Below, one piece after another: positions 1 through 64,000 of a stretch of DNA of 64,000 bases; positions within the stretch are counted from its first letter, which is position 1; the number at the start of each line of letters is the position of its first letter. A model generated the notes under the pieces. The model saw only the letters and a list, made by a program, of their open reading frames with translations. It ran no database searches and had not been told where the DNA came from. The position numbers and the translations under genes were made by a program. The DNA is from an uncultured Terracidiphilus sp. (GTDB taxonomy: Bacteria; Acidobacteriota; Terriglobia; Terriglobales; Acidobacteriaceae): contig CAYVGW010000001.1 in the NCBI GenBank assembly GCA_964450895.1, positions 9,259-73,258 on the forward strand, read 5' to 3'.

Positions 1-1
1 G

Positions 2-967
2 GTGAAGTACTGGGGCGTGGGCAACGAGAGCTGGGGCTGCGGCGGCAACATGCGCCCCGAGTACTACGGCGGCCTCTATCGCCAATTCGCCAGCTTCCTG
101 CACGAGATGGGCGGCACCGAGCCGTTTCTCATCGCCTCCGGCCCCTCCGGCGACGATGTGCGCTGGACCCGCGGCCTGCTGGACACCACTCTGCCGATGC
201 TGCCCGACGGCCTCAGCATGCACTACTACGAAGGCGGCGCCGCGGAGGCCACCAAGTTCGACGCAACGGCCACCGAAGAGCAGTTCAAAATCTTCAAGGG
301 CGTCGAATTCGCCATCAAGCATCAGCGCGAGGTCCTCAACGGCTATCACGAAGGCTCGCATATCGGCCTCATCCTCGACGAGTGGGGCGTCTGGGATCAG
401 ATTCCCGAAGCCGACGAGAAGCGCTACGGCAAGCTCTGGCAGCAGAGCACCCTGCGCAGCGGCGTGGCCGCCGGCCTGGGCCTGAATATGTTCAACCGTC
501 TGGCCGACAAGCTCTATATGTGCAACATCGCCCAGGTCACCAACGTCCTCCAGTCGCTGCTGATCACCGACGGCCCGGAGGGAAAGCGTTGCGTGCCCAC
601 CACCACCTACTACGCTTTCCTGCTCTTCAAGGAGCATCGCGGCAATACGGCGTTGCAAACCGAGAGCGACAACGAAGACCCGCTGGCCGTTTCCATCTCC
701 GCGACCAAGGCCGCGGGCAAGCTGGTGGTGAGCCTGGTCAACCCCCGGGACAGCGCAGAGGCTACGGCCGAGTGCGCTTTGCCCGGAGTGAAGTCCGGTA
801 AAGTCACCGCGCGCATCCTGCACAACGCCGACCGCAACGCCGCCAACACCTTCGACGCGCCGGATGCGATCACCCCCAAGCCCCACCCCGCGCGCATCGA
901 GGGCGGCAAGCTGCTGGTGGATCTGCCGCCGCTCTCGGTGGTGACGGTGGTGGTGGAGACCGTTTAA
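2..967 (+). CDS. Alpha-L-arabinofuranosidase, GH51 family (5'-truncated by window edge)
   Basis: YWGVGNESWGCGGNM (acid/base Glu), LDEWGVW (nucleophile), MCNIAQVTNVLQS and C-terminal NTFDAPDAITP / LPPLSVVTV motifs of GH51. Confidence 0.93.
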   Translation: MKYWGVGNESWGCGGNMRPEYYGGLYRQFASFLHEMGGTEPFLIASGPSGDDVRWTRGLLDTTLPMLPDGLSMHYYEGGAAEATKFDATATEEQFKIFKGVEFAIKHQREVLNGYHEGSHIGLILDEWGVWDQIPEADEKRYGKLWQQSTLRSGVAAGLGLNMFNRLADKLYMCNIAQVTNVLQSLLITDGPEGKRCVPTTTYYAFLLFKEHRGNTALQTESDNEDPLAVSISATKAAGKLVVSLVNPRDSAEATAECALPGVKSGKVTARILHNADRNAANTFDAPDAITPKPHPARIEGGKLLVDLPPLSVVTVVVETV

Positions 968-1103
968 TGGGAGGGCTTCGCAATTTGCGGAGCCTCTTGC
1001 AAAACGCTCTTTTTGATAGCGAGTAAGCGTCAGGGCTGACGATGGAGTTTTACCGCTGCCTATTCAGGCCCCTGAAAAAACTCTGTAAACGAAGGGGCTT
1101 TAC

Positions 1104-1251
1104 AGGCTGCGGAAAAACTCAATTCAGGCAGGTTTTGTAACAAGGGCACGACTTTAGTCGGGTCGAAAAACGTTGATAATAAAGGATGGGCTTCAGCCCC
1201 TGCGGGATTTTTCGAGGTATTTGCCCACATTCCGGCCTTTTTCCGCAGCCT
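1104..1251. mobile_element. MITE-like element with 14-bp terminal inverted repeats enclosing a REP-like core
   Basis: AGGCTGCGGAAAAA (1104-1117) and its exact reverse complement TTTTTCCGCAGCCT (1238-1251); internal GGCACGACTT.AGTCG...GGGCTTCAGCCCCTG recurs at 15941-16000. Confidence 0.6.
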
Positions 1252-1344
1252 TTTTCGGCCTTGGCCTTTGTCTCATTTCCATGATTTCTGCCAAACGCAA
1301 CTAGAGTAACAATCACCAGTCTTTCAAATCACGGAGGTTCATCC

Positions 1345-2937
1345 ATGCCGCTCACCGGGCAATCCTTTCTAGGCAACCAGCGCAGCGCTCTCGCCGGCGC
1401 GCCGATTCAAGCCATCAACCCCGCCACCGGCCAGCCGCTGGAGCCGGCTTACTCCTCCGCCTCGCCCGCCGAGGTGGAGCGGGCCGTCGAGCTAGCCGCC
1501 GCTGCCTTTCCGGCCTTCGCGCAGAGCTCCGGAAAAGTCAGAGGCGCATTTCTGCGCCGCATCGCTGACGGGCTGGACGCCATTCAGCCGCAACTGGCCG
1601 AGCGCGCCCATCAAGAGACGGCGCTGCCCATGCCGCGCCTGCTGGGCGAGGTAAGCCGCACCACCGGCCAGCTCCGCCTCTTCGCCTCGGTCATCGAGGA
1701 AGGCTCCTGGGTGGATGCGCGCATGGATCCCCCGCTGCCCGAACGCAAGCCGCTGCCGCGCATTGGCCTGCGTTCCATGCTGCGGCCGCTCGGCCCGGTC
1801 GCGGTCTTCGGCGCCAGCAACTTCCCGCTGGCCTTTTCCGCCGCCGGCGGAGACACCGCCTCCGCGCTGGCCGCCGGCTGCCCGGTCATCGTCAAAGCCC
1901 ACTCCGCCCATCCCGGCACCAGCGAGTTGGTGGCCACGGTCATCCAGCAAGCTGTGGCTGACGCCGGTCTGCCGGAAGGCGTCTTTTCCCTGCTCTACGG
2001 CTCCGGCGCGCTGATTGGCGCGGCGCTGGTGCAGCATCCGCGCATCCAGGCCGTCACCTTCACCGGTTCGCTGCGGGCGGGCCGCACCCTGATGAACCTG
2101 GCCGCCGCCCGCCCCCATCCGATCCCGTGCTTTACCGAGATGTCCAGCGTCAATCCCGTTTTCCTTCTGCCCGGAGCGCTGAGCGGCGGGGCGGAAGCGC
2201 TGGCGCAGAACCTCTTCAATTCCTTCACCCTCGGCGCAGGCCAATTCTGCACCAAACCGGGGATCGTCTTCGTCCCGGATCATCCGGAGAGAGCGCCCTT
2301 CCTGCAGAAGCTCTGCGAGTTGGTCGGTCAGGCGCAGCCCTACACGCTGCTCACCCCCGGCATCAGCCGCGATTACGCCCGCTCCGTCCCTGCACGCGCC
2401 AGTCAGGCCACACTCGCCGCCCAAGCGCCAGACTCGGAGTCCGCGCCCGCCTGCCCCGCGCGCGCCGCGCTTTTTACCGTCGCGCTGGACGAATTCCTCG
2501 ACGATCCCGCGCTCTCGGAAGAGATCTTCGGACCCGACACGCTGCTCGTTCTCTGCCCATCGGTCGCGGATTATCTTACAGCGGCAGAAGCGCTGGACGG
2601 CCAACTGACCGCCACGCTGCTGGGCAGCGCCGAAGACCTGGCCGCGCAGCAGCCGCTCGTCTGGCTGCTGGAGCAGAAGGCCGGACGGCTGATCTTCAAC
2701 GGCTTCCCCACCGGCGTTGAAGTCTCCCACGCCATGGTGCATGGCGGGCCTTATCCGGCGACCTCCGACTCCCGCTTCACCTCCGTCGGCAGCCAGGCCA
2801 TCTTCCGCTTCGTCCGGCCGGTCTGCTTTCAGAACTTCCCGGACGAGCAGGCGCCGGCCGAGTTGCAAGCCGCCAACCCGCTGGGAATTCCGCGTCTGGT
2901 GAACGGCATCTCCAGCAACGAGCCGCTGCCGGAATAA
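1345..2937 (+). CDS. NADP-dependent aldehyde dehydrogenase, alpha-ketoglutarate semialdehyde (2,5-dioxopentanoate) dehydrogenase type
   Basis: GPVAVFGASNFPLAFS, FTGS, EMSSVNP, GQFCTKPG (catalytic Cys), EEIFGP, NGFPTGVEV, HGGPYPATSD; GGAGG RBS. Confidence 0.92.
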   Translation: MPLTGQSFLGNQRSALAGAPIQAINPATGQPLEPAYSSASPAEVERAVELAAAAFPAFAQSSGKVRGAFLRRIADGLDAIQPQLAERAHQETALPMPRLLGEVSRTTGQLRLFASVIEEGSWVDARMDPPLPERKPLPRIGLRSMLRPLGPVAVFGASNFPLAFSAAGGDTASALAAGCPVIVKAHSAHPGTSELVATVIQQAVADAGLPEGVFSLLYGSGALIGAALVQHPRIQAVTFTGSLRAGRTLMNLAAARPHPIPCFTEMSSVNPVFLLPGALSGGAEALAQNLFNSFTLGAGQFCTKPGIVFVPDHPERAPFLQKLCELVGQAQPYTLLTPGISRDYARSVPARASQATLAAQAPDSESAPACPARAALFTVALDEFLDDPALSEEIFGPDTLLVLCPSVADYLTAAEALDGQLTATLLGSAEDLAAQQPLVWLLEQKAGRLIFNGFPTGVEVSHAMVHGGPYPATSDSRFTSVGSQAIFRFVRPVCFQNFPDEQAPAELQAANPLGIPRLVNGISSNEPLPE

Positions 2938-2968
2938 GTTTGGCTCGGCCAGATCGATGAAGAGAGAC

Positions 2969-3014
2969 GCGTGGACTGGGAGGTCCACGCGACAGCCGGC
3001 CGGGAGGCGCTACA
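2969..3014 (-). repeat. GTAG-type REP-like double hairpin (family 1), partly deleted copy
   Basis: Reverse complement reads TGTAGCGCC...CCGGCTGTCGCGTGGACCTCCCAGTCCACGC, matching copies at 18525, 20224, 21189, 22457, 52929. Confidence 0.75.
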
Positions 3015-3049
3015 GTTTGATGCTTTGCAGCCCGGCTTGCAGCGTCGAG

Positions 3050-5841
3050 TTATACCTCCAGCCGCGCAAACAGATCCTCCACCGGGCCAGGACGCCCAAA
3101 AAGATAGCCCTGAAAGAACTGGCATCCCTCGACGTCCAGAAAGCGCCTCTCTTCTTCTCGTTCCACCCCTTCCACGATCACCTCTAAATTCAATTTCTGC
3201 CCCAGGGCCAGCACGGTGGACACAATGCACGCATCGCGGCTGTCGGTCAGCATATTGCTTATGAAGCTCCGGTCGAGCTTCAATTGATCAAGAGGCAAAT
3301 CCTTCAGCGCGGAGAGCGAAGCGTAACCCGTTCCAAAATCATCCAGCGAAATCCGCACCCCGCTGGCTCGCAGCCGCCTCATCGTGGCCATGGTCTCCGG
3401 CACAGCCTCCAGGGTGATGTTCTCGGTCAGTTCCAGAATCAACCGCCGCGGATCAACGTGATAGCGTCCGATGGCGGCAAAGACTCCGGCGGCAAATTCA
3501 GCCTGGGTAAACTCGCGCGGACTCACATTGATCGAGAGGGTCAGCAATTCGGTCTCCAGACTCCGGCTCCATGCTGCCAGTTGCCGGCAAACCAGATCGA
3601 GAAGCCATCTTCCAATCGGCACCAGAAAGCCCTTCTCTTCTGCCAGATGAAGGAAAGCCGCGGGCAGCAGCAATCCACGGGTGGGATGCCGCCAGCGCAG
3701 AAGCGCCTCGGCGCCGATCAGTCTGCCCGCGCCGTCCACCTGCGGTTGATAGTGAATCAGGAAGGCATCCTCCTTCATGGCAGAGCGCAAATCCTCTTCC
3801 AGCATGGCGCGCTCCACCACCACGGCCTGCATGACGGCGCTGAAAAAACGCATTCTGTTCTTGCCGCCGCCCTTGGCCTGATACATGGCGATATCCGCCC
3901 GTTTCAGCACTTCGTCCAGCGATTGGTAATCGCTGTTGAACAGCGTTATGCCCATGCTGGCCGTGCAACTGCAGGAGCGGCCCTCCAACTGATGAGGCCG
4001 CTCCAGAACGCTTAGAATCTTCTCGCCCGCCGACGACGCTTGCAGGACCGCTTCATCCGGGTTGGTGCTTAGATTCGGCAACAGCACCACAAATTCGTCC
4101 CCTCCGAAGCGCGCCGCCGTGTCGTTGCGCCGCAAACACTCCTGCAAGCGTTCTCCCACCTGCTGCAACAGATGATCCCCCACGTCATGACCCAGCGTAT
4201 CGTTCAGGGCTTGAAGTCGTCCAGGTCTAGGAACATCAGCGCCGCATGATGGCCCGTTCGCTTCCCAGCCGTCAGCAGTTGCTTCAGGCGATTCAGCAGC
4301 AGCCTTCGATTCGGAAGTTTGGTCAGCGGATCATAAAATGCCAGAGCTTCGATCTCCGCCTCGGCGCGCTTGCGCAGGGTGATGTCGCGGGCGGCGGCGA
4401 AGATGCCCTCCACCTCGCCCGACTTGTTCTTGAGGACAGATGCGTTATACAGCACCTCAATGATCTGGCCGGAGACATTGCGAATGGCCAGCGGATAATC
4501 CCGCACACTGCCGGTTTCAAAGACCTCCCGATAGCCCTCGCGCGCCTTCTCCGGCTGGGTAAAGTAGTCGCAGAAATCGCTGCCGATCAGAACCTCGCGC
4601 GTCAGGCCGGTCACCGTCTCCGTCGCCAAGTTGACATCGGTGATCTTTCCCTCGGAGCTAATGGTCACCATCGGGTCCAAACTGGCCTCGATCAGGCTGC
4701 GCGTATAGTCGGCCACCCGATGCTCCGCCTCTTCTGCGCGCTTATGCTCCGTAATATCGCGAACAATGGTCGAGACTCCCAACAGGTTTCCCAAGCCATC
4801 CTTGATAGGGCTTACTGACAGCGAGACCTGAATGCGCGTCCCATCCTTGCGCAGCCGCTCGGTCTCGTGGTGCCGCACCGTCTCGCCCCGCTTGATCTTC
4901 CGCAAAAGCTCATGGAAGTCCTCCATGAACTCCGGCGGAATCACTTTGGTCAGCGACTGCCCCATCATCTCCGCGGCGGTGTAGCCGTAAATCTCCTCCG
5001 CTCCCGGATTCCAACTGGTCACAATCCCATCCAGCGTTTTGCCCACGATTCCATCCGAAGTCGCGGTGACAATCGACGCCAGATGGAGATTCACCTCCTC
5101 GGCCAGCTTCTCGCGCGTAATCTCCTGAATGGTGCCGGAGACAGTGCGCGGCCTTCCCTTGCCGTCGCGTTCAACTTTCGCATGAACGCGCACCCATTTG
5201 CTTTCGCCCGCGCACACAATGCGGCACTCAAAGCGGCATTCGCCTCTCTCCAGCGGCGCGTTCCAGAGAGCTTCAAGATGTTCCCGGTCCTGCCGGTCAA
5301 TGACTTCGTTAAGAAAAGCCTCTCTGGGCAGAATCTGACTTCCGATAGGTAGCTTGAAGATGCGGCGGGCTTGGTCGGACAAGACGAGGGTGTCGCCGGC
5401 GATATTCAGCTCCCAACTGCCGATCTGCCCCACGCTCAGGTGCTCGCGCAGGCGAATCAGCTCCCGATTGCGCCGCAGCAGGGCTTCGGCCAGCACGCTG
5501 AGCATGACACCCGTGCCGGTAAAGGTCGCAACTCCGATGCCTTCACCGGGATTGGGGATCCCAAAGGCGCCGATTGGTTCAAGAAAGAAATAGTCGGCGA
5601 CGATGGCTGAGAGAAGCGTGGCCACCAGTCCTGGCCAAAGGCCGGCTGAGAATGCCGTCACCGCCACGGCCAGAAAATAGGTAGGAAAAGGGAGAGAGAT
5701 AGGAAAGTAATATCCGATTCCCATGCGCAGAATTGTTGCCGCGGCCACCGCGAATGCGGCGATTCCATAGCGCGTAAGCCGGCTTTGAACTCCGGCTTGG
5801 GCAAAGAGGAAAAAGGTTCTGTCCAAAAAAACGGGGCCCAT
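3050..5841 (-). pseudogene. Membrane (DUF4118-like)-3xPAS-GGDEF-EAL c-di-GMP enzyme split by a 1-nt frameshift at about 4205-4212
   Basis: ORF 4204-5841 ends YDPLTKLPNR...FLDLDDFKP*; another frame resumes LNDTLGHDVGDHLL...RFGGDEF...EALLRW...DDFGTGY (ORF 3050-4183). Minus strand reads TTCAAGCCCTGAACGATACG, one base short of F-K-x-L-N-D-T. Could be a sequencing error. Confidence 0.85.
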
Positions 5842-6159
5842 GTGCAGCCTCTCTGGCGCCCGATTCCGTGCATCCTAATTAGCGAATGCAGCCTCCGAAT
5901 TCGCTCGGCAACGCGGCGCGGTTTGACCCAGGATCACATTTGTCTGTCAACAAAAGAGAATGAGGGTCGAACGCACTTTGGTCTGTGATTTGCAATACAT
6001 ATCGATCAAAATAAATAAGCAGGCGGCACAGTTTTCCATAGTGGGACAAAATACGAAATCAGATGTTATTGGTCCGGTTTTACTGATCTGATCACTGATC
6101 TTCGCACCAGCCATGAAGCGCATCGCGCGCAAGCATCCGCTGGCCGCACCGCAGGCGAT

Positions 6160-6903
6160 TTACCAACTGCCGCGCTCGCCGAAGATATCGATCACCTTGG
6201 CCAGCCGGGTGCAGCCGTTCACCCAGTTGGCGCTCAGCGCGCGCTCCAGCCGGTCCGGGTCGCCCTCAAGCAGCGCGGCGATAATCTCCTCATGCTCGAT
6301 CACCGAGATGTGCAGCTCATTGATGATCGAACTGGAATAGAGGCGCCAATAGCGCTCCGTCTGCGGCTCGATGGCCTGGTGCAAGGTGCTCAGGCGCGGC
6401 CCCGATCCGGCGGCCACCAGCAAGCGATGGAACTCATGGTCCAGGTCGAAGATCTCCGGGCCGTTGTAGCTTCGCTCGCGCGCAATCCGGTCCAGCTTTT
6501 CGTTGACCGGCCTCAGCTTGGCCGCCAGTTCCTCGCGCTCCCTCCGCGCCAGAGCGGCGGCGCGGCGTCCGGCCAGCCCCTCGATGCGCCCGATGATCGG
6601 ATACAGTTCGTTGGCGTCTTCCTTGGTCAGCGGCGCAACAATCATGCGCGCCTTGCTGGAGTTGCGATGCTCGATGACGTAGCCCTCGCGCTGCAAGAGG
6701 TAGAGCGCGCCGCGCACCGGCGTCCGGCTCATATTCAGGTGTTCGCACAGATCGCCCTCGACGATCCACGTCCCCGGCGCCAGCTTGCCATGCACAATCA
6801 GGTCGCGAATCTGCTGAAAAGCCGTGTCGACACTGGTCCCATGCTCGGCCTTGACGGACTTCTTCTTGGAAACCTTGGCTGTCTTTTCTGTGGTCGAAAC
6901 CAT
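6160..6903 (-). CDS. GntR/FadR family transcriptional regulator (wHTH + FCD)
   Basis: IRDLIVHGKLAPG...LCEHLNMSRTPVRGAL wHTH; DHEFHRLL and EHEEIIAAL FCD motifs; GGAG RBS. Confidence 0.93.
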   Translation of the reverse strand: MVSTTEKTAKVSKKKSVKAEHGTSVDTAFQQIRDLIVHGKLAPGTWIVEGDLCEHLNMSRTPVRGALYLLQREGYVIEHRNSSKARMIVAPLTKEDANELYPIIGRIEGLAGRRAAALARREREELAAKLRPVNEKLDRIARERSYNGPEIFDLDHEFHRLLVAAGSGPRLSTLHQAIEPQTERYWRLYSSSIINELHISVIEHEEIIAALLEGDPDRLERALSANWVNGCTRLAKVIDIFGERGSW

Positions 6904-7000
6904 GCGCGTTCATTCTCCAGCCGTGCCCCTCGCGAATCTATGCAAAAACTCCGAGATACCGCGGCTCTTGGTCAATTCTAACAATAATTCAGCTCTTTGA

Positions 7001-7020
7001 ATGCAATTCTGAATACATAT
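7001..7020. promoter_or_regulatory. Candidate GntR operator upstream of gntR
   Basis: Reverse complement ATATGTATTCAGAATTGCAT matches the 15718-15737 site at 16/20. Confidence 0.6.
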
Positions 7021-7051
7021 TTCACGCTAGAATTTCGATGACGATCTATCG

Positions 7052-7087
7052 AAAAAATGCCGCGTTCCAAAACTCTGGAACGCGGCA
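7052..7087 (-). terminator. Rho-independent terminator after TBDR 1
   Basis: 12-bp stem TGCCGCGTTCCA/TGGAACGCGGCA with A6 on the + strand (U-tract on - strand). Confidence 0.8.
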
Positions 7088-7119
7088 GCTCTTTGGGAGC
7101 GGTTCGTATTGTGTTGGGT

Positions 7120-10100
7120 TTAGAAATCGAAGTTGCCGCGCCACACGATGCCGCGTGCGCCGCCGGCGGCGGTTGTAACTCCGAATCCATTGCCCATGGC
7201 GCCAGCATAGGCTCCTGGTTGATAACTGTTCAGGTTGGACGGCGCTCCAAGGCCCGTGCCCCAGGTCGTATGGTTGAATACGTCATAGATGGCAGCCTGC
7301 AAGGTGAACTTGACTCCCCACTTGATGGGCACCATCTTGCTGACCGACATGTCGGAAGTGAAGGCATGAGGGCCCCACAGCCAAGGACGAAGCCCAATGG
7401 TTCCGGGCGTTGTGTTTGGGGTGATATAGGTTGAGCCGGCAGCTGTGTACTTGGGGTTGATGAAGTAGCTGCCTCCATAGGGAGCCGTGTTCCAAATTCC
7501 AATCGACTTGCGCAACTGCTTCAGCGTCACATTGTTCAGATTGACGCCGCCGTCCGTGTAGTCGTTGAAGGTGTGGTTGCCGCCGGTCAGCATGAAGGGC
7601 TGGCCTGTTTGCATTTTGGAAATCGTGCCTACGTTCCAGCCGCCTACCAGCCGATCCACAAAGGCATTGGCGTTGCCCAGGAGCAATTTTCCACGGCCGA
7701 TGGGCAGGTCATAGGTTCCATAGAGGTTGAAGATCTGGCGCACGTCCGTGTCGGTCGGGCTATAGCTGAGGTGCATATTGCGCAGCGTTACGGGCAAGAA
7801 ATAGCTGCTATCCCCGCCGGTGACCGCGCGAATGCCGCTGTTCTTTGAAAACGTGTAATTGGCGTTGAAGTTGGCGCCATGGAAGTTCTTCTGGCGAAAC
7901 TCCACTTGCACGGAGTGATAGTCAGAGATTCCCTGCGAGACCAGTACATTGGCTTGGATGCCGGGGGCATACGGGTTGGCCTGGAAGATATTCATGGGAT
8001 ACGGACCGTTGCCGCCGCCGGTGATACCGGCATTGTTTTGGCAAGGCGCGGACATTCCGCTTGCCAGGTTGCAGAAGTAACCCGCGTTCAAGCCGGCAAG
8101 CTGGGCAGCGAAATCGCCGACCTTGCCGTTCTGCAGGAAATAGATCAGTTGACCATTGTAAAATTGGCTGGCATCCCCGCCGAAGGCCGCCGTCATGATC
8201 GGCATTGTGGTGGCCGAGTTGGATGCCTCGAAGCCGCCGTCTGTATTGGCCGCAAGGTTGGCCTGCGCCTGCTGGAACTCTTTCAGGAAGCCGTTCTCGA
8301 AGACGTTCACTTCGTTGGCGTCGATCGGCAGCCATTCATGCACACCTTTGTTGCCGACGTAACGCACTTCAAGAGCATTGCCCTTGCCCAGTTCCCGCTG
8401 AATCCCCAGGTTCCACGACTGAATGTAAGGTTGCTTGATGTTTCCATCAATGGCATAGTCCTGCGCATAATCGAATGCCAGAGACGATTCGGTGTAGCTG
8501 GGCTGCACCTTGCTAACATCCGTAAAGAACACGGAATCGGGAATGACAGGACTATTCGTACCATCATTCTTCACACTGTCAAAAGCATAGGCTCCGGGAG
8601 CGAAAGTGCCCGCGGGCTGAACGCCTCCGACCGGTTGCACGGACGCTGCGTTGATGTTGTTGGAGATGCCCACGCCGCTGCCCTTCACGTAGTCATAAAA
8701 GTCCTGTTCTGCCATGGTGTAGTTGCGCAGAGCATATCCGGCGCGGATCACCGTTGCCGATCCTCCCAGCAACTTGCCCAGAAGTCCGTCCTTGACGGTG
8801 GGATTCCATGCCACGGCGAATGAGGGCTGCGGACTGACGTACCAGGGCGAATAGGCATGTACTCTTGGGGTGAAAGAGGGATCTGAATTGACGGCCTTGA
8901 ACGAGCCGGGATTGAACTGGTTCATATAACCGGACGGTCCCCAGACATCGGCCATGCTGAGCGTGTAGTAGTTGCCGGCTTTGTCATAATCGTCGCCGGT
9001 GAAATCCCAGCGCATGCCATAGTTGAGGGTGAGAGACGGAGTAACGCGCCAACTGTCCTGGCCCCAGAATCCGAATGCTCCCTGAATTTCATTCCACACC
9101 GGGCGTCCGGGGACGAAGGTGCCGGTGGCCGGATCCATCACATTACTGTGATACTCATCGGAGAGGCGGCCTGACCACATCGCGTAATAGGCCTGGGCAT
9201 TATTTTGATCATTGCTGTTCGAGTCGGGCATAGTGGTTCCAGAAAAAGCGTTGATCGCTGGATCGCCGCCTCCCATGCCCATGTCGATGTACTTCCATCC
9301 CTGCGGATTATTCCAATAGTGATCTTGCTCGCGATACCAGCTTCCTCCCGCGTTCACGTTATGCTTGCCGTGCTGCCAGACAAGGTTGTCTGACATGCTG
9401 CCCTGCGGATAAAAGAAGTTGATACTGCCGGCGTGCTGGTAAGCGCTGCCCGTGATACCTTCCGGAGCGTCCCACTCGACCAGATTTTCCTGGGTAATCG
9501 AGTCGCCCAACACCGGCTTGACGCCGCTGTAGTAATACAGATAACCGCCGTGCAACTGGTTAATGAGATGAGGATTGATGGAATAATCCACGCCCAGGGA
9601 AGCGGTGTAGCTCTTCGAGAAGGTATTTTCGGCTGAATCCAAAGTCCCAGGGTAGCGCTGGCCGCCGTCATTGGGTTTTTGGAAGTTGGTTTCATTGAAA
9701 GCCAAGTTGACGCGCAGATTTTGCGTGGCATTGTAGTCAACACGAAAGGTCGGATAGTAGGTTGTGCTGTTCGTTGGCACGGCGAAGCCTACGTTCGTAA
9801 TGTTAGCCGGATCAGACGTGTTGGGGATGATTGTCGCGTTGGAGTCAGTGGCGATATCCTGGTTGATCACCGCCATTTCGTGGGCCATGCCTGTATTCGG
9901 CTGATACCATATCGAACTTCCCAGGTCCACGGTCTTTGCCAGGGTGAAAAGATTGTATGGGGTTCCCGCCGCGTCCGTGAAGATGCCATTCTGCAGGTTC
10001 TTGCTCGGGATAAGAGAGGTTTTCGTCGTGCTGCCTGGGGTCGTTAGGCGCGTGAAGCTGGCGAAGAAGAATAGCTTGTCTTTGTACCTGGGAATGGGAA

Positions 10101-11013
10101 TCGGGCCGCCGACGCTCGGTCCCCACACAAAGGTGTGGTTTTCTGAACTGGAGCGTACCTGCGCGGCTGTGGTATAGCCTTGGGCAATGGCCCAATCAGC
10201 CCAGTACCCGAATGCCTGAAAGTAAGAGTTGGTCAGGTCGCCATAGACGCGTCCGTGGTACTTGTCGCCGCCGCGGCGGGTGGTGTAACCGGCCTGCATG
10301 TTGGCTTGTCCATAACCTTGGTTCAAATCCAACTGATCGGTCTGCACCACGACTTCATCGATGTTCTCCGTGCGCGCCATTACGACGGGAACGGAATTGC
10401 CGCCATCCTTCATGCGGCCTGGACTCGACACAACGCCATCGATGGTGTTGGTTTCAGCGGCTCCCCGCATGCCATTGTAGATGCCGTCAGAAGCGCCAGA
10501 TACGAGACCGACCAGCTCGCTGGCATCACGATTGGCGATGGGCAAATCGTCAATCGACTTTGTATCGAAGTTGCTGCCAATGGCATTGGCTGAGGTTTCC
10601 AACACCGGAGAGGCTTCAGCCACCACTTCGACATTGAAGGAGGTGGCGCCTACCTTGAGCTTTACGCTCAAGTCCGTGGTGCGGGCGGATTCCACCACAA
10701 CGCTCTCGTACTTCTGGGTAGCAAATCCAGTCTTCTCCACGGTCAGCGTGTAGGTGCCGCTCAGCAGGCCGGAAAACGTGTAGAGGCCGCTCTCCAGCGT
10801 GCTCCCGGTGCGCGCGTCCTTCGTCTTCACATCGACGAGCGTCAGTTTGGCCCCCGGCACCAACCCGCCGGTGGGATCTGCAACGGTGACCACGATGGTT
10901 CCACGGGTGCCCCCCTGCGCCCATAGGCTTCCGGCTGACTGGGAAATCAACAGCAGCCCCACAATCAAGCCCATCCAACAGCTTGATAAACGGTAAAATC
11001 TTTGCGTCTTCAT
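7120..11013 (-). CDS. TonB-dependent receptor, Oar-like with N-terminal carboxypeptidase-regulatory-like domain
   Basis: Signal peptide, GTIVVTVADPTG...YTFSGL..GTYTLTVEKTGF, QDSWRVTPSLTLNYGMRWD, SWNLGIQRE, C-terminal Phe; start set at MKTQRF after GGAGGAG. Confidence 0.9.
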   Translation of the reverse strand: MKTQRFYRLSSCWMGLIVGLLLISQSAGSLWAQGGTRGTIVVTVADPTGGLVPGAKLTLVDVKTKDARTGSTLESGLYTFSGLLSGTYTLTVEKTGFATQKYESVVVESARTTDLSVKLKVGATSFNVEVVAEASPVLETSANAIGSNFDTKSIDDLPIANRDASELVGLVSGASDGIYNGMRGAAETNTIDGVVSSPGRMKDGGNSVPVVMARTENIDEVVVQTDQLDLNQGYGQANMQAGYTTRRGGDKYHGRVYGDLTNSYFQAFGYWADWAIAQGYTTAAQVRSSSENHTFVWGPSVGGPIPIPRYKDKLFFFASFTRLTTPGSTTKTSLIPSKNLQNGIFTDAAGTPYNLFTLAKTVDLGSSIWYQPNTGMAHEMAVINQDIATDSNATIIPNTSDPANITNVGFAVPTNSTTYYPTFRVDYNATQNLRVNLAFNETNFQKPNDGGQRYPGTLDSAENTFSKSYTASLGVDYSINPHLINQLHGGYLYYYSGVKPVLGDSITQENLVEWDAPEGITGSAYQHAGSINFFYPQGSMSDNLVWQHGKHNVNAGGSWYREQDHYWNNPQGWKYIDMGMGGGDPAINAFSGTTMPDSNSNDQNNAQAYYAMWSGRLSDEYHSNVMDPATGTFVPGRPVWNEIQGAFGFWGQDSWRVTPSLTLNYGMRWDFTGDDYDKAGNYYTLSMADVWGPSGYMNQFNPGSFKAVNSDPSFTPRVHAYSPWYVSPQPSFAVAWNPTVKDGLLGKLLGGSATVIRAGYALRNYTMAEQDFYDYVKGSGVGISNNINAASVQPVGGVQPAGTFAPGAYAFDSVKNDGTNSPVIPDSVFFTDVSKVQPSYTESSLAFDYAQDYAIDGNIKQPYIQSWNLGIQRELGKGNALEVRYVGNKGVHEWLPIDANEVNVFENGFLKEFQQAQANLAANTDGGFEASNSATTMPIMTAAFGGDASQFYNGQLIYFLQNGKVGDFAAQLAGLNAGYFCNLASGMSAPCQNNAGITGGGNGPYPMNIFQANPYAPGIQANVLVSQGISDYHSVQVEFRQKNFHGANFNANYTFSKNSGIRAVTGGDSSYFLPVTLRNMHLSYSPTDTDVRQIFNLYGTYDLPIGRGKLLLGNANAFVDRLVGGWNVGTISKMQTGQPFMLTGGNHTFNDYTDGGVNLNNVTLKQLRKSIGIWNTAPYGGSYFINPKYTAAGSTYITPNTTPGTIGLRPWLWGPHAFTSDMSVSKMVPIKWGVKFTLQAAIYDVFNHTTWGTGLGAPSNLNSYQPGAYAGAMGNGFGVTTAAGGARGIVWRGNFDF

Positions 11014-11186
11014 CCACTCTCCTCCAAACTTGACCATGAATCCATCGTGAGAAAACCGGATTGCGCGGCCATCGAACAGGCTCTCCCGCCCATCCATCAC
11101 TGCGCTCGAGCCGAGCGATCCAGATTTCTTCCGGCGGAGTCCCTTTGGGTTAGAAAACGTATTCTCGTATTCCACCACGAATTGAA

Positions 11187-11206
11187 TTATGTATCCTACA
11201 TTGTAT
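11187..11206. promoter_or_regulatory. Candidate GntR operator upstream of TBDR 1
   Basis: TTATGTATCCTACATTGTAT, 18/20 identical to the site upstream of TBDR 2. Confidence 0.65.
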
Positions 11207-11466
11207 TTTTGGCAACAAGAAAATTTCTCCGTCCCTGCCATGCCCGCTTCCTGCCCGCCCATTTATCTGTTTATCTAATTGATTCTTCATTGGATAGAAA
11301 GCTACAGCGGGACGAAAAAAAGTTGCGAAACAGCGTTCATTCCCGTCCTCGGAAAACCTTTTCTTGACTCCTTGACTGCTTTCACGGCAGAGATTTCGGC
11401 AAATTCGCGCCACTATGCCTTTGCTCTGGCCGTCATTCAGCCCAAATCATAGGCTCTGATTCCCGC

Positions 11467-11506
11467 AAAAAGACTGCCGCGTTCCCGGAATGCGGGCACG
11501 CGGCAG
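11467..11506 (-). terminator. Probable terminator after TBDR 2
   Basis: Stem CTGCCGCGT/ACGCGGCAG with A-run on + strand; same stem sequence as 7058-7087. Confidence 0.65.
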
Positions 11507-11604
11507 AGGCGGGTGAAGCTATTTTTGTGGTTTCAGCAGGCTTGCCTCCCACCCTGGCCGCATGAACAAGAACGGGCGAGGGTGGGGGATCCAAACGGGT
11601 TTGG

Positions 11605-14600
11605 TTAGAACTCGATCTTGAGGCGGGCCTGGATTTGGCGCGCCGCGTTCGAGGGTCCACCGGCAGTGCCGAAGCCGGCATCCTGTACGCCACCATCCAT
11701 AAAACCGTTGCCGTTGCCAAAGACCGGGTGATTCCATACGTTCAGGAACTCGCCTTGGAAGATCGTCTTGACATCGCGCCAGACGGGAAAGCTCTTGGAG
11801 ATGGAGACATCGTGGTAGAAGCCATGCGGCCCGTAGAGGAACAACGGCGACTGCAAGGCGCCCGCAGCGGTGTTGGGCTTGATGTAGGTAGTGTTGGCCC
11901 CGCCCGTGGCTGCTGAAGCCAGATACTTCGAATCCAGCATCGTCACGTAGTTGGGCACGCCGTTCGCGTAGTTGGCGGCCTGGGTCGCGGCCGGCAGGCG
12001 ATGCATGTGGACGGCCTTCTGCAACTGGGCGCGGGTTACGCCGCTCAACACAACGCCGCTGTCGGCATAGTCGTTAAAGGTCTGAAAGCCGCTGCTGAGA
12101 TGCTGCGGCATGCCGGTCTGCCAGGTGATGATGTTGCCGATGGTCCAGTTTCCGGCCAAACGGCTGGCCAGGTTATTGGAACTCAGCCATTGCTTGCCCT
12201 TGCCGAAGGGCAAGTCGTAGGTGCCGTTGACGTGGATCACCTGGCGAATGTCGTATTCTGCCGGCATGTTGTTGATGCGCTTCAGGCTTTTGCGCAACGT
12301 GAGCATGGAAGCGCCGCCGGTCCAGTTTTCCTGCGAAGACATTCCGAGCGTATGGCTCCAGGCATAGTTGGCGTTCAACTGCAAGCCCTTCCAGCTCTGC
12401 TGACGGAACTCGACCTGCAAGGAGTCATAGTTGGAGTAGCCGGCGGCGGTCAGGTAGCCCGTGCCGTAGTTGTTGGCGGCATAGGGATTGGCCTGCCAGA
12501 AGTTGATGGCCTGCGTCCCCCCCCCAGTGATGCCCAGGTTGTTGGCGCAAGGGGTGAAGTTGCCGCCGATCAGGTTGCAGAGGTAAGGCGCCGCGCCGTT
12601 CGTCGTACTCAACACGTTGGCCAGCGCGCCGGCTTCGCCATTCTGCAGGAAGGTAATGAATTGCGAGTTGGTAAAATCTTGCAGGCCGACCCCAGGACCG
12701 CCATCGGCCTCGCCCTGGAAGGACTGCGTCATGATGGGCAAACTGTTCGGCCCTTGGCCAAAGTTGCAAGCAGGATAGCCGGGTTGGCCGCAATTGGGAT
12801 TCGCCGTTACGTAGGCCGCTAGGTTGGCCTGCGCGTTCTTGAACTCGGTCAGGAAGCCATTCTCGAAGATGTTCACTTCGTTGGGGTTTTCCGACACCCA
12901 CTGATGCACCGAGTGATTGCCGTTGTAGCGCACTTCAATGGCGCGGCTGGAACCCAATTGGCGTTGAATTCCCACGTTCCATGTCTCGACGTAGGGCTGG
13001 GGAATCTTGGGGTCCATGCCGGTGAACGGGAAACCCCCAAACGCCAAAGCCGAGGCATTTTCCGAGGCAACGTAGCTGGCCGGACTGACGCCGACGGTCG
13101 GTATCGCATCGCCCAGAGCCAGGCTGCCCGCCGTAAAGTATCCGGTTGAAGTGGAGGTCGAGGGATAGAGCCAGAAGTTCTGGAAGTAGAACTGGCCGTA
13201 ATCCGAGGCGTAATCCCAGATGAACTGCTGCGGCTCGGTGAACTTCTTCAGGCTGAAGCCGCCGCGCAACACGGTGCTGTGCCCCCCCAAGAATTTGGCG
13301 AAGGGACCGGAGGTCACATCGGGATTCCAGGCAAAGCCGATCTGCGGCTGGGGTGAGCGATGCCAGGGCTGGTAGGCGTGGGTAGTGACGGCGATGGTGG
13401 GATCGGCGATACCCTTCAAGGAACCGGGATCAAAGAGATCGCCGACCGCCGTCGGGCCAAAGACGCCGGCGCTGCCCCAGGCATGATAAGCGCCGCTGAT
13501 GTCGTGATCGTCGCCGGTATAATCCCAGCGAATGCCGTAGTTGAGGGTCAGAGTGGGCGTGATCCGCCAGGAGTCCGAGGCGTACCAGGACCAGGCGTTG
13601 GCCACCTCATCCAGCGCATAGGAACTATGGCCGGTGTCGTAATTCCCGGTCTTCGGATTGTAGGCATAGAGGCCGGTCACGCTGCTGATGCGGCCGGTCA
13701 GGGTGGCATACAGACTCTCAGCTTCGCCGATCTGGCCTGGGGACGCATTGGGGAAGGCAACGTTGGTAAAGGCGTTCAGCGCCGCATCGCCGTTGACCAG
13801 TCCCAGAGCCTGATAGTCGATGCCCATCGGCGTATTCCAGTAGTGGTCCTGCTCGCGATACCAGGAGAAGCCGAACTTGGCGGTATGATTCTTGCGCTGC
13901 AAGGAAACAGTATCCGAGAGATTGAAGAGCGGATAGTACATCGTGACCGGCAAAAAGTAGGACTGTCCTGAGGTGCCCAGCGCCCAGGAGACCGAGGGCT
14001 GAGTCAGATAGAGCGGCGTGGCAAAGTCGCCGGGGATGAAGTTGTTGTAGAGGAAGCCGCCGCGGAACTGGTTGATCAGCGTCGGAGTCGCCTCCCAATC
14101 AACCAGCACGCCAGTGGTGAAGTTGCGCATGAAGTTCCCCGCCGTTTCATTGGCGAACTTGGGCCCGGGCAACTGCGGAGCGTAAGCAGACGGCTGACGC
14201 ATCTGCGTCATGCTCCAGGAGAGGCCGGCGCGCAGCTTGGGAGAGATGTTGTAATCGAACCGCCCGTCGGGAAAGTAGGTGGTAGAGGGATTGTTGTTGT
14301 TCCAGGCGAGCCCCTGTACGTTGGGATCGGTGGCGTTGTTGGTCACCGTGCCGTAGCTGTTGACAGCGTTGACCAGCGCCAGTTCACTGGCCACGGCTGC
14401 GTTCGGAGTCGTGTTGTAGACCGTCGCGCTCTGCACATAATTGTTGACCAGGTTGTAGAGATTGACGGTGCTGGTTTGCGTAACGCCGTTGTTGTCGGTC
14501 CAAGTATAGCCGAAGTTGCCGGCCTGCGCCGCCGAACTGAGTAGCGTCGCGCCCACAACGGAGCTTCCCGGAACCTTCTGTTCGGAAAAGTTGCCAAAGA

Positions 14601-15546
14601 AGAAAAGCTTGTCGCGCAGGATGGGTCCGCCGACGCTGACCCCGAAGTCGTTCATGATCAACTTGGGCTTGCGAATGGCGCTGGAAACCGCAGTCTTGGC
14701 CGCATCATTGTTCCAGGAGTTGGCATAGAGTCCGCTGTTTCTGAAATCGTCAAAAACGCTTCCATGAAACTTGTTGGTTCCGCTGCGAGTCACGTAATTG
14801 ACCTGCATGGAAGCCTGGCCGTAGCCCTGATCGACATCCATCATGTCGGTCTGAATCGACATCTCCTGCACGTTCTCGATTCGCGCCGTTACCGCGGGCG
14901 CGGCATTGCCGCCATAATACTTGCCACGCGAAGGGCTGCCGATCACTCCGTCGATATTGGCCGAGGTATCCATCTCCACCTGACCATTGAAGTTGCCCAG
15001 CGATAGTCCTTCATTGCCAGTTCCCTGCAATCCGGCAAAGCCCGGCGTCAGGGAGACAAGGCCGGAGAGATCACGGCCTTGCAAGGGCAGATCTTCAATG
15101 TATTTCAGATCAATGACCTCGCCGATCGAGTTGGAACTGGTTTCGATCAAGTTGCTGGCGCTGGCGTCCACCGACACAGTTTCATTTTGCTTGCCGATCT
15201 TCAGGCTCACCAGCAGGCCGGTGGTCTGCGCGGCATGAACCGTGATCTGATCAAGGCTCTCCGTGGCGAAACCCTCTTTGGAGACATTCAGCCGATAGAG
15301 ACCGATGGGCAGGTTGAGAAAGATGAAATCGCCCTTGCCGGTGGTCTTGGCCGAGTGCTTGTCATTCGTCTCCACCTGCACCAGCACCAAGCTGCTGCCC
15401 GGAACCAGGTCGCCATGGGGATCCACTACTGTTACGGAAATCGTTCCTTGGGAGCCGGACTGCGCCCAAACCATTCCGGTTGTCGCTGCAAGCATTAAAA
15501 GCACGAGTACCCAGGCGGGCATGCGGTAACATCTGTGCGTCTTCAT
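11605..15546 (-). CDS. TonB-dependent receptor, Oar-like (paralog of 7120-11013)
   Basis: Signal peptide, TRSGTNKFHGS, GGPILRDKLFFF, DSWRITPTLTLNYGIRWD, RQIQARLKIEF end; start set at MKTHRC after GGAGGAG. Confidence 0.9.
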   Translation of the reverse strand: MKTHRCYRMPAWVLVLLMLAATTGMVWAQSGSQGTISVTVVDPHGDLVPGSSLVLVQVETNDKHSAKTTGKGDFIFLNLPIGLYRLNVSKEGFATESLDQITVHAAQTTGLLVSLKIGKQNETVSVDASASNLIETSSNSIGEVIDLKYIEDLPLQGRDLSGLVSLTPGFAGLQGTGNEGLSLGNFNGQVEMDTSANIDGVIGSPSRGKYYGGNAAPAVTARIENVQEMSIQTDMMDVDQGYGQASMQVNYVTRSGTNKFHGSVFDDFRNSGLYANSWNNDAAKTAVSSAIRKPKLIMNDFGVSVGGPILRDKLFFFGNFSEQKVPGSSVVGATLLSSAAQAGNFGYTWTDNNGVTQTSTVNLYNLVNNYVQSATVYNTTPNAAVASELALVNAVNSYGTVTNNATDPNVQGLAWNNNNPSTTYFPDGRFDYNISPKLRAGLSWSMTQMRQPSAYAPQLPGPKFANETAGNFMRNFTTGVLVDWEATPTLINQFRGGFLYNNFIPGDFATPLYLTQPSVSWALGTSGQSYFLPVTMYYPLFNLSDTVSLQRKNHTAKFGFSWYREQDHYWNTPMGIDYQALGLVNGDAALNAFTNVAFPNASPGQIGEAESLYATLTGRISSVTGLYAYNPKTGNYDTGHSSYALDEVANAWSWYASDSWRITPTLTLNYGIRWDYTGDDHDISGAYHAWGSAGVFGPTAVGDLFDPGSLKGIADPTIAVTTHAYQPWHRSPQPQIGFAWNPDVTSGPFAKFLGGHSTVLRGGFSLKKFTEPQQFIWDYASDYGQFYFQNFWLYPSTSTSTGYFTAGSLALGDAIPTVGVSPASYVASENASALAFGGFPFTGMDPKIPQPYVETWNVGIQRQLGSSRAIEVRYNGNHSVHQWVSENPNEVNIFENGFLTEFKNAQANLAAYVTANPNCGQPGYPACNFGQGPNSLPIMTQSFQGEADGGPGVGLQDFTNSQFITFLQNGEAGALANVLSTTNGAAPYLCNLIGGNFTPCANNLGITGGGTQAINFWQANPYAANNYGTGYLTAAGYSNYDSLQVEFRQQSWKGLQLNANYAWSHTLGMSSQENWTGGASMLTLRKSLKRINNMPAEYDIRQVIHVNGTYDLPFGKGKQWLSSNNLASRLAGNWTIGNIITWQTGMPQHLSSGFQTFNDYADSGVVLSGVTRAQLQKAVHMHRLPAATQAANYANGVPNYVTMLDSKYLASAATGGANTTYIKPNTAAGALQSPLFLYGPHGFYHDVSISKSFPVWRDVKTIFQGEFLNVWNHPVFGNGNGFMDGGVQDAGFGTAGGPSNAARQIQARLKIEF

Positions 15547-15717
15547 TTTTTCTCCTCCACTTCTGGCCTTTACCCGGTAAAAATGATGCAATTTCCTGAA
15601 ATTCTCTTCGCGATACCGCGATCGGCCGCTGGTTGCCCAATCGACGGGAAACGAGCCTGCAGAACTGGCTGTATCCAATTCAGCAGACCGCGCGCTCGTT
15701 TCATGCTCGGAATAAAA

Positions 15718-15737
15718 TTATGTATCCTGAATTGTAT
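15718..15737. promoter_or_regulatory. Candidate GntR operator upstream of TBDR 2
   Basis: TTATGTATCCTGAATTGTAT (TGTAT-N6-TTGTAT). Confidence 0.65.
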
Positions 15738-15940
15738 TTATAGCAAGAGCTATTTTGCATTTTTCTGAAATCTTTTTGACCGCCCGTAGTCGCAGAGCTG
15801 GAAGCCGCCTCACGGAAAAGAGGAATCCGTAGTCGAATCCCCGCTTTTCTTTCTGATTATCTTAAAAACGGCAGTTGAGAAGCCTTCATCCATCTTCAAT
15901 GTCAGATTTGAGAACCGCTGAATCTTGGCGCTTTGGAACC

Positions 15941-16000
15941 AAGGCACGACTTCAGTCGTGCCGTAAAAATCTGATAATAAAGGTCGGGCTTCAGCCCCTG
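15941..16000. repeat. REP-like repeat (family 3)
   Basis: GGCACGACTTCAGTCGTGCC hairpin ... TGATAATAAAGG ... GGGCTTCAGCCCCTG, homologous to about 1143-1202. Confidence 0.75.
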
Positions 16001-16156
16001 CAAACTTCCGCGGTTGAGAAAATTGCTTCTTCGGCTCCCGCTCAAACTCCGGAACTGCTCCGCACCTCGCCAAAAGGTTGAAATCCTCCATCTTTGCAAC
16101 CCATTTGGATCAGTTGGCCTTATCTACCGCCCTTCATCCGCCGTGTTTAGGTTGAT

Positions 16157-18499
16157 TCATTTGTGAACAGGCAACTTCTGCCGATCCTGCTCTTTATTCC
16201 AATCCGGGGTTGGCTCATTCAACAGGTTGCGCACAAAAAAATCCATCAGCTTGCGCTCCCCGTAGCGCCCGCCCGCCCCGTGATCGCCGCCGGGAACGAA
16301 GAGCAGGTCAAAGTCCTTATTGGCCTTGATCAGCCGGTCCACCACCTGCAAAGTGGTAGCCGGGTCCACGTTCTTGTCCATCTCGCCCATCACCAGCATC
16401 AGCTTGCCTTGCAAGCGCCATGCGTTCTCCACATTCGACGACTCGGCGTACCATGGCCCCACCGGCCAGCCCATCCACTGCTCATTCCACCAAATCTTGT
16501 CCATGCGGTTATCGTGGCAGCCGGAGTTCGCCACCGCCGCCTTGTAAAACTCCGGATGAAAGAGCAGCGCTCCCATCGCGTTTTGCCCGCCCGCCGAGGT
16601 GCCAAAGACGCCCACCCGCGTAATGTCGTACCAGGGATACTGCGCCGCGGCCGCCTTGTGCCAGAGAATGCGGTCGGCAAAGCCAGCGTCCTTCAAATTG
16701 CGCCAGGCCACGTCGTGAAAGGCCCGCGAGCGGTTGTTGGTGCCCATGCCGTCGATCTGCACCACCACAAAGCCCAGCGCCGTCAGCGGCTGGATGCGCG
16801 TGGTAAAGCTCTTGGGCACAAACGAACCCTGCGGACCGGCATAAATGTCCTCGACCACCGGATACTTCTTCTTGGGATCAAAGTTCATCGGCCGCTGAAT
16901 CACGCCCCAAATCTGCGTCTTCCCGTCCCGCCCCAGGGCATGAAACGGCTCGGCCGGCTGCCAGCCCGCGGCCTTCAGCGGCGCATCGTCGGCCGCTTCC
17001 AGCGCCAGCGCCAGACTGCCATCGGCCTTGCGCAGCTCCATCACCGGCGCCAAATCCAGCCGCGAATAGGTGTCCACAAAATACTTTCCGTCCGGCGAAT
17101 AGCTGGCCATATGATCGGCCTTGAGCGGCGTCAGCGCCGTCAATCCCGTGCCGTCGAAGCCAATCCTGTAGCTGTGAACGTAATAGGGATCTTCGTCCGG
17201 ATTCATGCCGCTGGCTTCAAAGTAGAGCTGCCGGTTGGCCTCATCCACATAATCCACGGCCCGCACCACCCACTCGCCCTTGGTAATCTGCCGCAGCAGA
17301 GCGCCCGTGTGCCCGTCAAAAAGATACAGATGCTCCCAGCCGTCGCGCTCCGAGGCCCACAGAATCTCCTTGCCGTCAGCCAAATCCTTGCGAAAGTACT
17401 TGCCGTGGTCGTACTGTTCGCGCGTCAGCGGCTCGTAATTGATGAAGGTCGCACTCGCCTCCGAAAGCAACGAGCGCGCCTTGCCGCTGGCCGCGTCCAC
17501 TTCGATCAGCCGATAGATCTGGTGGCCGCGCTGGTTGTACTCGAAGGTGACGCCGCGCCCATCCTTCCACCAGGCAAAGGGCGTCAGTTCATACGGGTTG
17601 GGAAAGAGGGCGTTGTCGATGGGCAGTTCGCGGCGGGCAGCCACATCGAAGAGTGCCGGCTGAAAGAGCGGGAGCAGGTCGCCGGCTTTGGGATAGACCA
17701 TCATCGAGTGCTTGGGCTGAAGCTGGTCGGCGGGCGAGGACTCGATGTAATGCACCTCGCGCTTGTAGCCAGGCCGGATGCGGTAGGCGGCCAGATGCTT
17801 CGAGTCCGGGCTCCAGGCCAGCAGATCGACGGCGTAGTAATCGCCCTCCGAGCCGTCCTGGCTCAAGAGTACCGTCTGCTTCTCCGCTTCCTCGGTCTTG
17901 GCGTGAGCCGGACGCACGGCCACATTGTAGTTCTCGACAAAGGCCAGCCAGTTGCCGTCCGGCGAAAGAGCGGCGTGCGCCGGGCCATTGATTGCGCGGG
18001 GCGTGGAATCGTAGCCGCCGTCGTCCGGGGCAGGCTCTTCGCCCGCCGCCGCGGGCAGTTTGGCGCAGGCGTAGGCCGCCAGATCGCAGCGCCAGCGGTC
18101 GTTTTCGCGCTCGAAGACAAAGGCCTTCCCGCCGGTCTCCATGTGGAAGTGTTCGAAGGGCAGCGCCTCCGCCTTCACCGGCTCACCCAGCGCTTTGGTC
18201 AACGCTTCGGCCAGACGCGCAGAATCGAAGGCCGGCTGGCGGCTCTGCTTCTCCGCATCCACCAGCACAAACTCATGGCCGCCGGGGATCGTGCGGCGAT
18301 AGACGAATTGGTCGCTCCCCTCGATCCACTCGACGCCATCCGGCAAGTGGTTGACCAAGCCTTTGTACTTCTCCCGCAGGTTCAGCGCCTGTTCGTAATC
18401 GGCCGGACCAAGCTGCGCGCTCAGCACAGCGGAGGACAGCACAATCGTCAGCAGAGCAAACACAGTGCGCCGGAGCAGCACATTGGTCAATGGATGCAT
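16157..18499 (-). CDS. S9 family (DPP-IV-like) secreted peptidase
   Basis: Signal peptide, beta-propeller region, IYAGPQG, GTSAGG nucleophile elbow, DKNVD (Asp), GGDHG (His). Confidence 0.92.
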   Translation of the reverse strand: MHPLTNVLLRRTVFALLTIVLSSAVLSAQLGPADYEQALNLREKYKGLVNHLPDGVEWIEGSDQFVYRRTIPGGHEFVLVDAEKQSRQPAFDSARLAEALTKALGEPVKAEALPFEHFHMETGGKAFVFERENDRWRCDLAAYACAKLPAAAGEEPAPDDGGYDSTPRAINGPAHAALSPDGNWLAFVENYNVAVRPAHAKTEEAEKQTVLLSQDGSEGDYYAVDLLAWSPDSKHLAAYRIRPGYKREVHYIESSPADQLQPKHSMMVYPKAGDLLPLFQPALFDVAARRELPIDNALFPNPYELTPFAWWKDGRGVTFEYNQRGHQIYRLIEVDAASGKARSLLSEASATFINYEPLTREQYDHGKYFRKDLADGKEILWASERDGWEHLYLFDGHTGALLRQITKGEWVVRAVDYVDEANRQLYFEASGMNPDEDPYYVHSYRIGFDGTGLTALTPLKADHMASYSPDGKYFVDTYSRLDLAPVMELRKADGSLALALEAADDAPLKAAGWQPAEPFHALGRDGKTQIWGVIQRPMNFDPKKKYPVVEDIYAGPQGSFVPKSFTTRIQPLTALGFVVVQIDGMGTNNRSRAFHDVAWRNLKDAGFADRILWHKAAAAQYPWYDITRVGVFGTSAGGQNAMGALLFHPEFYKAAVANSGCHDNRMDKIWWNEQWMGWPVGPWYAESSNVENAWRLQGKLMLVMGEMDKNVDPATTLQVVDRLIKANKDFDLLFVPGGDHGAGGRYGERKLMDFFVRNLLNEPTPDWNKEQDRQKLPVHK

Positions 18500-18524
18500 T
18501 GAATTCGATTCCTTTCACTGAAAC

Positions 18525-18574
18525 TGTAGCGCCGGTCTCCAGACCGGCTGTAACGCGAACGTCCTCGTCCGCGC
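18525..18574 (+). repeat. GTAG-type REP-like double hairpin (family 1)
   Basis: TGTAGCGCCGGTCTCCAGACCGGCTGTAACGCGAACGTCCTCGTCCGCGC. Confidence 0.8.
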
Positions 18575-18597
18575 TTCTCCCGCGAAGCATGAAACTT

Positions 18598-18644
18598 GGG
18601 TACCCCACCCTCGCCGGGTCTTTGTTTTTGCGGCTAGGATGGGA
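18598..18644 (+). repeat. GGGTGCCCC...TGGGA hairpin repeat (family 2), divergent copy
   Basis: GGGTACCCCACCCT...AGGATGGGA; same ends as 28851 and 60171. Confidence 0.55.
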
Positions 18645-18679
18645 TTCTGATCATCTCTACTGCAATTAGGAGAAATGCT

Positions 18680-19969
18680 CTAACTCTGCCCAACCTCGTT
18701 CGCTACTGCCTCCGCCGCCAGCGTCGAAACCGGCGCCGGGTAGACCGGTGGCCGCCCGCCTGCTTTCTCCCAACCGAAGAGGAACTCCGTCGCGCCTCCG
18801 CAGACCCGCCCCTGGCAAGCTCCCATCCCGCAGCGGGTGTGCAGTTTGGCCTCGCGCGCGGAGCCGCGCCCCTCCAATTCGCCGCGCGTCACGTCCTCGC
18901 AGCGGCAGACGATCGTCTCCGCCTCCGCCAAAGCACGCAGCTCAGGGCGTAGAGCAAAGGCCCGTTCCAGACGCCGCGCAAATCTCTGCATCCGTTGAGC
19001 TTGCGGCATCATGGCCAGGGCTTCGATCTTGCGTCCAGCAGCCGCCCAGCCGGCGATCTGCCCTTCCACCAGCGCTTTGTCCAAGCCGCCAATCCCCGTC
19101 AGTTCGCCCACGCAGGCCACATTCCGCACGGAAGTTTGCTGCTCGCTGTCCACGGCTACGAAACCATGCTCGATCCGGCAGCCCAGCAGCCGGGGAAGCT
19201 CCAGGTTGGGCACAAGATTGAATCCGCAGGCCAGCCAATCGCAGGCCAGGGTCCACTGCCTGCGCCCGTCAGTCAGCGTGACCCGCTCGACGCGGCCCTC
19301 GCCTTCAGCCCGCACCACCCAGACACCGGTTCGATAAGGGACGCGCAGGGTCGCGAACCGGTAGCACGCGCCCTCGGCCAATTTGCTGGGTTGGCCCAGC
19401 AGCGTCAGGCCAAAGCCGGCCAGCCGGGCCAGCGGCGCCTGCTCATAGATTCCCTCGATTCGCGCGCCCGCGCCGGCCACTCCCGCCGCCACCGCCAGCA
19501 GCAACGGCCCGCTGCCCGCCACCACCACGCGCTTGCCCTTGGGGTCGAGTCCCCCTTTGACCAGGGCCTGCATACCGCCCGCGCCCATCACTCCCGGCAG
19601 CGTCCAGCCGGGAAAGGGCAGAAAGCGCTCGCGCGCCCCGGTGGCCAGAATCAGGCTGCCGAACTCCACGTCGCGCCCCTCGCCTGCGCGCTCCAGCCGG
19701 AGAAGATTCGGCGCGGGCCGGTCAATCGCCTGCCAGCCCTGATCCACCGTGCAGCCGCTCCGCCGCAAACGGGCCATCCAGTCAAAATAGCCCGTCCCCT
19801 GGGGGTATTTTCGCGCCGTTTCCCTTCGGATTCCTCGCCAAATCTGTCCGCCCGCCGCCGCGCCGCCGTCCAGCAGGCAAACCCGCTTGCCCGCCTCGGC
19901 AGCCACCGTCGCGGCGGCCATTCCGCCCGGACCCGCACCCACCACAACCACGTCGAAGCGGTCGCTCAT
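18680..19969 (-). CDS. FAD-dependent oxidoreductase with C-terminal BFD-like Fe-S (HcnB / D-hydroxyproline dehydrogenase alpha-subunit-like)
   Basis: VVVVGAGPGG, ILATGARERFLPFPGWTLPGV, VCRCEDV, TRCGMGACQGRVC; ATGA overlap with upstream 2Fe-2S gene. Confidence 0.88.
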   Translation of the reverse strand: MSDRFDVVVVGAGPGGMAAATVAAEAGKRVCLLDGGAAAGGQIWRGIRRETARKYPQGTGYFDWMARLRRSGCTVDQGWQAIDRPAPNLLRLERAGEGRDVEFGSLILATGARERFLPFPGWTLPGVMGAGGMQALVKGGLDPKGKRVVVAGSGPLLLAVAAGVAGAGARIEGIYEQAPLARLAGFGLTLLGQPSKLAEGACYRFATLRVPYRTGVWVVRAEGEGRVERVTLTDGRRQWTLACDWLACGFNLVPNLELPRLLGCRIEHGFVAVDSEQQTSVRNVACVGELTGIGGLDKALVEGQIAGWAAAGRKIEALAMMPQAQRMQRFARRLERAFALRPELRALAEAETIVCRCEDVTRGELEGRGSAREAKLHTRCGMGACQGRVCGGATEFLFGWEKAGGRPPVYPAPVSTLAAEAVANEVGQS

Positions 19970-20196
19970 CCTGTCACGACCTCCATCCCCGGCTCGCAGA
20001 TCAATTGGCAGCTTTGGCGGTGCGCAACGCCGTTGACCGTGGCGCGGCACTCCATACAGATGCCCATCCCGCAGAGGGGCGCGCGCGGCTCGCCCCACAC
20101 GGAAAGCCGGGTCGGCTCACCGGCCATCATCACCGCCGCCGCCACAGTTGTGCCCTCGGCCACCGATACTGTCTTGCCATTGACCGTGATGGTCAT
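19966..20196 (-). CDS. 2Fe-2S small subunit (HcnA-like)
   Basis: ITVNG...GTTVAAA...PLCGMGICMECRATVNG...SCQ; GGAGG RBS. Confidence 0.88.
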   Translation of the reverse strand: MTITVNGKTVSVAEGTTVAAAVMMAGEPTRLSVWGEPRAPLCGMGICMECRATVNGVAHRQSCQLICEPGMEVVTG

Positions 20197-20223
20197 TGCC
20201 TTGCCTCCCGCTGCGCATGAAAC

Positions 20224-20272
20224 TGTAGCGCCAGCCTCCTGGCCGGCTGTTACGTGGACCTCCCGATCCACG
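20224..20272 (+). repeat. GTAG-type REP-like double hairpin (family 1)
   Basis: TGTAGCGCCAGCCTCCTGGCCGGCTGTTACGTGGACCTCCCGATCCACG. Confidence 0.8.
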
Positions 20273-20310
20273 TTTGTTTCTATTCAGGAACAGCAAACAG
20301 ATTCTATGAT

Positions 20311-20327
20311 TGCATACAATTTTGTAT
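20311..20327. promoter_or_regulatory. Candidate GntR operator upstream of the 2Fe-2S/FAD/S9 unit
   Basis: TGCAT-ACAATT-TTGTAT, same spacing as the three other sites. Confidence 0.5.
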
Positions 20328-20402
20328 ATCACAGATGACGCAAGAAGAAAAATCTCTCTTGTGGCTTGCAAAATCACCCGTCTGGATCACAAAAGGCCGC
20401 GC

Positions 20403-21143
20403 CTAGGAAAAATCGTCGATGGTGGGCTTGATCACCAGTTCCGGCACGTGGGCGCGCGGGGGCAGCTTGATCAGCAGACGCACCGCGTCGGCAATGTCTT
20501 GAGGTTGCAGGATCGATTCGCGGCGGCCTTCATTCACCACCACGCCCACGCGCTCGCCGCGCGCCTCCAGCAGCGTGGTGTTCACCTCGCCGGAGTAAAT
20601 CACGGTGGAGCGAACCCCCCGCCCACGCTCCTCGCGGCTGATGCTGGTGCCCAGCGCGCCCTGGGCGAATTTGGCGGCGGAGTAGGCCGCGCCGGTGATG
20701 GTGTTGGCGCGCAGGCCGGCAAGCGAGGAGATCTGCACAATCAGCCCGCCGCCGCGCGTGCGCATCGAGGGCAGCACAAAGTGAATGGCGTTGAAGGCCG
20801 CGGTGAGATTGGCGGCGATCACCCGGTCCCAGTCGGCGGGGTCGAGCGAGCGCAGGCTGCGCTGGCGGACGTTCATTCCGGCGGCGCAGATCAGCACGTC
20901 GATCACGCCCAGATGCGCCAGGGTCTGCTCGACCATGGCCTGCGCCTGGGCGCGGTCGGTCAGGTCGCAGGGCAGGAGGATGGCTTTCTCAGCGCCCGCG
21001 CCCAGTCCGCCCCGCAGAGCTTCCAGCTTGGCAACGTCCCGGCCAACCAGGGCCAGGGCGTAGCCTTCTTCCGCCAGCATCAACGAGATCGCGCTGCCCA
21101 ATCCGCCGCTCGCGCCAATCACCAAAGCCGTCTTTTGCGTCAT
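20403..21143 (-). CDS. Short-chain dehydrogenase/reductase
   Basis: GASGGLG, CAAG, ISSLAG, YSAAK catalytic motif, LQPQDIADAV. Confidence 0.92.
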   Translation of the reverse strand: MTQKTALVIGASGGLGSAISLMLAEEGYALALVGRDVAKLEALRGGLGAGAEKAILLPCDLTDRAQAQAMVEQTLAHLGVIDVLICAAGMNVRQRSLRSLDPADWDRVIAANLTAAFNAIHFVLPSMRTRGGGLIVQISSLAGLRANTITGAAYSAAKFAQGALGTSISREERGRGVRSTVIYSGEVNTTLLEARGERVGVVVNEGRRESILQPQDIADAVRLLIKLPPRAHVPELVIKPTIDDFS

Positions 21144-21188
21144 TACTGAATCTCCCATGCGTCGCACACCGGCTCTCGCCGATCAAAT

Positions 21189-21238
21189 TGTAGCGCCGAC
21201 CTCCTGGTCGGCTGTAACGTGGACCTCCTGGTCCACGC
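21189..21238 (+). repeat. GTAG-type REP-like double hairpin (family 1)
   Basis: TGTAGCGCCGACCTCCTGGTCGGCTGTAACGTGGACCTCCTGGTCCACGC. Confidence 0.8.
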
Positions 21239-21248
21239 TTGTTTCTTT

Positions 21249-22364
21249 TCAAAGTTCCGCCAGAAAAAGGCCAATCGAATAGACTTCCTTGTATTCGATC
21301 AGCCTGATCTCCGCATCCGCGAGGATCGACTTCCACTCCTCGGCCGGTAGCGGCATTCCCTTGCCACGCAATCGATGAATCAGCAGGTAATCGAGCTGCG
21401 CGAATTGCGAAGGCGGCTTCTTGACTGTGTCCGGCGTCTCCGGCGGCATGGTTTCAGAAAAAAGAAAGAGCTTGCCGGGAAAGGCTTGCTTGATCTCGCG
21501 CAGCACTTCGACGATGCGCTGCCTGCCGTAACGGCCAATCTCGTGCAATAGGTAGATGGAGGCGACCACATCGATCCGCTTGCGCGTCTCCTCATCCAGC
21601 GGCAGCGGCTCCGCGCCGATCTCCGCGCGAATCACGCGCAGGCGCGACTCCAGTCCATAGCGGCGAATCTTCTCCTCCGAGCCGGCGATCTTCTCCGGCA
21701 GCTTGTCGATGCCGATGCCCCGAAACTCCGGATCGGAGCGCGCCATCTGCACCAGAAAGCCGCCTGAGCCGCAAGCCAGATGCAGAAAATTATGGAGATT
21801 GCGCTCGGCCAGAATCTTCAGCACCGCCGGAACCAGCCGCACGCTGGTCAACTGTTCCGTGCCCAGGCCGGAGTGCACCGTGGAGTGCGTCTTTTCAATC
21901 TCCGCGCGCGTGGTTTCCTGGCGCAGCAGTGGGCCGATACTGTGCAATTGCCCGCCGTAGCCGCCCAGATTGATATTCAAGACGCCGCGCATCACCACAT
22001 TGGAGAGCCGCGAGCCATACCCGGTCAGCTCGAATTGCCCGTCTGCCGCGCTCAGAATTCCGCAGCCGACAAGATAATGCAGCAGCGACAGAAGGACTTC
22101 GGCGTCCAAGCGCAGCGTCTCCGCGACCTCGGCGGCGGTGAAGCGCGGATGCGTCAGCGAGTACTCGTAAAATCCGCTATCCCACAGAGCCAGAAGCACT
22201 TGCATCAAGATTGTGTGGCTGATCATGCGCATGCCTTCGGCCATGCACTTGACGCCCTCCAGCTCGCCGGAGAGTTTGCGCGCACGCGCCCCTTCGGCCA
22301 GCAAGTCGTATGGGTCGGCGGGCGGCGGCAAGGTTGGCGGCTTGGCGGCTGGATTGGTGCTCAT
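21249..22364 (-). CDS. Class I SAM methyltransferase with N-terminal dimerisation domain, resembling MppJ/MrsA 2-oxo-acid C-methyltransferases
   Basis: LLALWDSG...LLHYLVGCGIL, GGYG, FLHLACGSGG (motif I variant), RGIGID, YLLHEI, FSE, YLLIH..RGKG. Confidence 0.75.
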   Translation of the reverse strand: MSTNPAAKPPTLPPPADPYDLLAEGARARKLSGELEGVKCMAEGMRMISHTILMQVLLALWDSGFYEYSLTHPRFTAAEVAETLRLDAEVLLSLLHYLVGCGILSAADGQFELTGYGSRLSNVVMRGVLNINLGGYGGQLHSIGPLLRQETTRAEIEKTHSTVHSGLGTEQLTSVRLVPAVLKILAERNLHNFLHLACGSGGFLVQMARSDPEFRGIGIDKLPEKIAGSEEKIRRYGLESRLRVIRAEIGAEPLPLDEETRKRIDVVASIYLLHEIGRYGRQRIVEVLREIKQAFPGKLFLFSETMPPETPDTVKKPPSQFAQLDYLLIHRLRGKGMPLPAEEWKSILADAEIRLIEYKEVYSIGLFLAEL

Positions 22365-22394
22365 CGGTTTCTCCTCATGCGTTTCACGAACAAC

Positions 22395-22452
22395 ATACGC
22401 GTTTGAAACGAGCAGTATGCGCGTTTGAAACGAACAATATGCGCGTTTGAAT
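22395..22452. repeat. 22-bp tandem repeat (about 2.7 copies plus a degenerate upstream part)
   Basis: ATACGCGTTTGAAACGAGCAGT / ATGCGCGTTTGAAACGAACAAT / ATGCGCGTTTGAAT. Confidence 0.85.
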
Positions 22453-22456
22453 TGAA

Positions 22457-22506
22457 TGTAGCGCCGGTCTCCAGACCGGCTGTCGCGCGGGCGTCCTCGC
22501 CCGCGC
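22457..22506 (+). repeat. GTAG-type REP-like double hairpin (family 1)
   Basis: TGTAGCGCCGGTCTCCAGACCGGCTGTCGCGCGGGCGTCCTCGCCCGCGC. Confidence 0.8.
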
Positions 22507-22527
22507 TCGTCCAGGCTAATAACTCAA

Positions 22528-24246
22528 TTACACGGTCTTGGCGTCCGATGCGTTTTTCCGGGCGTGGGCGCGTTTCAGCAAATAGATGCGCGAGAAAGTC
22601 TGCGTCTGCGGACTGGGCGTGCGCTGCGCGCTCACGTTGACGCAAGCCGGCTTGCCCGATGCGAAGGCACGCTCCAGCGCGGGGCCGAGCTGCTCGGCGC
22701 TCTCGACAAACTCTCCATGCGCGCCCAGGGATTCGGCCAGCAGATCCCAGCGCGTGTTGGTCAATTCCGTTCCCACCACGCGATCCGGGCCGAACCATTT
22801 CTGCTGATAGTAGACCTCGACGCCGAAGGCCGCATCGTTGGCCACTACGACCACCACCGGAATGCCGTAACGCACGGCTGTCTCCATCTCCATGACGGAA
22901 AAGCCCAGCGCGCCGTCGCCGGTCATCACCACTACCTTCGCATCGGGAAAGGCCAGCTTGGCGCCGATCGCGTACGGCAGGCCGACGCCGAGGTGGCCCA
23001 GCACCGTGCTGGCCTGCCAGCCTCCGGAGCGGCGGGCGGTCATGCAATAGCGCGCCCAGGAGGAGAAATCGCCGCCGTCAAAGGCCAGAATGCTCTGCTC
23101 GTCGAGGAGTTTTTCCACCTCCAGCGCAATCCGCGCCGGATGTACGCCGGGCTGGGTGGAGACGGCGCTTCGCTCAGCGCGCGCGGCCTGCTCGCGGCGC
23201 ATCTCGCGCAGCGTGGCCACCCACTCAACCGGCTCGTTCCAACTCCGGCCCTGCGCCGCCGCAAGAAGCTGCGCGGTCACCGCGCGCGTGTCGGCCGCCA
23301 CGCCGCATTCGATTGCGTGGTTCTTCCCAATCTCGCTGGCATCCGGGCAAACGTGAATGATTTTGGCGGAGCCGAAGCACGTGCCGTAAGCCAGCGCGTG
23401 GTCCAGCCGGTCGCCCAGCAGCAGCAGCACATCCACGCGGCCTTCCAACTGCGCCGCCTGATTCACCGTGCCGTAGCCGTCGCCGAAGCAGTAGGGATGA
23501 TGGTCGGGGACCAATCCGCGCGCCTGCTCGACGGTCATCAGCGGAATTTTGACGGTCTCGATGAACTGCCGCAGCACGCCGCCGGCATGGGACCAGAATG
23601 CCGCCGCGCCGGCGACGATCAGCGGCCGCTCCGCCTTGGAAAGCAGCTCCAAAGCCTGCTCGACGAAGGCCGGTTCGGCCTGCGCGGCAGCGGTAGGCTG
23701 GGTTCTGGACGGAGGGAAGATTGCGCTTTCCTCCACTTCAATCTGCCCCGGAAACACGTCCGAGGTGATGCTGATCTGGACCGGTCCGGGCATTCCGCTC
23801 GTGGCGATGCGGAAGGCTTTGTCGATGTACTCCGGAATCCGCGGGCCGCTGGAGAGCAGCGCCGACCATTTGGTGACGGGCGCGCACATCGGAACCTGCG
23901 GCAGTTCCTGGCGTCCGCCTCGGCCCAGGTTGGCCGGCACGTCGATGCCGCTGAGCACAATGACCGGAGAGCATTCGGCATACGCGATGGAAATTCCCGC
24001 CACGGAGTTGGCCAGGCCGGGGCCGGGCGAGACCAGCACGACGGAGGGCTGACCGGTCGCGCGCGACCAGCCCTCGGCGGTGTGGATCAGCGCGGATTCA
24101 TGGCGGCCCGTGACCACCTCGACGCCCTCGTCCAGACAGGCCTCATACACCGGAAACAGCGGCGCGCCGGGAATGGTGAAGAGGCGGCGGACGCCATGCG
24201 CCTTCAACGCCCGGATCAGAAGAAGACCGCCTGTTATCTTTTCCAT
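22528..24246 (-). CDS. ThDP-dependent enzyme (acetolactate synthase-like / 2-hydroxyacyl-CoA lyase-like)
   Basis: RHE catalytic Glu, GPGLAN, DGGDF, GHLGVGLPYA, GDGALGF...VVAND ThDP-binding motif. Confidence 0.9.
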   Translation of the reverse strand: MEKITGGLLLIRALKAHGVRRLFTIPGAPLFPVYEACLDEGVEVVTGRHESALIHTAEGWSRATGQPSVVLVSPGPGLANSVAGISIAYAECSPVIVLSGIDVPANLGRGGRQELPQVPMCAPVTKWSALLSSGPRIPEYIDKAFRIATSGMPGPVQISITSDVFPGQIEVEESAIFPPSRTQPTAAAQAEPAFVEQALELLSKAERPLIVAGAAAFWSHAGGVLRQFIETVKIPLMTVEQARGLVPDHHPYCFGDGYGTVNQAAQLEGRVDVLLLLGDRLDHALAYGTCFGSAKIIHVCPDASEIGKNHAIECGVAADTRAVTAQLLAAAQGRSWNEPVEWVATLREMRREQAARAERSAVSTQPGVHPARIALEVEKLLDEQSILAFDGGDFSSWARYCMTARRSGGWQASTVLGHLGVGLPYAIGAKLAFPDAKVVVMTGDGALGFSVMEMETAVRYGIPVVVVVANDAAFGVEVYYQQKWFGPDRVVGTELTNTRWDLLAESLGAHGEFVESAEQLGPALERAFASGKPACVNVSAQRTPSPQTQTFSRIYLLKRAHARKNASDAKTV

Positions 24247-24301
24247 CGGAAGCTCCGTTTCAGAAATAGTACGGTGACAGTTTTATGGCGAAACAAGCAT
24301 C

Positions 24302-24371
24302 GAGTAAGTAAGTAAAGTAGTGAATGAATGAGTGAAAAAGTGAACAATTTCGCTATTTTTCACTCATTCAC
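24302..24371. repeat. Paired short GTGAA/TTCAC repeats forming a hairpin
   Basis: GAATGAGTGAAAAA ... TTTTTCACTCATTC; TTTCACTCATTCAC also at about 32158-32171. Confidence 0.65.
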
Positions 24372-24389
24372 GATCAAACAGTCACGATA

Positions 24390-25154
24390 CTAGTTGGCTT
24401 GATCCGGCTTTTTCAAGCGGAACATGACTTTGGCCGGATTGCCGGCCACCACGGCGTAAGGCGGCACGTGGCTGCGCACCACCGAACCCGCCGAGATGAC
24501 GCTGCCCTCGCCGATTTTCACGCCGGGAAAGATAATGCAGTGCCTGCCGATCCACACGTTGTCACGGATAAAGACCGGCCGCACGTCCTCCGCCTGGGGC
24601 GCCTCATGCTTCCAGCGCGAACCCGGATCAGTGTCATGGCCGTTGGAGTCCATGATCTGAATGCCGCCGGAGAGTGTGCAGTTGCGGCCAATCTCGATCA
24701 GCTTTGCAATAGTGAAGCCGCAACCGCCGCCAATGCCGGTATTGTCCCCGATGCGCAGCGTGGGACGGTCGGAAAAGCGCGTCGCAAAACCGATGCCGAT
24801 CTTTCCCGCTATGCTGACATTGTCGCCGACGATGATGTCGCCCTTGCCGGTGATCCAGTGAAGATGCGCGGCGGTATGCATGTTGCGCCCGTATTGCTTG
24901 CAAAAGGCCTTGAAGTACGGCTCGCAGATGAAAACGCGCATGACAAAGTAATACATGGTGCGCGCCAGCAGAAAGACCCACAACAGCGGACGCGCGATCA
25001 CCTTGGGCGCGGGCACGGAAAATCCATGAAAGGCGTGATAGCCCCAGCGCAGCAGGCGCGCCGCAGGACTTTGCGAGGTTGCCAGGCGCCTGCGCAGGGA
25101 CAGCTTGGGCGCTTGGCTGGCCGGAGTTTCAATGGAAACTTCACTCGCGCTCAT
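24390..25154 (-). CDS. Hexapeptide-repeat (LbetaH) acyltransferase
   Basis: IIVGDNV, LRIGDNT, IEIGRNC, DSNGH, IRDNVWIG, GVKIGEGSVISAGSVV, VAGNPAK; ATGA overlap with ligase. Confidence 0.9.
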   Translation of the reverse strand: MSASEVSIETPASQAPKLSLRRRLATSQSPAARLLRWGYHAFHGFSVPAPKVIARPLLWVFLLARTMYYFVMRVFICEPYFKAFCKQYGRNMHTAAHLHWITGKGDIIVGDNVSIAGKIGIGFATRFSDRPTLRIGDNTGIGGGCGFTIAKLIEIGRNCTLSGGIQIMDSNGHDTDPGSRWKHEAPQAEDVRPVFIRDNVWIGRHCIIFPGVKIGEGSVISAGSVVRSHVPPYAVVAGNPAKVMFRLKKPDQAN

Positions 25155-26557
25155 TTGTACCTCTGTGCATCCAGCTCGCTGGCCGGTTCGATGGCTACGG
25201 CGTGCGGCATCTCGGCGCGCCGCAGAACCTGTTTCAGGATTGCGTGCAGATCGGCTTTGCCTTCTTCCGTAAGCATAGCCGCATCCACGCGCAACTCCAA
25301 ATTGTAATCCTCGCTGCCATCGCCGTGCTTGAAGACCTTGGTCGCGGCCTTGACCACATGGGGAAGACCGCTGGTCAGCCGCCGCACCGTGGCCAGGCTG
25401 ATCTTCTCGCCCTTGCGGCTGATGAAGTCGCTGAGCCGCCCTTTGAAGAAAAGGTAGCCGTCGGCGTCAATCTCGAAGGCGTCGCCGGTGGCGATCATCT
25501 GCGGCGCAACCAAATCATTGGGCCGGCCCTCGACGCGGCCAATCGTCCGCTTCATAACGGTGGCCGACTTCACAAAGAGCTGCTTCCGTCCGCTGCCATC
25601 CTCGACCGGACGCAGCGAGACCTCGGTCCCCTCGTGCGGCAATCCCACAGAGGCGTAGCGGCTGGCGGGCGCGTCATGCGCGGCCAGCGTGCAGACCCGC
25701 GGCCCAGCCTGCGTCAGCCCGTAGGTGAGATAGACTTCCTTGCCCTTGCGCAACTCCACCAGCCGCGCCGCCAGGTCCGGCTGGAGCTGATCGCCGCCCA
25801 CCGAGAGCACGCGCGGCGCGGTCAGCGCGCTGGGGTCGGACTGAAAGAAGGAACGGATATGCACCGGCGTCAGCGAGGAGACGGTGATCTCGTACTGCTT
25901 CAGCGCCTCCAGATAACCTGCCTGATGGAAGGGCGGGCCGCTGATGATCAGCCGGTTGCCGCGGGTCAGCGAACCCAGCGCCTGGCTCGACAGCGCGAAG
26001 GAAAAGTAGAGCGGAAGATTCAGCAGCACGGTGTCGTCCGCGCGCTGGCCAATCGCATCCGCGTGGCGCTTGCCATTGAGCAGAATCGCCTCGAAATCGA
26101 AGACGCAGCCCGAGGAAACCCCGGAAGTCCCCGAGGTCATCAGAACCATCTCGCCGGGGGCGGCGGCCGGCTCCGGCGGCGCCTGGAGCAGCGCAATGTG
26201 CAGATGTCCGATGTGCTTGTAAGAGACGGCGCCCAGATCGCCGGTCGTCAGGCGCAGCGCCCCGACGGCAAAAGCGCCCATCGCCGTGGCAATCTCCCGC
26301 AGCCGCGCCGACGGCATCAGCGGCGGCAGCAGCGCCGGCACGCCGCCGGCCATCAGCACGCCAAAAAAGTTGTGCAGCAGCTCGCGGCTGTTGGGCAGGC
26401 AGAGCAGAACCAGATCGCCGGGGCGCAGGCCAAGCTCCTTCCAAGCCTTCCCCAGCGCCGCGCAATCCGGCGTACCGTGCGGAAAGCCGCTGGGCAGCGC
26501 GTCCACCGTCCGCTCAACAAATGAATCCAACAGGTGCGGAGAGAGAAACTTCTTCAT
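25151..26557 (-). CDS. Adenylate-forming (ANL) acyl-ACP ligase, Cfa5/AmcH-like
   Basis: MTSGTSG P-loop, LPLYFSFAL, TYGLTQAGP, TGD, KGRLSDFISRKGEKI; coupled to KS genes. Confidence 0.85.
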   Translation of the reverse strand: MKKFLSPHLLDSFVERTVDALPSGFPHGTPDCAALGKAWKELGLRPGDLVLLCLPNSRELLHNFFGVLMAGGVPALLPPLMPSARLREIATAMGAFAVGALRLTTGDLGAVSYKHIGHLHIALLQAPPEPAAAPGEMVLMTSGTSGVSSGCVFDFEAILLNGKRHADAIGQRADDTVLLNLPLYFSFALSSQALGSLTRGNRLIISGPPFHQAGYLEALKQYEITVSSLTPVHIRSFFQSDPSALTAPRVLSVGGDQLQPDLAARLVELRKGKEVYLTYGLTQAGPRVCTLAAHDAPASRYASVGLPHEGTEVSLRPVEDGSGRKQLFVKSATVMKRTIGRVEGRPNDLVAPQMIATGDAFEIDADGYLFFKGRLSDFISRKGEKISLATVRRLTSGLPHVVKAATKVFKHGDGSEDYNLELRVDAAMLTEEGKADLHAILKQVLRRAEMPHAVAIEPASELDAQRYK

Positions 26558-27159
26558 GCGCTGGCTCCCTCCATCAAATCAACGGCCGGATCAACGGCTG
26601 CCAGCCAGGAAATCACCGATTCCGTCAGCGGCGCGCCCGGCCCAGAAAATTCCGTCGGCGCAAGCAGCACGGCGCGGCTTAGGATCGCCCCGGAGGCATC
26701 GGCGCGGCAGCCGGCCACAACCAGAAAAGGCGCAACCTTCCGCGTCAGCCAGCCCTCGCATAATCCCAGCGCCACGGGAACGCCCTCCGGCGGCTCCATG
26801 GTCAGGTTCAGCGTCGGCCCGCGCAATCCGAAGGCGATGCAGGAGACTCCCGCCAGCGTCCACGGCCCCGAGGCCGCGTAATGCAGCGGTGAGGAAAATC
26901 CTGCCTCCCCGTCCGTCTGCATCTTGGCCATCGACTTTCCCGGCCCCTGATCGCTGATCGTGAGGATGCCGATCTGATGCCGGAACTCGGCCAGGATGCC
27001 CTCCGCTCCGGCCAGCGCATGGTGGACCGCGTTGGCGGTAATCCACGCCGCCGGATCGGCAAAGCGCACCGTCGCGCGAATCTTTGCGTCAAACAGGCCG
27101 GGATCGTGGCTCGCAGCCTCACCCGTTCCCACAACCATCAATGGTTTCATCTCGCTCAT
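26554..27159 (-). CDS. Short non-catalytic KS partner (Cfa4/AmcG 'cyclisation factor'-like)
   Basis: About 200 aa; RFADPAAW, SPLHYAASGP, CIAFGLRGPTLNL (KS N-domain-like) with no Cys-His-His; ATGA overlaps on both sides. Confidence 0.72.
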   Translation of the reverse strand: MSEMKPLMVVGTGEAASHDPGLFDAKIRATVRFADPAAWITANAVHHALAGAEGILAEFRHQIGILTISDQGPGKSMAKMQTDGEAGFSSPLHYAASGPWTLAGVSCIAFGLRGPTLNLTMEPPEGVPVALGLCEGWLTRKVAPFLVVAGCRADASGAILSRAVLLAPTEFSGPGAPLTESVISWLAAVDPAVDLMEGASA

Positions 27160-28283
27160 GACGCCGCCTCGAAGACCAGGCTCGTATCGAAGCCTCCAAA
27201 GCCGAGCGTCAAACTCAACGCCGCGCGTGGAGTGCAAGAGACGGGCTGAGAAATCGCCAGCGGCAGGGTAACCTCCGGCAGCGGCTGCTCCAATCCGTAA
27301 ATCGGAGGAACCTGCCCTGTGCGCAGCGCCAGAATCACGGCAATCGCTTCAATCGCCCCGGTTGCGCCCAGCGTATGCCCAAAATTGCCCTTGGTGGCGA
27401 AGACCAAGGGCCGATCCGCTCCCGTAAACAGCGCGTTGAAGGCGTTGCCCTCGGTCGTGTCGTTCATTACCGTCCCGGAGCCATGCGCGTTGATCAGCCC
27501 GACCGCGGACAAAGGCAGATTCGCGTCTTTCAGCGACCGCTGCATCGCGTAGCCTGCGGACAATCCGGTGCTATCCGCCATGGTCATTCCTGTAGCGTCA
27601 TTGGCGGAGCCGGCTCCGGCGAGAATCGCCAGACTGGATTGCTTGGACGCATCCGCCTCAAGAACGACAAATCCCGCCCCCTCGCCCAGCAGCGTTCCAT
27701 CGTGGCGCTGATCAAAGGCCCGCAGAAGCGTCGGCGACAAGGTGCCCAGCGCCGAATGCGCCATGCGCTTATTGGGCGTCAGCACATCCGCGCCGCCGCA
27801 GACGCAGCACTTCGCCGCGCCCGAACGAATCAGCTCCGCCCCCACCAGAATGGCGTCAGCCCCTGAAGAACAAGCAGTGGAAATCACAATCGGCGGCACG
27901 GCTGCTCCCAGCTCACGCGCCACTTCCCGTGCCCAGCCGGAGAGCGGCGCGCGCGAAGCCGCCTCATCCAGATAAGCGCCCAGGCTGGTGCTCAGCACAA
28001 AACGCACCTCCGGATCGCCTGGCTCGCGTCCGGCTTGCGCCAGCGCCCTGCGGAGGGTGGCAACCGCCATCTTCACCAGCCGCTCGGTCGGCGGAAGCTC
28101 CGAGGGCGGAAGCTCCGCGCCCATCGCCGGCGCAACCAGCAGATTGCGCAGCCGACCGCTGTGCGCAACCGGCCTCATGCCGGTCTTCCCCGCGAGCAGC
28201 GCCTGCCACACCGGCTCCAGCCCGTCGCCCAGCGCCGTCAGCCACGCCATTCCCGTAACTGCGATTCTTGGATCAAATGCCAT
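27156..28283 (-). CDS. Beta-ketoacyl-ACP synthase, type II (Cfa3/AmcF-like)
   Basis: STACSSGADA (Cys), GEGAG, INAHGSGT (His), KGNFGHTLGATG (His), GFGG. Confidence 0.92.
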   Translation of the reverse strand: MAFDPRIAVTGMAWLTALGDGLEPVWQALLAGKTGMRPVAHSGRLRNLLVAPAMGAELPPSELPPTERLVKMAVATLRRALAQAGREPGDPEVRFVLSTSLGAYLDEAASRAPLSGWAREVARELGAAVPPIVISTACSSGADAILVGAELIRSGAAKCCVCGGADVLTPNKRMAHSALGTLSPTLLRAFDQRHDGTLLGEGAGFVVLEADASKQSSLAILAGAGSANDATGMTMADSTGLSAGYAMQRSLKDANLPLSAVGLINAHGSGTVMNDTTEGNAFNALFTGADRPLVFATKGNFGHTLGATGAIEAIAVILALRTGQVPPIYGLEQPLPEVTLPLAISQPVSCTPRAALSLTLGFGGFDTSLVFEAAS

Positions 28284-28403
28284 AAAAGGATGAACTCTCG
28301 CGGTGAGGAAATGCCAAAAACCCGTGCGCTATGGCGCTGCCCGCGAATCCCAGAGTTCCGGTACGCAGGCCAGCCAGCTTCGAGGCGAGTAAGAGGATAA
28401 GAA

Positions 28404-28679
28404 TTACGGCTTGCCGCTTGCCGCTTTTTGTGTCTGTAAACGGTCGATCAGCTCCGACAGCACCCGCACCGACCGGAAATTCTCCGGCGTATAGTCGTTG
28501 TCGCTGATCTCAATGTTAAATTTCTGTTCGCACAGCACGCGCAATTCCACAAAACCGACGGAGTCCAGCCCGACCACCGACCGAAGTCCATCATCCAGGC
28601 CAATAGCGTCCTCGGCGATCTCGACAAACAGGTCGTTGACGATCATCTTCCGCAAACTTGCGATCAAGTCCTCACGCAT
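28404..28679 (-). CDS. Acyl carrier protein (Cfa1/AmcB-like)
   Basis: 91 aa, acidic, GLDSVGFVEL phosphopantetheinylation motif, FNIEISD..TPENF; AGGAGG RBS. Confidence 0.9.
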   Translation of the reverse strand: MREDLIASLRKMIVNDLFVEIAEDAIGLDDGLRSVVGLDSVGFVELRVLCEQKFNIEISDNDYTPENFRSVRVLSELIDRLQTQKAASGKP

Positions 28680-28850
28680 CTTCCTATCCTCCTATTGGAT
28701 ACACGTGCAACCGCCCTCCCCGATAATCGGCGAAAACGCCCAACTCCTGCACTTTGAACGATTATAGCCGACACTCGGAAGGCTCACAATGAATATATGG
28801 GCGTTGCTCGGCGCCCCAGTTCCAAAGAGAACTCGAATCGCCTACTGAAG

Positions 28851-28885
28851 CTGGGTGCCCCAGGTCTCGATTTTGAGACCTGGGA
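28851..28885 (+). repeat. GGGTGCCCC...TGGGA hairpin repeat (family 2)
   Basis: CTGGGTGCCCCAGGTCTCGATTTTGAGACCTGGGA; one mismatch to 60171-60205. Confidence 0.85.
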
Positions 28886-28915
28886 AACCATGAACCATCC
28901 TATGCACCTCATCCT

Positions 28916-28964
28916 GACCACTGACAACTGTCTACTGTCCACTGTTGACTGTCAACTGACCACT
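28916..28964. repeat. Heptamer tandem repeat (ACTGWCN-type)
   Basis: GACCACT GACAACT GTCTACT GTCCACT GTTGACT GTCAACT GACCACT; overlaps hutI stop. Confidence 0.75.
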
Positions 28965-30202
28965 TCCCGTCCCGCGACAAAGACGCGCGGCCTCAGGGGA
29001 GCGGCGATAGAGTAGGCCAGTTCGCGGTAGTCGGTGAACTCATGAATCAAGAAGTCGGCCTGCTTGCCGGTTTCCAGAGAGCCTATTCGGCTGCCCAGGC
29101 CAAGGCTCCAGGCCGCATTGATCGTCGCCGCCGTCAGCGCCTCGGCGGGCGTCAGGCGCATCTGCAAGCAAGAGAGCGACAGAATGAACGGCATGGAGGC
29201 AATCGGCGAGGAGCCGGGGTTGAAGTCCGTGGCCACGACAATCGCCAGACCCGCATCAATCATCTTTCGTGCGGGCGGGTATTGCGTCCTACCCAGCGCG
29301 AAGACCGAGCCGGGTAGAAGGACAGGCTGCGTGCCCGCGGTCCACAAATGATGAAGGTCTTCATCTTCGATGGCTTCAAGGTGATCGGCTGTGGCCGCGC
29401 CGAGGATAGACGCCATCACGGCTCCGCTGCCCGATTTGAATTGATCTGCATGAACGCGCAGTCCAAGGCCGTTCCGGATGGCCGCGGTGAGTACCGTGTA
29501 GGCCTCTTGCACAGTGAATGCATGGTCATCACAAAATACATCGCAGTAAAGCGCCAGCTTTGCCGCGGCCACTTCGGGGATCAGCTCTTCGGCGATCCAG
29601 CGCACGTACTCCTCGCGCCTTCCGGCAAACTCCGGCGGAACGGTGTGCGCCGCCAGCAGAGTCGGCACAATCTCCGCCGGACCCTCGGCGTTGAGCCGCG
29701 CCATCACGCGCAGCATCTTCAACTCCGTCGCACGATCCAGCCCGTAGCCGGACTTGGCCTCGATGGTCGTCGTTCCCGTGCGCAGCATCCAGTCGCGATG
29801 CTTGCGCGCCTCGGCCAGCAACTCGTCTTCGGTAGCCGCACGAGTCTGCGCGACGGTACTCAGAATGCCGCCGCCCGCCGCCGCAATCTGCTGATAGGTT
29901 GCTCCCGCGATGCGCTGCTCAAACTCCGCCGCGCGATTGCCGGCAAAAACCAGATGCGTATGCGCATCGACAAAGCCGGGAGTTACGCAGCGGCCCTTTG
30001 CATCGATAATCGCCGCGTCCGGCGGAATTTTGGCTTTAAATTCGGAATAAGGTCCAGCGGCAACGATGCGGCCGTCTTGGATCAGCAGCGCGGCGTCCTC
30101 GATCAAGCCGAGTTCGCGCAACTCGGAGCCTGTGCGCGGACGCGCCGGACCTGCAAGCGTGACGAGTTGGCCGATGTTGACGACGGCTAGAACATTTCCC
30201 AC
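28952..30202 (-). CDS. hutI: Imidazolonepropionase
   Basis: PGFVDAHTHLVFAG.R..EF, GGGILSTV, IEAKSGYGL, HADQ, ADHLE, ATDFNPGSSP; GTG start after GAGGG. Confidence 0.97.
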   Translation of the reverse strand: MGNVLAVVNIGQLVTLAGPARPRTGSELRELGLIEDAALLIQDGRIVAAGPYSEFKAKIPPDAAIIDAKGRCVTPGFVDAHTHLVFAGNRAAEFEQRIAGATYQQIAAAGGGILSTVAQTRAATEDELLAEARKHRDWMLRTGTTTIEAKSGYGLDRATELKMLRVMARLNAEGPAEIVPTLLAAHTVPPEFAGRREEYVRWIAEELIPEVAAAKLALYCDVFCDDHAFTVQEAYTVLTAAIRNGLGLRVHADQFKSGSGAVMASILGAATADHLEAIEDEDLHHLWTAGTQPVLLPGSVFALGRTQYPPARKMIDAGLAIVVATDFNPGSSPIASMPFILSLSCLQMRLTPAEALTAATINAAWSLGLGSRIGSLETGKQADFLIHEFTDYRELAYSIAAPLRPRVFVAGREVVS

Positions 30203-30261
30203 GCCTGATTCCCTCGTTCGTTGAGTCATATCACTGCAAAGTTGAATGCTCACATCACCAC

Positions 30262-30376
30262 AAATCTGTCATCCTGAAACCTTCAAATCCCCAAAAATCT
30301 GTCATCCATAAATCTTCACATCTCCAACAATCTGTCATCCTGAGCGGAGCGTTCTTCAGCGGAGTCGAAGGACCTG
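30262..30376. repeat. 33-bp tandem repeat running into a TGTCATCCTGAGCG...GTCGAAGGAC REP-like element (family 4)
   Basis: ATCTGTCATCC at 30264, 30297 and 30330 (exact 33-bp spacing). Confidence 0.75.
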
Positions 30377-30405
30377 TGGTTGCTTTTCTCTCTTCCGCGC
30401 CCCAT

Positions 30406-32082
30406 TCAGCCATTCACGCGCTTCGGCCCACTTTCGAGCATGGGAATCGGAATCCCCTTTTCCCGCGCCGTCTGCTGCGCCAGTTCATAGCCCGCATCGG
30501 CGTGCCGCGCAACGCCCAGGCCGGGATCGTTGTTGAGCACGCGGGCGATCTTGCGCGCGGCTATCTCCGTGCCGTCGGCTACTGTCACCTGGCCGGCGTG
30601 CAGCGAATAGCCCATGCCCACGCCGCCGCCATGATGGAAGCTCACCCACGTCGCGCCGGAGGCCGTGTTGAGCAGCGCATTCAGGATCGGCCAGTCGGCG
30701 ATGGCGTCCGAGCCGTCCAGCATCTTTTCCGTCTCGCGGTAGGGGCTGGCCACCGAGCCGGTGTCCAGATGGTCGCGGCCAATGGCGATGGGCGCGGATA
30801 TTTCGCCTTTGCGCACCAGCTCGTTGATCGCCAGTCCCATCCGCGCTCGCTCGCCGTAGCCCAGCCAGCAGATGCGCGACGGCAGCCCCTGAAATTCAAA
30901 CCGCCCCCGCGCCAGCTTGAGCCAGCGGGTGAGAATCTCATTCTCCGGGAAGAGCTCCAGCGCCAGCTCGTCGGTGCGCTCGATGTCCTTGGGATCGCCC
31001 GAAAGCGCCACCCAGCGGAATGGCCCCTGGCCGGTGCAGAAGAGCGGGCGAATGTACTCCGGCACAAAGCCGGGAATCAGGAAGGCGTCCTGGCATCCGG
31101 CGTCGAAGGCGAAGCGGCGAATGTTGTTGCCGTAGTCGAAGGCGATGGCCCCGGCGCGCTGCAAAGCCAGCATCGCGTCCACGTGAACCACCATCGAGGC
31201 CGTCGAACGGCGCACATATTCGATTGCGTCGTGCTGGCGCAGTTCCGCCGCCTCGCTGAGCGTCAGCCCCTGCGGCACATAGCCGTTCAGCGGATCGTGG
31301 GCGCTGGTCTGGTCGGTCACCACGTCCACCGCGACACCGCGCCGCACCAGCTCCGGCAGCACGTCGGCGCAGTTGCCCACCAGCCCCACGCTCAGCGCCG
31401 TTCCGGAGCGCACCGCCGCCTCGCACAGCCGCAGCGCCTCGTCCAGGTCTTCGGTCAGCGTGTCGCAGTAGCGCGTGGCCACGCGGCGCTCAATGCGGCT
31501 GCGGTCCACGTCGATGGCCAGCACGACGCCGCCGTTCAGCGTGACGGAAAGCGGCTGCGCCCCGCCCATCCCGCCCACGCCGCCGGTAACCACCAGCTTG
31601 CCTTTGAGCGTACCGCCGAAGTGCTTCTCCGCCAGCGCAGCGAAGGTCTGAAACGTCCCCTGCAAGATTCCCTGCGTGCCGATATAGATCCAGCTTCCCG
31701 CCGTCATCTGGCCGTACATCATCAGGCCCTTGCGGTCCAGCTCGTGGAAGTGCTCCCAGTTGGCCCACTTGCCCACCAGATTCGAGTTGGCGATCAGCAC
31801 GCGCGGCGCGCCCTCGTGCGTGGGAAAGACCGCCACCGGCTTGCCGCTCTGCACCAGCAGCGTCTCCTCGCCGCCCAACTGCTCCAGCTCGCGCACAATC
31901 GCGTGGAAGCACTCCCAGTTGCGCGCCGCCTTGCCGATACCGCCATAGACCACCAGGTCTTCGGGCCGCTCGGCAACCTCCGGGTCAAGATTGTTCATCA
32001 GGCAGCGCAACGCCGCCTCCTGCTGCCAGCCTTTGCAGCGCAACTGGCCGCCGCGCGGCGAACGAATCACGGGAGCTGTCAT
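30406..32082 (-). CDS. hutU: Urocanate hydratase
   Basis: [66 protein letters not shown]. Confidence 0.98.
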
Positions 32083-32103
32083 GGTCCTCATCCCTCGGAA
32101 ACA

Positions 32104-32180
32104 GTGAAACAGTTATGAGGTGAAAAAGTGAAGAAGTGAAGTATGAAAAGAGCGTTCTTTCACTCATTCACTTCTTCACT
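32104..32180. repeat. Paired GTGAA/TTCAC octamer-like repeats forming a hairpin
   Basis: GTGAAAAA GTGAAGAA GTGAAGTA ... TTTCACTCA TTCACTTC TTCACTT. Confidence 0.65.
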
Positions 32181-32211
32181 TGCAGTCTGTTTTGCAATTT
32201 AATTATCACAA

Positions 32212-32634
32212 TTAATTCAGCAGGCGCTTGCGCAGTGCGGTCCTTGTTGTTTCATTGATCTCGGTAACCGGCACGCTGATCCTTCCAGCCCCGCTGTCAA
32301 GCACAGCATCGCTGCGCTCCGGCCACGCATAAAACAGCTTGTTCTGCTTCACATCCACCGCCAGGAGAAATCCCGGAACGTTTGAGTTTGCCAAACGCCG
32401 ATAGGACCTCTTATCGAGAGGGAACGAAGAAGAAATGGCGCGTTCTGTGCCTTTTACTTCCACGGCGAAGGTATTCACTCCCCCCTCTGGATTCCCGAAG
32501 CCAACAAGGAAGTCGAATCCGAGATCAAGCGTCGGACGGGCGAGGAACTTGGGTTCAAGCTCCTGGAGGAAGAGCTCAGCCAATACCTCACTCCTCCTCC
32601 CAATAAAATCAGCGTGTGATGATGTCATTTTCAT
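32212..32634 (-). CDS. Small PD-(D/E)XK nuclease-fold protein (DUF4365-like)
   Basis: GRRSE helix, DLGFDFLV, FAVEVKGT, SNVPGFLLAVD; ATGA overlap with partner. Confidence 0.75.
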   Translation of the reverse strand: MKMTSSHADFIGRRSEVLAELFLQELEPKFLARPTLDLGFDFLVGFGNPEGGVNTFAVEVKGTERAISSSFPLDKRSYRRLANSNVPGFLLAVDVKQNKLFYAWPERSDAVLDSGAGRISVPVTEINETTRTALRKRLLN

Positions 32635-33116
32635 GCGAACACCGAAGTCTTGGGTTTATGGCTGGTGGTCTTCCAGAACATTCGTACCTCATCATGCAGA
32701 ACATGAAGATTCCCAGCCGTTAGTTCGTTGGAGATTGGGATACAAGTGATCCCCTTGACGGGCATGCCGAGACAAACTGACCGGACGAAGACGCGTCGCG
32801 AAGGTTCATGAATTCCGAAAACATACGTCGGACCGGGAATCTGAAGAAGGCGTTCGACATCCTGCTTTTTCATCGAGATTCTCAGGCTCCGTGAATTCTT
32901 CGGGAATGCCGAGCCGGTTGTTTTTGCTTGCACAAAGAAATAGGGCGTTCTTCCGCGCACATTCCGCAGTTCAACGTAGAAGTCAATCGATGGCCACTTG
33001 TCGCCCAGGAATCCAGGCCGAAACAGCGGCTCAGGAAAGGCCTGATAGTTCGTAAGAATATCCTGAACAATCAGTTCCCCGCGAAATCCCGTCATATCTC
33101 TGAGATCGATTGTCAT
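32631..33116 (-). CDS. Small PD-(D/E)XK nuclease-fold protein (DUF4365-like)
   Basis: GFRGE helix, PSIDFYVEL, FFVQAKTT, PGPTYVFGI. Confidence 0.78.
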   Translation of the reverse strand: MTIDLRDMTGFRGELIVQDILTNYQAFPEPLFRPGFLGDKWPSIDFYVELRNVRGRTPYFFVQAKTTGSAFPKNSRSLRISMKKQDVERLLQIPGPTYVFGIHEPSRRVFVRSVCLGMPVKGITCIPISNELTAGNLHVLHDEVRMFWKTTSHKPKTSVFA

Positions 33117-33363
33117 CTGAACTGAGGTCGAATTTCAAATCCAGTATACCCTTTGACACAATTTCACGGTCCCCAAAATCTTTCCAGTAAAGATACTATT
33201 CCGAAAAAACTCTCTGCAAAAGCCAAAGTTGCAGGCGAGCGCGCCCTATGATGGTGGAATCAACGCCAAATTCTAGAAGAACTTTCAGATTCCACGGTCC
33301 AGGACAAAATCCGCCATGGAAATCCTGTTGCCGGATCGAAGCGCCTCTCACTATCCTGTTCTC

Positions 33364-34854
33364 ATGCCCAAGACTCTCGTTGAATGCGTGCCCAATTTCT
33401 CTGAAGGCCGCGACCCGGCCAAGGTCGATGCCATTGTCGAAGCCATGAAGATTCCCGGCGTTTACCTGCTCGACCGCGAGATGGACGCCGATCACAACCG
33501 CTGCGTCATCACGCTCATCGGCGAGCGGGAGGCTATCGCCGAGGCGGCGATTCGCGGCGTGGGCAAGGCCGCCGAGCTGATCGACCTCACGCAGCACACC
33601 GGCGCGCACCCGCGCATGGGCGCAGCCGACGTCATTCCCTTCATCCCCATCGACGGCGTGACGCTAGAGGATTGCGTGGCCATGGCCAAGCATGTGGGCG
33701 CGGAGATCGCCCGCCGCTACCAGATTCCGATCTATCTTTACGAGGCCGCCGCCACGACGCCCGAGCGGCAGAATCTGGAAAACATTCGCCGCGGGCAGTT
33801 CGAGGGCATTCGCGACGAGATTGCCGTGAAGCCCGAACGCAAGCCCGACTTCGGCGAGCCGCGCGTCCATCCCACCGCCGGAGCCACCGTCGTCGGCGCG
33901 CGCAAGCCGCTGATCGCTTACAACATTTTTCTAAATACCACCGACGTCTCCGTCGCCAAGAAGATCGCCAAGGCGGTGCGCTTCTCTTCAGGCGGCCTGC
34001 GCTTCGTCAAGGGCGCGGGCTTTCTGGTGCGCGGCATGGCCCAGGTCTCGATGAACCTGACCGACTTTGAGCAGACGCCGATCCATCGCGTCTTTGAGTT
34101 CGTCAAGCGCGAGGCCGAGCGTTACGGCTGCGTTCCGGTCTCCAGCGAGATCGTCGGGCTGATTCCCAAGCTCGCGCTGGAACAGGCCGCGGAGTGGTTC
34201 CTGCAAGTGGAGAACTTCGACTCCTCGCTGATTCTGGAGAACCGTCTGGATGCAGTCATGAGCGGCAAGACGGCCGTGGGCGGACTGCGCGCGGGCATCG
34301 AGCCCTTCATCGAGCAACTGGCCGCGCCGACAGCGACTCCCGGCGGCGGCAGCGCGGCGGCGGCGGCGGGCGCGATGGCCGCCGGACTCGCCGTCATGGT
34401 GGCGTCGATGTCGCGCGGCAAAAAGGCCTATCTGCAATACGAAAGCCAGCTCAGCGAGGCCGTCGCCAAGCTCACGCCGCTACGCGAGGAGTTGAAGGCC
34501 GCCATCGACGCCGACGCCGAGTCGTACAACTTAGTCATGAAGGCCTACAAAGCCGCCAAAGAATCCGCCGACGGCGGCAAGGCGATCAACGCCGCGCTGC
34601 GCCAGGCAACCAGCGTGCCGCTGGGCGTGGCGGAAAAGGCTGTTGAGATTGCGCGCCTCGCCGCCGGCCTGCGAACCATCAGCAATCCCAATATGGCCTC
34701 TGATCTGACCACCGCGATTGCGCTGGCCGGCGCGGCGCTGGAAGGAGCGCTGGCTAACGTGGCCATCAATCTTGATTCCATTCAGCCAGAGTCGCCAGAG
34801 GATGAGGCCTTTGTGAGCCAAACAAAAAAGCGTGTGGCGGAGTTGAAAGGATAG
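33364..34854 (+). CDS. ftcD: Glutamate formimidoyltransferase / formimino-THF cyclodeaminase fusion
   Basis: LVECVPNFSEGRD, DADHNR, HPRMGAADVIPF, QVSMNLTD; cyclodeaminase part PTATPGGGSAAA...NVAINL. Confidence 0.95.
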   Translation: MPKTLVECVPNFSEGRDPAKVDAIVEAMKIPGVYLLDREMDADHNRCVITLIGEREAIAEAAIRGVGKAAELIDLTQHTGAHPRMGAADVIPFIPIDGVTLEDCVAMAKHVGAEIARRYQIPIYLYEAAATTPERQNLENIRRGQFEGIRDEIAVKPERKPDFGEPRVHPTAGATVVGARKPLIAYNIFLNTTDVSVAKKIAKAVRFSSGGLRFVKGAGFLVRGMAQVSMNLTDFEQTPIHRVFEFVKREAERYGCVPVSSEIVGLIPKLALEQAAEWFLQVENFDSSLILENRLDAVMSGKTAVGGLRAGIEPFIEQLAAPTATPGGGSAAAAAGAMAAGLAVMVASMSRGKKAYLQYESQLSEAVAKLTPLREELKAAIDADAESYNLVMKAYKAAKESADGGKAINAALRQATSVPLGVAEKAVEIARLAAGLRTISNPNMASDLTTAIALAGAALEGALANVAINLDSIQPESPEDEAFVSQTKKRVAELKG

Positions 34855-34943
34855 ATTGAACTGAAAGGATAGATTCTACCCGCGCGCAAGGCGGTTTCGA
34901 GCTTGGCAGCCTGTGGCAACGTCGTTCAATCGGCCAGACCGAA

Positions 34944-35243
34944 CTACGCCGCCTTGCGAAAGGGCACAATCTTCGGCTGTTTCTTTTCCTCTGCCTTCCG
35001 CACGTCATATCTGTTCTGCATCTCTAACCAAAAGGTCTTGCTTCCGCCAAAGGCGGCAGCCAGGCGCAAGGACATTTCCGCGGTGATGGCCGACCGGCAA
35101 TTGAGAATCTTCGACATCGTGACACGCGAGACATGGAGCCGAGCCGATACTTCCGTGACGGTAAGTTCTCCAATGACTTCCCGCAATACCTCGCCCGGAT
35201 GGGGAATACGATACGGCGCAATGCGCTTTCTTTCATCTGCCAT
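34944..35243 (-). CDS. higA: HigA-family antitoxin (HTH)
   Basis: PHPGEVLRE, ITAEMSLRL, FWLEMQNRYD. Confidence 0.9.
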   Translation of the reverse strand: MADERKRIAPYRIPHPGEVLREVIGELTVTEVSARLHVSRVTMSKILNCRSAITAEMSLRLAAAFGGSKTFWLEMQNRYDVRKAEEKKQPKIVPFRKAA

Positions 35244-35520
35244 GGTAATCCTCATAATTCAACAGGATAAACGCGTCGCCGTTGAAAGAAAAGGTCAGCC
35301 GCCAGTTTCCGCTCACCCACATCGAGAAGGTCTCTTCGCGCTCGCCTTTCAGCTTGTGCAGCTTCCAGCCTGCCGGGCGCGGAAGAGACGCCACATCTTT
35401 GGCCACGTCCAGCGCGCTCAACTGGGCAAACAGTTTGTTGGCGTGCGCAGGCTGAATGCCGCGCATATCTCCTGTTTGAAAGAACCGTCTCAAACCTGCG
35501 TGCTTGAAAGATTCAATCAC
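35233..35520 (-). CDS. higB: HigB-family (RelE-like) toxin
   Basis: IESFKHAGLRRFF, WKLHKLKG, SMWVSGNWRLTF, YEDYH; toxin-first order. Confidence 0.9.
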   Translation of the reverse strand: MIESFKHAGLRRFFQTGDMRGIQPAHANKLFAQLSALDVAKDVASLPRPAGWKLHKLKGEREETFSMWVSGNWRLTFSFNGDAFILLNYEDYHGR

Positions 35521-35580
35521 TTATAAATCATACCTTAACGCATGATTACCAGCCAACAGAGACTCTTCTGAAGAATCGCT

Positions 35581-37116
35581 CTACACCCGCCACGCGTCGA
35601 AGGCTCCTGCCCGCAGCGCCGCGGCCAGGGCTTCTATGTCGCCGGCCAGCACGCGGTCCTCTTCCAGGCGCGGAACCACCGCGCGCACCACGGCATAGGC
35701 GCGTTCGATCTCCGGGCCAGCCTTCAGCGGACGGCGGAACTCCAGCGCCTGCGCGGCGCACATCAGTTCAATGGCCACCACCCGCTCCACTTCATCGACG
35801 ATCTGGCGCAGCTTCAGCGCTCCGGTCATGCCCATCGAAACATGATCCTCCTTGCCGCCGTCGGTGGGAATGCTGCCCGTGGACGATGGATGCGAGAGCA
35901 CCTGGCATTCGTTGATCAGCGCCGCCGCCACGATCTGCGCCATCATGAAGCCCGAGGAAAGCCCCGGATCGGGCGACAGAAATGCCGGCAAGCCCTCGTT
36001 GATGTCCGGATTGAGCAGCCGGTCGATGCGCCGCTCCGTGATGCTGGCCAGATCGGTGAGCGCCATGGCCGCATAGTCGAAGGCATAAGCCAGCGGCGCG
36101 CCGTGAAAATTCCCTCCGGAGATGACCGCCGCGCTCAACTGCGTGCCCAGCGAATCGTCCGGGAAGATCAGCGGATTGTCGGTCGCCGAACCGGCCTCGA
36201 TCTCCAGCACGCCGCGCACATGCTCCAGCACGCCGCGCACTGCGCCATGCACCTGCGGCATACAGCGCAGGCAATAGGCGTCCTGCACGCGCGAATCGTG
36301 CTCGCGGTGCGCCTCGCGAATCTCCGAGCCGGCCAGCAGGCGCATCAAGTGCGCGGCGGCGGCAATCTGCCCCGCGTGCGGGCGGGCGAGGTGAATGCGC
36401 GGATCGAAGGCGGCGGGCGTGCCCATCAGCGCCTCCAGCGAGATGGCCCCGGCCAGGTCGGCAATCTGCGCCAGTCGCAGGCCGCGCGCCACCGCCAGCC
36501 CGCCGACGGCGGTCATCGCCTGGGTGCCGTTGAGCAGCGCCAGCCCCTCCTTGGCCGCCAGGACCAAAGGCTGCAAACCCGCCCGGCGCAGCGCCTCGCC
36601 TCCGGGTAGACGCTCGCCGTGGTAGAAGGCCTCGCCCTCGCCCACGACCACCAGCGCCAGGTGAGCCAGCGGGGCCAGATCTCCGCTGGCCCCCACCGAA
36701 CCTCGCTCCGGGATCACCGGATGCACCCCGGCATTGAGCAGCGCGGCCAGCGCCTCCACCAGCGCCGGACGGCAGCCGCTGAAGCCTTTGGCCAGCACAT
36801 TGGCGCGCAGCAGCAGCATGGCCCGCGATTCGGCCTCGGAGAGCGGCTGACCCACGCCGCCGGCGTGGCTGCGCACGATATTCCTCTGCAACTGCGCCAG
36901 GCTCTCCGGCGGAATGCTCACATCCGACAACTTGCCGAAGCCGGTGTTGACCCCGTAGACCTTCTGCCCGGTCGAGACAATCTCCTCGATCAGCTTGCAA
37001 CTGGCGGCCACGCGAGCCAGAGCGGCCGGCGCAACGGCCACCGGCGCGGCGTGGAGCGAAACAGCTTCAATCTCGGCCAAGGTCAAAGGCTGGCCGTCCA
37101 ACATCAGGCAATCCAT
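35581..37116 (-). CDS. hutH: Histidine ammonia-lyase
   Basis: YGVNTGFG, GSVGASGDLAPL (MIO Ala-Ser-Gly), KEGLALLNGT, QDAYCLRC, SGGNFHG, EDHVSMG. Confidence 0.97.
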   Translation of the reverse strand: MDCLMLDGQPLTLAEIEAVSLHAAPVAVAPAALARVAASCKLIEEIVSTGQKVYGVNTGFGKLSDVSIPPESLAQLQRNIVRSHAGGVGQPLSEAESRAMLLLRANVLAKGFSGCRPALVEALAALLNAGVHPVIPERGSVGASGDLAPLAHLALVVVGEGEAFYHGERLPGGEALRRAGLQPLVLAAKEGLALLNGTQAMTAVGGLAVARGLRLAQIADLAGAISLEALMGTPAAFDPRIHLARPHAGQIAAAAHLMRLLAGSEIREAHREHDSRVQDAYCLRCMPQVHGAVRGVLEHVRGVLEIEAGSATDNPLIFPDDSLGTQLSAAVISGGNFHGAPLAYAFDYAAMALTDLASITERRIDRLLNPDINEGLPAFLSPDPGLSSGFMMAQIVAAALINECQVLSHPSSTGSIPTDGGKEDHVSMGMTGALKLRQIVDEVERVVAIELMCAAQALEFRRPLKAGPEIERAYAVVRAVVPRLEEDRVLAGDIEALAAALRAGAFDAWRV

Positions 37117-37209
37117 AGGCCGAATTCTAGGCCGCGGCGGCCATCCGGTCCAGACGGATTGCGCGGAATTACTTGGCGATGGACCTTCATTCGTCTATGA
37201 TTTTCATCT

Positions 37210-37713
37210 ATGGCCATGGATTCCACGGGACTTCTGGATACTTTTGGACGAAAGCTGCTGGACGAGCTGCAAGCCAATGCCCGCCTCAGCCTGGCGGAGC
37301 TGGGCCGCCGCATCGGCCTTTCGCCCACCGCCACCGCCGAGCGCCTCAAGCAGATGGAGGAGATCGGCATCCTGCACGGCTACACCGTCGAGATCGACCG
37401 CGAAGCGCTGGGGCTGGAGGTGATGGCCTTCATCCGCATGAGTTGCAACGGCCAGAACTATCGCCGCCTGCTGGATTACGTGCAGACCCTGGAAGAGGTC
37501 CGCGAGTGCCACCATCTGACCGGCGGCGACGACCTGCTGCTGAAGGTCACCACCACCTCGATGGCCGACTTGGAGGCCTTGATCGAGGCTCTGCTGCCTT
37601 ACGGCAATCCGGTCACCAGCCTGGTTCTCTCCTCGCCCGTCGAGCGGCGCAAATTCGCCGTCACCGGCAAGCTCGTTACGGTGACGCGCAAATCGCCGCC
37701 ACGCCGCCGCTGA
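37210..37713 (+). CDS. Lrp/AsnC family regulator, divergent from hutH
   Basis: LQANARLSLAELGRRIGLS HTH; EVRECHHLTGGDDLLLKV RAM domain. Confidence 0.93.
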   Translation: MAMDSTGLLDTFGRKLLDELQANARLSLAELGRRIGLSPTATAERLKQMEEIGILHGYTVEIDREALGLEVMAFIRMSCNGQNYRRLLDYVQTLEEVRECHHLTGGDDLLLKVTTTSMADLEALIEALLPYGNPVTSLVLSSPVERRKFAVTGKLVTVTRKSPPRRR

Positions 37714-38294
37714 CGGCGGTCTTCGTACTTGCTCTGGAAAAGCGAAGAAAATACGTATGTCTCAGACCCATTGGAACCCTCGGTTTCCTGGCCAAAAAGG
37801 CCGATTTTGCGCACCAAAAGAGTATTTTTTGCAGGTAAATAGGGCTGTTTTCGGCCAAAAAGCCTGCGAAATCGGGGGGTTCCGGTTACTTATCAGTCAA
37901 CACGTAAAAATCGTAAGTATTTGATATAACTACTGTTCAATGAATTCGCAAGAGAAAAATACGCCCTACACAGGGGAGGGGGGGGTGGGGGTAGATTACT
38001 TTCCGGTAAAGGTTTGGATGGATTTTTGTTAGCGTTTTAGTAAACAGCCCTGTCGGCATTTTTCAGCTCCAAAACCATTGTGCGCGGAGCAGGATGGAAA
38101 TCCACCGGAACACTCTTTGGCCGCTCTCAAAAAAATCCCGCAAGCGAAGCAACCGGAAAAGCATATGTAAAACAAAAACAGCAAGTTAGCTTCCGCTTCG
38201 CGGAAATCGCGAGTCGGCGGCAGTTCATCGTATACAGCTTCTCATCGCTCCAGGTTATTTTTCAGGGGCGATAACCGGTCCCCCCGCGCTTTGT

Positions 38295-39755
38295 CTATGG
38301 ACGTTTTGCCTGCAACAAAACGACGCCATGGGGCGGCACCACTGAGGAATAGGCATGATTGAATCTGCCAAGGTTTTTGTGTTGCCAGAGATCGCGCAGG
38401 GACTGTTCTCCACTCAGCCCGCTTTCGCTCCAATTCAAGGTCACAGTTGCCTCCGTTGAACTGCGATTGAAGAGGCCGATCGCTTTCGAGCCGTGCTCCA
38501 AATCCTTCACCCAGACCTCCAGCCCATTCTGCTGCGACACCCGTTTCGCACCCAAGCCAAGAGGGTCCTGATCGATAGACAGAACTTCATCGTTGGTCAG
38601 CAAAGATGTGGTCCACGCATCGTTATCGGGCAGGTTCATGCCCAGCATCAGCGGCGAGGAATTCAGCGACCACAAAGTCATCAGCGCGCGCTGTTCGTCC
38701 TGCGTAAAGCGGGTTTGGTGCTCCTTGGAATTGGTCCAGCATCGGATGCTCAGGTGGCCGAACGGGATCATGTCGGCATCGGGGTAGTGTCCCGGCCCAC
38801 CCACGCCCTGCCACGATCCAAGCAGGTCGAACTGGGCATCGAGCTTCTTCCATTCGTCCCAGAAATCGCCAGAGATGCGCCACATGTTCGCCTGGTTCTT
38901 CACATGAGAAGCGTGGGCTACGCCGGTTGGGCCGGGGGATGTGCTGAAGAGGATGTGGCGTCCGGAGTGGTCGATGGCCTTGCGGATCATCTCGATCTCT
39001 TCTTTGTGATAGCCATTCGAGAGGTCATCGACCTTGACGAAGTCCAGGCCCCAGGAGGCGTAGAGCCGGAAGATCGAGTCATACCAGGCTTGCCCGGCGG
39101 CGGTCGCGCGGACGCCGAACATGTCCGGGCACCAGCCGCATGTGTCCGTGGTATCCGCTGCATCGGCGGCGGTGAAGGAACTGCCTTCAATCGGCGTCTT
39201 CGCATACACCGCCTGCCGCGGTATTCCGCGCATGATGTGGATGCCAAACTTCAAATGCAGCTCGTGCAGCCGGTCGGCCAGCGGTTTGAATCCCCGTCCG
39301 TTCGCGGACGACGGGAAGCGGTTCACGGCAGGAACAAGGCGGCCATAGGCGTCTGCGGCGAGTACGGCGCCGATGCGATCTTTCGTCAGGTCGTTGTCGT
39401 CATAAGTCGTCACGGAGTCGTACCAGCGGAAGTCGACGACTACATAGCTCCAGCCATGGGCGAGCAGATGGTCCTTCATGTACTGAGCGTTGGCCAGGGT
39501 CTCTTGTTCGGTGACGCTGTCGCCGAAGGCATCGTAGCTGTTCCAGCCCATGGGCGGGGTTTGCGCCCATTTCCAATAATCGGGATCGGCTTCCATGCTT
39601 GCGGACGAGGAGTTGCCGGCGACCGAAGAAAAATGCGCTGGCGCCGCGGGGCAGAAATTCAAGAGATGACTCTGCCCCATCGCGAAGGGGATGTCTCCCA
39701 GCAAGAAAACGAGCCATAGAGCGATTGACGGCACTGGACTCTTCGGACTGATCAT
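38295..39755 (-). CDS. Glycoside hydrolase family 27 (alpha-galactosidase / beta-L-arabinopyranosidase-like), secreted
   Basis: TPPMGWNSY, LKFGIHIMRG, WGLDFVKVDD, MWRISGDFWD, PDADM, IDQDPLG, RDLW; start uncertain. Confidence 0.92.
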   Translation of the reverse strand: MISPKSPVPSIALWLVFLLGDIPFAMGQSHLLNFCPAAPAHFSSVAGNSSSASMEADPDYWKWAQTPPMGWNSYDAFGDSVTEQETLANAQYMKDHLLAHGWSYVVVDFRWYDSVTTYDDNDLTKDRIGAVLAADAYGRLVPAVNRFPSSANGRGFKPLADRLHELHLKFGIHIMRGIPRQAVYAKTPIEGSSFTAADAADTTDTCGWCPDMFGVRATAAGQAWYDSIFRLYASWGLDFVKVDDLSNGYHKEEIEMIRKAIDHSGRHILFSTSPGPTGVAHASHVKNQANMWRISGDFWDEWKKLDAQFDLLGSWQGVGGPGHYPDADMIPFGHLSIRCWTNSKEHQTRFTQDEQRALMTLWSLNSSPLMLGMNLPDNDAWTTSLLTNDEVLSIDQDPLGLGAKRVSQQNGLEVWVKDLEHGSKAIGLFNRSSTEATVTLNWSESGLSGEQSLRDLWQHKNLGRFNHAYSSVVPPHGVVLLQAKRP

Positions 39756-40103
39756 GTGGATAGCGTATATCGGCGCGAATCGATTTGGAAAGGAGTAAAG
39801 CGGAATTGCGCTACCCGCCGCACGCATTGCCGGCACTCACGACATCCTGGCAGCAAAGGAATCATTCTCTGTTGAGTCTTGCACCGGCGTAGCCGATCCG
39901 CGAGAGATGAAACAGGCGTGGGCGGGAAGGCCCACAGGACAGCCGCTCCCGAGACCGGCGCTCCAAAACACGGTGGCTGTGCGCGCGGGATGATTCCTGC
40001 CTTGGGCGGGATTTTTTCTGGCGGCCCGAAAGGATTCCGGCCCTTCGCGCCGTGATGGCCAACGTTTTGAATCGCCGGGAAATCTTGGTATGCTTGCTGG
40101 CAC

Positions 40104-40901
40104 ATGGAGATTGCGGCGATACGCACGGTGGGGCTGACGCGGCGCTTTGGGGCGCTGACGGCGGTGGAAGAGGTGAGTTTGAGCGTGGCTCCGGGGCAGT
40201 TTTTCGGCTTTTTGGGGCCGAATGGAGCGGGCAAATCCACCACCATTAAAATGCTGACCGGCCTGTTGGAGCCGACGGCGGGCCGGGTGGAGATTCTGGG
40301 GCAGCCGTTTACGGCGGGGTCGCTCGAATTGAAGCGGCAGATCGGCGTGGTGCCGGAGGGGATGGCCTTGCTGGGGCGGCTGACGGCGCGCGAGTACCTG
40401 CGCTTTGTGGGGCGGATGTACGGGCTGGACCGGGAGACGACGCGCCAGCGGACCGACGAGCTGCTGGAGTTCATGCAATTGGCTGGGGACGGGCGCAAGC
40501 TGGTGACCGATTTTTCGCACGGAATGCAGCGCAAGCTGGCCATGGCGGCGGCCGTGATTCATGGGCCTAAAGTGCTGTTTCTGGATGAGCCGTTCGAGGG
40601 CGTGGACGCGATTGCGGCGGGGATGCTGAAGACGATGCTGCAAGGGATGCTGTCGCGCGGGGCGACGATTTTTTTGACCACGCATGTGCTGGAGATTGTG
40701 GAGCGCCTGTGCAGCCATGTGGCGATCATCAACAAGGGGCGGCTGGTGGCCAATGGGCCGATGGAGGAGCTGCGGGCGGGGGTGCTTTCGACCCTGCCCG
40801 ACGCCGAGCGCGAGCAGCGGCTGACGCTGGAGGAGATCTTTCTCTCGATTGTGGGAGCGGGCGGCGGGGAGCCGGCGCAGGAGCTTTCATGGCTGGCGTA
40901 A
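40104..40901 (+). CDS. ABC transporter ATP-binding protein
   Basis: GPNGAGKST, FSHGM, LFLDEP, TTH. Confidence 0.95.
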   Translation: MEIAAIRTVGLTRRFGALTAVEEVSLSVAPGQFFGFLGPNGAGKSTTIKMLTGLLEPTAGRVEILGQPFTAGSLELKRQIGVVPEGMALLGRLTAREYLRFVGRMYGLDRETTRQRTDELLEFMQLAGDGRKLVTDFSHGMQRKLAMAAAVIHGPKVLFLDEPFEGVDAIAAGMLKTMLQGMLSRGATIFLTTHVLEIVERLCSHVAIINKGRLVANGPMEELRAGVLSTLPDAEREQRLTLEEIFLSIVGAGGGEPAQELSWLA

Positions 40902-42628
40902 GCCCGAACGGGGCAGGATTCGATCTGGCCGAGCTGGGCGCCGAGGTGACCAGCGCTTCGTCGCGGGCGCAGTATGCGGCGATGGGCGCGCTGCGCTGGC
41001 ATATCTTCGTCAATGGGTTGCGCACCAAAATGGGGGTCTTTGAGCTGGGCGCCCGCACCGTGACGTACCTTGTTTTTGGCAGCTTTGGGCTGGCTCTGGG
41101 CGCGGTGTCGGGGGTGGGCGCTTATCTGCTGGCCTCGGGCGGGAAGTGGCTCTTTCTGCCCCTGATCTTCTGGACGCTGTGTTTGCTCTGGCAGGGAGGG
41201 CCGGTGATGCTGGCCTCGATGCAGGAGCAGTTTGACCTGGGCATTCTGCTGCGCTTTCCGGTGCGCTTCAGCACGTATTATCTGCTGTACGTGGTCTTTG
41301 GGCTGGCGGATGTTTCGACAATTCTGGGCGGGTTGTGCTGCCTGGGGATCTGGATCGGCGTTACGGTGGCGCGGCCGGAGCTGTGGGCCTGGGCGGCGCT
41401 GGGGCTGGTGGGCTTTGCGGCCTTCAACGTGCTTCTGGTGCGCGCTGTTTTTGCGTGGATCGACCGCTGGCTGACGCAGCGCAAGACACGGGAGATTGTG
41501 GGCGCGCTCTTCATGGTTCTTTTGATGAGCCTGCAACTGCTGAACCCGGCGCTGCGCGCAAAGCAGCCCGCCCGCGCGGTGGCCGACGGCTCGCAGCAGA
41601 TGAGCAACGCCTTCAAAGCCCGCAACGCGGCCTGGGTGAGGCCCATCTATCAAGCGCAAGACTGGACGCCGCCGGGGCTGGTGACGCGGAGCTTGCGCGC
41701 GGAGGTGCTGGAGCGTCCGGGGCAGGCGCTGCTCTCGCTGGGCGCGCTGGGGTTGTGGGTGCTGGCCGCCGGCGGCGTGCTGGCGCGACGGCTGCGGGCC
41801 GAGTATCGCGGCGAAGATCTGAGCTGGGCGCCCACCCGCACCAAAGCCGCCGCGGCGCGGGCCGCAAGCCTGCCGCTGGAGACCGGATGGCGCTTTGGCG
41901 GCTCCAGCCCCCTGATCCCGCTGATGGAAAAGGAGGCGCGGGCGCTCAGGCGCACCTTGCCGCTGCTGTGGGCCTTGTGCGCGCCGATCTTCATGGTTCT
42001 GCTCATGGCCAGCCTGAATCGCGGCAGCCCCGCGGGGTTTTCCTTCCCCTTCGCGCTGCCGCTCTATGTGGCCTTTGCGCTGATGGGCTTTACGCAGTTG
42101 TTTTCCAACAATCTGGGCGCGGAGGGAGCGGGAATTCAACTGCTTTTTCTCTCTCCCACGCCGATACGCACGGTTTTTTTGGCTAAAAATCTCTTTCACG
42201 CGCTGCTGTTCTGCCTGGACGCTCTGCTGGTGGGCGCGCTGGCCGCGGTGCGCACGGGAGCGCCGCAGGGCGTGGTGGCGGCGGCGACGGCGGCGTGGGT
42301 TCTCTTTGCGCTGCCCTGCTGCCTGGCCGTGGGAAATATCTTTTCGCTGCGCATGCCCTTCCGCATCCATCCCGGCAAGATGACGCGGCAGCGCGGCTCG
42401 CAGGCCAACGCGCTCTCCAGCCTGGCGCTGCTGCTGACAGTCATGGCCGTGGGCGCGGGGGTCATCTGGCTGAGCTGGGCTTTGGATGCTCCCTGGCTGG
42501 CGGTGCTGCTGTTGGTGCTGGCCGCGGCGGCGGCGATTGGCGGATGGCTGCGCGGGCTGCGCGCCGTGGACGCGCTCGCCAACCAACGCCGCGAGGCGCT
42601 GCTGGCGGCGCTGATGAAGACGGAATAA
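40889..42628 (+). CDS. ABC-2-type permease-like polytopic membrane protein
   Basis: Many hydrophobic segments in two halves; LSPTPIRTVFLAKN; overlaps the ATPase stop. Confidence 0.82.
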   Translation: MAGVSPNGAGFDLAELGAEVTSASSRAQYAAMGALRWHIFVNGLRTKMGVFELGARTVTYLVFGSFGLALGAVSGVGAYLLASGGKWLFLPLIFWTLCLLWQGGPVMLASMQEQFDLGILLRFPVRFSTYYLLYVVFGLADVSTILGGLCCLGIWIGVTVARPELWAWAALGLVGFAAFNVLLVRAVFAWIDRWLTQRKTREIVGALFMVLLMSLQLLNPALRAKQPARAVADGSQQMSNAFKARNAAWVRPIYQAQDWTPPGLVTRSLRAEVLERPGQALLSLGALGLWVLAAGGVLARRLRAEYRGEDLSWAPTRTKAAAARAASLPLETGWRFGGSSPLIPLMEKEARALRRTLPLLWALCAPIFMVLLMASLNRGSPAGFSFPFALPLYVAFALMGFTQLFSNNLGAEGAGIQLLFLSPTPIRTVFLAKNLFHALLFCLDALLVGALAAVRTGAPQGVVAAATAAWVLFALPCCLAVGNIFSLRMPFRIHPGKMTRQRGSQANALSSLALLLTVMAVGAGVIWLSWALDAPWLAVLLLVLAAAAAIGGWLRGLRAVDALANQRREALLAALMKTE

Positions 42629-42762
42629 CAGGGGTCAGGGAACAGGGAAAGGCATCTCTTTCTGTCTCTGCTCTCCCTGACTTTGACCAGGATGGAAGCA
42701 AAATTCAAACCAATGAAGTTTGCAGGCGAACCTGTTCCCTATTCCCTGATCCCTGATCCCTG
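42628..42762. repeat. Inverted pair of heptamer repeats between convergent genes
   Basis: ACAGGGG TCAGGGA ACAGGGA ... TCCCTAT TCCCTGA TCCCTGA TCCCTG. Confidence 0.6.
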
Positions 42763-42765
42763 CAC

Positions 42766-43245
42766 TTAAAACGGTATATCGTCGTCGGAGATCTCCGCCT
42801 GCTGGGCGTAGTCGTCCGGGGCGCTGGAGGCCGAGGAGCGCTGATCGTAGCTGGAAGCCGGCGCCGGGGCGCTGGCCGGCCGGCTGTAACCGCCTCCGGA
42901 GCCTTCCTCGCGGGCAGAGAGCAGGGAGAGGTCGTTGACGATGATTTCGGTGCGGTAGACCTTCTTCTTGGTCTCCTTGTCTTCCCAATTACGCGTGGTC
43001 AGGCGGCCCTCAATGAACAGCTTGCTGCCTTTTTTCACGTAATCCCGCACGATTTCCGCTACCTTGCCATAGGCGGTTACGTTGTGCCATTCGGTTTTGT
43101 CGGTCCAGTTTCCGGCTGCATCTTTCTGCCGCTCACTGGTCGCGAGACCAAAACTGGCCACCATGGTGCCGTTGGCTGTGGCGCGAATCTCTGGATCCTT
43201 GCCGATATTGCCTAATAGGAAGACTTTGTTGACGCTTTTGGCCAT
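42766..43245 (-). CDS. ssb: Single-stranded DNA-binding protein
   Basis: SVNKVFLLGNIGKDPE, TEWH, IEGRL, C-terminal DDDIPF. Confidence 0.97.
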   Translation of the reverse strand: MAKSVNKVFLLGNIGKDPEIRATANGTMVASFGLATSERQKDAAGNWTDKTEWHNVTAYGKVAEIVRDYVKKGSKLFIEGRLTTRNWEDKETKKKVYRTEIIVNDLSLLSAREEGSGGGYSRPASAPAPASSYDQRSSASSAPDDYAQQAEISDDDIPF

Positions 43246-43304
43246 GTTCGTTTACTCCGTTCATCGAAAAGAATAGCAGAGGATTCGTGGATAATGAAAA
43301 ACCA

Positions 43305-43556
43305 TTAACGGCGGCGGGCGTGGTTGCGCAGAGTCTTGGCCGCGCCGAGGACCGTCAGCAGGCTGCCAAAGGGAAGGCACATCAGCGCGACGATCAGGGC
43401 TATCCAGCCCAGATTGGTGCGGGCGCCGGTGGCCGAGAAGCCGCCCAGCAGGGTCAGGAGCAGCAGGACGGCCAGAAAGCCTACAGCGAGCATCAACAGG
43501 CCCGCGCGGAGAATGGGACAGGCTCCGTCGCGGGGCGGGTTCGGATTTACCGGCAT
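43305..43556 (-). CDS. Small two-helix membrane protein, hypothetical
   Basis: Two hydrophobic segments, basic C-terminus, co-oriented with neighbours. Confidence 0.55.
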   Translation of the reverse strand: MPVNPNPPRDGACPILRAGLLMLAVGFLAVLLLLTLLGGFSATGARTNLGWIALIVALMCLPFGSLLTVLGAAKTLRNHARRR

Positions 43557-43597
43557 GATTGATCTTACCAATGGAAGGCGAGTTGAAGTTCGCGGAT

Positions 43598-43639
43598 TCC
43601 CACCCATCCGCAAAAAACGCGGATGGATGGGGCACCCAG
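43598..43639 (-). repeat. GGGTGCCCC...TGGGA hairpin repeat (family 2)
   Basis: Reverse complement CTGGGTGCCCCATCCATCCGCG...GCGGATGGGTGGGA. Confidence 0.7.
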
Positions 43640-43667
43640 CATTTTTTCTACTCCCTACTCCCTATTT

Positions 43668-43709
43668 ACTGTCTACTGTTCACTGTCCACTGACCACTGT
43701 TCACTGTCC
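43668..43709. repeat. Heptamer tandem repeat (ACTGWCN-type)
   Basis: ACTGTCT ACTGTTC ACTGTCC ACTGACC ACTGTTC ACTGTCC; overlaps DUF420 stop. Confidence 0.78.
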
Positions 43710-44249
43710 TTGCGCCACGCGCAGCATTGCCCAGGTGAGGACGCCAGTAACGGAGACGTAGAGCCAGAGCGGCAGGGTCCAGCGGGCAATTTTGCGGTGC
43801 TGCGGAATGCGCCCGGTGAGCGAGAAGAAGAAGGTGGCCAGAATCAGCGGCAGGGCGACGATGGCCAGGAGGATGTGGCTGGCTAGCAGCGGCAGATAGA
43901 CGCCGCGCAGGGCTGCATGAAGCGGGTAGCGGACATCGCCGTGCAGCGCGTGATGGAGGATGTAGCTGGCCAGAAAGAGCGTCGAAAAGAGGAAAGCGGC
44001 GCACATGGCCGCGCGGTGGGCCGAAATGCGGCGGGCGCGGATGAGGGTATAGCCGATGAGCAGAGCAATGGCGCTCAGCCCGTTGAGCAGGGCGTTCAGC
44101 GCGGGCAGGAAGGCCAAGCGCGCGTTGGCCTGATCGGCGGCGGGATGGAGGTAGATCAGCCAGAAGAGAAAGGCCGAGGCCGACGCGCTGACGGCGAGAA
44201 TGGCGGCGATGGCGGGACCGGTCTTCGATTGCGCGGCTGCGGTGGTCAT
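43701..44249 (-). CDS. DUF420 membrane protein
   Basis: LPALNALLNG, HRAAM, FLASYILHH, SHILLA, HRKIARWTLPLWLYVSVTG; follows cyoE. Confidence 0.9.
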   Translation of the reverse strand: MTTAAAQSKTGPAIAAILAVSASASAFLFWLIYLHPAADQANARLAFLPALNALLNGLSAIALLIGYTLIRARRISAHRAAMCAAFLFSTLFLASYILHHALHGDVRYPLHAALRGVYLPLLASHILLAIVALPLILATFFFSLTGRIPQHRKIARWTLPLWLYVSVTGVLTWAMLRVAQGQ

Positions 44250-44256
44250 GGCTTCC

Positions 44257-45246
44257 TCAAACTTTCGCGACGGCGCAAAGCATCAGCGCGGTGAAGAGCA
44301 GGGGCAGGTAGAGGACGCTGATCTTGAGCAGATCGCGAGCCAGTTTGCGGCTTTCGTCTTCGTCCTCTACGCGCAGGATGCGGGCGAATCGAATCGTGTA
44401 GGCGAGATAGAGCAAACCGAGCAGCGAGGCCAGGATGGCGTAGGTAAGATTGGCCTCGCCCAGCAGCCAGGGGGCCAGGCTGACGGGGAGCATAAGGACC
44501 GCGAAGAAGAGCGCCTGCGCGACGGTGGAGAGGCCGTCCGGCTGAACGACGGGGAGCATGCGAATCCCGGCGCGGGCGTAGTCCTCGCGGTAGAGCCATG
44601 CGATGGACATGAAGTGCGGGAACTGCCAGACAAAGAGGATCGCGAAGAGGGCCGCGCCCGGAGCTTCGATCTGGCCGCGCGCCGCCGTCCAGCCAAGCAG
44701 CGGTCCCATGGCGCCGGGAAATGCGCCGATGATGGTGGCCAGCGCCGTGAAGCGCTTGAGCGGCGTATAGATGGCGACGTAGGTGAAGGCGGTCAGCAGA
44801 GCCAGGGCGACGGTGAGAAGGTTGGAGCGGTCGGCCAGCCAGCCCGCGCCCAGCAGGAGTGCGCCCAGGCCGGCCAGGACGCCCTGGGCGAGAGTCCAGC
44901 GTCCGGCGGCCATCGGGCGGTTGGCGGTGCGCTTCATGCGCGCGTCGATCTTGCGCTCCAGGGCCTCGTTGAGCGCGCCCGCACCGGCCGAGACCAGGCC
45001 GATGCCGAGCAGCGTGTCGAGAAGGCCGCGCTGCATACTGGTGATGCCCGATTGCAGCGAGCCGAGATAAAAGCCGCCCCAGCCGGTGACCAGCACCAGC
45101 GCGACAACCTTGAGCTTGAAGAGCTCGCGCAGATCGTGGATCAGTGTGGCCGTGGCCCCGGCTTCCAGCGCGTGGCCGTGCGGAGCGCTTTGGGTGGCGG
45201 CCGCGGCGAGTTCGGTGGAAAGTTCAGCCTGTGAGAGTGGGTTCAC
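44257..45246 (-). CDS. cyoE: Protoheme IX farnesyltransferase (heme O synthase)
   Basis: NEALERKIDARMKRTANRP, YTPLKR, WQFPHF, DYARAGIRMLP. Confidence 0.95.
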   Translation of the reverse strand: MNPLSQAELSTELAAAATQSAPHGHALEAGATATLIHDLRELFKLKVVALVLVTGWGGFYLGSLQSGITSMQRGLLDTLLGIGLVSAGAGALNEALERKIDARMKRTANRPMAAGRWTLAQGVLAGLGALLLGAGWLADRSNLLTVALALLTAFTYVAIYTPLKRFTALATIIGAFPGAMGPLLGWTAARGQIEAPGAALFAILFVWQFPHFMSIAWLYREDYARAGIRMLPVVQPDGLSTVAQALFFAVLMLPVSLAPWLLGEANLTYAILASLLGLLYLAYTIRFARILRVEDEDESRKLARDLLKISVLYLPLLFTALMLCAVAKV

Positions 45247-45257
45247 GGTGAGACCTT

Positions 45258-45293
45258 AGCGGGAGAGAGCGGATTGGGTTGCTCTCTCCCGCT
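45258..45293. terminator. Stem-loop between rph and cyoE
   Basis: AGCGGGAGAGAGC / GCTCTCTCCCGCT 13-bp stem; no clear U-tract. Confidence 0.45.
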
Positions 45294-45369
45294 TGTGTCG
45301 ATGATAACAAGCGGCGGAGCGAAGTAGTTTGATTGATTTGGGTTGGGGTTCACGGAGTAATCGGCTGGA

Positions 45370-46107
<738 letters not shown>

Positions 46108-46370
46108 GAAGAGATTGTACGGGAGCGGGGTAACTGGGAGGGGGTCAAAGTGGTTAACACTCTCCAATCCCAAGATGGGAATTCTCTAATCTTCTAGCCC
46201 AGAGCCGGAATCTCTTCTTAACTCACTGAAATCATGTGTTTTGTCTTTGTCGCCTCCGGCTTGTATTCCCATTTCGGGATTGTTTTCCACATTTTGGTTC
46301 CCAAGAGCGTCTGTGGGAATAAGAGGATAATCACTTCCCTTATCAGGAACTTAAACCTCCTGTTCTGGTT

Positions 46371-46386
46371 TGGCACGCCGCGTGTA
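46371..46386 (+). promoter_or_regulatory. Candidate sigma-54 -24/-12 promoter
   Basis: TGGCACG-CCGC-GTGTA: perfect -24, imperfect -12 (GT for GC); lies upstream of a kinase and a sigma-54 activator. Confidence 0.5.
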
Positions 46387-46490
46387 ATAGAAAGGGACAA
46401 CAACCTATGTAGAGGCAGGAACGGGAATACGGGAATACGGGGACTGGGGACCAAGGGACACGGATCAGAGTGAAGTGACAGGGATTTGAA

Positions 46491-46522
46491 ACTGTCCACT
46501 GTCCACTGACCACTGTCCACTG
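46491..46522. repeat. Heptamer tandem repeat (ACTGWCC)
   Basis: ACTGTCC ACTGTCC ACTGACC ACTGTCC ACTG. Confidence 0.8.
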
Positions 46523-46543
46523 GCAAGAAGGAAAGGAAGCGTC

Positions 46544-47536
46544 ATGCAACAGACGATGCGCACAGCGGAATTCATTCCGGCCGGACCGGCCACGGCGGGT
46601 CTGACCGAAACGGCAGCAGGCGCCACCGAGGCCGGGCTGGCGCCCTTTGACGCGTCCAAAGGGAAGGGCGTGCGCTCCGAGCGCAAGCGGGTCGAGGCGA
46701 TCGTCGAGACGCTCTCCAACCTGCGCGGTACGAGCGAGAACCTGGCCGAGGTGGCCCACGACGCGCGGAATATGGTGACGGCGCTGGGGTTGTACTGCGA
46801 TCTGCTGGAGGAGCCGGGGGTGCTGAATCCAGCCTTTCATCACTATGGCGGCGAACTGCGTCTGGTGGCCACGGCCAGCCGGCGGCTGGTAGAGAAGCTG
46901 GTAGCCCTGGATGCGCGCGCGGGAGTTTCGCGCGACGCTGCTCCGGCCATGACTCAGAACAAGGCGGACGGGAGTGGCGGGAGAGAATTGCCGACTGCAT
47001 CCCGGCCTGGCCACGCGCACCGCTGGGATCTGATGCCCGCCGAACCGGTCAGCGATCTGGCCGCGGAGTTGCGGGCCAACCGTAATCTGCTCTCGGCGCT
47101 GGCCGGACCCGCGATTGCGCTTACCGCGGAGGCGGAATGCGGCGCGCGGGCGGTGTGGCTGACGAGCGAGGATTTGACGCGGATTCTGGTCAACCTGGTC
47201 AAAAACGCCGCCGAGGCGATGCCCGAGGGGGGAAGCATCCGGCTTGGCCTGCGGGAGCGCTTGGCTTCCAACGGCACAGCAGAGGGCGTAACGCTCACCG
47301 TGGAGGATAGCGGGCCGGGAGTTCCCCTCGGAACGTTGGACAAGATCTTCGACTCCGGCTACACCACCCGCGCGGGAGGCTCCGGCCGTTCGGGCGAAAC
47401 CCCTGCCAGCCATCGCGGACTGGGCCTTTGCATCACGCGCTCCATCGTCGAAGCTGCCGGCGGCAGCATTCATGTCATCAATCTGGTTCCTACCGGAGCC
47501 CGCTTCGAGATCCATCTGCCCGTCCGCTCCCGTTAA
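46544..47536 (+). CDS. Cytoplasmic histidine kinase with no evident sensor domain
   Basis: H-box EVAHDARN, N-box NLVKNAAEAM, G1 EDSGPG, F-box IFDSGYTT, G2 GLGL. Confidence 0.88.
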   Translation: MQQTMRTAEFIPAGPATAGLTETAAGATEAGLAPFDASKGKGVRSERKRVEAIVETLSNLRGTSENLAEVAHDARNMVTALGLYCDLLEEPGVLNPAFHHYGGELRLVATASRRLVEKLVALDARAGVSRDAAPAMTQNKADGSGGRELPTASRPGHAHRWDLMPAEPVSDLAAELRANRNLLSALAGPAIALTAEAECGARAVWLTSEDLTRILVNLVKNAAEAMPEGGSIRLGLRERLASNGTAEGVTLTVEDSGPGVPLGTLDKIFDSGYTTRAGGSGRSGETPASHRGLGLCITRSIVEAAGGSIHVINLVPTGARFEIHLPVRSR

Positions 47537-47633
47537 GGAGCGGCCATGCAGCGCGGCGCGCTGGCTGGGAAAAAGACTGGCCTGCGTCAACCTTCAACCT
47601 TCCTATTACCTTTTTGCGCGTGAGGCGATTACA

Positions 47634-49097
<1,464 letters not shown>

Positions 49098-49239
49098 GCG
49101 CCCCGGATTCAAGCCGGAACCGATCACGCCGATAGGTTAATTACGGGAATACCCAACGCTCCAGCCGGGAAATCTGGCCGCGAGCCGCACACCCGCCCAG
49201 AGCCGCAGACCGGCCAGTGGCATTCAAGAGGAGTTCGGA

Positions 49240-49755
49240 ATGAGCATTCTGATTGTGACTGGAATTGAAGGCGCCCGTAACTGCGCCGCCGTGGTGGCAG
49301 CGCAACTGGGCATGGAGGTCGAAGTGGCCGATGGACGCAAGATGGCGCTGGCCGCGCTGCGCCGCCGCGAGTTTGCCGCCGTGGTGGTGGATGAGACGAT
49401 GGCCGAGTGCGACCCGGCCTCGGCGGAGACCATCTGGGAGCACGCCGGATTGGCCATACCGTTGCAGATCAACTTCGCTCTTGCGGGCGCTTCGCGTCTG
49501 ATCCGCGAGATTCGCTCCGCCCTGCATCGCCGCGAACGGGAGCAGTCGCTGGCCCGCCGCGCCGCCGCCGCCGCCATCGAGACCGAGCTGAAGTCCACCG
49601 TCGCCGGCCTGCTGCTGCACTCGCAACTGGCGCTCAATGGCAACGAGGTGCCCGCGCCGGTGGCCGAGCGGATGCGCGTGGTGGCCGATCTGGCCGGCAG
49701 CCTGCGCCAGCAGTTGAGCGCGCCGCTGATGGCCCGCATCGACAACGCCGCCTGA
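49240..49755 (+). CDS. Hypothetical protein: receiver-like fold plus degenerate HisKA-like helices
   Basis: GAGGAG RBS; SILIV...VEVA...ALAALRRREFAAVVVD; C-terminal IETELKSTVAGLLLHSQLAL. Confidence 0.75.
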   Translation: MSILIVTGIEGARNCAAVVAAQLGMEVEVADGRKMALAALRRREFAAVVVDETMAECDPASAETIWEHAGLAIPLQINFALAGASRLIREIRSALHRREREQSLARRAAAAAIETELKSTVAGLLLHSQLALNGNEVPAPVAERMRVVADLAGSLRQQLSAPLMARIDNAA

Positions 49756-49925
49756 GCCACCTGCGGTGGGGCCAGTTGCTCGCTATTCGCTCGCATGGGG
49801 TTCATAGATACCGCCGCGACAGGTCTTCGGCGCTGCGATGGAGAGAAAAGGCGCGGGTATAAAATCTGTTCTCCTCGGCAGTACTGCCGAGAAGGACAAA
49901 AACATTCATTGCGTTGCACGCGCAT

Positions 49926-49957
49926 CGCCGGGGCGATCGTTGCCCCGGCGTTTTTTT
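49926..49957 (+). terminator. Rho-independent terminator
   Basis: CGCCGGGGC/GCCCCGGCG stem followed by T7. Confidence 0.85.
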
Positions 49958-50015
49958 GCCCGGTATTTTGTCTGGAATCCTTTACTTTTGCCCTTCTGGC
50001 GGTTAAAACTGCAAT

Positions 50016-52814
50016 ATGCCCTTGTCCTGGAATGAGATACGTGACCGTGCAATTGCCTTCTCGCGGAAGTGGAAGGAAGAATCCTCAGAGGAAGCCGAGG
50101 CAAAAACTTTTTGGGATGACTTCTTCCATATCTTCGGTATCACTCGCAGCCGAGTTGCCTCATTTGAGAAATCAGTCGTTAAATTCGACGGCAAGAAAGG
50201 TTACATTGACCTTCTCTGGAAGGGTGTTCTTCTGGTCGAACACAAGTCGCGTGGGCGCGATCTAGACGGCGCCTTTCAGCAGGCTACAGACTACTTCCAC
50301 GGTCTCAACGAACGCGATCTCCCGCGCTACGTGATTGTCTCGGACTTTGCGCGCATCCGCCTCTACGACCTCGAAGACGCTGCCGAGAACAGCTTTCACG
50401 AATTCAAGCTGGAAGAGCTGCACAAGAATATCCGCAGCTTCGGCTTCATCGCGGGCTACCAGACGCGCAGCTACCCACAGCAAGCCGCAGTGAACATTGA
50501 AGCCGCTGAAAAACTGGGCAAGCTGCACGATCTTCTCAAGGACGCTGGTTATCAGGGCCATGCTCTGGAACTATTCCTTGTGCGAATCCTCTTCTGCCTT
50601 TTCGCGGAAGACAATGCCATCTTCGAGCGACAGCAATTTCGCGAGTGGATTGAGCAGCGCACGGCAGAGGATGGCTCAGATCTGGGCGCGGCGCTCGGAC
50701 ATCTCTTCCAGATACTCAATACCGAACCGGAAAAACGCGCTCGGAATCTTGACGAGCATCTGGCCGCCTTCCGTTACATCAACGGCAAGCTCTTTGAAGA
50801 GATCATTCCACTCACATCCCTTGACCGACAGATGCGAGAAATGGTGCTGGAGTGTACCGGCCTGGACTGGGCGCGCATCTCGCCGGCCATCTTCGGCGCT
50901 CTCTTTCAGTCCATCATGGACAAGAAGGCCCGCCGCAACCTTGGCGCGCACTACACCAGCGAGACAAACATCCTGAAAGCCTTGCAGCCGCTCTTTCTGG
51001 ATTCGCTTCGCGCCGAGTTTGAGCGTATCCGGCGTGACAGCAACCGGTTGAAAGAGTTTCATGCCAAGCTAGGCCGGATTTGCATCCTCGATCCTGCCTG
51101 CGGCTGCGGTAACTTTCTCGTTATCGCTTATCGCGAACTGCGGATGCTGGAACTTGATGTGCTGCGCGAAATCTTCAAGTCCAGCCCCGAAGGCCGCCTG
51201 GATGTGAGCAGCATCGTCTTTGTGGATGTAGACCAGTTCTACGGCATCGAGATCGAGGAGTTTCCCGCGCAGATTGCGCAGGTCGCGCTGTGGATGACCG
51301 ACCACCAGATGAACCAGCTCGTCTCGTCTGAGTTCGGCCAGTACTTCGCCCGCCTGCCACTCAGAAAGGCTCCCAGTATCGTGAACGGCAATGCGCTCAG
51401 GATGGATTGGGAAGAGATCATTCCGCCGGAGAAGTTGAGTTATATCGTGGGGAATCCGCCGTTTGTGGGCGCAATGATAATGGACGACGGACAGCGGGAA
51501 GATATCGCAACTGTCTTTTCCGATGTGAAAGGCGCTGGCGTGCTCGACTATGTAACTGCCTGGTACGTAAAGGCAGCCAAGTACATAGCGAGAACGAAGC
51601 CTATTGGCCAGATTCGTTGCGCATTTGTCTCTACTAATTCAATCGCGCAAGGTGAACAGGTTGGAATACTCTGGAAGATCCTTTACAAATATGGCGTCAA
51701 GATCGATTTTGCCCATCGCACATTTCGATGGCGGAATGAAGCGAAAGGCATAGCCGCCGTCCATTGCGTCATCCTTGGTTTCGGCATCGGGGAAACCGAG
51801 AATAAAGTAATTTACGACTATGAATCAATTAGCGCAGAACCGCATGCAACACCCGCAAGATTCATCAATCCATATTTGGTCGATGCGCCGGACGTATTAC
51901 TGGAAAATCAAAGTAAACCAATCTGCAACGTGCCTGCGATGAAGTTTGGGAGCATGCCGCGTGACGGCGGGCACCTTATCCTCTCGGATCTGGAACGCAA
52001 AGACTTGATTGGCTCTTCACCCTCTGCCCGGAAATTTATACGTCCGTACACGGGGGCGGAAGAATTTCTTAATGGCGGTTCTCGATACTGTCTTTGGCTT
52101 CTTGGTGTTCCGCCTTCAGAGTTGCGCGGAATCGCCAAGGTAATGGACAGGCTAAAGGCGGTGCGTCAGTATCGTCTGGCGAGCAAGGCAGAATCTACAC
52201 GCAGGGCAGCAGATACACCGGGTATATTTGTGCAACTGGCGCAACCCCAAAGCAAGTATCTGTTAGTGCCGCGAGTCTCTTCAGAACGCAGAAACTACAT
52301 CCCTATGGATTTCATGAAGGCTCGTGTAATTGCCAACGATCAAGTACTTACAGTCGAGGGGGCATCAGAGTTTCATTTCGGTGTTTTATCTTCCACGATG
52401 CACATGGCATGGGTTCGCGCCGTATGTGGGCGGCTTGAGAGCAGATACCGCTATTCCAAAGATATTGTCTACAACAACTTTCCCTGGCCCGATCCAACCG
52501 GCAAACAGCGCGCCGCCATCGAAGCAGCGGCGCAAGGCATACTGGACGAGCGTGCCCAGCATCCCGAATCCACTCTCGCCGATCTTTACGACCCCCTCTC
52601 CATGCCCATCGGACTTGTGTATGCGCACAAAGCGCTGGACCGAGCGGTGGACGCCGCGTATGGTGGAAGAAACTTCAAGAGCGAGGCGGAACGAATGGCT
52701 TTTCTCTTCACGCTTTATGAAAAACTAACATCGCTCTTTCCGTCCAAGATAGTGAAAAGTAGGCGAGTGGCCGGTAGTTCCAGAAAAAGGCTGAAGTCTT
52801 CCGAGGGGGAGTGA
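50016..52814 (+). CDS. MmeI-like (Type IIL/IIG, YeeA-like) fused restriction endonuclease-N6-adenine methyltransferase with TRD
   Basis: YIDLLWKGVLLVEHKS nuclease motif, GAHYTS, LDPACGCGNF, GNPPF, AFVSTNSI, RYRYSKDIVYNNFPWP, LADLYDP. Confidence 0.92.
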   Translation: MPLSWNEIRDRAIAFSRKWKEESSEEAEAKTFWDDFFHIFGITRSRVASFEKSVVKFDGKKGYIDLLWKGVLLVEHKSRGRDLDGAFQQATDYFHGLNERDLPRYVIVSDFARIRLYDLEDAAENSFHEFKLEELHKNIRSFGFIAGYQTRSYPQQAAVNIEAAEKLGKLHDLLKDAGYQGHALELFLVRILFCLFAEDNAIFERQQFREWIEQRTAEDGSDLGAALGHLFQILNTEPEKRARNLDEHLAAFRYINGKLFEEIIPLTSLDRQMREMVLECTGLDWARISPAIFGALFQSIMDKKARRNLGAHYTSETNILKALQPLFLDSLRAEFERIRRDSNRLKEFHAKLGRICILDPACGCGNFLVIAYRELRMLELDVLREIFKSSPEGRLDVSSIVFVDVDQFYGIEIEEFPAQIAQVALWMTDHQMNQLVSSEFGQYFARLPLRKAPSIVNGNALRMDWEEIIPPEKLSYIVGNPPFVGAMIMDDGQREDIATVFSDVKGAGVLDYVTAWYVKAAKYIARTKPIGQIRCAFVSTNSIAQGEQVGILWKILYKYGVKIDFAHRTFRWRNEAKGIAAVHCVILGFGIGETENKVIYDYESISAEPHATPARFINPYLVDAPDVLLENQSKPICNVPAMKFGSMPRDGGHLILSDLERKDLIGSSPSARKFIRPYTGAEEFLNGGSRYCLWLLGVPPSELRGIAKVMDRLKAVRQYRLASKAESTRRAADTPGIFVQLAQPQSKYLLVPRVSSERRNYIPMDFMKARVIANDQVLTVEGASEFHFGVLSSTMHMAWVRAVCGRLESRYRYSKDIVYNNFPWPDPTGKQRAAIEAAAQGILDERAQHPESTLADLYDPLSMPIGLVYAHKALDRAVDAAYGGRNFKSEAERMAFLFTLYEKLTSLFPSKIVKSRRVAGSSRKRLKSSEGE

Positions 52815-52928
52815 AACTCGCCGGACGTTCTTTGGAATTCCAGAAGACCATGAATCTTTTTCAGCGATTCAATATCGGCTCAGACACGAATGCCAAGACC
52901 ACATGAATAGGGAGTCAACCATGGACTA

Positions 52929-52978
52929 GCGTGGGCGGGGACGTCCACGCTACAACCGGACGGGAGGCCGGCGCTACA
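52929..52978 (-). repeat. GTAG-type REP-like double hairpin (family 1)
   Basis: Reverse complement TGTAGCGCCGGCCTCCCGTCCGGTTGTAGCGTGGACGTCCCCGCCCACGC. Confidence 0.78.
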
Positions 52979-52994
52979 TTCCGGTATTACCCAA

Positions 52995-54836
52995 TCACGC
53001 GGTCATGGTACTTGCGCGGCCCTCGAAGTGCGCCTCGATCTCCTCCAGGGTTTTGCCTTTGGTCTCCGGCAGGAAGAAAAAGGCTACCAGGAAGTAGACC
53101 ACGGTAAAGCCGGCGAAGAGGAAGAACATGGAGGAGTAGCCGTATTTGCTGACGAAGGGCAGAAAGATGCCAGCCAGGGTGGTGGAGACCAGTTGGTTGA
53201 GGACCAGGGCGAAGCTCATGCCGTTGGAGCGGATGCGGGTGGGCATCAGCTCGGAGAGGGCCAGCCAGACGCAGACGCCGGGTCCGACGGCGTAGAAGGC
53301 CATGAAGAGATAGAGGCCGAGGGCGACCAGCCAGCCGTGGCGGCGGTCGGGGATGCTGCCGATGAGAGCCTTTTCGATCTTGAGCGGCGCGGTGCGCGCA
53401 GCTTCGAGATCGGCGAAAGGATTCTTGAAGAAGGCCTCGATGCGGTTGGCGGGGAGGCAGTTGACGCGGGAGATTTCGAGGGGCGCGGCGGCGGGGTCGT
53501 CGGAGCGGACGAAGCTGGTGGCGGCGGTGAAGTCGCCGTAGGAGTAGATGATGGCCAGGGAGGCGCGGCGGCTGTCAATCTGACCGGCCTGAATGCCGTC
53601 TGCGTTATTGGCCGCCAGCAGCGTTTGGGCCTGGGCCGGAGTGAAGTTAAGAGAAAGCTCCTGCGTGGGGCGAACCATGGCTTGCACCTGCGGGCGCGCG
53701 TCCACGCCCACTTTTTCGGTGCGCAGAAAGAGAAGGCCGACGCCGATCATCGAAACAATAATTCCAGAAGTGCCCAGAATCAGCAGAAAGCGGCGTCCTT
53801 TGCGGTCCACCAGCACCATGCCCACCATGGTCATGAGGAAGTTGACCACGGTAAAGAGCAGATAGCCCCAGTGCGCTTGCAGATCGGAGAGGCCGCTCTG
53901 CAAGAGGATTCCGGCATTGTATTGGATGACCGAGTTGATGCCGGTGGCGGTGTTGCAGGCCAGGATCATGCAGGCCAGCAGGAAGGGAATGAGATATTTG
54001 CGGCGCAGCAGGGAGTCGCGCAGCTTGGTTCCGTCCACGCCGGCAGCCCGCTTGGCCGTCTCCAGATGCGCGGTTTCCTGCATCTCCTGCAATTCGAGCT
54101 GCGCCTGCTCGGCGGTGCGGGAGCGGAGCAGGGCAGCCAAAGCGCGGTCCGGCTTGCCGTGGCGGAAGAGCCAGCGGGGCGACTCGGTGACAAAGAGGCT
54201 ACCCAGCACAAACAGCAGGCCGGGAGGCAGAGAGACCCAGAAGATATTCCGCCAGGCCTGATTTTTGAAGGCGAGCAGGGCATTGGCGTCGCCGCCGAGG
54301 GTGACGGCCTGGACGCGATAGCTGAAGTAGATGCCAACGGCCGCGGCGGCGACGATGCCCAGCGTCAGCAGCCATTGGAAGGCGCCGGTTCCCTTGCCGC
54401 GATCGCGGGCGGAGAGGCACTCGGCCAGATAGAGCGGAACCACGACGCCGATGAAGCCGCCGCTCATGCCTTGCAACAGGCGGCCAAAGAAGAGCGGCCC
54501 GTAGCCTTGGGAAAGCGCGATGACCGGGATACTGAGGGCGAAGGTGAGTCCGCTCAAGATCATCAGCGGCTTGCGGCCCATCCAGTCGGCCAGCGCGCCG
54601 GCAAAGAGCGTGGAGAAGACGCTGCCCAGCAGCACCGCGGCCACAATTACGGAGAGTTGCGCCGGACTCAGGTGCGAGGTCGCCTCCAAATAGGGCAGCG
54701 CACCGCCGATGATGCCCACGTCGATGCCGTAGAGCATCCCGCCCAGACCTGCCACCAGCAGCAGGAAGAGGTTGTAGCGGCGCTTGGCGGCAAGATCGCC
54801 GTTTTCGGAGGGGGCGCAAGGTTCTGTCAGGGACAT
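52995..54836 (-). CDS. MFS sugar porter with a large inserted loop
   Basis: LYGIDVG, DWMGRK, PLYLAE, ESPRWL, DRKGRR, SELMP, PETKGKTLEEIE. Confidence 0.92.
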   Translation of the reverse strand: MSLTEPCAPSENGDLAAKRRYNLFLLLVAGLGGMLYGIDVGIIGGALPYLEATSHLSPAQLSVIVAAVLLGSVFSTLFAGALADWMGRKPLMILSGLTFALSIPVIALSQGYGPLFFGRLLQGMSGGFIGVVVPLYLAECLSARDRGKGTGAFQWLLTLGIVAAAAVGIYFSYRVQAVTLGGDANALLAFKNQAWRNIFWVSLPPGLLFVLGSLFVTESPRWLFRHGKPDRALAALLRSRTAEQAQLELQEMQETAHLETAKRAAGVDGTKLRDSLLRRKYLIPFLLACMILACNTATGINSVIQYNAGILLQSGLSDLQAHWGYLLFTVVNFLMTMVGMVLVDRKGRRFLLILGTSGIIVSMIGVGLLFLRTEKVGVDARPQVQAMVRPTQELSLNFTPAQAQTLLAANNADGIQAGQIDSRRASLAIIYSYGDFTAATSFVRSDDPAAAPLEISRVNCLPANRIEAFFKNPFADLEAARTAPLKIEKALIGSIPDRRHGWLVALGLYLFMAFYAVGPGVCVWLALSELMPTRIRSNGMSFALVLNQLVSTTLAGIFLPFVSKYGYSSMFFLFAGFTVVYFLVAFFFLPETKGKTLEEIEAHFEGRASTMTA

Positions 54837-54963
54837 GCGGTCTACCTTTTCATGGCTTGGGACCAGTATACATTGATCGAAAGCGTTGGAAACGGTCAGA
54901 ATGTTGATCCTGAATGCAAGAGAAAGCCTGTCTTTCTGGAAATTTGAGGGTCGCGGAGCATGA

Positions 54964-55050
54964 GCGCCGTCCCTACGGGACTCCGGATAATTTGTGGGCG
55001 CGCACCCAGCGCTGAAGCGCTGGGCTAATAACCATTGCGCCTACGGCGCG
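54964..55050. repeat. REP-like palindromic element (family 5)
   Basis: GTCCCTACGGGAC, CCCAGCGCTGAAGCGCTGGG and GCGCCTACGGCGC hairpins in one intergenic gap; single copy here. Confidence 0.55.
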
Positions 55051-55096
55051 GGTTTGCTGGCGCTACATTCCTGTCAGGCGTTACGTTCATCAGGCG

Positions 55097-56380
55097 CTAC
55101 GCGACCAATTGCGTGGCTAGCCAGCCGTACAGTTCTTCCGGCGTAGTAGCGCTGCCGGAGGTCCAGGGCGAAGCGATTCCGGGGGGCGTGAGCAGGTAGG
55201 CGGAGTTGCCGTGTTCGGCGACGCAGAGGCAGAAGGTCCGCTCGCCCTCCGGATAGCGCTGGGCGGCTAGCCAGACGTAGCGGGCCAGGATCGCCGCATC
55301 GACGGCGCTACCCTGCGGATCGTCCACGTCGGGCAGGGCGCTGATTCTCTGCTGATTCTCGAAGATGGCGATGCCGGTGAAGGGCTTTGGCTTGCTTCTC
55401 ATGCCAAAACGGGCTACGACCACGCGCGGACGGGCGCGGCGCAATGCCTCGGAGGCTGCCCACTCAACGAATGCGCTGTTGAAGATGAGCGCGCCGTTGC
55501 CGCTGAGGTAGAGATCGACGGTGAAGTTGCGCAGGCGGGTCTGGCCGGCCAGCTCGGCGGGCCAGAGGCGATTCCAGTCTTCGCGCCGGATGCCGGCGAT
55601 GGTCTGGTCCGCGCCGGAGATACTTTTGGGGATGGTATTCAGGTCGGCGAGCATCTTGTCGCGGAAGGGCTTGAGCGTGGCGCAACTCAATTGGCTGGCA
55701 GCGGGAGGCACGGCGGGAGGCAGCAGGCTGTTCAGCTTGGCCTCGGCGTCGATCAGCCAGAGATCGGAGCTGTCCGAATTGCCTTGGCTCGCCAGTTGCG
55801 CACTCAGGCTGGGCGTTCCGGGCTGGCCTTGCAGCGCCAGTTCGCTGATGCGGCGCGCGTCACCTTTGAGGTCGATTTGGCTGCCGCGCGCATCCCATGG
55901 CTTCCAGAGGGTGAGGGGATCGACCGGCAGGCTTTCGGGCAGAATCAGCAGGACCAGCCGTGCGGGATTAGCCTGCGCCGGCGCGGCATCGCGCCCCGCG
56001 GCGTTGATGGCCTCGAAGATTCCCTCCACCACGCGACGCCACTCGGCATAGTACGCCGAACGCGCCAGCAGAGAGGAATTTTCAACGGTGTCTGTCGATT
56101 CGGTAAAGTTCCAGTGCGCAACGCCCATCTTGTCTTCCACGGCGCGCAGCGGCGCGACGAGTGCGTCGAGCGCCGCGGGCTGGAAGCTCTCCAAGCCGTG
56201 CAAAAACTCCTTGAGCCGGTCGCGCTCGTAGGGGAAGAGCATCTCCCACTGGCTCAACTGCTGGTTGAGGGTGGGACGCATGGTCACCGGCAGCCGCGCA
56301 ATCAAAGTGCGATATGCGTGCAGATTGGCTGCTTCAGCCTCTTCGCCTGTGTGCGCTTCAATCATTGCCACATCCCTCAT
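55097..56380 (-). CDS. Hypothetical protein (about 427 aa)
   Basis: Long ORF with natural composition; ATGA overlap with upstream gene; no family recognised. Confidence 0.8.
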   Translation of the reverse strand: MRDVAMIEAHTGEEAEAANLHAYRTLIARLPVTMRPTLNQQLSQWEMLFPYERDRLKEFLHGLESFQPAALDALVAPLRAVEDKMGVAHWNFTESTDTVENSSLLARSAYYAEWRRVVEGIFEAINAAGRDAAPAQANPARLVLLILPESLPVDPLTLWKPWDARGSQIDLKGDARRISELALQGQPGTPSLSAQLASQGNSDSSDLWLIDAEAKLNSLLPPAVPPAASQLSCATLKPFRDKMLADLNTIPKSISGADQTIAGIRREDWNRLWPAELAGQTRLRNFTVDLYLSGNGALIFNSAFVEWAASEALRRARPRVVVARFGMRSKPKPFTGIAIFENQQRISALPDVDDPQGSAVDAAILARYVWLAAQRYPEGERTFCLCVAEHGNSAYLLTPPGIASPWTSGSATTPEELYGWLATQLVA

Positions 56381-57540
56381 AGTTCCAACCCCGGCAGTCG
56401 TTTTCCCGGCAAATCCAGGCCTTTGATAGCGAACAATTCCGCAATCGTGGGGCAAAGATCGATATGCGCAATAGGCTCTTCGATGATCTGCGCCTTGCGC
56501 GCCGCCTCGCCCAGGCACATCATCCAGGTCAGGCGGGTCGAGTCGCAGTCCTGCCGGTGATTGAAGAATCCGTTGGTCTTCGATCCGTCCATATCGCGCC
56601 CAAACTCAGGCAGGACAAAGAGCGTTGTCTTGTCTTTGTAGGCGGGCAGCAATTGCACCTGATTCCAAAACTCATAGACCAAGCGGTCGACCGTGCCGAT
56701 GCCGCCCAGGTGCATTGAATAGGAGCCGAAGTGCGCCACCTCCATGTCGGAGAAGGAAACCACCAGCAGAGAGGGCGCAAAACGCCGCATCACTTCCGTG
56801 CTGACCAAAAAGGTGAACTCGTCTCCGCTGGCCGGCGCGTTGACGCGCACCAGTTCATCAATGGCCTGCTGAATGACGCCGAGCGTGCGCGGGTCCAGCG
56901 AAGAGGCGTCCCCGGCAACCGACCAGCCCAGCCCATCGTAGTTGTCCCGGCTGAGCATGGCCTCAATCTCCGGCTGCACGCTGGCGCGGTCATTGCCGTG
57001 GACGGCGCGGCCCTGCGCTGCCGCATTGACCACCGCATTGATCAGCAACTGCTTGGGGAAGATCACGTTGGCCCCGTAAGCCGGGCCAAAGTCGCGCACC
57101 GCGCTCGCGCCGATGCGATTGGTAAGGGCCTTGTTGCTGGAGATCAACCAGGTTTGGTCCTGCGCGAGGCTCATCCGCTTGCGCAGGAATTCAAAGAGCG
57201 TGGGGCTGGCCGGCGGTGTCTTTCCCCAGTCGTCCAGCCGCTGCCAGTTTCCGGTGAGCAGGCTGGAGGTTGTGTTGTAGTGCGAAGTCACACCGGCGTT
57301 GAGTGCGTTGGGAAAGAAGACGCTTTGCGGCAGCAGATCGCGGTGCAGATGAGGAATGTTCTGGAAGCCGCTTTCGGCAAAGGTGTCGGCGCGGCGGATT
57401 CCGCCGCAAGCCACAACAATCACCTTGCGTCCCACGCCCGCGCCCGGCTCGGCGGCAAAGCTGGGCCGATGCGCGCTGGCCCACCGATCGACCAGCAGGA
57501 CGGCGGCGGCTTTCAGTAGAGTGCGACGAGAGGTATCCAT
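56377..57540 (-). CDS. Tat-exported alkaline-phosphatase/sulfatase-superfamily-like protein
   Basis: SRRTLLK signal; KVIVVACGGIR, TSH..TSSLLTG, DMEVAH, TTLFVLPEFGR, HIDLCPTIAEL. Confidence 0.7.
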   Translation of the reverse strand: MDTSRRTLLKAAAVLLVDRWASAHRPSFAAEPGAGVGRKVIVVACGGIRRADTFAESGFQNIPHLHRDLLPQSVFFPNALNAGVTSHYNTTSSLLTGNWQRLDDWGKTPPASPTLFEFLRKRMSLAQDQTWLISSNKALTNRIGASAVRDFGPAYGANVIFPKQLLINAVVNAAAQGRAVHGNDRASVQPEIEAMLSRDNYDGLGWSVAGDASSLDPRTLGVIQQAIDELVRVNAPASGDEFTFLVSTEVMRRFAPSLLVVSFSDMEVAHFGSYSMHLGGIGTVDRLVYEFWNQVQLLPAYKDKTTLFVLPEFGRDMDGSKTNGFFNHRQDCDSTRLTWMMCLGEAARKAQIIEEPIAHIDLCPTIAELFAIKGLDLPGKRLPGLEL

Positions 57541-57742
57541 GGAGTACCCCGGTTTCCCTGTGAAATTACGTCCTTGGCGCGGAATCAACTTCTGTCCTGC
57601 GCAGGCCGCTGAACACTATCTCTGCCTGAGGATAGCAGAATGTCATTGATCCGGCCCAGAAGTTTTGAGACACGCGCCTCTTCCATGCAAAAGCGGATTT
57701 CGCAGCGCCTCTCCGGGGTGAATTGTAACGCAGCTTGTTCAT

Positions 57743-60109
57743 TCATGACGCAATTTGCAGCTTCGAGACGGGCCGCGTGGACGGCTCCCGGCCGAAGCGC
57801 GCGCCGGGCTGGCCGCCCAACCGGAAGACGAATCGTCCGCCCTGAGCCACATCGGCGTGGCTGAACCAGGCGTTGGGGTGGAGGCTTCCATTCCACTCCA
57901 CGCTCTGGATGTAGATGCTTTGCGCTGTCGCTCGTTTGGCCTCGAAGACCAGCTTCTTGCCCCCGGCCAGATGCAGCGTGGCGCGGTCGAAGAGCGGCGT
58001 GCCGAAGACGTAATGGCCGCTGACCGGATCGACGGCATAAAAGCCGATGGAGCTGAGAATGAACCAGGCCGACATCTGCCCGCAGTCTTCGTTCCCGGCG
58101 ATGCCGTCGGGGGTGTTCGCGTACATCGTCGTATTCAACATATGCACGCGCTCCTGGGTCTTGGCCGGTTCACCGGCGTATGCGTAGAGGTAGGCGATGT
58201 GGTGGCTTGGCTCGTTGCCGTGGGCGTACTGGCCCACCATTCCGGCGATGTCCGGCGGCGCATCGGGAGGCAGCGTCGAGGGCTGGTTGAAGAGCGCGTC
58301 CAGCTTGGCAACGAATGCCTTCTCTCCGCCCATCATCTCGATGCAGCCGGTCACATCGTGCTGAATGCCGAAGGTCGTCTGCCATGCATTGGACTCGGTG
58401 TAGTCGCGCCACTTCTTGGAGTGCCCCATCTCGATGGGATCGAAGGGCTGGGCAAAGGAGCCATCCTGAAGCTTGGCGCGCAAAAAGCCCGTCCCCGCGT
58501 CCCAATAGTTGCGATAGTTGCGGGAGCGCTCGACGAGCAGCTTGGCGTTGGCGGCGTCGCCGAGTTTGGCGGCGACGTGGGCTATCGCCCAATCATCGTA
58601 GTCATACTCCAGGGTCTTCGAGACTGATTCCTCTTCCAGATCGGCGGGAATGTAGCCCATCGAGCGATACCATTGCAGGCCGCGGTAATCGTCGGCGAAG
58701 GCGCGCTTTTTCATCGCCGCGTAAGCGCCGGGATAGTCGATGCCGGTGAAGCCTTTCGCGCAGGCCTCGGCAATCACCGCCGCGGAGTGGTAGCCGGTCA
58801 TGCAGCCGGTCTCCTTGCCCTGCAAGGGCCAGACCGCCATCCCCGCCGGACTCTGCTGCGCCATGCGGATCAGGCTGTTCACCATATCCGGCACGCGATC
58901 GGCATGAATGAGCGTCATCAGAGGATGCTCGGCTCGGTAAGTATCCCAGAGCGAGAAGGTGGTGTAGTTGCGCTGGCCCTGGGGCAGTTGATGGATCTCC
59001 CCGTCCATGCCGCGATAGCGCCCATCCACGTCGTCGAAGAGCGTCGGCGCAATCATGGTGTGGTAGAGCGAGGAATAGAAGACGGTCTTGCGGTCGAGGT
59101 CGGCGGTTTCGATGCGAATCTTGCCCAGCTCCTCGCGCCAGCGCGCCTCGGCTGCCCGCTGCACGCGCTCGAAGCTCCAGTCCGGCAGTTCCTCCGCCAG
59201 ATTCTTCGCGGCGCCCTCGGTGGAGACGCCGGAAAGCCCTGCCTTGATGAGAATCTGCTCGCCGGCGTGGGTTTTGAAGTGGGCCACTGCCTTCAGATTC
59301 TTGCCGCGCAACTCGACCGGCAACTCGCCTGTGGGCATCGCAATCAACTGGCCGTCGAGATAAAAGTCCAGGCGGTCGAAGGGCCGGGAGAAGCGGAGCG
59401 CAATGTGCATCTGGCGCCCCCACGCCCAGGCCTTGGTCGCATGGCTGGCCAGAATCGTATCGCTGCCCGCCTGCCGCGCGCTGCACCAGTCGATGTCGTT
59501 GGGAAATTTGCCGTAAGCGTGCGTCAGGTCCAGCAAGATGTGGCTGCTCTCGCTGGCAGGAAAGGTGTAGCGATGGAAACCAGCGTGCTCGGTGGCCGTC
59601 AGCTCGGCGCGGATGCCGGTGTCCAGCAGAACCGAATAGTAGCCCGGATGCATCTGCTCGTTGGCGTGGGAGAAGTGCGAGCGGTAGCCGGTGCCGGGCT
59701 GCTTGCGGTCGCCCGCCTCCAGCCGCACTTCGCCGGTGCGCGGGACCACCAGAAAGTCGAGCAGATCGCCGCAGCCCGTTCCGCTCAAGTGGGTGTGACT
59801 GAAGCCCATGATCGAGTCGTCGGAGAGATGGTAGCCGGAGCACCAATCCCAGTCGTCGTTGTAGGTGTCGGGACTCAGTTGCACCATGCCAAAGGGCACG
59901 GTTGCGCCGGGATAGGTGTGCCCGTGGCCGCCCGTTCCCAGAGCCAGATTCACAAAGCGAAAGAGGTCTTCCTTGTCTGCCTCGGAGCCAGTTCCCTGGG
60001 AAAAAGACGGCAGGCTAAGCAAGCCTGTCACCGCAGAAGCTCCGAGTACGGAAAGCCCGCGCACCACATCCCGCCGCGACCACATGCTCTTCCTCTCTTC
60101 ACGGTTCAT
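57743..60109 (-). CDS. GH92 alpha-mannosidase, Tat signal
   Basis: HGHTYPGATVPFGMVQLSPD, FSHTHLSGTG, FSLWDTYR, TESN, HGNEPSHH, GNEDCGQMSAW. Confidence 0.96.
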   Translation of the reverse strand: MNREERKSMWSRRDVVRGLSVLGASAVTGLLSLPSFSQGTGSEADKEDLFRFVNLALGTGGHGHTYPGATVPFGMVQLSPDTYNDDWDWCSGYHLSDDSIMGFSHTHLSGTGCGDLLDFLVVPRTGEVRLEAGDRKQPGTGYRSHFSHANEQMHPGYYSVLLDTGIRAELTATEHAGFHRYTFPASESSHILLDLTHAYGKFPNDIDWCSARQAGSDTILASHATKAWAWGRQMHIALRFSRPFDRLDFYLDGQLIAMPTGELPVELRGKNLKAVAHFKTHAGEQILIKAGLSGVSTEGAAKNLAEELPDWSFERVQRAAEARWREELGKIRIETADLDRKTVFYSSLYHTMIAPTLFDDVDGRYRGMDGEIHQLPQGQRNYTTFSLWDTYRAEHPLMTLIHADRVPDMVNSLIRMAQQSPAGMAVWPLQGKETGCMTGYHSAAVIAEACAKGFTGIDYPGAYAAMKKRAFADDYRGLQWYRSMGYIPADLEEESVSKTLEYDYDDWAIAHVAAKLGDAANAKLLVERSRNYRNYWDAGTGFLRAKLQDGSFAQPFDPIEMGHSKKWRDYTESNAWQTTFGIQHDVTGCIEMMGGEKAFVAKLDALFNQPSTLPPDAPPDIAGMVGQYAHGNEPSHHIAYLYAYAGEPAKTQERVHMLNTTMYANTPDGIAGNEDCGQMSAWFILSSIGFYAVDPVSGHYVFGTPLFDRATLHLAGGKKLVFEAKRATAQSIYIQSVEWNGSLHPNAWFSHADVAQGGRFVFRLGGQPGARFGREPSTRPVSKLQIAS

Positions 60110-60170
60110 CGCATCCTCTTCTACTCGTCTCTTGTACGTTCATCGTAGTTTGGTAATAATTCATCGAACT

Positions 60171-60205
60171 CTGGGTGCCCCAGGTCTCGCTTTTGAGACC
60201 TGGGA
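60171..60205 (+). repeat. GGGTGCCCC...TGGGA hairpin repeat (family 2)
   Basis: CTGGGTGCCCCAGGTCTCGCTTTTGAGACCTGGGA. Confidence 0.85.
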
Positions 60206-60210
60206 GGCCG

Positions 60211-62385
60211 TCAATGCCCGCCACTTGCCGCCCCAACCGGCAGACCAAGCGCGGCAGCGGAAGGCAGTTCCCTGCCCTTTTCAAAGTCTTTGGTCACCTG
60301 CGCAAAGCGCTCGCCGCGCTGCTGCCACTCTTCAATCCGAAGATCATAGCGGACAGTTACATTGTCCAGCCAATAGGGCCGATTTTCACTCAGCCAAACC
60401 TGGCGATAGAGATTCTTCGCGGCCGAGTAGCCGTCGCGCAAGTCCTGGCAGCGGCCAAACATGCTGCTGATCTCGTCCAGCATATTGTGGGTCTCCCAGG
60501 TGCGCGCCTTGGCCGGGTCTTTCTGGCGCTCAAGCACCTCGGCATAGCTGTCGGCAATCTCCTGGCCCAGTTCAAACTTCAAACCGATCAGGTCCAGCCG
60601 CCGCGCGCCCATCTCCATCGCCAGCAGCGCGTCGGCCTGCTGCAAGCGCGGATTGGCCGCGCGCGCCTCGGCCAGCAGCACGATGGCGCGCTCCGCATGA
60701 GTGCGCAGATCGACGGCCACCGGCAGGACCTTCGCCGAAGCCTCCTGGCCCTCCGCGCTCCACGGGTCGATCCAGAAAAGCTGATCGCTGTTCAGCCCGG
60801 AGTGCGCCTTGCCCAGAGCCTCGTGGGCATGAATCAACTCCTCTTCCGCCTGCTCGATCTTGCCGCTCCGGTCGCCATGAAAGAGCCGCCCGTAGGCCTC
60901 CTGATAGGCGGGGATCGAACTCTCTCCCGGCTGCCAGGCCGCCACCGCGCCAAAGAGCACGCCGTACCAATCCATGTTGAAGAGGCCTTCGCCGTCGTCG
61001 TTCCAAACCGTGGTCAAGGCGCCGGTCGAGCCGAGCCGCTGCCCATCGCGAATGAAGCCCTGGATGTTGCCGAAGGCCCCCTTCGCCGCGGGAAAGACCT
61101 CATTCCAATTCGCGTCGCCGGGAGAGACCCAGGTCTCGATTCCCGCTTTGGCAAATGGCTCGATCATCTTGTCGAAGCCTTCCGTGTCCCAATAGTTCCA
61201 GGGCACTGCGATCATATCCTTGGGCAACTGGGCCACCGCCGCCGGGTCGCTCCCGCCAATATCTCCCCAGAAGAGCAGGCGGCGATGCAGCGGCGTCAGC
61301 TCGTCGTGAATCTGCTTCAGGAACTCGACGTAGACCGGCCCATAGCCCTTCGCCTGCACCTCAGCATGGGTCCGCCCCACGCCCAGGTCAAAGGTCTCGT
61401 CGGCGCCGATATGCAGAAACGGCGAGGGAAACTCCTCCGCGAGCTGCGTAAACCAGTCCTTGATCAGCGGCAGCGTTCCCGGCTGACCCGGCGCCAGCAC
61501 ATGGCCATGCGGCGTCTCCGCCACATCCTTGTACAGGTCGTACTTGAGCACGTGGTGCAGATGCCCGAAGGCCTCCTGCTCCGGCAAGATCATCACATGA
61601 TACTGCCGTGCGTAGGCCACCAGCTCCGCCGCTTCAGCCGGCGTCAGCGCGCTGCCCGTAGGCGCGGCCAGCGGCTGATGAGGATACAAAAGCGTGTGCT
61701 CGATGTACGGCGAATAGACGTTGGCCTTGAAGGAAGCGAAGACGCGAATCTGGCGCTTCTGGAACTCCAGCGTGGGAAAGGGGCCGCGGGAGAGATCGTC
61801 GTCGATGCCGCGATACTTCATCGCCGGCCAGTCGCGCACCGTGCCGGTGGGCAGAACCGCCTTCTCGCCGGGAAGCGGCAGCAACTGCTTGAAGGTTTGC
61901 ACGCCATAAAAGATGCCCGCGCTGGAGGCAGCCACGATCTCGGCCTGGTGCGGCTCGATCACCAGCAGATAGCCTTCCTCCCGCATCGCCTCGTCGAAGG
62001 CCAACCCGCGTTGAGTCAGCAGGGCCTTGGCCGCCGGCGCATCGCTGCGCAGCAGAACGACGCGGTATGCGCTTTCACCCTTCGCGCCGGGAAGCTCGGC
62101 TTGCCGGACAGCCTCTTCCAGGTCGCGCTTGGCAAACTCGTCCTCCGCATCGCCGCCCGGAACGCTGACGGCTATGGTTGCCGGTAAAGCTGTCTCCCCG
62201 GCGAAGTGCGCCTCGCGCGGCGCGGGCAGCAGGCGGGGCTGGGCCGAGAGCAGCGCTGGAAACGTCATTGCCAGGGCAAGCAGCGCACAGATCGCTACGC
62301 CCGCCGACGGCAAAGCTGGCCAGGGCTTGCGGAGCGACGTTGCGGTTGGGGCGGCGTTGCGAGAGAAATTTTGCACCAAGATCAC
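60211..62385 (-). CDS. GH20 beta-N-acetylhexosaminidase-like
   Basis: EGYLL, GIFYGVQT, DWPAMKYRG..DLSRG, PEQEAFGH, HIGADE catalytic pair, FWGD; start uncertain. Confidence 0.9.
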   Translation of the reverse strand: MILVQNFSRNAAPTATSLRKPWPALPSAGVAICALLALAMTFPALLSAQPRLLPAPREAHFAGETALPATIAVSVPGGDAEDEFAKRDLEEAVRQAELPGAKGESAYRVVLLRSDAPAAKALLTQRGLAFDEAMREEGYLLVIEPHQAEIVAASSAGIFYGVQTFKQLLPLPGEKAVLPTGTVRDWPAMKYRGIDDDLSRGPFPTLEFQKRQIRVFASFKANVYSPYIEHTLLYPHQPLAAPTGSALTPAEAAELVAYARQYHVMILPEQEAFGHLHHVLKYDLYKDVAETPHGHVLAPGQPGTLPLIKDWFTQLAEEFPSPFLHIGADETFDLGVGRTHAEVQAKGYGPVYVEFLKQIHDELTPLHRRLLFWGDIGGSDPAAVAQLPKDMIAVPWNYWDTEGFDKMIEPFAKAGIETWVSPGDANWNEVFPAAKGAFGNIQGFIRDGQRLGSTGALTTVWNDDGEGLFNMDWYGVLFGAVAAWQPGESSIPAYQEAYGRLFHGDRSGKIEQAEEELIHAHEALGKAHSGLNSDQLFWIDPWSAEGQEASAKVLPVAVDLRTHAERAIVLLAEARAANPRLQQADALLAMEMGARRLDLIGLKFELGQEIADSYAEVLERQKDPAKARTWETHNMLDEISSMFGRCQDLRDGYSAAKNLYRQVWLSENRPYWLDNVTVRYDLRIEEWQQRGERFAQVTKDFEKGRELPSAAALGLPVGAASGGH

Positions 62386-62647
62386 CTCAGCAGGAACTTA
62401 AAAATCAAAAAAACGACCGTTTACCTCGAATACGATCATCATACTATTTCACAATCGACGATGCAGACCCGCCGGGCATGAAAGTGGTGCGCAGACGGAA
62501 TCAATGTCGCATCCGCGAACGAACGAAGATTGTCTTGTGTCTCTCAGAATCGAGAGCAGATGGACAGGCTCTTCAAATCAAGGCTGCATCACTGTTTTGA
62601 AAATTACCCATACGAAGCGATATGAACCTGCCACTTAGTGCTACACT

Positions 62648-63067
62648 TTGACCGTGGGCAAGAATGGTCCCAAGGCGCTGTCGGTGTACAAAGGCAAGCC
62701 GTTTTCCCGTTTTGCCCGGAAGGCTCACATTACGGACGCTGATCTATGGAATGCTGCCCAGCTCGCTGACGAAGGCGTAATCGATGCCGATCTTGGCGGA
62801 GGGGTGATCAAGCAGCGCATTGCACGCGCCGGAGAAGGAAAGTCGGGCGGTTCGCGGTCGATCATTCTCTTCAAGAAGAATGACCGCGCGGTCTTCGTGC
62901 ATGGTTTTGAAAAGAAAGATGTGGCCAACATTACGGTCAAGGATCTGGTTGCTTTCCGCAAACTTGCGAATGCCATTCTCGGCTGCACGGATGCCGAGAT
63001 GGCGCAAAGAGTTGAAATTGGCTTGTACTTCAAAGTAGAAAATCCAGAGGAAAAAGACGATGACTAA
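62648..63067 (+). CDS. RelE/ParE-family (HigB2-like) toxin
   Basis: FSRFARK, DADLGGGVIKQRIAR.GEGKSGG.R, FVHGFEK; start could be GTG at 62684. Confidence 0.88.
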   Translation: MTVGKNGPKALSVYKGKPFSRFARKAHITDADLWNAAQLADEGVIDADLGGGVIKQRIARAGEGKSGGSRSIILFKKNDRAVFVHGFEKKDVANITVKDLVAFRKLANAILGCTDAEMAQRVEIGLYFKVENPEEKDDD

Positions 63068-63377
63068 AATGTATCGCAGCAAGATGATGGCTTCTGTTCA
63101 CGAGATGGCGTCCGATTTGTACGGTGTGGGCGGAATCGATAAAAAGACCATGCGCGAGTTCGACGCGCTCTGCCTGACGCCGGTACAGAAGATGACGCCG
63201 GAGAAGATTCGGGCGCTGCGCGAGCGCGAAAAAACCAGCCAGACAGTCTTTGCAGCTTACTTGAACGTCACGCCAAGCCTGGTGAGCAAATGGGAGCGGG
63301 GAGAAAAACATCCGCAGGGAGCCTCGCTCAAGCTGCTCTCGCTGGTGGAGAAGAAGGGGTTGGAGGTTGTGGCGTAA
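63060..63377 (+). CDS. HTH antitoxin (HigA2/XRE-like)
   Basis: TMREFDALC, IRALRE..SQTVFAAYLNV...VSKWERGEKHP; overlaps toxin stop. Confidence 0.9.
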   Translation: MTKMYRSKMMASVHEMASDLYGVGGIDKKTMREFDALCLTPVQKMTPEKIRALREREKTSQTVFAAYLNVTPSLVSKWERGEKHPQGASLKLLSLVEKKGLEVVA

Positions 63378-63447
63378 GAAGAGTAATTCAACGTGATAAA
63401 ATCTCAGTGTATTTCATCTATTCAGACACAATGCACGAGGACGCATA

Positions 63448-64000
63448 ATGAACAAAGCTATTCTTCTCGTATTCTTTCTCGCTTCTTCTTTTCATATTCA
63501 TGCACAGGAAACGCCCTCTCAAAGCTGTACGCGCGATTTGGATGCCATCCCGGCCTTCCTGCTGGCCAACGACGCAGGTGGCCAGGATGAACTAGCGCAA
63601 AAAGGGCAGAAGCACTTTGACGATGCACTGATCGCCGCCAAAGCCGATGCCGCCAAGATCACCACAGACGAAGATTGCTCTACCATCGTGCGCAAGTATC
63701 TGCTGGCTTGGCGCGACGGCCACCTATGGGTCGAATTTGCTGCGCCAAAGAAGGCAGAGAACGTGGCAGCAACTCCGACGCCGAAAGAAGGCAACCATGC
63801 CGTGCTGAAGGTGATGAGCGACAAGACGCTGCTGTTGACGCTGCCCGATTTTGAAGCCGCCGTGGGCCAGGATCTGAAAACGATGAATGAGAAGCAGCAC
63901 GATGTGCTAGCCTCGCATCCGAACTGGATCATCGATGTGCGTGACAATAGCGGCGGCAGCGACGACAGTTACGATCCCTTGACGCGCTGGCTCTTGCCCG
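63448..64000 (+). CDS. S41 family peptidase, secreted (3'-truncated; not in ORF track)
   Basis: Hand translation MNKAILLVFFLASSFHIHAQ...WRDGHL...LLLTLPDF...WIIDVRDNSGGSD; open to window end; GAGG RBS. Confidence 0.8.
   Translation, partial: MNKAILLVFFLASSFHIHAQETPSQSCTRDLDAIPAFLLANDAGGQDELAQKGQKHFDDALIAAKADAAKITTDEDCSTIVRKYLLAWRDGHLWVEFAAPKKAENVAATPTPKEGNHAVLKVMSDKTLLLTLPDFEAAVGQDLKTMNEKQHDVLASHPNWIIDVRDNSGGSDDSYDPLTRWLLP

Follow-up and report, generated by a model that had tools for sequence, protein, structure and literature searches.

The closest described systems to the locus reported here are the amcG clusters. According to Hibi et al. 2023 (PMC10698177), those that have been characterised or assigned make small molecules, namely cispentacin, coronafacic acid and FR900452; AmcH loads 2-oxoglutarate, and the AmcF-AmcG pair yields 3-oxocyclopent-1-ene-1,2-dicarboxyl-ACP. 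The same paper defines a 'minimal type' of amcG cluster, of which the FR900452 cluster is an example. In this study, we have analysed an eight-gene cassette in a 64,000-nucleotide stretch of DNA (the window) from an uncultured Terracidiphilus sp., a host that agrees with the acidobacterium supposed in a preliminary description of the sequence. The comparisons made here render it fairly probable that the cassette builds on its ACP a cyclopentene diacid, which is probably reduced and C-methylated and serves as the acyl donor for a surface glycan.

The eight genes are co-oriented and placed as the preliminary description had them (Table 1), with ATGA overlaps at the KS/partner, partner/ligase and ligase/LbH junctions and gaps of 105-163 bp at the remaining ones. 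The promoter match upstream is weak, because the scan returned three sites against 1.5 +/- 1.2 in shuffled sequence. A Pfam scan of the 36 large ORFs of the window agrees with the earlier claim that dehydratase, aminotransferase and type I PKS are missing; the lack of the first is to be expected, since the AmcF-AmcG pair dehydrates by itself and AmcE is a decarboxylase (PMC10698177).

Table 1. Features of the cassette, in the order of transcription, and the promoter match (positions within the window).
Feature	Position	Strand	Remarks
Acyl carrier protein (ACP), AmcB/Cfa1-type, 91 aa	28404..28679	-	Ser40 in GLDS; NF058660
Ketosynthase (KS), AmcF/Cfa3-type	27156..28283	-	Cys138/His267/His303; NF058662
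AmcG/Cfa4-type 'cyclisation factor', non-catalytic KS partner, 201 aa from ATG	26554..27159	-	NF058659
Adenylate-forming ligase, AmcH/Cfa5-type, predicted 2-oxoglutarate:ACP ligase	25151..26557	-	NF058661
LbH acyltransferase, N-terminal basic/hydrophobic helical extension	24390..25154	-	His173, Trp201; predicted ring-to-sugar transfer
ThDP enzyme (ThDP1), benzaldehyde-lyase/2-hydroxyacyl-CoA-lyase-like, optional	22528..24246	-	PDB matches
Methyltransferase (MT1), MrsA/MppJ-family	21249..22364	-	His274, His330; predicted 2-oxo acid C3-methylase
SDR, 246 aa from ATG	20403..21143	-	Tyr154/Lys158, adh_short; predicted ring-ketone ketoreductase
Sigma-70-like promoter match	28761..28789	-	82 bp upstream of ACP start, 10/12 consensus

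The four core proteins all pass the NCBIfam equivalog cut-offs for AmcB/F/G/H (models in Table 1). The ACP scores 108 bits (cut-off 80) and is 41% identical to Cfa1, with a GLDS motif unchanged in 48 of 48 aligned rows. The KS reaches 482 bits (cut-off 325), compared with 196 against 494 for the FabF model; it is 52% identical to Cfa3 and clusters with Cfa3-type KSs, apart from the FabF-like enzymes with which it might have grouped (SH-aLRT 96, in a quick tree with long outgroup branches). The ligase, at 507 bits (cut-off 370), is 41% identical to Cfa5 and retains its substrate-pocket motifs. The KS partner, which has no Pfam match, passes by a modest margin (107 bits, cut-off 80) and is 25% identical to Cfa4 and 25-35% to Cfa4-type proteins. 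The cut-offs, the KS tree and the pocket motifs together support the correspondence of the core to Cfa1/3/4/5 and AmcB/F/G/H that had been predicted from the sequence.

As the four cut-offs are passed, the cluster is a 'minimal type' amcG system, that is, a core without AmcC/D/E, a class already published by Hibi et al. It has the same core order as the clusters of coronafacic acid (cfa1-7, cfl) and cispentacin (amcB-H), whereas it lacks their Cfa2/AmcE decarboxylase, type I PKS, Cfl, aminotransferase and thioesterase. Cfa2/AmcE, type I PKS and the Cfl ligase are likewise absent from the related loci, and a search of 107 loci, with Cfa2 and an unannotated Kitasatospora cluster as sources of the AmcC/D/E queries, gave no gene resembling AmcC, AmcD, AmcE or a thioesterase. 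In the window's own genome, which is 90% complete, the best AmcE model score is 75 against a cut-off of 140.

The label 'orphan', given to the cluster earlier, is not borne out. The eight genes recur in the same order in 16 of the 16 Acidobacteriaceae GTDB loci that are long enough, at 55-93% identity, so that the arrangement is not due to chance and the tailoring genes do accompany the core elsewhere, as proposed. Across the 48 loci that extend 6.5 kb or more downstream (23 GTDB and 25 metagenomic, some duplicates), the SDR is present in 48, the LbH in 47 (in the last it lies farther along the operon), ThDP1 in 37, ThDP2 in 5, MT1 in 37 and another methyltransferase in 13, counts that overstate independence because the loci are related and partly duplicated. 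The LbH and the SDR are fixed partners of the core, and the methyltransferase and the ThDP enzyme are swappable. Two planctomycete genomes carry the cassette with no methyltransferase found by query and no ThDP gene in the locus, and the core therefore works without either. In a tree of KS and ligase, the cassettes form a clade with 100/100 support in which the Acidobacteriaceae clade is nested.

The deep branches of this clade are the polysaccharide-associated loci. In five of the nine GTDB loci from outside the Acidobacteriaceae (L022, L023, L025, L026, L030), genes for a glycosyltransferase, a priming transferase, a flippase or Wzy run in the same direction as the cassette; of the four that remain, two are 4.4-kb contigs. 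As background, 2.7-5.5% of the own genome lies within 10 kb of genes of this kind. In the planctomycete genome G838, the cassette genes are split along, and interleaved within, a single polysaccharide operon, in the order Wzy_C, flippase, KS, partner, ligase, SDR, three GT4s with other sugar enzymes, 2-epimerase, the orphan gene F67, GT2, DegT, Gfo, LbH and ACP. In the metagenomic locus L107, GT, F67 and 2-epimerase genes precede a cassette with precisely the eight genes of the window. The presence of such relatives within polysaccharide operons makes it likely that the ring ends up on surface sugars and is not released as a small molecule. F67 itself is carried by 16 of the 17 further cassette genomes and by 91 of the 383 that lack the cassette; GyrB distance to one genome was the only control on this association.

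The closest solved relatives of the LbH enzyme are the maltose/galactoside O-acetyltransferases. Its His173 and Trp201 align with the catalytic His/Trp pair of maltose acetyltransferase, and H173, W201, R227 and H229 are present in 63 of 63 cassette rows. It falls under every named equivalog cut-off (WbbJ, WcaF, Maa, LacA; WbbJ 68 against 243), and its predicted model (pLDDT 75, helices at 20-84) has 1ocx as top Foldseek match, with a TM of only 0.38-0.51, and AntD among the top matches. Across 401 genus genomes, the top tier is exactly the 18 AmcG genomes. Ten of the next 12 LbHs, the closest cassette-free sisters, are in Wzx/Wzy operons and three are found with ACP-loading enzymes; one of these three, in G783, is an LbH fused to an ACP, with a gene for an adenylation enzyme next in the same polysaccharide operon, the ACP-fused sister being 49% identical. 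A Thr-Lys/Arg pair precedes the GNP motif in nine of nine stand-alone sisters (eight of them close kin, 60-79% to L213), as in maltose acetyltransferase, and in none of the three ACP-partnered sisters, and in 63 of 63 cassette rows Arg replaces the Thr; in the LbH tree, the cassette enzymes do not come out as a single clade. The cassette subfamily thus shares the fold and the His/Trp pair with LbH sugar O-acetyltransferases (maltose/galactoside, NeuO, WbbJ, WcaF), but these use acetyl-CoA, whereas the subfamily is ACP-linked, once ACP-fused, carries a 65-residue helical extension and lacks the Thr-Lys pair. Most likely, the enzyme takes the ring as acyl donor rather than acetylating it.

The alternative that survives best, although we consider it unlikely, is a free small carbocyclic metabolite that the LbH acetylates with acetyl-CoA or releases onto a small acceptor. 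The eight genes form a self-contained unit at many unrelated chromosomal sites; the Pfam scan found no polysaccharide gene among the window's 36 large ORFs, and one lies within 10 kb in only 1 of 17 Acidobacteriaceae GTDB loci, which is the background level. Two myxobacterial cassette loci also lie outside polysaccharide operons, with the F67 homologue located elsewhere. An RND efflux pump adjoins the cassette in three related loci (L019, L070, L071), PigD-like and BAL-like enzymes are characteristic of pathways to small molecules, enzymes of the LbH fold acetylate small molecules (Vat, CatB, maltose), and the amcG products named in PMC10698177 point in the same direction. On the other hand, the loci have no conserved thioesterase, amide ligase, NRPS, transporter or regulator, the deep-branching cassettes lie inside polysaccharide operons, interleaved in one case, and the nearest sisters of the LbH belong to polysaccharide operons or are linked to ACPs. 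NeuO is a known case of an LbH that modifies a capsule but whose gene lies outside the capsule locus, and the window's own genome contains F67, the 2-epimerase, the flippase family and an exosortase operon. The preliminary description had proposed a 'methylated, O-acylated, reduced' small metabolite; its core identity stands, but a substituent on a glycan is more probable than a free metabolite, because the ring most likely serves the LbH as donor and there is no conserved release enzyme.

In the pathway that we propose towards such a glycan substituent, the ligase would load 2-oxoglutarate on the ACP, as known for AmcH, and the KS and cyclisation factor would add C2 from malonyl-ACP, then close and dehydrate the ring to give the dicarboxyl-ACP known for AmcF-AmcG. 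The invariant SDR, with its adh_short match and active-site motifs, would reduce the ring ketone. Before closure, the optional methyltransferase may methylate C3 of 2-oxoglutarate, leading to a 5-methyl ring, as its family and metal ligands suggest. The sole PDB matches of MT1 are MrsA and MppJ, its two histidines align with both and are retained in eight of eight aligned paralogues, and SgvM (metal ligands H244/H296) forms with MrsA/MppJ a group of 2-oxo-acid C3-methyltransferases (PMC10502145). MT1 is nevertheless distant from these enzymes (TIGR04543 102 against 425, short of the MrsA equivalog cut-off), and its predicted substrate is 2-oxoglutarate, free or ACP-bound. The optional ThDP enzyme would either remove CO2 from the 2-oxo acid or attach an acyl group to the enone. 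ThDP1, whose best PDB matches are BAL and then OXC/HACL, is below all NCBIfam cut-offs among the matches listed (NF058623 324 against 600) and other loci have a 26%-identical paralogue or a PigD-like enzyme in its place, three unrelated ThDP families being recruited across the cassettes. Finally, the LbH would esterify a sugar hydroxyl and free the ACP, the acceptor being probably a nucleotide sugar or a lipid-linked repeat unit at the inner membrane face. In the window's own genome the acceptor pathway is likely the exosortase-linked polysaccharide locus on other contigs, and the end product could be a free exopolysaccharide, a capsule or a protein-linked glycan.

Carrier-protein acyl donors for glycans are found in the Dlt D-alanylation of teichoic acid and among the Vibrio cholerae O1 tetronate genes, where a ligase likewise loads the carrier and a transferase passes the group to a polymer or sugar; here, in contrast, the KS-cyclisation factor (KS-CYF) pair would first build a carbocycle on the carrier. 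N-acylation of nucleotide-linked amino sugars, as in the WbpB/WbpE/WbpD and AntD routes, would be a very improbable use of the same donor: GT2, DegT aminotransferase and Gfo dehydrogenase genes stand beside LbH/ACP in both planctomycete operons (G837 and G838), and AntD is among the Foldseek matches, but DegT is present in only two of the examined cassette operons, the window's own genome has its two DegT homologues on other contigs with no homologue of the planctomycete-operon Gfo found, and the LbH retains the His/Trp pair of O-acetyltransferases. There is equally little to commend a donor other than the expected ring (an open-chain acyl from MT/ThDP chemistry), or acylation of a membrane lipid in the manner of LpxA and LpxD, the ACP-using LbH enzymes of lipid A synthesis, for despite the modest partner score and the three ThDP families, the KS, ligase and ACP are well above the Amc cut-offs, the two planctomycete cassettes have neither MT (by query) nor ThDP gene in the locus, and no lipid genes recur near the cassette.

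Compared with other minimal-type amcG clusters, the window-type cassettes have the same four core genes above curated cut-offs, no AmcC/D/E and the same predicted intermediate; they differ in forming a separate clade, in their fixed LbH and SDR and swappable MT/ThDP, and in their ties to polysaccharide operons. The 169-species list of PMC10698177 includes Minicystis rosea and one Planctomycetes match and no Acidobacteria, and the searchable text and supplements of that paper make no mention of polysaccharide. The new point is likely the destination of the ring, a surface glycan, and not the class of the core genes. More tentatively, and with slightly less confidence than doubt, we suggest that the cassette clade as a whole (Acidobacteriota, Planctomycetota, Myxococcota and others) may esterify an ACP-built cyclopentene dicarboxylate to a surface glycan, as one plug-in of a wider LbH subfamily that can be supplied by different ACP modules (with an adenylation enzyme, FkbH or KS-CYF); exchange of the methyltransferase/ThDP pair would then vary the acyl group, much as a serotype switch does.

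It was only in 2023 that the ring chemistry of the KS-CYF family was established, the known examples being antibiotics and a plant toxin, and a surface-glycan role, if true, would be a new use for this family. Polyketide and polysaccharide biosynthesis would then be joined, with a polyketide carbocycle as polysaccharide substituent, and a family of ACP-dependent sugar acyltransferases with modular donors would emerge. For genome mining, a note of caution follows, as such clusters may give no extractable small molecule; instead, an undescribed carbocyclic acyl group would be predicted on the exopolysaccharides of peat and soil bacteria.

The eight co-oriented genes read by the preliminary description as one cluster (ACP, KS, partner, ANL ligase, LbH acyltransferase, ThDP enzyme, MT and SDR; hereafter, the cassette) were indeed found on the minus strand of contig C1 of the own genome (4.68 Mb, 90% complete), with ATGA overlaps at the KS/partner, partner/ligase and ligase/LbH junctions and with the catalytic residues kept (ACP Ser40; KS Cys138, His267 and His303). 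The SDR, 246 aa long from its start at 21143, has Tyr154 and Lys158 intact, and the partner has 201 aa from its ATG (27159). The proposed equivalence of four of these genes to the Cfa1/3/4/5 core of coronafacic acid and to AmcB/F/G/H of cispentacin stands, as all four NCBIfam cut-offs are passed (bits/cut-off: ACP, AmcB 108/80; KS, AmcF 482/325; partner, AmcG 107/80; ligase, AmcH 507/370). Compared with Cfa1/3/4/5 encoded on a Pseudomonas amygdali plasmid, ACP, KS, partner and ligase show 41, 52, 25 and 41% identity, respectively, and the cassette ligase shares its substrate-pocket motifs with Cfa5. A FabF identity of the KS was rejected on the FabF model (196 bits against a cut-off of 494) and on the KS tree, and a type I PKS role on the NCBIfam scores and the KS tree; the first KS tree carried long-branch warnings. 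The downstream ferredoxin/FAD oxidoreductase and S9 peptidase genes and the upstream hut genes were discarded as cassette members, having no match in any other locus.

In Hibi et al. 2023 (PMC10698177), AmcH loads 2-oxoglutarate only, of seven acids tested; AmcF-AmcG perform extension, cyclisation and dehydration to 3-oxocyclopent-1-ene-1,2-dicarboxyl-ACP; AmcE, AmcC and AmcD serve decarboxylation, transamination and release; and clusters with only B, F, G and H are named "minimal type". The present cluster belongs to this minimal-type amcG class rather than to the cispentacin or coronafacic-acid type, because AmcE was not found elsewhere in the own genome, 90% complete (best model score 75, cut-off 140), and AmcC-, AmcD-, AmcE- and thioesterase-like queries had no match in 107 related loci. 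A literature search that reached few subscription journals found nothing on AmcG-type clusters after Hibi 2023 and no link between the minimal-type class and polysaccharides, although the supplement of that paper may show such neighbours.

The partner query matched 26 loci in GTDB and 97 in metagenomes; 80 of the metagenomic set were retained. All eight genes, the ThDP, MT and SDR genes included, accompany one another in window order in 16/16 Acidobacteriaceae GTDB loci of sufficient length (the 17th ends inside the ThDP gene), which bears out their treatment as a unit. The distribution is patchy, with AmcG over its cut-off in 18/401 genomes of the genus and, in a phylum-wide draw of 401 genomes, in the own genome only, the weak AmcG matches in that draw being ordinary KSs; GyrB identity of the carriers to the own genome (87-96%) overlaps the range of non-carriers. 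Of the loci found, 48 (counting duplicates) extend at least 6.5 kb downstream; all 48 have KS, ligase and SDR, 47 have LbH, and 37 each have the window-type ThDP and the window-type MT. A 26%-identical ThDP paralogue is present in 5, and MT paralogues other than the window type in 13. A ThDP gene never occurs without an MT, and an MT sometimes occurs without a ThDP gene. From these counts, LbH and SDR are fixed, with MT and ThDP as interchangeable extras. One locus (L012) holds both MT/ThDP pairs, and the two myxobacterial loci, one of them from the cultured Minicystis rosea DSM 24000, have a PigD-like ThDP enzyme in place of the window type (777/950 bits). A 45-aa duplicate of the LbH tail, found in three loci, is likely the scar of a sub-module insertion.

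Gene content, core families, conservation, genomic contexts and a sister's LbH-ACP fusion are direct observations; every chemical step in the cassette pathway we infer. The MT has MrsA and MppJ as its only PDB matches, with both histidines aligned, and in SgvM the equivalent pair binds a metal that enolises the 2-oxo acid (PMC10502145). Since 2-oxoglutarate is the pathway's one 2-oxo acid, the MT is predicted to methylate its C3, which would yield a 5-methyl ring. Benzaldehyde lyase and 2-hydroxyacyl-CoA lyases are the nearest relatives of the ThDP enzyme, and acetolactate-synthase-like carboligases those of its paralogue; the ThDP enzyme might decarboxylate the 2-oxo acid in AmcE's stead or catalyse acyl addition to the enone. 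ThDP enzymes are also used in surface-sugar biosynthesis, for instance YerE (PMC12247030). The SDR would act on the ring ketone.

The surroundings of the cassette differ between groups. Flanks vary in the Acidobacteriaceae GTDB loci, where a polysaccharide gene lies within 10 kb in 1/17 (a flippase, in L011), no higher than the own-genome background of 2.7-5.5%. These flanks leave some room for a free metabolite as the product, which we nonetheless regard as unlikely. Outside the family, 5/9 GTDB loci (L022, L023, L025, L026 and L030) share their orientation with glycosyltransferase, priming transferase, flippase or Wzy genes nearby; the other four are two 4.4-kb contigs and the two myxobacterial loci, which have no neighbour in common except an SGNH/GDSL protein (a weak AlgX match in one). 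In genome G838, a polysaccharide operon and the cassette are interleaved: some 16 kb separate the KS from LbH and ACP, which come later, behind GT2, DegT and Gfo genes. The metagenomic locus L107 has the window's eight genes, with the same ThDP and MT types, behind glycosyltransferase, UDP-GlcNAc 2-epimerase and F67 genes, F67 being an orphan family that recurs in polysaccharide operons; the flippase family directly adjoins the cassette in L011, L053, L060/L061 and L087. In a KS+ligase tree of 24 rows (L024, L083 and L104, with no full ligase, left out), polysaccharide-associated loci hold the deep branches of a 100/100 cassette clade, within which the Acidobacteriaceae clade (100/100) is nested, so that residence in a polysaccharide operon is probably ancestral, given a small outgroup of three cfa/amc-type rows.

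The own genome has an exosortase-A-type Wzx/Wzy operon on contig C28 and, on C90, F67 with a 2-epimerase and two GT4 genes. F67 is present in 16/17 other carriers versus 91/383 non-carriers, with relatedness partly controlled; it has no Pfam or NCBIfam family match, and its Atlas matches to polysaccharide deacetylases (scores 0.82-0.83) are a weak lead.

Positions of the cassette and of further features in the window, the own genome (G000) and related loci (L)
Location	Strand	Feature
Window 20403-28679	-	Eight-gene cassette
Window 18518-18587, 20217-20286, 21182-21251, 22450-22519		~70-nt intergenic REP-like repeat, four copies, two within the cassette
Window 22386-22451		22-nt unit, three in tandem, between ThDP and MT genes
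Window 30245-30343		33-nt unit, three in tandem, between hutU and hutI
Window 3050-5841	-	PAS-GGDEF-EAL gene, apparently two ORFs, break inside the GGDEF domain
Window 32212-33116	-	Tandem DUF4365 gene pair interrupting histidine-utilisation genes
Window 50016-52814	+	MmeI-type restriction-modification gene in a low-GC stretch
G000:C90:165-1319 (L144)		F67, 350 aa; in 108/401 genus genomes, repeatedly inside polysaccharide operons
G000:C28:28295-31099 (L146:11295-14099)		Flippase-family ORF, 934 aa, GT4-like domain in C-terminal half; relatives ~520-550 aa
L210:10821-11894 (G783:C15)		LbH-ACP fusion, amino-acid-type adenylation enzyme next, inside an exosortase-linked Wzx/Wzy operon
L208:3584-19306 (G615:C5)		Sister LbH with two ACP-like ORFs, FkbH, MaoC-domain protein, two FabH-like enzymes, two SDRs, radical SAM-GT9 fusion
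L023:3868-8533; also L083		Adenylation enzyme, ACP, unknown 402-aa protein and MBOAT/DltB-like protein directly upstream of the cassette ACP; second module resembling a Dlt/AlgI-type polymer acylation set
L029:12146-14572 (Minicystis rosea); also L027		PigD-like ThDP gene between ligase and LbH; L027 copy frameshifted in assembly
L010:10187-10321; also L035, L059		45-aa LbH C-terminus duplicate between ThDP1-MT1 pair and second MT

The solved structures nearest to the cassette LbH are maltose and galactoside O-acetyltransferases, and its His173 and Trp201, invariant in 63 rows, align with the pair that is catalytically important in GAT and NeuO (PMC12775004 and PMC3046976). Beside these O-acetyltransferase relatives, N-acylation of an amino sugar by the cassette seems improbable. 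When the 401 genus genomes of the AmcG set were searched with an LbH profile, the top tier comprised exactly the 18 AmcG genomes, and 12 further genomes came next; in the own genome, the cassette LbH is the sole member of its subfamily. The sister LbH lies inside a Wzx/Wzy operon in 10/12, mostly just after the flippase or before F67, and beside ACP-loading systems in 3/12 (an adenylation enzyme and ACP in two; FkbH, FabH-like enzymes and ACPs in one, L208, which is another ACP-fed module). Genome G783 belongs to both sets, with LbH and ACP fused in one 357-aa ORF followed by an adenylation enzyme. This arrangement suggests a further decoration module, the second, that would work without a KS and add an acyl or aminoacyl group. 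A search of 5 of the 12 sister-LbH genomes gave no AmcH match, nor did any positive control match in it.

The residue pair Thr-Lys/Arg preceding the GNP motif, which we take to contact the nucleotide part of CoA, is present in 9/9 stand-alone sisters, as in maltose acetyltransferase, and in 0/3 ACP-linked ones; in the cassette LbH, Arg replaces this Thr in 63/63 rows. As 8/9 stand-alone sisters are close kin, the pattern amounts to one or two events. T165 is among the GAT pocket residues (PMC12775004). A complex prediction of the LbH trimer with ACP scored 0.00 and was taken neither for nor against, and a check of whether the cassette and a stand-alone polysaccharide-operon LbH exclude each other gave the latter in 0/18 cassette genomes versus 8/56 F67-positive genomes (p = 0.19). 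A different acyl group or a lipid acceptor we consider a slim prospect. Because the Acidobacteriaceae flanks, at background level, count against a glycan reading, we hold it with only modest confidence, somewhat above even: the cassette would be a ring-acyl-ACP donor module for the O-acylation of a surface glycan.

Follow-up and report, generated by a model that had tools for sequence, protein, structure and literature searches.

In the 64,000-nucleotide stretch of an uncultured Terracidiphilus sp. genome analysed in this study (the window), two small overlapping genes, here called A and B, lie between hutU and ftcD. The features discussed below are:

33116-32631, minus strand: gene A, 161 aa, a stand-alone DUF4365/DREN-fold protein, predicted cutting subunit or toxin
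32634-32212, minus strand: gene B, 140 aa, a DUF4365/DREN-fold paralogue, predicted restraining or structural partner
32631..32634, minus strand: ATGA stop-start overlap, which couples translation of B to A
32107..32192, no strand: imperfect palindrome 3' of B, one of a dispersed REP-like family and not cassette-specific
30406..32091, minus strand: hutU (urocanase), the left flank, outside the module
33316..34854, plus strand: ftcD (formiminotransferase-cyclodeaminase), the right flank, outside the module

The first-pass annotation of this DNA had described two open reading frames of 161 and 140 aa that overlap by ATGA and are wedged between divergent hutU and ftcD, and that lack an adjoining methylase, NTPase or sensor domain. 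The coordinates and strands above bear this out, and no such adjoining gene is present in the window. The DNA had also been called lower in GC than the hut genes, which is correct: the A-B pair has 51.9% GC against 67.1% in hutU, 63.9% in ftcD and 59.5% in the genome, and third-position GC is 0.56 in A and 0.61 in B compared with 0.87 in hutU and 0.81 in ftcD. The hutU-ftcD spacer measures 1277 nt here versus 180-771 nt in the seven same-genus loci for which both flanking genes were fetched, and a search of 30 relatives for the cassette gave no match except one 36-nt hit at another place. The pair also adjoins ftcD in three other loci, one of which is in a Terracidiphilus genome. In the relative G006 (G006:C3 37894-39759) the same spacer holds other cargo of ~1.9 kb, and in G001 and G007 (L015, L016) it holds a related small ORF-like insert. 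Just 3' of ftcD in the window, a HigB-like toxin gene followed by an HTH antitoxin gene (34944-35520, minus strand) is another small insertion into the hut genes. Further away, a cluster read from the ORF list only (24390-28679, minus strand) encodes an acyl carrier protein, a ketosynthase-like protein, an AMP-ligase and an acetyltransferase. Another DUF4365 domain of the same genome (L001, G000:C19:33186-33557, minus strand) opens a 634-aa frame that ends in a long helical tail.

The palindrome at 32107-32192, built of GTGAA/TTCAC units, belongs to a family with 14 places in its own genome, between ordinary genes, and palindrome-like matches are also present in the relatives G002, G009 and G011. 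A downstream hairpin as the end of the cassette was ruled out on the basis of these 14 places next to ordinary genes. Upstream of the pair in the window, one sigma-70-like site was found versus 0.9 expected. Three contigs from metatranscriptome run X3 match with zero differences over 32438-33104, one of them spanning the A-B junction; they are a hint of A-B expression only, with strand and level not readable, exact cover of the flanks not listed and the run itself found with the same stretch. The small-share runs X4 and X5 are left out of account here.

Fold and active sites of A and B

The nuclease-like signatures noted earlier are as stated, and both proteins pass the gathering score of Pfam DUF4365 (PF14280; 25.6 bits for A and 29.9 for B against 24.3). 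A is basic (pI 9.8) and has the residues G10-x-R-G-E14, D45 and Q63-x-K65, with the family motifs GxRGE and FLGDKWP; B has G12-x-R-x-E16, D37-x-G-x-D41 and E59-x-K61, the full set being present in the window copy. The earlier description of the two as otherwise very divergent needs amending, as the paralogy of A and B is detectable both directly (29% over 112 aa) and in a profile-profile comparison (E 3e-5, 102 columns). The proposed fold search gave a consistent answer for the AlphaFold models of A and B (pLDDT 84.8 and 87.1): the top matches of both are DREN chains of SPARDA (9qcc, 9jt2, 9vx6; E 3e-6 for A and 1e-6 for B), and Hjc/Hje and I-Ssp6803I rank next. B aligns with Hjc/Hje over 110 residues (Z 10.8, rmsd 2.9) and with I-Ssp6803I over 112 (Z 9.8, rmsd 3.0). 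NhoI appears low in the fold lists, and Pfam finds no modified-base reader and no HTH or RHH domain in either protein.

According to published accounts, the Nba DREN requires D41/Q60/K62 (10.1101/2023.06.08.544223), the active residues of the Tmu DREN are Q62/K64 (PMC10810196) and EAT16, a DUF4365 toxin, requires DxGxD..QxK (PMC11297309). DREN alone is described as an inactive monomer that becomes active once a tetramer has formed via alpha1-alpha1 and beta1-beta2 contacts (PMC12205087); in the XauSPARDA tetramer, the two 'active' DREN domains that bind and cut DNA are supported by two 'structural' ones, an arrangement shared with I-Ssp6803I (10.1101/2025.04.08.647717).

Residue conservation was compared in 117 unique full pairs, including this window, which were obtained from 146 loci with an A match after 23 cut or broken loci had been dropped. 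The E-D-(E/Q)-K set, with the alpha1 glutamate included, is whole in 112 of the 117 A proteins (E14-D45-Q63-K65). A is predicted from this conservation to be a metal-dependent DNase with E14, D45, Q63 and K65. B is no plain pseudo-enzyme, since its full catalytic set is present in 72 of the 117 pairs, window included; R14 of B is kept in 117/117 and D41 in 114/117. Median net charge is +8 for A versus +2 for B in the close clade, and +2 versus -2 in the far clade. Median dN/dS over 26 disjoint pairs is 0.17 for A and 0.24 for B, with B higher in 21 of them, and A proteins are at least 60% identical across phyla.

A and B resemble the DREN of NbaSPARDA, XauSPARDA and TmuRE-Ago in their Pfam family, their top fold match and the D..QxK site. 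They differ from SPARDA in being bare domains (161 and 140 aa), with no APAZ fusion and no Argonaute alongside, and in being two paralogues, whereas SPARDA uses one domain that homo-tetramerises on a filament. With I-Ssp6803I and Hjc/Hje the pair shares a small PD-(D/E)XK fold, and the I-Ssp6803I tetramer has cutting and supporting subunits, but those enzymes are one-gene homo-oligomers and A-B consists of two genes with no fixed insertion site. DUF4365 without an Argonaute also serves as defence effector or toxin in Divona, a single-gene anti-phage system in which DUF4365 is fused to other domains (10.1101/2024.07.02.601686), and in the eCIS toxin EAT16 (PMC11297309); both are single fused genes, unlike the two bare domains seen here. 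In the main text of the openly searchable literature we found no description of a stand-alone DUF4365 pair; DUF4365 is described there in SPARDA, the fused Divona gene and EAT16.

Pairing, range and neighbourhood of the module

Co-occurrence of the homologues had been proposed as a check, and it is strong. A B-type gene lies directly 3' of A in 80/80 genome loci found with A (the best 80 of 98), one of which is cut by a contig end, and this pairing is far beyond chance. The ATGA overlap is present in 68 of 72 close-clade pairs; in the far clade, most pairs are separated by 3-19 nt. Distances among A proteins correlate with those among B proteins (Spearman 0.84 over 117 pairs and 0.58 within the close clade; 0/500 permutations), with the limitation that kin are not independent. 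The DREN fold is common to A and B, and the two are passed on together under purifying selection; the minimal cassette proposed in the first-pass annotation stands as a conserved, co-inherited and horizontally moved two-gene module without a methylase. The A-B pair is a real and apparently undescribed two-gene family, although the proteins themselves belong to the known DUF4365/DREN group.

The family is spread over nine phyla, which we take from the record titles to be Acidobacteriota, Planctomycetota, Cyanobacteriota, Gemmatimonadota, Pseudomonadota, Desulfobacterota, Chloroflexota, Verrucomicrobiota and Moduliflexota. It is rare within them: three strong matches were found in 401 genomes of its own phylum, 351 genomes of a second phylum gave only the centre genome, and 10 of 201 genomes of a cyanobacterial order carry A, nine with an adjacent B and one at a contig end. 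Copy number is usually one per genome, and module GC is below that of the flanks in 107/109 loci. Among 150 listed representatives, one 311-aa protein (P0267) is an A-B fusion with a degenerate B site; it comes from the 13 proteins of at least 190 aa that were examined and may be a frameshift artefact. No longer fused form was found in the search range of 399-2000 aa, which lies above the 300-aa range. A few loci have other arrangements. L092 (8001-10878) is a tandem in which a broken B separates two A-B pairs. In L069 (5085-9090), an intact A-B follows a first copy whose A has an internal deletion and whose B is intact, with Uma2 and a small TA-like pair in between. L196 (3918-7088, minus strand) has a different arrangement of four co-oriented genes, which encode a DUF4365 protein, two unknown proteins of 372 and 196 aa and a DUF4365 protein resembling B.

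The neighbour scan covered 127 immediate neighbours, with long ones cut to 420 aa, in the 69 of 73 non-redundant loci that have a called neighbour. The named neighbours are mostly housekeeping genes (pdxJ, glmS, ftsI, pyk, metG, gatB, clpP, topA, carB, acs, ftcD). A defence, toxin-antitoxin or mobile-type neighbour (HicA, HicB, PIN-type, XisI, Uma2, HEPN, STAND, BrxL, DUF3732 or relaxase) is present in 16 of the 69 loci by a hand grouping with no background control. The enrichment in defence islands that had been suggested as a check is therefore modest and uncontrolled, with most pairs standing next to housekeeping genes. In a few loci the pair lies right behind a known defence locus: a DUF3732 ATPase gene in L054 (5983-8917), BrxL in L182 and, in L195 (304-6269), a helicase and SMC-type ATPase cluster that is presumably of the Dnd type. 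A methylase adjoins in two of the 69 loci, one N6/N4 and one C5; a methylase motif scan, which flagged 2 of 1544 called genes, missed two methylases found by Pfam and was insensitive, and it is not relied on here. Piwi or Argonaute genes are absent from the 127 immediate neighbours and from the window's own 90%-complete genome. No neighbour recurs in the scanned loci beyond shared ancestry (the acs site, Nostocales), and repair genes are not among recurring neighbours. Across lineages the flanking genes are unrelated, with no shared insertion site and no conserved ends, and the cyanobacterial copies have stayed long at one site under purifying selection. The plasmid and phage collections searched gave no match, and the viral contigs gave one weak 33% partial match for A and zero for B.

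Upstream of 57 close-clade loci we found no conserved operator, promoter or RBS; a -10-like hexamer occurs in 13 of these 57 regions versus a shuffle mean of 7.6 and maximum of 16. PADLOC-DB 2.0 has no match for A or B of the window, and among 31 diverse members at most one A matches any of its models and eight B match only the Argonaute-associated REase model. NCBIfam gave 0/6 matches. The pair, called a candidate novel defence module in the first pass, thus matches no PADLOC or NCBIfam model, and it is neither SPARDA nor a restriction-modification or PADLOC system.

Unpaired copies and lopsided loss

The metagenome loci found with B (the best 80 of 88) include 13 cut by contig ends, which leaves 67 evaluable. 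Of these, 53 have an intact A, nine (seven events) have lost it by deletion or lack it, and five have it frameshifted, stopped or inverted. In the 79 evaluable loci found with A, B is deleted in none and frameshifted in two. Partner loss is therefore 0/79 versus 9/67 (Fisher p 0.003 by events and 0.046 for the close clade alone), with the caveat that these are two different collections. Seven loci flagged automatically as broken (L061, L062, L064, L065, L069, L089, L165) had alignments running past the natural stop and are intact by hand reading, and L109 was reclassed by hand from contig edge to deleted. Since the two sets are different collections, 221 cyanobacterial genomes were searched with both profiles. 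They contain 18 intact pairs, one pair cut by a contig end and one with both genes broken. B stands alone in seven and beside a frameshifted A in one (eight in total), canonical A alone was found in none, and the 13 genomes with A only all belong to a non-canonical lineage. In the B tree the lone copies are scattered over several places, and the nearest neighbour of each is a paired B. B as the toxin was rejected, as lone B with intact motifs is common.

The expectation that homologues are always paired is false, but no canonical A was found with its B deleted. Intact canonical A does occur with a frameshifted B in L177/L178 (two samples that share one 1-nt deletion) and in L028 and L037; those of L028 and L037 are possible sequence errors, L037 having indels in both genes. 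The lone-A lineage (L199-L212) comprises 14 loci in 13 genomes, mostly at the acs site, and is a single clade (support 1.0) within the paired A sequences. Compared with paired A, it has R12 in 0/14 versus 47/50, G38 in 0/14 versus 50/50 and E14 in 3/14 versus 48/50; W41 and the Gx[R]GE and LG motifs are also lost, and the proteins are acidic (net charge -1 to -9). D45, Q63 and K65 are kept under purifying selection (dN/dS 0.06-0.19), which is why a change of function is possible: the lineage, which reflects a single event, may have changed function rather than been disarmed. With its eroded alpha1 and LGDKW motifs, the clade could represent a domesticated nuclease fold.

In L214 (3560-4741) and L217 (3504-4718, minus strand), lone B is coupled to an upstream protein of 394-405 aa with a C-terminal helix-hairpin-helix, the start of which we take to resemble AbiTii-type proteins (no database match), and B may have taken a new partner there. 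In L215 (892-4732), lone B with a 14-codon remnant of A lies between a GmrSD nuclease gene and a gene with a 5-hmdU kinase helical domain.

Proposed restraint of A by B and competing explanations

It was suggested in the first-pass annotation that the pair is either a heterodimeric nuclease or a nuclease with a regulator or immunity partner. The second option fits the data better, since the catalytic residues are tight in A and loose in B and the loss is lopsided; a symmetric heterodimer fits less well. We propose, with a probability of about 45%, that A is likely a DNA-cutting toxin which B likely binds and restrains, as a toxin-antitoxin-like module for suicide (abortive infection) or addiction. 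The proposed mechanism begins with two proteins of one DREN fold that are inherited together under purifying selection. A would act as a metal-dependent DNase, judging from conservation and published DREN mutagenesis. DREN would cut only once oligomerised through helix alpha1, and we infer that B could take the partner position and in this way block an active A homo-oligomer; the clues in B are the alpha1 arginine in every copy and the drifting catalytic residues. More speculatively, a phage that shuts off host expression, or loss of the locus itself, would deprive A of B, and free A could then degrade DNA.

The 80/80 pairing, the correlated A and B distances, the purifying selection on both genes, the asymmetry in active site and charge, the lopsided loss and the eroded motifs of the only lone-A lineage argue for restraint. 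Its structural premise is that an isolated DREN is inactive until a tetramer forms via alpha1 (PMC12205087; 10.1101/2025.04.08.647717). Against restraint stand the intact A genes beside frameshifted B (L177/L178, L028, L037), the minority of defence-type neighbours and the lack of a conserved upstream operator, unlike classical autoregulated type II toxin-antitoxin pairs. The full catalytic set in 72/117 B proteins also counts against it, as does the lone-A lineage, a single event with D45, Q63 and K65 kept. The lopsided loss may have another cause, namely that upstream genes are more often hit by deletions. As for autoregulation, the fold of B could itself serve as a DNA binder. A more elaborate version, which we consider doubtful, is that the nuclease toxin was duplicated and one copy, now decaying, serves as the antitoxin by filling subunit positions of the active DREN tetramer, with the A:B ratio as the switch and the cyanobacterial lone A as a domesticated, disarmed toxin.

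HigBA and HicAB are type II toxin-antitoxin modules with the toxin gene first. A-B is like these and XisH-XisI in having two small overlapping genes, a patchy distribution, common lone second genes and a place within TA stacks, but differs from type II modules in that B is a nuclease paralogue, not an HTH or RHH protein, and no operator is conserved. DUF4365 does not appear in the main text of the paper on the NetFlax TA network (PMC10440598).

DREN nucleases are known as effectors that are switched on by Argonaute filaments via tetramer formation. A bare module of two DREN paralogues in 900 bp would show nuclease control without a sensor, either by a paralogous inhibitor, which is an unusual antitoxin design, or by active and structural tetramer roles split over two genes. 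If true, sensor-free control of a SPARDA effector would be spread over nine phyla. The B-only, perhaps disarmed A-only and single fused forms are natural variants usable as controls. As the pair is rarely in defence islands, it may be a candidate defence module missed by guilt-by-association screens.

A tentative alternative, which we regard as possible but unlikely, is an A2B2 heterotetramer that is always assembled and active, in which duplication split the cutting and supporting roles. It would provide restriction-type defence without a methylase, sparing the host by recognition of a foreign feature such as modified bases, a long rare site or branched replication DNA. The division of subunits agrees with the active and supporting subunits of the XauSPARDA and I-Ssp6803I tetramers (10.1101/2025.04.08.647717), and with fold matches of both models to DREN and then Hjc/Hje and I-Ssp6803I. 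A catalytic, basic A and a relaxed, less basic B are also as expected, and an intact A with frameshifted B (L177/L178) would be harmless if each subunit were inert alone. Such inert subunits should, however, be lost with roughly the same frequency, and the counts are 0/79 versus 9/67, and 0 versus 8 in one genome set. The 311-aa fusion P0267, with its possible frameshift origin, fits the heterotetramer and the restraint of A by B alike, and these two models are not fully exclusive, since the subunit ratio could decide the outcome.

Restriction enzymes provide partial parallels. The heterodimeric type IIT enzymes Bpu10I and BbvCI reportedly have adjacent paralogous PD-(D/E)XK genes, cognate methylases and two subunits that both cut. 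A and B are adjacent paralogous PD-(D/E)XK genes as well, but a methylase adjoins only 2/69 loci, from two classes, and the B site drifts. Like type IV restriction enzymes, A-B has no cognate methylase; the absence of a modified-base reader domain from A and B by Pfam speaks against the heterotetramer, although small modification-dependent enzymes without a reader domain exist.

A selfish cassette without a defensive role, that is, a homing-like or merely proliferating nuclease pair that persists without benefit like cyanobacterial Uma2/COG4636, is improbable. Its patchiness (3/401 genomes of its own phylum and 1/351 of another), GC below the flanks in 107/109 loci, solo insertions next to unrelated housekeeping genes and Uma2 and XisI among the neighbours would suit such an element, and COG4636 has been proposed to be selfish (PMC551604). 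The usual single copy per genome shows no proliferation, however, and there is no single target site, no conserved ends and no presence in the plasmids, phages and viral contigs of the collections searched; long residence at one cyanobacterial site under purifying selection is also difficult to reconcile with it.

Very improbable is a cellular structure-specific nuclease or DNA-binding factor, such as a heterodimeric repair enzyme resembling a Holliday-junction resolvase, that is no conflict system. Hjc/Hje are the best non-DREN folds, A is at least 60% identical across phyla, the lone-A clade is under selection and exact metatranscriptome contigs cover the pair, but a repair enzyme would hardly occur in < 1% of its own phylum, with foreign GC, frequent decay and no recurring repair-gene neighbours.

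That the ORFs are two fragments of one longer gene, or two lone DUF4365 genes adjacent by chance, has almost no credibility even with one fused protein (P0267) and lone DUF4365 genes being common, given that both ORFs are complete domains, have separate active-site sets and are under purifying selection, and that the ATGA junction and the pairing hold in 68/72 close-clade pairs and 80/80 loci, respectively; for this window, conservation of the junction and the completeness of both folds refute the fragment explanation raised in the first pass.
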